Of a stretch of 64,000 nt of DNA, positions 1 through 64,000 are shown piece after piece. The stretch is from Perna viridis (taxonomy: Eukaryota), in NCBI GenBank assembly GCA_037379345.1, contig CM074513.1:46851195-46915194 (forward strand), written 5' to 3'. The first letter of the stretch is position 1. Every line of letters begins with the position of its first letter. Below the pieces are notes generated by a model. The model was not told where the DNA came from. It searched no databases and saw only the letters and a program-made list of their open reading frames with translations. Position numbers and translations under genes: made by a program.

Positions 1-14300: not shown

Positions 14301-15992
14301 GACTGATTATTATATACCCCGTACTTTTTTCACGGGGATACAATAATTGTGAATATAAGATCAGATTCTTAAACCTTACTATGATAAATACATGAACCAA
14401 TCTCTTTTGTATTTAACTAAGTTCAATAATATTTTGCTACGTGCAGACCTGTTAGGACATATATTTTTATTGCGTTTAAAGAGATGACGTCTAATACTTG
14501 CAAAAACCAACTTATTTGATGCTAAAAGGAGCCGGAAGAATGATTGTATTGCCAGGTCGAAATTTACTATTTTCACATTAAGTCCTTAGAATAGTGGACC
14601 ATTCATAGAACTTCCTTGTTTTAAGCAATTTAGTAATCTAAGTACTTGTTTTGTTTTGTGTGTAGACTTTTAAAGTAGTTTGAAAGTATAAATCTTCTAT
14701 AAGGACACTTCATAAAAGTATTAAAATGATTTCAAAGTGCAATACTAGATATTTTTTATAAGATACAACTATACATGTATAATATAAGACACGAACAAAA
14801 TGAAACTACCAGAATATTCATTTATTGCTTCTTTGTTATAGAAACCAGGAAATCTCCGAAGAAAAAAGTAGCTATTGTTTCTACTGAAGAAAACGATAAA
14901 CACAGGAAAGTTGTAACTTCCTTTGCATCTTTCCTACAAACGCATTGTCAGTGTGACATAGAATACTTTCATTGGGCATTAGGAAAAGACAAATTTCGGT
15001 GGATTGCTCAAACTATAGATCAAGCCGATTTTCATATATTCGTAGCCTCCGAATCTGCACTTAATCAATATATTTCCTGGAAGCGAAACACCTTACCGTT
15101 TCACACAGATTTATTCATTCCATATCTATCAAAACTTCTGAATAGATTTGATACGAAGGTGAACTATGCATTTATTCGCTTCGAATACGCCCGAGAAGTT
15201 TTAATGCCAGACGAGTTAACTAATTATCAGTTTATGCTAATGGATGATCTGACCCCATTACTTGCTTGTATTCATGAACTCAACCACCATAAAGATAACT
15301 TAAAGGAAAAGGGTCTCCCTAGCGTCTACGATGTTTCAAAAACAAGTGCTGGTCGCAACCTTATTGCTGATATAAACTACGCAGCAAAGGACTATAAATC
15401 CTTACAATCTCGGATGGATTCAGGGTACACAAGCCGTACTGAATTTAGTTCAATTGACGATAAAGAATGGCGAGACCAACAAAAATATATTATAAATGAA
15501 ATTGTAAAGCCACCATCAGATTCGCCAGTAAATATTCAGGGTAGGTTTCTGTTGGATGAAGATTCTAAAAGTTTGATGCCCGGTCGCACAAGTAGGGTTA
15601 CAGAGAGTGTGTCAATTGCACCTGCAATTACTATAGCGGAGGGTGGAGATGACTGGCACAAAAGACCCCCTGTCGATACACAAATAGTACAACATCGGCC
15701 TTTACCAAATCAAATAGGGTCTTACCTTCAGGGTGTAAATCAAATAGGGTCTTACCTTCAGGGTGTAAATCAAAATCACAATAATCAAGATATCTCCGAC
15801 CTGAAACATGTGTATGACAGTCAAAGCAGACGAGATGACTCATTTTTTACTCCCCCTCTGTCTGATGGCAATGACTCTGACGAGGACATTTCAACTCAGT
15901 ACCAATTACAAATGATCGACAATATTAATCGAGCTTATTTGAAACAAAAAGATTCGGATTCCGACGACGCTGTTAGTGGCTATAGCGTGTAA
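2272..15992 (+). CDS. IL17R: Interleukin-17 receptor-like gene (FN3-like ectodomain, single TM, cytoplasmic SEFIR). Spliced CDS: 2272-2311, 4966-5136, 7177-7283, 8302-8446, 10401-10606, 11736-11783, 12143-12257, 12649-12852, 13145-13267, 14842-15992; 5' end incomplete
   Basis: Ten exons bounded by AG/GT (the last ends at the stop codon) with matching phases; the sum is 2310 nt = 769 codons + stop with no internal stop. TM VLPSVLGVLSFFLICFVVIGCY followed by KFNKER. SEFIR box1-like KKVAIVSTEENDKHRKVVTSFASFLQTHCQCDI, then W...IDQADFHIFVAS and DLFIP. Confidence 0.88.
4966..5136 (+). CDS. IL-17R-like exon (CNLTVLKAS...PGRPTDLVL...PGFLVSIKPPRT)
   Basis: Acceptor cccgtttttag, donor gtactg; phase 1 to 1; overlaps ORF 4980-5168. 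Confidence 0.8.
5490..6900 (+). mobile_element. Decayed CR1/L2-type LINE fragments in an IL-17R intron
   Basis: Frameshifted LINE ORF2-like peptides (PKTYWK; LYLSYIR; EAARIVT; C-terminal CRC...EDVDHYLFHCPLY). Confidence 0.7.
7177..7283 (+). CDS. IL-17R-like exon (DFRFVKGFQLNFHDIPYNTEKRCVVVIFDNGTLKT)
   Basis: Poly-T acceptor ttttgtag, donor gtacat; phase 1 to 0; the GF...C spacing resembles an IL-17R ectodomain beta-strand. Confidence 0.78.
7481..7630 (-). mobile_element. tRNA(Leu/Ser)-derived SINE-like head; an inverted partial copy lies at 7830-7931 (+)
   Basis: Minus strand reads tggccgagtggtctagg (A box) ... gctcgagtccc (B box; gttcgagtccc in the second copy). 7481-7582 is the near-exact reverse complement of 7830-7931. 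Confidence 0.65.
8302..8446 (+). CDS. IL-17R-like exon (SNISVTFKIYPLPQMQQNYNFTSFGLPTP...EQW)
   Basis: Acceptor ttttatttag, donor gtgagt; phase 0 to 1. Confidence 0.8.
8545..8620. repeat. 76-bp near-perfect hairpin (mini-MITE-like)
   Basis: Paired arms catcctccca/tgggaggatg and ggttttgagtcca/tggactcaaaacc. Confidence 0.85.
9634..10367 (+). mobile_element. Non-autonomous Helentron/HINE (pearl-like) element
   Basis: 5' aactagaggc...gctcacatg and 3' gacgacggcggac...caggtgagcagaaaa subterminal inverted motif, with an internal duplicated block (tgcgaaaaactgctgt). Confidence 0.6.
10401..10606 (+). CDS. IL-17R-like exon (EGSSSTSRWRTTISY...FWFVKAPDSMNITSYIVTIS...INK)
   Basis: Acceptor gtactttcag, donor gtgagt; phase 1 to 0; FN3-like W...F..AP....Y.V pattern. 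Confidence 0.85.
11358..11495. repeat. 69-bp tandem duplication (2 copies) in an intron
   Basis: attcacgcatcgtgcaaggga...ccctgtggttgacagctacatc begins at 11358 and again at 11427. Confidence 0.9.
11736..11783 (+). CDS. IL-17R-like exon (TEYKFLNLNPGRYRVG)
   Basis: Acceptor ttgcag, donor gtaagt; phase 0 to 0; FN3-type F.NL.PG.Y.V motif. Confidence 0.85.
12143..12257 (+). CDS. IL-17R-like exon (VQSFDDKAGLPDLCKCKNKNGACSSCLKTVTGIVVMPD)
   Basis: Acceptor ctactttcag, donor gtaagt; phase 0 to 1; CxC...CxxC cluster. Confidence 0.85.
12649..12852 (+). CDS. IL-17R-like exon: S/T-rich stalk plus transmembrane helix
   Basis: Acceptor caatag, donor gtaagt; phase 1 to 1; ~22-aa hydrophobic run followed by basic residues. 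Confidence 0.85.
13145..13267 (+). CDS. IL-17R-like juxtamembrane cytoplasmic exon (IHGMFDKRPKEPQNNFK...PTLP)
   Basis: Acceptor ccatttgacag, donor gtaagt; phase 1 to 1. Confidence 0.8.
13460..14342 (+). mobile_element. Helentron/HINE-like element with an internal ~140-bp tandem array
   Basis: Repeated ttgaccttgaggtc...atgaatgta.gcgacacatcg.ctcatggtgata...ccatgtgcca units, then an (ACAG)n microsatellite and a terminal hairpin ccccgt...acgggg. Confidence 0.75.
14842..15992 (+). CDS. IL17R: IL-17R-like terminal exon: SEFIR domain plus acidic disordered tail
   Basis: Lies in ORF 14775-15992; acceptor ctttgttatag ends at 14841; SEFIR motifs present; stop taa at 15990-15992. Confidence 0.9.
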
Positions 15993-16471
15993 CTCATATA
16001 TAACATCACGTTATCGTGACATCAGCAAATCACGGCTGTCTCCACTTTATTGCTACGCTTTAACGTTTTCTTACTTATTTTAATAGTAAGGCTACCAATG
16101 TTCTGTTGCTTATAATGCCAAATTCAAAACTGTACTTATCTTTTTTCGAAGGTTATTTTCTGTAACTGAAATCCAGAAAAAATACTTTATTTAGTAAAGA
16201 TTTTATTTTTTCGACGCGTGTATATCAGATATATTAAATACAAGCTTTTGACACGTTTACTTAAACACATCCATTTCTATGTAGAATTCTACTAGATTTT
16301 TAATTCTGACTGTCTCAGTTTTACTTTGTTTACCGACAAGAACGTTCAGTATTACATTTTATTTGATACTGTGTTTATTTTTTTTTCAAACCATGCAAAT
16401 ACATTTTTAATTAAATTAACATATAAATATATTGTAATTGTTTTTACATGACTTTGATCTCTTTTCTATTG

Positions 16472-16477
16472 AATAAA
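16472..16477 (+). promoter_or_regulatory. Probable polyadenylation signal of the IL-17R-like gene
   Basis: AATAAA ~480 nt after the stop, at the end of an AT-rich 3' UTR-like tract. Confidence 0.5.
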
Positions 16478-17109
16478 TACATTTAAAAAAAATGCTAATC
16501 GGTTTCATTCTACTGAAAACAGTTAATTGTGCAGTTCAGTACTAGTAGTGCTAAGATAGTGAAGATGACAGCTTGATAAACAAGCAAATACAACTTGTCC
16601 AACTAAAAGATCATTCGGCTAAACAAGAGATATTTTAATTGAAAGACAATTCTAAAGTGACCCAATTGAGTAAATCTATCATTTCCGTAAAATGTTTGTG
16701 AGCTATAAACGTATTTGAAAATGTTATAAAATCGATGCTGCACTATGCAAAATTATCTATGAGCACATGATCATTTTGCATGCACTTACATGCATGAGTT
16801 ATAAGCGAAGACTTGTGAGTAAACATTAGGTAATTGAACACACCTAAAATCAGTTCATAAAGGTCTGAGTCCCTTCTTAAAACAAAATTAAAGGAACTGA
16901 TTATACGTTACACAAATGAACAAACAAAAGGCTACTAGTGGTTAACCTTTTTAAACACCGGAAGGCAATTTACCGTTTATTTTACTAAACGTCAATTTGC
17001 TGTATTTTGATTGGTTCAATATGAGGGTAAAATTCTGCTGAATCACATGTCTCAGGGTGTAGTATTTTTTTAACTCTATAACCCTCTCATGAAAATGGAA
17101 CGTTCAGTA

Positions 17110-17285
17110 TAAGGGTAATCAAAGGAACCAAGATTCGAGCGGAAACCAAAAGAATGTAATTCAAGGACAAAGACCAGACATGGAAAACAGACACACACAA
17201 CAAAGAACATAACATAACCAAAATAATGCAAACAATGTAACAAAAAGTAAATGAGCAACTCGGATTCCACTAAAAACTTTAGTAA
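17110..17285 (-). mobile_element. Solo 3' tail of the Naiad-type PLE
   Basis: Matches 47628-47810 (accagacatggaaaacagac...atgagcaactcggattccactaaaaact). Confidence 0.8.
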
Positions 17286-17511
17286 ATAGCACAAGAGAAC
17301 AGTTTGTTACCCCCAAAAAAATCATTGTCACTCTCTTAGTTATACCCTGTATGTAATTTATATAATTTTACAGTCTAAGTGTCCTGCAAATATCATAGAA
17401 GGTATCGAATCTCCTTCAGTTAATGCTTGCTTTGAACTATTTCTCCACTCTTCGTGGTTAAATTAGTGATGTGAGTCAAGGGATTATATAACAATATATT
17501 TTAATTTGAAT

Positions 17512-17755
17512 TTGACTGATTGATTGATTGATTAAGGTTTTACGTTCTATGGCAGATACATGTATTTCATGCATTTCAGGACGAGAGCGATTGACACATC
17601 GAACACACCCGCAATTACGCATGGAATCCCACTCGGACACATTATTCTGACTCCGAGCAAAAAAGTCGTCACTCTAACTTCTAAATACCGCATGCTTGGC
17701 GGAGAAGCAGTGACTACCATTTTTAAAGTCTAATACGACCTCCCGCACTCGAGGG
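17512..17755 (-). mobile_element. SINE, probably tRNA-derived with a V-domain-like core and (AATC)n tail
   Basis: (tgat)n tail; minus-strand core gactttaaaaatggtagtcactgcttctccgccaagcatgcgg...ataatgtgtccgagtgg; the family assignment is from memory and unverified. Confidence 0.55.
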
Positions 17756-17959
17756 TGGTTTGGATCTGAACCTCGTTCACAAAAGCATTGGATAAGGTTA
17801 GCACGTATCGGGATAAGATAAAGACTTTTTTGAACATAAGTGTTCAGGTTTTAACACTAATCTACATATAAAATAGGTGTACAAACGACCAGATTAAACA
17901 TAAATGCAGCGAAACTAAAGAAATGACTATCAATACGAATTCATCAGAACCAATCATAA

Positions 17960-18250
17960 TAAATAGCCAGATTGTAGAAACTAAACGAATTCACCTACCT
18001 TGGATGTACCATTAGTGATGACAACGGAGTAAAGAAAGACATACCAGAAAGACTAGAAAACGCTCCTACAGTCTTCTCTAGACTTCAGCCAATCTGGAAG
18101 ACGAGTCCAAAAACATCAGTATCAACACCAAGCTGAATATTTTCTATGTAATGTCAAATCAGTCCTTCTAACGGTTCTTAATGCTGGAGGCTAATACAGA
18201 ACGACTTAAAGAACAAAGAAGGATTTCACAACAGTTGCCCTCGATAAATT
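17960..18250 (+). mobile_element. RTE-clade LINE RT C-terminal fragment
   Basis: FTYLGCTISDDNGVKKDIPERLENAPTVFSRLQPIWK...SINTKLNIF. Confidence 0.75.
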
Positions 18251-20870
18251 CGCAAAATCCATTAGTTTAACATGATTAGCAGCATCAATATTTTGAAAAT
18301 TTGTAATTGCAATAGTATTACAACACAAATTAAACAGTGACACTTGGTCATGCACTAAGAATGCCAAACATAATTTGAAGATAACCGATATTCTATGTTG
18401 TGGTATAACATACTTTATGATATACAAAATGTATATGTTGGTAGTAAATCTTGCGCGTAATGATGATTGCATGATGTATTTAGCGGCATTTCAAAAACAC
18501 AAATACTTGCCATAGGAAAGTTTTAAATGGCTTAAATTGTATATTTTTTCATGTTATGCGGTCAAAAATATTTTTAAAAGAATTTATGGTAAACCTTAAT
18601 GTATCAGAACCTGTTTATACTGAGCGAAAATAAACCATTCAAACTGGGCAATATATAGCGGGGTAATTATTTAATTTGTTTCACTTTTTCTGATTCTAGT
18701 ATCTTTTATTACTTCCAAACTAAAGAAGAATATCTCGGTTTTGTTTGCGTGCCATCTTTATACATATAGAGTATTTGATTAACTCGGATGGAGGCAAGAT
18801 TTTTTTCAACTGCATAAGTTGCTTACTCTTCGGTTCTTGTTTCCATGCCAATGCTGCTCTGACATTTTCCCAAAACAGGCAGATTTTTGTTTCTAATGTA
18901 ATATCTATCAAAATATATGAATGCAAAAAATCCTTATCTGGCACGTATAGTTTGATATATTATATCTAAATTTAGTAATAAGTATTCTAATATGTAATTT
19001 TATCAGAAAAATGCTACATGCTGTATTATATATGATTTTCACTTGCGAATTCATATTTCCGTAAAGGTAATTGTGCACGCTTTTGTGTATTCATTCAACA
19101 GACATGCATTGTATATTCAATTGAAAAATCGATACCCAGTTGATTTACACTTTAATAATTACTGACTATTTCAAATAAGATTTGCACGAAATCCGTGATT
19201 GAACGAGATTAAATAAAATCATTTGTCACAAGAATACTCCACTGAGATACCAACAAATTAAATTGTCAAATGTGACCGTTTCGTCAAAGTTGTTGACAAA
19301 ATCTCATTTTATGAAAGAATATAATGTGTTTATCGTTTATTCAGTTTTGTCAGTCTGTGTTGTTTTCCTTTTAGATAAATTACATCATGTCTGATTCTCT
19401 CATTTTATGCTTGTTTAGTCTCGCGTCGATAAAAAATACAGCTGCAATTGAAATTGTATTACATACTGGTAATCCTCTAGTAAATATAAATAACCAAAAC
19501 CATAAAGCGAGATTTCCACCCCTTACGCAATATTCAAAGCTTTGAAAATAAATTGAAAATAGGTTTCCCAATAAAACAGACGGCACATGTCTTTCATTGA
19601 AGAATCGCATATCTTCCCAAACGATCTCTGGTGATTCTATATCTGCCGACGATATATTAGCTTTACGTGACAACTTTTATTTTTCCTATAGTTAATTTTT
19701 CCTTCATCTGAGATTTTAGTCTAACAGTTCCTTTTTGTGGAGCTGTCATCTCTCAATTCTTTTCAAAGATGATTGTTATTTTAGCACGACTGTAGCCATC
19801 ACTTTAAAGGTTTTATGGTCGACATCATGAGCTTGTCGACCGATGTAGTATTTAACTCCACCAATCTTCATGATAGTGTTTTCCAGTGGTATTATACCGA
19901 ACATAAAATGAGCAACCTGGCTGGTATTTTTATCAAAGTACATGTCAGTATGTCTTTTTTTCTTTGAATAGCACTTAACCAAGATTACCCTACATTACAT
20001 TTAAAAAAAATGTTGTCTACGTTTCCGTTAAAAACTCGAAGAAAAAATACATACCAGCGCAGTTTTATTAAAGTGTACATGTCATTAAAGTTTTTAGCCT
20101 CGTCTACTATAAAAATAGACTCCTAAGCAAAATTTGAAAATATCCATCAATTATTAACCATATATATGAAAAGCCAACCACGTGCAATACGCAAAGGTCT
20201 ATACAACATCGCATTATGTAGGCCTATCTTATCCCAGCGAAAAGTGAGTAATAGTCGTCTTATTGACGCGACAATCTCTAGGAAAATAACGGCAAGATCT
20301 GTGGTAAGTGCATGAAATCAGAAAGAAATGTGTTTTTACTTAATATTTGATTTCTCAGTTAGTATTTTTAAAGTGCAATCTCAGATTACTGACTTCTCTG
20401 CTCGTAATTTCGGAATTTCCCCATGCATTACTCCTACTGTGCACTTTACTTAACATTTAGATTCAAGATACAAAACTAATTCACATTTTGAATTTTCCAT
20501 TATAGTACCGTATTTATGCAAAATTGCTTAAACATTTGGTTGAAACAATTAAATTAATAATTTTAATTGCATAACAGATCACATCATTAACTTGCATATA
20601 TGCAGAGGAGTTTTAACATCGATTTTTGAATTTCTATTCTTTTTCTTGTGTTAGAAACTATGATCTAGACAATTTCATTTTGAGGTAATTAAATTTAAAG
20701 AATTCAAAGTAATCATCAATCATCTTCGATACATAGTATAAACTGTGTGCACATTTTGGACTAGTAAAATATTAGCAGCAGTTTAAGCATATATAATGGT
20801 CAATATAAATCACGTTCAGATCAGAAACCCACAAATGGAAGACACCTGACTACAAAACCACAATTGTGTA

Positions 20871-23314
20871 TACCATCCAACGTACAGTCCTGTCCTAAGT
20901 AAAAGCTATCGTAGGGAAAGAAAGGAATACTGGGTACGCAGACAAGGTACTGCAATACCTTACGGGTGCAATAACAACATCAGAAGAATTGGAAACCTTT
21001 CAAGTCAGTATAACAATAACGTAAATGTGATCAATTTATTCAACAAAAATCCAAGACGGATAAGGAATCATGGCCATCGCCACTATACATCAACTAATAT
21101 GCATGATGTCTCCATAGATGGTCTTCTTCCTTTCATACAAAAACCTCTTAGAATTCATCGCATTCGAACTAAACTCAACTTTATACCTCACACTTCACTA
21201 CGCTCCCTTTTACAAAACAAGTTTTTTTTCTGAGCCTACATACCTCATCATTATAAAAACTTGAGGCCATCATTTTGGATACTGGTTTCAACAGACCATT
21301 AATCCAGTTTGTATTAAAGCTCAATATGAAGAAAAAAGGTTTCTTCCACTACCGTTTGTCAACAAAGGTATAAAGTGCAATTAATATGGCTAACATCCTC
21401 TAACAAAATTCCGTCGTATTTCAAAACAGATTATTTCATATTCCGATACTTCACCTATTGCATCCAAAACCTTCAGTCATAAAAGGATGTTGCTTGACCT
21501 CGTGATTGAAGACTTTGAGGCTAAACCACCTGACTATTCTTGAAAACAATCTCCATTCCAATATAGTCCTTCCGGTCNNNNNNNNNNNNNNNNNNNNNNN
21601 NNNNNNNNNNNNNNNNNNNNNNNNNNNNNNNNNNNNNNNNNNNNNNNNNNNNNNNNNNNNNNNNNNNNNNNNNNNNNNNNNNNNNNNNNNNNNNNNNNNN
21701 NNNNNNNNAAAGGTCCTTAGTACAGTGAACCACGCTCTATAAATTGGAATTAAATTTGTATGGGTGTTGTGGAGGACTGCACAAAATCGATAAAACGAGA
21801 AGTCGAAGATATTGATTCACTGTCAAGAGTGGGTAGAGACTGTGAGGCCTTTAATTTCGAAGCGTATGAAAGTTTTAAATGGGTAATTATAAATGAGTGT
21901 CAATGCTATATCAGTTTTCGGAGACCCTGAAGTAACTAAAACATTGTCTAGTATACATAACAAATATATTGTCGCACCAGTGGACCAAACCCAAAACAAC
22001 TTTTTTTTGTCTGCAAGACGCATGACATCCAATGCTTAGCATCGGAGGTAGACGTAGAAATAACAGCTGTAATATGACCTACACTGCTACCGCAATCTCG
22101 AAAGAAGAGATAGTGGAAACCCATAAATCTGCGCTATCCTCTTTTAGTCTGTCTGTTAATGTCTTACCACGATACTTGTTACTCCCGTAGTGGTATTAAT
22201 TCAATGTGGACCATGGAAAATTCGAAAGATCTTCTGGAACCCCTCAATTTAAGACTATTGTCAGAATAGATTGTACACTATACATTAAGATCTATGATTT
22301 TTGTTAACCCTTTCTAATTCTATTTCCCACAATCAGTTAAAATTAGACACATACATTGTTGTTACTCCAGAAAAGACGGTACACTTAGATTCAGATACGT
22401 AGTACTTGGTGTAGATTCTTCATACTTTGCAGACAATGATTCCAAATCATTTTCCAAATATACCAAAGAAGATGTAATCCAAATGCTGGTTTTGTGCTAT
22501 TCTACTCGTTGACCTATTCCTTCACTCTCATGAGGCTGACTTTACAGTTGATCTGATCCAAAAGAAGAAACATCGTTTAGCCGGATCCTTTGATCTCAGT
22601 TTCCGCTATATAGATGATGCATTATCTTTAAACAAGCATAGTTTCGGGGATTTTATACGTCGCATCTACCCCAAAAAACTTGCCTCGTATGTTGACCTTC
22701 ACAGAGATCGATAGAAAAGGAAAACTACTGACCAAACTACGTCAAAAGTGATGACTTTCATCCCGCATTGTCAACTTTCCTTTCATCTGTGGCAACATCC
22801 CTTCAGCATCTGTGTATGGAGTTTTCAAATCACAACTCATACTTTATGTCAAAGCTTGTCGTAACTACACAGACTTTTTGTTCCGAACTAGACTTCTTTC
22901 AAGTAGGCTTCTAGAACAGGGTTATGTTGCTACAAGACTGAAGTCATCACTACAGACGTTTTTATGGTCGTGATTGTGAAGTAGTGGATCGTTACGGTAT
23001 ATCCAGCTGCAGCATGACAACCGATTTGTTCACCGTTTCATAATTATCTTTTCCTCTTTCGTCTACCCCGGACTTTACTTTTTTTAGCAACTCGGCACGT
23101 GTTTCTCGATAAGCAGAGGACACTTACCCTACCGGTTCACCTGATCCATGCCCCCAGTTTTTAGTGGAGTTCGAATTGCTCATTTGCTTATATTTCTTTG
23201 CACGTGATTTGTTTGGGGTTATTTCATGTTCTATGTTGTGTGTGTCTGATTTCCATGTTCCTGTATTGCATTCATTTGATTCCCGCTAAAATCTTGGTTC
23301 CTTTGATTACTCTT
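20871..23314 (+). mobile_element. Decayed Naiad-type Penelope-like element (end of GIY-YIG, RT, 3' tail); spans the assembly gap
   Basis: Colinear with the reverse complement of 47628-50880; RYIDDA; ends gattactctt; many stops and frameshifts. Confidence 0.88.
21578..21708. other. Assembly gap (131 N)
   Basis: Run of N. Confidence 1.
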
Positions 23315-26300
23315 TCAAGACAACTTACGGAAAAGTCTTAACTTCTTTTTTTCCGTTAGTGAAATTAATTTTAACTTTCCATGAACAGTATTTTAAAAAA
23401 TGAACATCTTACTTGCCTTGAAGCACAGATAAAGATTTCAATCTTGTAATCTGTTATAAATGAATGTTAGGACAGAAATGTCTTTCCTCTTAGTGTTAAG
23501 AACAGAAATTATTTAGTAAAATAATGTTAGTTCCCGTAATACTTCAGTTAAAGGCAACAAACTAACAATAGAAAACAGACGTTATACTAGTATACTCCTT
23601 GTCAAACGCGCACTTCATTCTCTTTGATGTTTGTAGACATACGAGTAAAAAATGTTATTTGTATTGAGCTATAGATATAAGAGATGATGATTTAGAAATG
23701 AAAATAAGCAGAAAGACTTTCAAAAATCTGAACAAACATATGCTTCTAGCTGACGACTACCAGAACTGCAGAATCGACTAGATTTGAGAAATCAACATTT
23801 TTTAAACCGAGTAGCATTGTATGATTATTGGTTGAGAGATGCACACTTATTACATTCATCAACAACTATTTCTCGTTTTATTTGTCAGAAATTGTCGACA
23901 GAACATTCCAGGAACGGTTCCTTTTAAAACAGTTGCTGACAATGGATACCAGTGTTGAAATAGAGTTTTTATAATGGTTTCCAGGGCTAAAACAGTTTTT
24001 GAGAATTCTACCCAAGATAGGTTCCAAAATACAGTTATGGGCAATCTATCTGAAAGCTCATTGTGACGTTTCAAGTATTGTAGGTACTTTATTAGAACAG
24101 CAGGAACATAATTATCACTTCACTGTATCGACTGAGAAAACAAGTGTGTTATTGGAAAATGCATTTGTACATTTATAGTACATACCATACAGATGACTTT
24201 ATTATTTCTACCTAGATACGGACTTTCTTAAAAAAAAAAGTTTGTAAAATACCACAAAGGCAAACAAATTTAAAAATCTTAAACAGACAATTGTTCAAAA
24301 GACGCAAAACATTCATTATTTTAAAAGGAATCTTAAAATCAAAGTACTCATGTACTGAATCAATTTATATCTTACGATCAAATAATCGTCAAATTGCAAA
24401 AAAAAAAAAAAAAATGGAATAAAAGGGAAAGTTCGTGGATCGAACTCAAACGTATCTCAACACAAGCTTATTGTTTTAAGTGGTTAATATTCAACTCTTT
24501 GTTTTTATTTCTAAATTCACCATTCTGGTTACGAATTTAGAAAAAAAAACACAAACATTCACGATGCATCGTAACAGTGCGCCAGTTCGCGTAATATTCA
24601 GTTTCGATATCGGTTTACACGGAACACCTAGATGAATGTACTCAAAATCCTCCGACACAGTGCATAATTGAACTACAAACTACTAGTTGGCCATTCTCAG
24701 TTTTTAAATTTTCAGGTCTAAATTCAATTTATCGACCTCCAGGTCGAAACTTAATCCACAATTATTGAAATAAATCATATTCTTAGATATATGATCCTCA
24801 ACAATCGTGTCTATTGCAGGAACATTAGCCATGCACCTGCAGCTCTATTATAATAATATACAAATGGTCAAAATAGTCAAATAGATTAAGAATGATGAAA
24901 AAAAAGCAATAGCACCAGACCAAAAAGAAAGACAATTCCCGAGAAATGCATTATCAAAATTTTTATGGGCATTGTCTTTGTAAAGTTTCATTTTTTATTT
25001 GTCATATCTGGGCTTCTGATGTCACAAAGCGGAAACTAATAAAAATACACGATACATTGGATGATACGTCAGGATGGTTTCGGGGATTATGCTACTCCTT
25101 TGTAAAAAACAGATTGCAAAATATGAGCCCTTAACCCCTTTTATTTATACAAATTTTCTTGATCGTAACCACCTCCTCTTTTTTCTATCACGGCCTGCAT
25201 GAAATGCCTTAGGACAGCTATTCAAATCAGTACTCAGCAGTTTTCTTTATATTTCAGTTCTATGATTGTTGATTATTCATAATATCGTAGGGTTTCATTT
25301 CTAGCTTAACATCAAAAGGTTTATTATGCGTCTAAAATAAATACTATGCAACTTCAACACATCGATACTAATCGACTGGTTAATTCAGGTAAATGCGTAG
25401 AAATAAACATGTACCGATAAGAGATTAGAGCTCAGATATTTTTAATTTGATTGTTGTTAACACAAACCAAATTAATAAGCAAATTCAGTTTGAGGAAAAG
25501 TTGTTTACTGTTTTTTTTATTGCCGTAAATAACACAGAGTGGAATTTGATATATAAGAAATACTTATAAAGGTGACCATCTGCATTCCAATCTTAATGAG
25601 GTATGCAAAATGCAACTACTTTCCTGCGGAAGTGTAAGATAATTACAGATGCTATCAGGTTTTACAGATTTAAAGGCTCTGGCGACTGCTATATCAATTC
25701 TGATCTTCGATCAAAATTGATAAAAATTATTAATACTGTCTTTTATCAACGATGGCAGAGGACATGTATGTCAAGGATAACTGGTTTGGTGTTTCTCAGA
25801 AACCAAACAAAGGATATTGGGTCTTGACGTAAGCGATAAGATCATTTGCGGAGATTTTTCATTTTCGACTTTAGTTGAAAGAATACTGAAGTACTTTCAA
25901 AAGTTAACATCAGGTGGAAGGACACATTTCCGGCACATCTGGTACATCATCCAAGAAATATTTCGGATAGACGTCATGTTAGAATTGTATATGACCATTG
26001 TGGAACGGCCAAATATGAACAGAGAAAAGGTCCTTGTTTTTTTTTCGTAAAAGTAAAGATTTGCTGTTCTGCATTATCATATTTAATCATATCTACACTA
26101 TTTGAAGGCAAAATAAAGCAAGCACATAATAGAACTTTAAGTATAACACTTCAATCTGTATAATGCTTAACAGATTGTAGAAAACTTTCAATCAAAAAGA
26201 CGATTGACTATATTCTACCATATTTTACTTCTATTTATATATCGGTTGTGAGACTTTAATTTTAAGCAGGTTTAAAATAATATAAGTTGAATAAGTAGCC

Positions 26301-26329
26301 TGTTTCCTACCGATGTAAAATATTGGTGT

Positions 26330-39531: not shown

Positions 39532-40665
39532 TTGGTGTTTAGTAAAAAATCCATCATTTGAAGAATTTAGAGAAATACACAAAAATTTCATATTATGTTG
39601 TGTGTTACAAAAAAAAAAAATTAGTTACATGTACAACGATAAAAGAATACACAAGTCACAGAACATAAATATACAGAATTACGACAGTTATGAAGTTGAA
39701 GTTGAGACGTAAAAATGACGTCGTTTAATTCAATGGTGCTGTTACAGTCGATTTGAAGTAATGTTGTCAAAATGGGTTGTATTGGAATGAATGAAGTGCT
39801 GTAATGAAGGGTTGAATAATTCAAAATACAACAGATAATGTGTACTGTTGCGATCACTTACCTCTCTTAAATTATGTCAAAGTGTTCTGCGATCGACGCT
39901 GTCCAAGGTTGTGACCCACTTGTCCTTATACCTGACATCAACTGTCCTAGGTCGTGACAAAGAAATACGGTGAGCTGTTTTAAACTGGCATATCCTTAGA
40001 CAGTTTCTGACACTATTCTGCTTGACATCATTTAGAACAGGAAGTCCGATTATAAATGAAACCTGTTCAAAACAGTAGATTGATATAGATATAAATAGCA
40101 AGTCCGATTGAAAACACGGGTAACCTAACCATTTTAAAATAATTTTTTATAACCAAAAAAGTTCTCTATAACGTTATCCAGAAGAGTAGTATCATAATCT
40201 TTCTAGAACTGTTATCGTAAGAAACTCCTTAGAATGACGTCAAACAGAATAATTCTACCTAGAACAGTTGATGACAGGGAGTGTCACGACCCACGACAGA
40301 TTATGACCGAGTTTGTCCTAAACAAGTCTGACAAGGCGTGCCATGAGTCTGGGCAGTTTCTGATAGTTAAGAAGTATTCTATGACAACAAAAACTGACAG
40401 ACTCGAAAAGAGGTTAGAGGTGATCGCGACTATGCATAGCAATGAAACAAAGGTTATAATTATTATGTTCTTAAAGTAAATATTATGCACTTCTGTGTAT
40501 GAAAAACGTTAATGTCTCAGTTCATTTGTCACGGATATTTCCAATATCTTGCTAATTTTCAAAAATTTGAATTGTATGCACATTTGAGTTATATGAACTC
40601 TCTTGAATATCTTTAAAGACATAAATGCACTAATTGAACATTGAACAACACAAATGCATTACACA

Positions 40666-41202
40666 TTTCATCTGTGGCAACATCCCTTCGGCTCCTGCGT
40701 ATGGAGTGTTCATATCACAACTCATACGTTATGCCAGAGCTTGCCGAAGTTACGCAGACTTTTTGTATCGCGCTAGAATTCTAACAAATAGGCTTCTGGA
40801 ACAGGGCTATGTTGCTACAAGATTGAAGTCATCACTACAGAGGTTTGATGATCTTCATCATGAACTCGTTTATCGTTACGTTGTATGCATATGTACCATG
40901 CAAACTGATTTGTTCAATGGGTCATAGTTTTCCTTTCCTCTTTTGTCTACCCCGGACTTTTTATGAGCAACTCGGCGGGTGTTTCTAGAAAAGCAGAGGA
41001 CGCTTACCCTACCGGTGCACCTGGTCCATGCTCTCAGTTTTTAGTGGAGTCCGAGTTGTTCTTTTGCTTTTGTTACTTTGTATGTATAATTTTAGTTACT
41101 TTATGTTCTTTGTTGTGTATGTCTGTTTTCCATGTCTGGTGTTTGTCCCTGGGTTCCATTCTTTTGATTACCGCTATAACATTGATTCCCTTGATTACTC
41201 TT
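40666..41202 (+). mobile_element. 5'-truncated Naiad-type PLE (RT C-terminus plus 3' tail)
   Basis: FICGNIPSAPAYGVFISQLIRYARAC...DLFNGS; ends gattactctt. Confidence 0.92.
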
Positions 41203-42602
41203 CCATTATCGCAACGGTTCGTCACAGACGATGAACCGGACGCACAGGAAGTAGAATCATAGAAAGTTTGTACTGACCGCTTAAAAGCAAAAAACCAGGT
41301 TAATGACACAATATTGATATTCAAAAGATACGATAGAATTTGGTTACTTTTGGTACAAGAACACAATTAATTCCCATTGGTTTTCGTTCGAATTTTGGTG
41401 GTAGGTACCTTCGGCAATTTTTCATATTTTCACTGGAAACTTATTTGCTGAAGTTTTGCCTCTAATTGGTAGTAAATAGGTCAAAATTACATGGGATTTT
41501 TTTTATTAATCAATTCTGACTGAAAGTTGTGATTTGGTTCAGTGGAAGAAGGTTAAAATTTAGGACTTTTAACTCCGTTCACTTGTCATGTTGACCCCAT
41601 CTCCGGGTCATATGTATTAGTTTCAGACAATGATGGTAAAATTGTCTACAATTTATATATAAAATCATGTTTGTACATATCTTTAGGCCAGAGAAGTTTT
41701 ATTCAGATTTTTTCAATCTGTTAAAATGTGTATACTGAAATGTACTTGAAAATTAATTGTGGACTCATGCCTTCTAATCTGTGGATTGAGAGATACATCA
41801 AACAGACAACAAATAATGGTAATGACCCACTTTCAGGTCATATAATCTGCCTAATACAACATCAGGCGACACAAAGGATGAAATGGAAACAAAAAAATAC
41901 ACATTTGCACAATAAGCATACTCGTCTAAATGCCTTTTATTGACAAAGAACATCTAACCACCTCGTAGATTACGTTTATCATTATACGAAAAAATGCTTT
42001 CGTAAAAGGAGATAATGTCAAAAAGCTAATAAAATAAATCAAACTTTAAAGCATCAGAAAACCTAATTGGATAAAACATTGATTGTTTAATTTGCTCGAC
42101 TTATTCTAAGCATAACTTTCAATTATGTTCAATATAAAGGGAACATGTGAGATGAGGAAGGCCCAACTCGTTGAGGCAAAACTAAAATGTCCATTGCGTT
42201 GTGACAGATTATTGTTAATTAAACTTAACACAATAGACCGCCAATTTTTGGTGAAATGTGAACTTATAATTCCAAAAATCTTCATAATCAAAGACACTTT
42301 GGTAGTACTATCCCTACTCAATTATTTTGAGAAATGCTTACAAACAGTGCAAATTATTCAAATGTTTAGAACACTTATTGTAGTGGCACTACATCTACAG
42401 GAAGGCAGATGGCTGCTTTTTATTTTAATATTAATCTGCAAATGGCCAAGAGAGCACAGAATTTAATTTAACTGCATGTCTAGACTGACAACTATAGTAT
42501 TTCAAATGTCAATATCCTTATCTTTGTAAAAACGTTTTCAAATCTAAAGCGTATACAGAACTCAAGGGTTTATATATAAACTACCTCGAGAGTGTAAACT
42601 GA

Positions 42603-43125
42603 AATTAAGGGAACTAAGATTCGAGCGGAAACCAAAAGAATATGTTCTAGACAGGGAAAATAGACATACAGTACAAAGAACATAAGTAACAAAAATAAAA
42701 GACGTTAAAAGAGACAAAAGTAAATAAGCAACCCGGACTACACTAAAACTGGTAGTATGGACCAGGTGCACTGGTAGGGTAAGCGTCATCGGTATTTATA
42801 GAAGCAACCGCCGATTTGCTAATAAAACGTCAATTCCTGGGTATACGAATGAGGACGGAAAAACATAACACGTTCAACAAATCGGTTTTCATGGTGCTAA
42901 TGGGTACACCATAACGGTCCATGAGTTTTTTGTACTTATGGCTTTTAAATTGTAGCAACATTAACCTGATCAAGAAACCTACTAGTAAGAAGTTTAACAC
43001 GGTACAAAAAGTCCGCGTAGTTTCGGCAAATCTTGGCATAACGTAGGAGTTGTGATATGAAAACTCCATAAGCAGGCGCTGGAAGGATTTTTTCACATAT
43101 GAAAGAAAAATTGACAAAATGGAAT
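42603..43125 (-). mobile_element. Older 5'-truncated Naiad-type PLE copy
   Basis: VNFSFICEKILPAPAYGVFISQLLRYAKIC plus a diverged tail. Confidence 0.85.
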
Positions 43126-43411
43126 CTTAAGTGATCCATTTGTTAAGATCACCGCTTTAAGTTTGAAGGTCGTTGTGGTAACCAGATAGACCATTATGAT
43201 ATATCAGATTCAAATATAACATACGATCTCGGATTTTACCGTGCATGACATTCAGTGGACAGTACGACGAATGTCCAGAATGAAGCGGGAACGACTCGCT
43301 TTTCCGGAGTATCGGAGTTCACACATAATGTTTTATTGAGTATTGGCCTCTGATTTTGTTTGTGCAACTATAAGTTCTGTTGTGTTGTTAGTATATTTGT
43401 CAGTTTTCATA

Positions 43412-43680
43412 TCTCTCGCAAACAAAGTTTGGGGTATATAGGAATCACCCTGTTAGTCTGTTCATCCATCAGTCTGTCCACATTTCTTGTAAGCACAGCT
43501 CATCCTAAACCGCACGAGGGATTTTGATGAAATTTTATTGGAAAGTTTATTACTGTCGGAGGGCTCCGATGGGAGATAATCCAAATTAAGTGTTTTACAT
43601 GTTAAAACCTCGTAAGATACAAGTCCTCCGAAACCTCTCAATGGATTTTGATGAAATTGAATAGGAAGGTTGGTTCGTAA
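43412..43680 (-). mobile_element. HINE/Helentron-like end fragment
   Basis: cgcaaacaaagtttggggtatataggaatcacc, then a (ctgt/ccat) microsatellite and duplicated ggattttgatgaaatt units. Confidence 0.55.
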
Positions 43681-45829
43681 GTGGCTCGTTTAAGTACCAT
43701 ATTAAATGTATGCATTTTGCCTGTAGTATTTATAATTTTGATCAACTATATACGTATCTTGATCTTATACTCTCATACACGCATCTCAGAGTTAAACTAT
43801 CGACATATCTTTTTTTAGATGCAATACGTGACTTTAAGCATATCAATGTAAAAGCGGATAAAATTAAGGCCATAAAGAGCAATATGTCAAAACAAACATT
43901 AAAAAATCAATATAGGTTTTTCATGAATGACGAAACAACAAATAAGGAATGTGACTGAGCATCTTTTATACCATTTTAATTTTTGTTTCATGAACTAAAC
44001 CAAAACCATTAAATGATGAAGCATCAATCCCAAATTAAATGTTAAAAATCATGTCTTATTTTGTTAGCTAGTGTGCTGAAAATCTGTGTATTTTTGAGTT
44101 ATTGTAATTATGACAACTTCCATTTGTTCCTTAAATAAGAGGCCAGTAGTTTTATTTTAATTCAATCATAACACATTCATTGTCCTAAGAGAGTTTTTAA
44201 AACATGCATAAATCAACAGTCGTGCCGTTGATCTTAAAATTCACCCATTAAAGCCACGTAGTTCGTCGTTTGCATTGTTTAATTTCATACCTTATATCTA
44301 TTGCAGGTATGATAGGTAATTACGAAGATATATGTATACTAATATATATGTGTTAATTTTAAAACCCATCAGTCCATATTCCCAAAAATTAAGACACAGA
44401 GAATTTAAGGTAACAGTTAAATATATAAGTAATCCTATACTGTCTGTGGTTTTAAAAATCTTTTTAACAAGACGAAATGAAAGGAAAATAAGAATTGATG
44501 TAAAAGGCAGGTTTTTTCTTTCTTCTTTTTGAAATCATCAAATAATTTGGAATTCACATTTTTCTACCATGTAAATCTGTCAATAAATAAAATTATTATT
44601 TTACTGGTATCATATGAAGCAACATGTGTACAACTTAACCAGTTTTATACTTCGAATTTCTACTGCAGTCTGAAGGAAACATTCCAGCAATAAGAATCGA
44701 AACATTTACGCTGCAATGTTAGATTGAGATAAGATAATATATAACAAACGTCTTATATAGCATTGTATAATTTAAATAGTTACGCCTAAATTAATAAGAA
44801 TAAATACATGTTAAGTATTCTAAACTAGATCTATATAAGTTCATGAAGCAATAGTAAATAATACATGCAGAAATCGCAAAAACACTAATGATTAAATGTT
44901 TTGTTAATAGTCTTTTAAGACATTAAAATGTAGTAAATGGAATTTAATACCAATCGTAGCAGAAATGAAAAGAAACTTACCTGAGATATTGTCCACTTAA
45001 AATACAACTCTGCTAAATTTGTTCCAATTGATTCTATATGGTACTTGCTGTGATATCATGCGACATTGGAATAACGATTGGTTAAAATCTCGTCTGTAAC
45101 TGTTGAATACAATAGGTAAAAACCGATAATATACAACTTAAAACAATGATACACTACCGATACAGAGTACGATTGATGCATCATAGGTCTATGTCTTCAT
45201 TTTGTTTTCGTTTAATAGAGCAAGAAAGATGGTAATGGAAATGTTTTATAACGAACATTGTCATAGCAAATACCGTTTGATTTATTCTTAACACATTCTA
45301 ATACAAAAACGTCAAGGACCTTAAGGCATTGCTTCTCCCCGTGTTTTTTTTCATGAATTTGCTACTACATTATAACTTGATATAAAAAGTTTACCGTATT
45401 GCTGGTGTCGAATTCAAGAGTAAGTATTAAATATCATCAACCATATTTAGCATCATTTTACTGGTAACTTGTCTTGGTATTGCTTTACTTCTTGGATTTT
45501 TTGTGCTAAATAATAATATAAGTTATCACCGAACTAGTGAATTTCTAAGATTTTAACTGACAATGCATGCACATGTCTTTACATACTCCATTGGGATATA
45601 CTAGAATGTTGCTAGACCATCATCTTGGTGTTTCCAAAAGTTCCCACATAAAATGTCGTATACTATGTAGCACTGACCAATTTATCAAAGATTTACATCT
45701 GACGTTGGCGGTAAGGCAACGAAAGAAAAGTCCTGGATTCCATTGACGTACATGTAATGTGATCGTTTTGCCTGTGTCTACAAACTGTATATCTATTTGA
45801 AAAGGGTTAGACAGACTTCTTGTTACTTC

Positions 45830-46235
45830 ACGCTTACCCTACCGGTGCACATGGTCCATGCTCCCAGTTTTTAGTGGAGTCCGAGTTTTTCATTTTTTTT
45901 GTTACTTTATATGTATTATTTTAGTTACTTTATGTTCTTTGTTGTGATTGGTTTCAATGTCTGGTCTTTGTCTCTGGATTTCATTCTTTTGATTTCGGCT
46001 AGAATCTTGGTTCCCTTGATTACTCTTTCTAGAAAAGCAAAGGACGCTTACCATACCGGTGCACCTGGCCCATGCTCCCAGTTTTTAGTGGAGTCCGAGT
46101 TGCGTACTATTTGGTTATTTCATGTTCTTCGTTGTTGTGTGTGTGTGTGTCTGTTTTCCATGTCTTGTCAACACATTCTTTTACATTACATACTTTTGAT
46201 TTCCGCTAGAATCTTGGTTCCGTTGATTACTCTTT
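45830..46235 (+). mobile_element. Two head-to-tail Naiad 3' tails
   Basis: acgcttaccctaccggtgcac...gattactct occurs twice, with the junction near 46027. Confidence 0.85.
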
Positions 46236-46379
46236 GAAAGACGAAAAATTAAAATGTTCAATTCACGAAATTATCCTTGTGTATAAACAAATACATCTCA
46301 GTTGAGTGAAGGGCGATTTTTGTCATCATTACGGCAATAGAATAGTTTTCTAAAAATTCTATAATTCTGAATGCCATTA

Positions 46380-47625
46380 TACTAAATAAATAAACCCAAT
46401 CGTATATACTGCAAATTTCGATATTTGGTATACGTGTTTCTAGCAGTAACCTCTGATCAGCAGCATTAGAATTAAATGTACACTAGGAAAACTTAAACCA
46501 AAAAATAATTGTACACAAGAAGTACTCCAAATATCGGAATAGGAAACACTTCGATACAAGGAAAGAAGCTTCAGTGCTTTAGGTATTTTGAAATTTGTAA
46601 TACTATAATAAGTTTTATAAATCTTATAAATAAAATGTTTTATAATTCGGGGTCAGACATGTCTGACTACTGGGTTAGTGCATACCATCGGAGACCATAA
46701 TATGTACTGTAACGCCATTAGTGGCATCGACACAATAGTTATTAAATACAAAAAAAACACCAATCATACGTAAGCCAAATATAAATGTACTGTACACGTG
46801 TTTCTATGAGTGACCTCGCGCAAGCATGTTTTTAGTTTATTTAAATTCTACTCCAAAAAATAACTTTTATAAATCTTGCATCTTGTGCCTATGGGTTCAC
46901 TTGTACATGAAAGGAACAATGTTCCTAATTCGTCCCATGCACTGTTTTCTTTTTTTAGAATATAAGCTTTTTCTCACTAATTCAAAGTCCGAACCACTTA
47001 CCTGATCAACAGAACTAGAACCAAATATACGCAAGGAAGATCAAAATAACAAAAAATCCAGAAACAAATTGTATACAAGAAGTACTCAAAAACTCAAAAT
47101 TTCAAAATTGGAATTCAAACAAATTACTGAGAGATTGTACCATGTCCAATAAAAAGAATGAAGCTTCAGTGTTTTGAGTATTTTGAATTTGTAATACTTC
47201 AATTATATCAAATAAAATATGATATAAAAAATTACCAATCATATTATGCTTAAAAATGTAATATGCTGTACACGTGATTCAAGGAGTAAACCCTGATCAG
47301 CAGCACTAGAATCTTGTGTATATTAGTGGGTGGCCTTGGGCTGACGTTTCCATCCCGGTGGGGTAGTTGTCTCCTTGACATATACACCATACCTATTCTC
47401 GTTCTATAGTAAGATCTTAAACAAAATAAAAACAATATTGCACACAAGAAGTATTCTAATCAAGTCGGTAAGTGAATACCCTTGTGGTGGACCTTATGTC
47501 CACCACATCGACCTAATAGTTATTGAATAAAAAATTGGCAATGGTATATACTGCAAATTTCAATATGCTGTACACGTGTTTCAAAGAGTAACTTCTCATC
47601 AGCAGCGCTAGGATCAAATGTATAG
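46380..47625 (-). repeat. Degenerate tandem array (~200-360 bp spacing) of hammerhead-containing units
   Basis: Recurring blocks tgtacacgtgtttc...tgatcagcagca.tag, tg.acacaagaagta and gaagcttcagtg.ttt..gtattttgaa; cores at 46426-46465, 46790-46826, 47001-47020 (half), 47264-47305 and 47566-47607. Confidence 0.75.
47566..47607 (-). ncRNA. Minimal type I hammerhead ribozyme
   Basis: Minus strand GCUG-CUGAUGA-GAAG uuacu CUUU-GAAA-C acgu G-UA^-CAGC: complete catalytic core, stem I GCUG/CAGC, 4-bp stem II, palindromic stem III (ACACGUGU); predicted cleavage between 47571 and 47570. Confidence 0.85.
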
Positions 47626-47627
47626 GA

Positions 47628-50600
47628 AAGAGTAATCGAGGGAATCAAGGTTATAGCGGTAATCAATAGAATGTAATCCAGTAATCCTGAGACAAAGACC
47701 AGACATGGAAAACAGACATATACAACAAAGAACATAAAGTAACTAAAATCGTACATACAAAGTAACAAAAGCAAATGAGCAACTCGTACTCCACTAAAAA
47801 CTGGGAGAATGGACCAGGTGCACCGGTAGAGTAAGCGTCCTCTGTTTTTCTAGAAACACCCGCCGAGTTGCTCATAAAAAAGTCACGTCCAGGGTAGACA
47901 AATGAGGAAAGGAAATCTATGACCCGTTGAATAAATCAGATTTCATGGTGCAGATGGACACACCATAACGATCCATGAGTTCATGATGACGACCATAAAA
48001 CTTCTGTAGTAATGAATTCAATCTTGTAGCAACATAACACTGTTCCAGAAGCCTATTTGTTAGAGTTCTAGCGTGATACAAAAAATCTGCGTAGTTTCGG
48101 CAAGCCCTGGCATAATGTAGGAGTTGTGATATGAATACTCCATACGCAGGTGCTGAAGGAATGTTGCCACAGATGAAAGGAAAGTTGACAATTTTGAATG
48201 AAAAGTCATCACGTTTGTCGTAAAGTTTGGTCAATAGTTTTCCTTTACCATCGATTTCTAAGTGTAGGTCAAGATATGAGGCTTTCTTCACAGTGTCTGT
48301 AGTATCCTTTATCTCAAGTTCTTTGGGGGTAGATGCGATGTATCAAATTCCCGAAATTAGGATTGTTTAAAGATAATATGTCATCTATATAGCGGAAACT
48401 GAGATTAAATGATCTAGCCAAACGCTATTCTTTCTTTCGGATCAGATCAGCTATAAAGTCAGCCTCATAACAGTGAAGGAATAGGTCAGCAAGTAAAGAA
48501 GCACATTTCAAAATCACGTCCACCACACTGGACAAATATGTCGTCGATAAAAAATTTCAGCATTTCGTAAACACCTTCCTCTGTATAGTCGGAAGATGAT
48601 TTGGAATTATTTTTTTTTTAAAGTATGAGGAATCTCTACCAAGAACTATATATTTGTATCTTGGTGTACCATCTTTTTTGGAAAAACAATGATGTATATT
48701 GTTTTTAAGTCGGGATTGTAACTAAGTATGGGGAATAGAAGTATACAGTGTTGAAAAATCATAGGTTTTATTGCTATTATATTCAGATAATAGTCTTGAA
48801 CTGATTGTCTCCAACAGATCTTTCGAATTTTTCAGGATCCATATTGAATTAATACCACTACGGGAGTAACAAGTGTTGTGGTTGGACTGCAGACCCTCTT
48901 TGACAGTTGTGAGTATAGAAGTTAAAAGTTTGGAAAGAGGTTTGGTGGTAGATTTTGCAGATCCAGCTATGAAACCTTGTTTGTATGGATTTTTGTGGAG
49001 TTTAGGAATCCAGTACATAGACGATAAATCACAACCATCGTCCTTGGTAGAGAGACCAAAAGAGGATAACACAGATTTATGGTTTTCCACAATTTCTTCT
49101 TTGGAGAGTGTGGTAGCAGTATACGTCTTATCACTGCTTTTTTCTACGTCTACCTATGATAATAATGTTTGTTTGTTGGGGTTTAACGCCCGAGCAGTAA
49201 TATTCAGCTATATTCAGGCGATGAACATGAAGTGGATAATAAAATGAAAATGAAATGATGATGGAATGAAAAATGGGATGGGACAGAAGGATAATGGGGT
49301 CGAGAAATTTTGATTGCCACTGGAGATAGGGAGAGGTGGGTAGGGTCGGGCAATTTAGTCTCCTGTGGCGGAGCCCTATGGTTCCTTCTCCGGGAGAATA
49401 CCACTGCAGGTTTTTTTTTCACGTGCGAGGAACGTGGCATCTTTTCCAACACGGTGCACCACTATGGTTTGCGGTCAGGTTTTCTGTATTATAGCCTGAC
49501 AACCCCAACATGTAACACGCCAGGGGTACCCCATTCCACCACCTGGGGCATACATCCCAGTTGCCCTGTGGGCAGAGCGCCTAGCCCCCGACTAAGTTTC
49601 TGAGCACTTTTTAGCCGCCTTTTACGACAAGCTTAGCGTTGCTGCAGGCCTATTCTTTTAACATTCGGACCTGCACAGAGCCCTGTGATAATAAGCATTG
49701 GATGTAAAACATTTTGCAGACAAAACAATGTTGTTTTGGGCTTTGTCTGCTGGAATGACAATATATTTGTCATGTATAGTAGACAATGTTTTTGCTACAT
49801 CGGGGTCTCTGAAAACCGATGTGGGCTTGGCACTCATTGACCTACTTAAAACTTTCATTCGTTTCAAAATTACTCATTGGCACTCACTGACCTACTTAAA
49901 ACTTTCATTCGTTTCAAAATTAAAGACCTCACGACCTTTAACCACTCTGACAGAGAATCAATATCTTCTTGTTCTCGTTTTATCTATTTTCTTGCATAGT
50001 CCTCGACGGCATCCATAAGAACTTTAAATTTATAATTCCAATTTATGGAGCGTGGTTCACGGTACTTGGGATCTTTAGAAATGATATTACGCAGAGATTC
50101 GTTTTCGATGATGGTTAAATCTCCCGTAACGACGTGACCAGAAGGACCATATTTGAATGGAGAGTTTTTGCAAGTACAGGCAGGTGGTTTAGCCTTTAAG
50201 TCCTCAATCTCGAGGTTCTGCAATAGCCTTTTATAATTAAACATTTTGAATGTAATGGGTGAAGTATAGGAATATGAAATAATTGGTATGGATTTGTCTT
50301 TGAAATATGGGGGAATTTTGTTGCTAACATTTTTGTGATGGAGGATGTTAGCCAAATTAATTGCATCTATACCTTTGTTGACAAACGGTAGTGGAAGAAA
50401 TGATCGTTTTTCTCCATCTTTACTTTTCACACAAACTGGTTTAAAGAGTCTGTGGAAACTAATATCCAAAATGATGGCAACAAGTCTGCATAATGATGAG
50501 GTAGGGTCAGAAACAGGAGTGTCAAGACTTGTTTTGTAAAGGGAGTGTAGTAGAGTGAGAGGTATAGAATAAAGTTTGGTTGTAATGTGATGAAGTCCAA

Positions 50601-51110
50601 GAGGTTTTTGTAAGAAAGGAAGGAGACCATTTATAGAGACATCATGTAACTTAGGTGACGTATAGTGGCGATGGCCATGACTCCTTTCCCGTCTTGGATT
50701 TTTGTCAAATAAATTCATCACATTTATGCTATTGTTATATTGGCTTGAAAGGTTTCCTATACTTTTGATGTTGTCATTGCATCCGTAAGGTATTGCAGTA
50801 CCTATTCTGCGTATCCAGTACTCCTCTCTTTCCCTACGATAGTTTTTTTTATTAGAACGGGACTTTTCGTAGGATGGTAATTTTTTTCCTAAAATACGAA
50901 CTTTCATAGAGAGGATTGAATGATCTCGTATATTAAAGTGTTGATAAACTGTCGGGAATTTGGTGGTGTTAATTCCCGTACGATGACTGCACATTCTTTT
51001 GTTTAATCGTTTTTTCGTTTCTCCGACATATACTAAACCACATAATTTAGCTCGAAGTGTAAGTATGGACGCAGACTGGTATAACCCAAAGAGCAGATTT
51101 GAACATACAT
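47628..51110 (-). mobile_element. Near-full-length, inactivated Penelope-like retroelement with N-terminal GIY-YIG endonuclease (Naiad-type)
   Basis: ORF 49984-51156: CGLVYVGET..RL..RM.SH...HF...DH...RE.YWI....PYGCN (GIY-YIG). Downstream PLE RT motifs: PADKAQNN, YWIPKLHK, YDFSTLYTSIPH, FRYIDD, YLDL, LYDKRDDF, NIPSAPAYGVFISQL. Stops and frameshifts throughout. Confidence 0.93.
49166..49681 (-). mobile_element. Full-length ~516-bp SINE-like retroposon inserted in the PLE RT, with a 13-bp TSD
   Basis: TSD cctatgataataa (49153-49165) / cctgtgataataa (49682-49694); (AAAC)n 3' tail; GC-rich body; truncated copies at 57764 and 63415. Confidence 0.88.
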
Positions 51111-52358
51111 ACGTTTTGTCCTGAGTGTGTTTGCATTGTCTAGAAAACTCCTCCATTTATTGTTATCAATAATTGAACTATACACATGTTGATAAATATC
51201 CATTAACATATGTTACTAAATATCTACTGATACATGTACATGTATCAATAAATGGAATAAACTCCACAATGGCTTACCATAACCATAAGACAAGTCATAT
51301 ACATATTACAATGCTTCTTTCTTGAAGGTGCATGTGTTGAACTTGCCATTTCACTTTATGTGGGTTAGTTTGGTAAATTTGTACCTCTAATTCTGGACTC
51401 TCAGTTTTTTTAGATTAACAGAAACCAACAGTGCGGTATCGGTCAGTTACATGGATGGCTCTATTTTTAAAATGGTTGGGGCCATGACTCCAAATTAAAT
51501 AGGAGCCTTCCTTTAGAAGTTATAATATAAATTTTATTAAAAAAAATTCATAACAATTCATCAACCATAACTAAGTCATCGCACGAAAATCAAGTGAATA
51601 TGGACGACGACGACACGGACATCCCTGCCAGCACTATGCCAATATACATGTACGATCGCATTTTTTTACGGTGACACTATTATATTAAATATATACATAT
51701 ATATCGCCAGATTCCGGGTTTGAACATGCTCCATTTCCAATTCCCTAAAAAGCCTGCCAATTACTCTTCCTTAGGATCAAATTAGTAGTGTGTGATTTGC
51801 TCAGAATCTACATCTATAAGGTCTTTGTTTTTACATTTGTCCTAGTTAAAACAGTTATCTATCAAAAGAGAATAAAACTGCATAATGGAAAAATTTAGTT
51901 AAGAAAAGTTACAGTCATGTACTCAACAGAAAACATTCGAAATTCTTATGAAACAAAATTAAAATACCGATATACGAAGGACTTTAAGGCTAAATCCATC
52001 CATACTGGCTCATAGCTAGCACTTCAAAATCAATATTTCAACTAAATCTTGTATCAAACAACTTTATCAACTTCTAGATAGTTATATACATTTGTATCCC
52101 GAAAAATGTTTCCTTGGACAAAAACTGTATACTACAGTACTTGTTTTGCAGCTGTATACAATATATCTAGAGGCACTGTCAGTATTATTTGGTTTCAGAA
52201 CCAACATAACCTGTATGTAAATTCAGCACTTCAAAACACTGTAATTAACTTTTCTTTAGAATCCCTATTTCATTAAATCCTGTAAATCTTCTCCACAATT
52301 TAACAAAACTTAGTTATTTTCAAGTATACAATATTTAAGTATGAAGGATAATAAATCA

Positions 52359-54950
52359 TATTTTTATGTACATGTACAAAAAATACTTTATTGGCACGAA
52401 GTCATCAACAGAAAATGATTAATTCAAAAATCATATAAAGAGTTGTCAGTACATGCTGTCTGACATGTACATATATAGCAAAACTAAAAATCGTTGGAGC
52501 TCCTTGGGAATGTACTTACATGTACACTGTACTTTAAAGTGTATATAACCTCTATGTGTATAATGTAGAGTCCCCGAAACTTCACGTTACAGTAATGGGC
52601 AGCTAATGGAACTACCTCAACTTAGCAGATTACTAAATGCCATGAGGTTTGCAACAAAATGTTAAAAAGGTCATATGCATGATATCAGCGTACGTGTGTT
52701 CCTGTCAAGAATTTTCTTTTGTCCTCCTCCACCTTACCTAAAACTCTAAATCTTCCACTGAAGATTCAGCAAATGCTGTAGGCATTACAGCGTGCAGATC
52801 ACAAATTGGATCACTAGGTCACGAATCGACATCAAATCACACGTGATGCTTTTAATGAATTGAATGAATGAACGTGGTCACATGACAACTAATTTCCCCC
52901 GAATACACCATGACCCACATTCACGGGTATGACTATGCCCGAGACTGTGTTAACGCTTTGATGCTTTACACCGTCCGTGAGGGAACCTAGTGATAGCCAA
53001 AGACTTTAGGAAACTCCTCAGTCCGTCATGGATTACAAATACCACATAGAAGTGCAAACTGGGGCTAACAGTATTAAGTATATATGTTAGCACGAAAACG
53101 ACCAAGTATAGGAACAGTCAGCTGATGGTCAGCGTCACTCATATCGTGCAATGGATTGGCTAACAGTGAGTTACGAAAGATTTTTAGGGATTTTAGTGGT
53201 TATTATCTAAAAAGACAATCAAATTATCTACTCGAAGCCACATTATGCTAGCTTTATAAAGCACGAGATGGAGGGTTTATCGGATATACGAAAAGTGCTA
53301 TCATTTTCAACTTTATTGTTATAGTGTTATTTAATTATATTTTTATGTACATATACAAACTTTTATTTATTAGCATGAAGTCATAAACAAAAAATGGTTT
53401 AATTAAAATTCATATTAAGAGTTGTCAGTACATGCAGTCTGACATGTACATATAGAGCAAAACTAAAAATTGCTGGAGCTCCTCGGGAATGTACTTACAT
53501 GTACACTGTACTTTTACGTGTACATAATGTCGATATGTATAATGTAGCGTCCCCGAAACTTCATGTTACATTAATGGGCAGCTAATTGGACTACCCCAAC
53601 GTAACAGATTTACCTCAATGCCATGTTTTTCCAACAAAATAGCTTGCCATACAATCCTAGCACTGCTGGAGTAATAAATAGCCCATCCTATTAGGCCTAA
53701 AAATATGTTATGTTTCCTGTCACCCTATCGACCCTCCTTCAGACCCCTACCCCGAGGTTTCCTGTCACCCTGTCGACCCTGATTCATACTTCCTACCCAA
53801 AAGTTTTTATTTGTTATTTTGAAATATATATATATATATATAAGTCGGCCCGATTGTCTTTCAGAAAAAAAAAGTAGAAAATAAAGCCATAGATGTTATT
53901 CTATCCTAGATGGAAACACGAAGAGAAAATTGTTTATTTATATTTAGATTCGATTGTAAACACACATGCCATGAGTGTGCTCGTGGTAATCCCTTTTGGG
54001 ATTCGGCACTTGAATTAAATTTTTTGTGTTTTGACCACCACTGTCAAAAAAATATATATTTCAAGCGCCGAATCCCAAAAGGGATTAGGCTGTGGACTAA
54101 GTCTATTAGTTTTTGCATAATTGGTTCATTGTATTCTAAGTTTGGTGTCACTATGACTTATTCCATTTTAAAAATTTTAAATAAAAATAAATCCCTTCCC
54201 AACGACCCGACAAAATTTTAGAAGGTGATCGGAAACATAACATTATTTTTTTGGCCTTGGAGATTTCTAATCAATTGACTGGCGTGCACCATTAAGTTGA
54301 CCTACCTTTCTGTCTTATATGCAGTTGGAAGTGTTGATTTTATCCCCAAATAAAGCGGGGTCAAAGATTCAGCAAATGCTATAGGCTGTATAATACACAG
54401 CATACAGATTACAGATTGGATCACTAGGTCACAGATCGACATTAAATCACGTGATAATGCATTTAATGAAATTAATGAATGAACGTGGTCACATGACAAC
54501 TAATTTCCCCGAATACACCATGACCCACATTCATGACTATGTTGTATGACCATGCCCGGGGACTGGGTAAACGCTTCAATGCTTTTTACTGTCCGTGAGA
54601 GACCCAAATGATAGCTAAGGGCGTTAAAAAACCCCTCTGCCCGTCAAGTATTACAAATACCATATACGAGTGCAATCTGGTCTAATAGTATTGAGTATAT
54701 ATGTTAGCACGATAACGAAAATTAAACAAAGTATAGGAACAGTCAGCTGATGGTCGGCGTCACTCATATCGTGAAAATGATTGGCTAATACTGTGTTACG
54801 AAAGACTTTTGGGGATTTTAGTGGTTTATTTCCACAAAGACAGTCAAATTATCTGCTCAAAGCAACGATGGCCTAGCTTTATAATGCACGAAATGAAGGG
54901 TGTAACGGGTATACATAAAGTGCTATCGTTTTCAATTTACAGTGTTATTT
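52359..54950. repeat. Diverged ~1-kb tandem duplication (copy 1 52359-53335; copy 2 53338-54950, containing a MITE)
   Basis: Colinear blocks gagttgtcagtacatgc.gtctgacatgtacat, aagattcagcaaatgct, gaacgtggtcacatgacaactaatttcccc, aagtataggaacagtcagctgatggtc. Confidence 0.92.
53693..54257. mobile_element. MITE with ~30-bp TIRs and a nested 28-bp inverted repeat (53987-54014 / 54060-54087)
   Basis: aggcctaaaaatatgttatgtttcctgtcacc versus ggtgatcggaaacataacattatttttttggcct; absent from duplicate copy 1. Confidence 0.8.
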
Positions 54951-55802
54951 AACTACTATAATCTAAACTGTACATTCAGTCTATGACATTCCTATGTTAT
55001 ATAAACCAATACAACAAATCTAGCGATAATTTTACATTTATGGTAACAGATATTAACTACAAATTTAATATGCATTTGTTTTTAGATCTCTAGATCTATA
55101 ATAGATGCTATGGGCGTTTTATTTCTAAAAATAGAATTTATAAACAAATCATTACTTAGAAATGGTTAAGGTGATGGTTGCATTTATGTGTTATACATGA
55201 CCCTGGGTGAAAAACAGTACATTTGATGTGATGTTATGTTGTTTTGTACTGACAAATAACCTATACAGTTAATATGTCTGAGTTACGTATGAAGCGCTTT
55301 ATTTGGAGGCATATTTCGTATGATAGATGGGAAGGTTTTCATTTAATTGGACCGGCAAATCCACTAAGTGTTTCTTCCCTACAAAAAGTCATTAAAACGC
55401 TTATATCTTTTGATCGATAAGTGTTAGGTTTGTCTATTTAAGCATATCACGACGAAAAACATAAATATAATCAGCTAAAACTGCTGCTTAATTATGCTAT
55501 TTTTCAAATGTGGTTTCTTTAAGCTATGAAACGGCCCACACGGTAAAATGCCTTGACGCGTTTGGGTATGTAAATCAACAGTCTTTACAAAGTTGGTTGC
55601 TTGTTGATCGCCATTCAGATTTTGTTTAGTTTAAGTTTTAATTGTTATAAAAAAAACTGTAAGCATTTCATGGCCATCTTTTTACTTTCATGATAAGTTG
55701 CTTATCGCTATATCATAATAACGTAATGCTCACAAAGATATGATCATGATGAGATCTATTAGTTGTCAAATTGTTTTTGGTAAATCTGTTGAACCTTTTA
55801 AT

Positions 55803-56115
55803 TAGGTCGAGGATACCAATTTACATACATTTTCCTTCTGTAGAAAAAAAAAAAACGTGTCAATTATAAGTCAGATATTTTAACCATTTCAAAATATAAG
55901 CATAACGTATAAAATTTTGCATATCAGTCCTTTACGCTTTAATATAATTCTACAATAATGTTTATCACGAAGTTAATAGATTATTTTTTTGTTGTTTTAT
56001 ATAAAATGAAAAAAATAATAAAAAAAATATAAAACAATAGATTTTATGGAAATTTAGGGTCGATTATGCTTTTCACAGAAAGATGTATGTAAAATTATTG
56101 TGTATCCTCGACCTA
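55803..56115. mobile_element. MITE / foldback element
   Basis: TIR taggtcgaggatac / gtatcctcgaccta, with further internal inverted similarity (tttacatacat / atgtatgtaaa). Confidence 0.75.
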
Positions 56116-56689
56116 GTTGAAAGTATTTCCAGAGGACAAACATAATCATGAAAATGCCTTATAATTCGATGGAAAAAAAGTGCAGTTACATAAGAATACT
56201 AGTTTTATGAAATAGTGGAATTTTGTCATAGAAAGGTAATAATACATTATGTCATTTAAAGTGCTAAATAATTAAAAGTTATTTAAGCAAAATTTCGATT
56301 AAATCTGAAATAGAAAACAAATATTAACATAATCTTCTTTTTGAGAGATCGATTTTGCTGAAAAACTACAGAGGCAGTCCACTTTGTGCAAAGTAATGCA
56401 GAAGCAATTCGTTCATCAATAGACTCATCTAGAGGGCCATAGCTGGATTGATTATTTATAGCAGAATCTGCATTCTTTAAACCTAAGTACACTCATTTAT
56501 TAAAATCCATTGCATGATTAGGTACGTTATTCTTCTGTATGGACAAAAAATCGAGAAACTGTTTTGGAGCTAGTACTAAGATTTTAAATTAAGTACTTGA
56601 TACCAGTATTAAACCAGAACTGTGGTCACAAAGAATCATTGTACCTATTTATAGGAACAAATGTTTTGTATCCAATCCAAATAATTATA

Positions 56690-57300
56690 GAGGAATTACA
56701 CTGAATTCATGCTTAGTTAAGGAAAATTTTCTCACTCATTCATGGGAAGACTTACTAAGTTCTCTAAAAAAAACTCTTATCGAAAGGGTTATTCTACTCT
56801 GATATGATTTTGTACATTGTATAACATTATCATTTACTTATATACTTTTTAGAAAGTAAAAAACTGTTTAGCGCATTTGTTGACTTACAAAAAGCATTAG
56901 ACACTATTTGGAGATATGGTCTGAGGCTAAAAAAATCCAATATAGCAGAAAAAAAAATATTTTCAATTATTTTTAACATGTATTAGAATATAAAAACGTT
57001 TAAGGCATGGAAGAAAAATGTCCGCATTTTTTAGATGTGTTATTGGTGTGCGACAAGGAGAAAATCTAGCATTTATAGAAAATTCATGTCCTGAAATATT
57101 TGATATATACGTATAGCCATTTCTCATGCTTTTATTGCAAGAATGTATTTTAAAAGATCAAGCCCAAAAAGCTCTTTTTGCTGTCTATAGGATACTTAAA
57201 CACATTACACTGCCAATAGATTGTGTGATGCTTTATATTTTTCTGAGGTCTTGGGTTTTTGAAACATGCAAAACATTTAAAAGAGGCATCTGAATTTTAT
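56690..57300 (+). mobile_element. Decayed LINE RT fragment
   Basis: AFVDLQKALDTIWRYGL; IGVRQGENL. Confidence 0.7.
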
Positions 57301-57763
57301 GGTTTATACGAAAAGACCAAAGGCGATTGGCCATATATTTGGCCCTCATATTTTGGAATTTTTCATCATTGATGAATCATTGCCAAATTTTATAAAATAC
57401 CACATTTATAATTTTAGAAAGTAAAATTTCAAAAAATCTTTACGTTAGTACGTCAGATTGTGTCCTAAAATGGACAGAATGTTCATTTTTTCGTGACTTT
57501 AGGAGATATATGCCAATAGATAATTAAAAGTTTACTATCTCCGCAAGCATGGACCAATTCTGACTTTGTAAGCAATTCTAACAGCATTTAAAATTTCTCC
57601 ATGTATAACATTTATTTAATCCACGACTGTCAATAATTACGAAAAAACATAGTTCAGCATACATGCGATCCCCGTTGACTGGTCTGTATTCCAACTGAAA
57701 ACCGACAAAAACTTACAGTATGGTTCTGCCTAAAAACGTGAGAGGCGGCGATCATCATATTTT

Positions 57764-57912
57764 ATGTTTGTTTGTTTGTTTGTTGGGGTTTAACGTCCGA
57801 GCAGCAATATTTCAGCTATGTTCAGACAATGAACATGAAATGGATGATAAAATGAACATGAAATGAAAAAAAAAAGGATGGGTCACAAGGATAATAGGGT
57901 CGACAAATTTAT
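57764..57912 (-). mobile_element. 3' fragment of the SINE at 49166
   Basis: (tgtt)n ggggtttaacg.ccgagcagcaatatttcagctat...atgaacatgaaatggatgataaaatg. Confidence 0.85.
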
Positions 57913-59143
57913 TTTAGGATAATCAATAAAACTGCATAATTAAAATATATTTGTTAGGTCTTAAAAACATCTTTTCCTGTGTTCATGTGTACTGCTACTC
58001 ATCGTGAAATATGTTTTGACTGGTTATAGTGTAAAACTTGTGAGGGAAATTATTGTCGAACCTATTCTGTAGTAGAACATTACCAAATTTTAAGTTTTAA
58101 TATCTCCGGTGGACTACTTTTATCTGCACTTATATTTCCTTATACAGGTAAGCACTATGCGTATAAAAACATCGTAAAAATCATTGTGCATTGTGAAGTT
58201 TGCGTACAAAAGTATGTTGGCGAGGAAAACATTTGAAATGCTTTTTTGTATTTATATCGACCGTATAGACTTTACCTTTAGGGTAACTATGCAACAAGTT
58301 CATGAACACAACCACCATGTGTTCTATCAGGTTTGTGTTCGGTTGTACTTCTGAAAGACCTGCTGCGTTTCCGGGCACCTAAACATAAATATTGTGCGCT
58401 GCATTTGCTTAAATAAATTATCTTGCCAACTTTGTAAATGAGTAACTGTGTTCCATGATTCTATTGGTTACACTGTTTTCTTATAAGTAAAACAATCAAA
58501 CTAACTTGTAACTTCCAACTATTTATATTTACTGTTCATGTTGTAGAACACAAATTCAAAAATATTTTCCACATTTTTGTATCCATCTGGAATGATAGGA
58601 AACTATAAATGTAATGAAGATCTCCATCCACCAGTAATATGGGGAAAAAATCTTTAGATTTTACAAGAGTCAACTGAGTAGTTCATGCATGCAAATCATA
58701 TATTATGAGTTGTGTAGGCTCTACATAAATTACAGACAATAACGAACAATACAATAATGACAGAAAATCGTTTAGAAATCTTAATTTCGTTCCAGGTTTT
58801 TCATGATTATTTGCAAATATGCAGTTATCGCATTATCAGTTTATTAGCAATGTCTCTTGGAAATCAGAGAGGTAAAAAAAAACATAAAATAACAATAACC
58901 TAACTTTTTTTTGTTTTTATTTTATTTGGTTTGGTTTTGTTTTGTTTTTTTTTTGTATGCAATCACTTACAGACTTTTAAATAACATTCCAGATAAGAAT
59001 AATGCTTATTTTTTACTATTCTGTATTCATAATATATTATGTTCGAAAAGTGATCTTTTTTCCTCATTATATTAGAGTGAAAATCACTTAAGACACAACA
59101 ATGGATGTTTTAATCATGTAAACTCTGTTACTATACATCTTTA

Positions 59144-60094
59144 ATATACAGAAGATGTTTACAAATTGCTGGAATTTTAATCGACAACATATTTGTCCAG
59201 TGTGGTGGACGTGTTTTTGAATAAACGGTTGGCATTCCAATGGAAACAAATTGTGCTCCTTTACTTGCTGACCTATTCCGTCACTCTTATGAGGCTGACT
59301 TTATAGCTGATCTGATCCGAAATAAAGAAAATCGTTTGGCTAGATCCTTTAATCTCAGTTTCCGTTATATAGATGACGTACTATCTTTAAACAATTCAAA
59401 TTTCGGGGACTTGATACATCGCATCTGCCCCAAAGAACTTGAGATAAAGGATACTACAGACACTGTGAAGTCAGCCTTATATCTTGACTTATACTTAGAA
59501 ATCGATGGTAAAGGAAAACTATTGACCAAACTTTACGACAAACGTGATGACTTTTCATTCAAAATTGTCAACTTTCCTTTCATCTGTGGCATCCCTTCAG
59601 CACCTGCGTATGGAGTGTTCATATCATAACTCATACGTTATGCCAGAGCTTGCCGAAACTACGCAGATTTTTTGTATCGCGCTAGAAGTCTAACAAATAG
59701 GCTTCTGGAATAGGGTTATTTTGCTACAGAAGTTTTATGGTCGTCATCATGAATTAGTGGATCGTTATGGTGTATCCATCTGCACCATGAAAACTGATTT
59801 ATTCAACGGGTCATAATTTTCCTTTCCTCGTTTGCCTACCCCGGACTTGACTTTTTATGAGCAACTCGGCGGATGTTTCTAGAAAAGCAGAGGACGCTTA
59901 CCCTACCGGTGCACCTGGTCCATGCTCCCAGTTTTTAGTGGAGTCCGAGTTGCTCTTTGCTTTTGTTACTTTGTATGGATGATTTTAGTTACTTTGTGTC
60001 CTTTGTTGTGTATGTCTGTTTTCCATGTCTGGTCTTTGTCTCTGGATTACTGGATTACATTCTTTTGATTACCTTGTTTCCCTTGATTACTCTT
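59144..60094 (+). mobile_element. 5'-truncated Naiad-type PLE (RT 3' half plus tail)
   Basis: VGIPMETNCAPLLADLF...FRYIDDVLSLNN...YLDL...LYDKRDDF; ends gattactctt. Confidence 0.93.
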
Positions 60095-60228
60095 GTAGAT
60101 GCTTGTTAACTCATTTTATAAATTGCGAATATTTTGCTGATTTTTATGAAAGAACTTAACGGCTGTTGCAAAGGTCAATGTGTCCGTTATCTAACGGTTC
60201 CCTTCCAATGGTAACATTTGTTAAAATA

Positions 60229-60457
60229 CAATGAAACCTGACTTAATCGACTTTAAAATATGTTCGGTTTAGACAGCTATTCGGTTTACCAATTTAAAAA
60301 AAGTGTCTGGTTTAGACAGGTCTTGGATTATTCAGGTTTGGTTTAGACTTGTGTTCGGCTTATTCAGGGTTTGGTTAGGACATGTGATTGGATTATACAG
60401 GGTTTTGTAAAACATATGTTCGGATTATTCAGGGTTTAGCTTAGACAGGTTTCACTA
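60229..60457. mobile_element. Tc1/mariner(pogo)-type MITE with internal ~31-bp tandem repeats
   Basis: ta|caatgaaacctg ... caggtttcacta|ta; repeated ttcggattattcagggtttggtttagaca. Confidence 0.75.
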
Positions 60458-61499
60458 TAATCTTATTGAATACAAAAAATATCCTTTTCCACTTTTTTTT
60501 CCATTCCCATTAACATAAATATTCTCCTTTTCGCACAATATGACATGACCTCAAACGAGCACTACACTAAGTGACAGATTTTTCCAGGATAACCTTGTCC
60601 TACCTTATCTGAGATTCATGTTATTCCTTTTTTGTGTATATTTTCTCCCCCACACCTTATATTTTTTTACAGACACCAAATAAAGCCATTCTTTTCCTCC
60701 CATTCTCATTCTTTTTTCCATATGTTACGTCAACATTTTATCGAACGATTCTTCTCATTACTTTGAAATATACCAGTATGTTTCGTTCTTGTGTAAGCTG
60801 ATGTCGAAAAAAAAAACCGGATACATAAACTAAATATGAGACAGTTTAATACCAGCAATCACCATATTCTAGTACATTTATAATAGAATGTACTGTTATG
60901 AATACTTATCCTTAAGTCTTTAGGATTTAAGCTAATCGGACAAAAGCAATTTACGATGCAAATAGTTCAGTCTGGAATGTGGTCTTATTGAATAACATTG
61001 TCCTATTTTCTCTATTTGACACTCGGGCTATACATGGCAAATTTCGCTCTATTTATTGTAGAAAAACATCAGCTTGGCATGTACTTCTAATAAATTTAGT
61101 TAACATGATGACATTTATATGAATCATATATCAAAATCGAACGAACAAACAAAGCAATGGGAATTAAAATGATCATTCGATTTTGATGACTGAATATAAA
61201 TTATGATCTTATGACCAAGAAAAGACATTTGAAATCCATCTTGATAGAGTGCAAAACTGTAGCTTATGAGGGCGACTGATTGTCAATTGCAATGTTGTAT
61301 GACAGCCTTGTTACGATCTGCTAGTTTTATACTACTGTTTACAAATCTTCTTCTGGTAGTAGGCCATCATCTGCCTTTTGAACCACCTCCTCATCTTCTG
61401 TGTCTGATTTTATACTGTTCTGTCCGGCGGCGATTGTCGCACGTTAGTTTCAAAATTGGTCTTGACTTTCCTAGTGTTGATCTAGTCTTCTCTCAAATG

Positions 61500-63090
61500 T
61501 TAATAATGTCTTAGCGGATACAATATGTCCTGGTAAGCTATTCCAGTTGTAATCTAGTCTATTACAGTACAAATTCTTTCTAATATTCAATCTGCACCTC
61601 TCTTATATATTTTATGTTTGTCTTCTGGTATTATAACTTTCTGACTTTTGCATGTGAAATTTGTTAGACGCTTCTTTCTCGAATTTGCCACTAATGATCT
61701 TATAAACTTCTATCATGTCACCTTGTGATTTTCTATATGTCAAAATAGGAAGCTTTAACCGACGAAGTCGGTCTTTGTTTGATAGTTCTGATAGTCCTGG
61801 TACTAGTTTTGTTGCTCTTCGCTGCATATTTTCTGTTAAATCGATATGATTATTGAATATGGATTCCAAACTGCATTGGCGTATTCAAGACGTGGTTTTA
61901 CTAGACTAACATATAGTAATCTAAATGTTTTTACATCTAGGTATTCACAATAACACCTACGATGGAATTAGCTTTGTTTACGTTCTCCGTGATGTGTTTG
62001 TCAAATGATACCTTGTTACCAATTGTCACTCCAACCTCTTTTTCTGCGATAGATTCATCCATTGGCTTGTATCCTTCCTTCAAATTATACTGATATTTGT
62101 CTTACTTTGATAAACCGATTCTCTTTTTTTGCATTTGTCTGGGTGGAACTTGAGCATCCACTTTTCTGACCTAATTCTTTTCTACTCAACCTTCTAACCT
62201 AATTTCTAATCTTTAATCTTCTTTCTATTCCTTTCTAGTTGGTTCATTAGGATTAGTACGTAATCTACTCTTCAAACGTTTCTTTTTCTTAATTTTAGAC
62301 TTAGCTTTTCTAATTTACGGACAATCTTTTTTATCTGTTTTACATGAGTTATTCTTTTTCACTTTACATTTTGGTATACATCTTTAGCCTCATTCATTTT
62401 GAATACACATACGGACCATTGTTCATGTATGTCGTTATACGACTTGCCTTTCCCATGGATGGCCCCTGACCAGAAACGGAAACTTTCAACTTTTATCTTC
62501 GTCTTCTAATCGTTTTGCTTCTTTCTTCAAAGTCAACTGTCTCTACCGCTCCTCCTGTGTCAAGTCATTATTTATAAAAAATGTTTGAAGTATTCTGAAT
62601 CAACATTTTTAAGTTTATGCACATTTTTCATAATAACTGCTTTAGCACTTTCTTTAAATGTTACTACCAAAAGCCTTTTTTTTCACCATGCACTTTACTG
62701 GGTTTTTCTTACCAATACGTTTGTTATTAATAATGTAATTAGTTTCTATCCCAACGTCTATTTTATCAGTCATTTCAGTTATGGCATTCCTTTCTCCTCT
62801 TATGACTTCTTTCTTTCAATTACTGTATTGCTCAGTTACATTGAACATTACAATATTGTTTTTACGATTTATTCTAGCATGCATCTCATTTGTTGCTTTC
62901 TTACTAATAGTATCTGCATTATTTAATTTACTTGTTTCACCAGACTGGGTAGCGCCACTAATTTTACAAGAGTCACTTACAATCTGTTTTACTTCTTCTA
63001 TAATTTCATATTTAATTGTATCAAATGTGTTTTGAACCTCATGTACTTCAGATTCTAACTTCCCCATTCTCTTGTCAACTTTTGTTAGTC
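61500..63090 (-). mobile_element. CR1-type LINE relic (ORF1 fragment plus internally deleted ORF2 3' end)
   Basis: ENMQRRATKLVPGLSELS..RLRRLKLPILTYR..GDMIEVYKI; WMLKFHPDKC; ORF1-like RKNNIVMFNVTE. Confidence 0.85.
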
Positions 63091-63414
63091 AGCCATGTAT
63101 GTGTTTGTTTGTTTATTCAGATTAGACTTTCTCTTGTGTTACATACAGTTATTGTCTTGAAATATGGGACTAAAAATTTGAATTAAGAGTTTTCTTACAC
63201 CTTACTCAATTACATACTAAAATAACGGACTGAAAAAAAAGTTGGCTGGCAAACTTCCTTCTTGTTTATTGATTATTACGGGCCATTTCCAACAATAAGT
63301 ATTTAATGTAAATAATGTTCACCCACTTGATAGATATGAAAAGAAAACAAAGCAAACAAACCATGATAAATGCCAATTTTTGTGAACTAAAAGTACGGGT
63401 TGTAAACAAAGCAA

Positions 63415-63712
63415 TGATTGATTGATTGATTGTTGTGGTTTAACGCCCTAGCAGCAATATTTCAGCTATATTCGGGCGATGAACATGAAATGGATGATAA
63501 AATTAACATGAAATGATGATAAAATGAAAAATGGGATGGGGCACAAGGATAATGGGGTCGAGAAATTTAATTTTGATTTCCATTGGAAATAGGCAGAAGT
63601 GGGTAGGGTCGGATAATTTAGCCTCCTGTGGCGGAGCCCAATGGTTCCTACTCAGGGAGAATACCACAGAAGGATTCTAGTTTACGTGCAAGGGACGTTG
63701 TATCTTTCCCAA
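63415..63712 (-). mobile_element. 5'-truncated copy of the SINE at 49166, with an (AATC)n tail
   Basis: Colinear with 49170-49450 (ggtttaacgccc...gcctcctgtggcggagccc.atggttcct...gggagaataccac). Confidence 0.88.
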
Positions 63713-64000
63713 CAATCTTTGAGATTTTAGATTTGGCTACAAGCAGTATAGATAACAATGTGGATGCAGGGGACACCGATATGTACCCGTTATCTGTATA
63801 ATATATTCTTTTGATTGCAACTGCTATGGTTATGTATGCCTCAGTAGAGGTTGCCTCAACAGGACGAAAGCAGTTGATATTTGTGCTCTGACAATTGATA
63901 TGAACTATAGTTTGGACAAGGTGACTTTGGTTAACAGGTTTTTTTTCCATGTGATTCATCTTCTGAATGTTCACCAACAATACTCCAAAGGATTTAAATG

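Follow-up and report, generated by a model that had tools for sequence, protein, structure and literature searches.

A decayed hammerhead array at the edge of a Naiad element

The window, a stretch of 64,000 nucleotides from Perna viridis (assembly GCA_037379345.1, contig CM074513.1, positions 46,851,195 to 46,915,194), carries on its minus strand, at 46382-47625, four decayed head-to-tail copies of a hammerhead repeat of ~380 bp (Table 1). Five pieces of this array were matched by a profile built from other loci (E values of 2e-57, 8.5e-35, 4.6e-27, 5.9e-22, and 5.8e-16 in the 64-kb window), so that homology at the level of the unit is far above chance. Repeat finding recovered an 84-nt family with four members, at 46397, 46761, 47237, and 47539. 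Their spacings (302, 476, and 364) depart from the ~380-bp unit because of deletions and two later insertions. Along the ribozyme strand, the order is copy A (unit positions 1-166, a deletion, and 337-378), an 89-bp insertion, copy B (6-95), a unit body (221-380), copy C, and copy E (to 102). Copies B and E thus stop at unit positions 95 and 102, the usual 3' end of the repeat family. The array contains no open reading frame (ORF) of 150 amino acids; GC content is 33% in the array and 35-37% in young units. Array pieces are 80-87% identical to the majority sequence of the older subfamily described below, whose members show a median of 89%.

An earlier note on this DNA had placed four copies near 46426, 46790, 47001, and 47264, beside a further one at the edge of the Penelope-like element (PLE). 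Repeats do lie at these places in a single orientation, and the three flanking blocks that it quoted are common to the units, but the ribozyme strand is the minus strand and the array holds four ribozymes in all rather than one plus four, since an insert has divided a single ribozyme into the two pieces at ~47001 and ~46790. On the ribozyme strand, the insert follows UUGAUCA-G, and the unit resumes at stem II. The sole other genomic match of that insert lies on the same contig (C3:45,077,025; L206:1501-1688), with 96% identity and unrelated flanks. The match ends exactly at both breakpoints, and 2 to 3 bases are common to each junction; templated, unique DNA with short junction identity is as found after double-strand-break repair. 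We also sought a segmental duplicate with an empty pre-Naiad site, and the second genomic match proved to be the donor of the insert only.

Elsewhere in the window, a fifth, lone, and heavily decayed ribozyme piece of the same family lies at 1940-2011 on the plus strand (E value = 2e-7). The window also contains an open frame with a SEFIR domain (14730-15992, plus strand, E value = 1e-13), an open frame with a weak MGAT4-like match (27865-28908, minus strand, E value = 0.011), and, within the repeated region 52315-54955, a long hairpin formed by an inverted repeat (53984-54095), with weak matches to microRNA models far below their gathering scores.

Table 1. Coordinates of the array, its neighbor, and the ribozyme-only arrays
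Feature	Position	Strand	Remarks
Copy A, ribozyme region	47520..47625	-	Intact type I hammerhead; core CUGAUGA 47602-47596, GAAA 47582-47579
Copy A, predicted cleavage site	after GUA at 47571	-	Within the copy A ribozyme region
Copy A, remainder	47413..47519	-	Unit ~105-166, ~170-bp deletion, unit ~337-378 (last piece weak, E value 0.94)
Unrelated short interspersed repeat, inserted (89 bp)	47324..47412	.	16 BLAST hits in other fetched loci
Copy B, ribozyme	47227..47323	-	Core CUGAUCA (G8C, 47300-47294); GAAU in place of GAAA
Unit body before copy C	47031..47206	-	Unit 221 to ~380; profile match 221-372, E value 4.6e-27
Copy C, ribozyme, 5' half	47002..47030	-	Core UUGAUCA (47009-47003)
Templated insertion in copy C ribozyme (~185 bp), between core and stem II	46816..47003	.	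96% identical to one site 1.8 Mb away
Copy C, continued	46484..46817	-	Stem II, GAAA, stem III, and nearly whole body (unit 31-375), E value 2e-57
Copy E, ribozyme	46382..46483	-	Core CUGAUCA (46460-46454); stems I and II broken
Broken Naiad-type Penelope-like element	47626..52320	-	ORF start 51156; 5' end approximate; outside the array
45-bp ribozyme-only array loci	L127, L222, L220, L221, L223, L224, L225, L226		Counts over the eight loci 34, 3, 4, 13, 10, 17, 4, 3 (first unit partial in two)

The ribozyme motif and base sharing among the local copies

A scan of both strands of the window found a single complete motif with core, GAAA, cleavage site, and stem I, on the minus strand at 47602. 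The array motif is not a minimal hammerhead but a canonical type I hammerhead, with a stem I of 5 to 6 bp, a stem II of 4 bp, and a short palindromic stem III, and it fits the canonical description given in PMC4209133. Copy A forms 5/6 pairs in stem I, 4/4 in stem II, and 2/2 in stem III, with core, GAAA, and site all present; young copies also carry the core, GAAA, GUA, and stems I to III. Searches with the Rfam hammerhead models gave no match in the window at E ≤ 1, nor in three loci of the family at E ≤ 10, and a metagenome scan for the hammerhead core pattern gave 0 matches.

An intact core is found only in copy A, the one that abuts the Naiad element; copies B, C, and E all have C in place of G at position 8 (G8C). 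Three CUGAUCA cores had been reported before, which is right for position 8 in all three, but the core of copy C reads UUGAUCA on the ribozyme strand and CUGAUCA on the opposite strand only. No two adjacent hammerheads are intact, and with its single intact ribozyme the array cannot release a monomer and is predicted to be dead.

Among exact 17-base matches to the core context genome-wide, 664 have G at position 8, 100 have A or T, and 14 have C (backward controls, 0). Because G8C is this rare (14/778), its presence in three local copies indicates that the change was copied and not repeated; at the genome-wide rate of 1.8%, the probability that G8C arose separately in three of four copies is near 2e-5, a value that would rise for old copies yet stay small. 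The other 13 G8C copies are single and scattered, and C is the rarest base at position 8, ruling out a spreading G8C subfamily. Amplification after inactivation, as the earlier note had suggested, thus applies locally and goes no further. For the rare bases common to copies A, B, and E, the family copies scoring as high were 0/162, 1/159, and 1/150, and the 3' half of copy C was unremarkable by this score (8/107 to 118/252 family copies as high). The sharing is mosaic, with 18G in copies A, B, and C and G8C in copies B, C, and E. Since these shared bases conflict, no single tree or single template accounts for the array, and either exchange between neighbors or a mixed source is needed. In an anole PLE, G8C is reported to have abolished cleavage and not insertion, reverse transcription starting internally on uncleaved RNA (PMC11167929).

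A dispersed family of ~380-bp repeats

A DNA search of the genome itself returned 703 candidates on many contigs, of which 40 were scored, and the family comprises at least 778 copies when counted as exact 17-base matches. The unit measures ~380 bp, with 379-381 bp between two ribozymes at L002, L066, and other loci. Copies are dispersed over all large contigs and are mostly single. In 86 unselected loci (90 fetched in genome order minus 4 duplicates), ribozyme matches on the same strand within 1.5 kb numbered one in 72 loci, two in 12, three in 1, and thirty-four in 1. The unit does occur in tandem apart from PLE ORFs, as dimers at other loci; long, homogeneous runs of complete units were not seen.

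We then considered 114 loci, made up of 85 unselected loci and the 29 of top similarity. The 3' end of the repeat block fell at unit position 90-119 in 96 of them, and the 5' ends were spread. This usual 3' end is ~45-50 nt past the cleavage site (unit position 55), and a fixed 3' end with 5' truncation of the copies is as expected of Penelope-type reverse transcription. Upstream of the ribozyme, the 114 loci show further unit sequence, wrapping round to the next ribozyme. Their flanks share no coding sequence except chance neighbors, Naiad included, and neither these loci nor 30 loci of one Neptune-type family placed the unit downstream of an ORF with reverse transcriptase (RT) and GIY-YIG domains.

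The family shows several features of a non-LTR retrozyme: a type I hammerhead, head-to-tail units within the ~150-450-bp range with one ribozyme each, many dispersed copies, non-coding sequence without LTR organization, and a GC content under 50%. These results support the earlier suggestion of a retrozyme-like bivalve repeat. The majority sequences of an older and a younger subfamily are alike throughout unit positions 16-71 (core and stems); their first 105 positions contain 7 differences, two of which served to define the groups. No terminal inverted repeats were noticed in the unit.

Single-exon open frames lie ~2 kb upstream of retrozyme copies at L143:810-2891 and L157:1572-2837; from their motifs, we take the former to resemble a multicopper oxidase and the latter a G protein-coupled receptor.

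Ribozyme-only 45-bp arrays

One unselected locus (L127:3477-5007, C1:47.448 Mb) contains 34 copies of a 45-bp unit that consists of the ribozyme only. The junction of this array occurs 63 times genome-wide, at 8 loci on 5 contigs (two loci are mutual duplicates, leaving seven independent). All of these arrays sit inside otherwise normal copies and run into normal downstream unit sequence. An extra base downstream is present in all eight and in 0/86 unselected core matches, which points to one source lineage, yet the units within an array share locus-specific changes (some inactivating) that speak for local expansion of the DNA. The junction was present in contigs of a DNA-like run and absent from three RNA or RNA-like runs. 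Tandem repetition also affects other internal segments of the unit, namely, a ~69-bp piece in three repeats downstream of the array at L226 and a 27-bp piece repeated several times at L254:2635-2717, and local slippage in the family therefore reaches beyond the ribozyme.

The 45-bp arrays are explained most plainly by one duplication event, after which uncleaved RNA was retrotransposed and slippage took place. Because each 45-mer has a self-closing stem I, 45-nt RNAs would be released from intact arrays, and their ligation could yield circles that consist of the ribozyme only. A sublineage that shrank to its ribozyme, by way of such RNAs and circles or through telomerase-like repeated copying of a bounded RNA segment by a Penelope-type RT, is conceivable but doubtful. 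If real, 45-nt circles would fall below the 51 bp reported as the smallest unit of vertebrate retrozymes (10.64898/2026.07.22.740005).

Folding and RNA reads

The minimum-energy fold of copy A alone is not the hammerhead (z = +1.9). Folded as circles, the monomers of two young copies were 56-59% paired and did not outperform shuffled sequences (z = +2.1 and −0.6). A young unit was compared with roughly a fifth of a cDNA RNA-seq run from 2026 (10.35 million reads). Matching reads numbered 1243 and lay on both strands; 88% of them continued into unrelated sequence, and their ends did not pile up. The matching reads look like fragments within other transcripts. There was no sign of a discrete unit RNA in this run, whose library type may miss circles and says little about them.

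The Naiad neighbor

The element upstream of the array, on the same strand, has an N-terminal GIY-YIG-like motif, CxC, DKA, and broken RT pieces, and it is interrupted at ~49166-49676 and ~51182-51753. A Pfam search of three of its ORF pieces found no family. Its layout is that of the Naiads described in PMC8557442, a source that reports them as without canonical hammerheads. The interruption at 49166-49676, in the RT region, is an abundant unrelated repeat that also occurs at 57760-57910 and 63414-63714. The window has four further 5'-truncated Naiad 3' ends within 7 kb (40666-41203, 42603-43136, 45830-46029, and 46026-46235), two of them in tandem. The Naiad 3' untranslated region contains a conserved GC-rich block with a long inverted-repeat frame (~47770-47885, minus strand; also 40982-41058 and 46026-46102, plus strand), in which GAAA shortly precedes a CAGAGGA word.

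The Naiad 3' end at 47626 lies before the ribozyme, and its last base is shared by other Naiad ends in the window. The join to the array passes through a short TCTT(T)C look-alike. Among the first 30 Naiad ends on C1, 15 join at TC or TT, and the junction in the window therefore needs no special cause; the unit followed 0/30 of these ends. Naiads are abundant in this genome: the exact 16-base Naiad end occurs 24,540 times, and Naiad sequence covers ~5% of 40 control stretches taken at fixed steps.

Naiad ends were not enriched near the unit. In the 86 unselected loci, 5 Naiad 3' ends were seen within 500 bp of the ribozyme (3 on the same strand, 2 on the opposite strand; 5.6 expected) and 13 within 1 kb (11.2 expected); the exact 16-mer gave 5 (5.8 expected). 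In 85 unselected loci, Naiad abutted the repeat block in 6 cases, counting both sides and strands (8.8 expected), and the arrangement of the window, with a Naiad directly upstream on the same strand, was found at 0/85 (2.2 expected). At the 29 loci of top similarity, same-strand upstream Naiads numbered 2 (0.8 expected) and abutting Naiads of any kind 5 (3.2 expected). These comparisons exclude an enrichment of roughly two-fold or more, not a smaller one. Naiad fragments lie inside the ribozyme at L028 and L053.

The Naiad copy is 95% identical to its own majority sequence, so that by this comparison it is less decayed than the array and is likely the younger of the two. The earlier note had offered two readings, an array next to its helper element and a hotspot in which PLE 3' tails integrate repeatedly. 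Given the 0/30 Naiad ends followed by the unit, the lack of enrichment, and the probably younger Naiad, neither is supported. The hammerhead beside the Naiad belongs to another element and makes no exception to the lack of canonical hammerheads in Naiads.

A Neptune-type element as a candidate helper

A second PLE, at L146:7570-9999 on the minus strand, has an RT (PF00078) and a C-terminal zinc-finger/GIY-YIG-like region. This hammerhead-bearing element is presumably of Neptune type, judging from its motifs. It gave 150 scored matches, many of them 95% or more identical. It has a long open RT/endonuclease frame (843 amino acids at L229), and a minimal hammerhead follows the stop codon in 26 of 30 loci (L229-L258); the motif occurs in 165 exact copies. 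The sequence common to these loci usually ends ~50-55 nt past the hammerhead site, often followed by (TA)n. This 3' geometry is that of the retrozyme, and by analogy it fits the internal initiation reported for the anole PLE (PMC11167929).

The Neptune and retrozyme tails are no more alike than shuffles (1214/2000), so that sequence does not identify the helper, and their pairing is an inference. The retrozyme profile matched 1/30 Neptune loci, L254, at a junction with an old copy; we read this as a young insertion into an old copy and not as proof of a partnership. A hammerhead-bearing PLE with a C-terminal endonuclease, of which the young Neptune-type element is an example present in this genome, is a more likely helper than Naiad.

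Origin of the array

It is highly probable that the array is what decay has left of four copies of a dispersed ~380-bp hammerhead repeat, likely a non-LTR retrozyme, at whose edge the Naiad likely inserted later by chance. Intact tandem copies would have been transcribed and would have cut themselves at GUA, yielding monomers of ~380 nt and circles, as in Mytilus. A Penelope-like RT may then have started ~45-50 nt downstream of the cleavage site and copied toward the 5' side; such copying would produce copies that are for the most part short and 5'-truncated, and now and then a copy longer than a unit. The window array probably arose through one such insertion of more than a unit or because one source was duplicated locally. 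In copy E the end coincides with what would be the usual start site, and so it does in copy B, as if copying had restarted. Exchange between neighbors and decay would have followed.

Other explanations were weighed against this one. The unit could be the pseudo-LTR (pLTR) of an extinct or unsampled PLE, with single copies as 5'-truncated 3' ends and arrays as partial tandems. The fixed 3' end and 5' truncation do mirror the geometry of Neptune-type tails, most copies are single, and a preprint derives vertebrate retrozymes from PLE pLTRs (10.64898/2026.07.22.740005). Against this, the 114 loci show more unit upstream of the ribozyme and no common coding flank besides Naiad, the one Neptune match is a junction with an old copy, and the ribozyme is canonical, not minimal. 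We therefore think a pLTR identity improbable; an ancient origin from a pLTR is compatible with the retrozyme remnant that we favor. That Naiad is the helper, either laid down together with the unit by a template jump or with tails that target units, is a still poorer prospect, even though the abutment in the window is exact and on the same strand, similar joins occur at L008, L026, L028, and L053, no retrozyme remnant lies upstream on the far side of the Naiad, and Naiads are by far the commonest PLE seen. The missing enrichment, the frequent TC/TT joins, and the difference in decay all speak against it, as does the comparison of Naiad and retrozyme tails, whose likeness is not above that of shuffles (1553/2000).

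It is also possible to see the unit as a DNA-level satellite or MITE-like repeat, its hammerhead match being a non-functional relic and RNA playing no part. The absence of an Rfam match, the weak folding, and the lack of a discrete RNA agree with this, and the local copies were clearly exchanged or duplicated as DNA. However, the ends are polarized relative to the cleavage site, single copies are spread over all large contigs, the ribozyme region is identical between subfamilies, and terminal inverted repeats were not noticed, and we find such an origin scarcely credible.

Relation to known elements and significance

The family resembles the non-LTR retrozyme of Mytilus galloprovincialis (Cervera and de la Pena 2020, PMC7229834) in its type I hammerhead, non-coding sequence, low GC content, and absence of LTR features, a likeness drawn from the published description. 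For that mussel, ~5000 type I hammerheads in repeats of ~350-390 bp, slow self-cleavage, and abundant circles are reported, with thousands of copies and a proposed PLE helper; the folds of the circles are given there as predictions, and the mussel circles are noted to be heterogeneous. Unlike the Mytilus elements, the present copies are mostly single and 5'-truncated, and the window array is decayed. In a limited literature search, neither this family nor 45-bp ribozyme-only arrays turned up for molluscs. The family was earlier called uncatalogued, which within the scope of that search stands for its sequence but not for its kind, mussel retrozymes of such size having been published (PMC7229834).

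Vertebrate non-LTR retrozymes (Li, Clavereau, and Pollet, bioRxiv 10.64898/2026.07.22.740005), for which units of 51-972 bp and kinship with pLTRs are given in a sampling that names no mollusc, likewise occur as monomers, dimers, and short arrays. That preprint defines an active array by two consecutive intact ribozymes, and the window array falls outside this definition; in a further difference, no pLTR homology was found for the present unit. With the hammerhead pLTRs of canonical PLEs (Cervera and de la Pena 2014, PMC4209133; Frangieh et al. 2024, PMC11167929), the family shares a ribozyme near a fixed 3' end, the same geometry as that of an internal RT start downstream of the ribozyme. Those ribozymes are mostly minimal and lie behind an RT/endonuclease ORF, whereas the present one is canonical and without an ORF. 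The neighboring element, for its part, has the layout, the very high copy number, and the lack of a canonical hammerhead of its own that are described for Naiad PLEs (Craig et al. 2021, PMC8557442).

The array locus is a relic that serves as a control: a hammerhead that touches a Naiad need not belong to it, and adjacency to a Naiad is what chance would produce in this genome. At the level of the family, a 3' end fixed at 45-50 nt downstream of the cleavage site lends genomic support to the open idea that Penelope-type enzymes copy animal retrozymes by internal initiation. Moreover, the family observations name a testable helper, the young Neptune-type PLE, and the 45-bp ribozyme-only arrays could test how small a retrozyme-derived circle can be.
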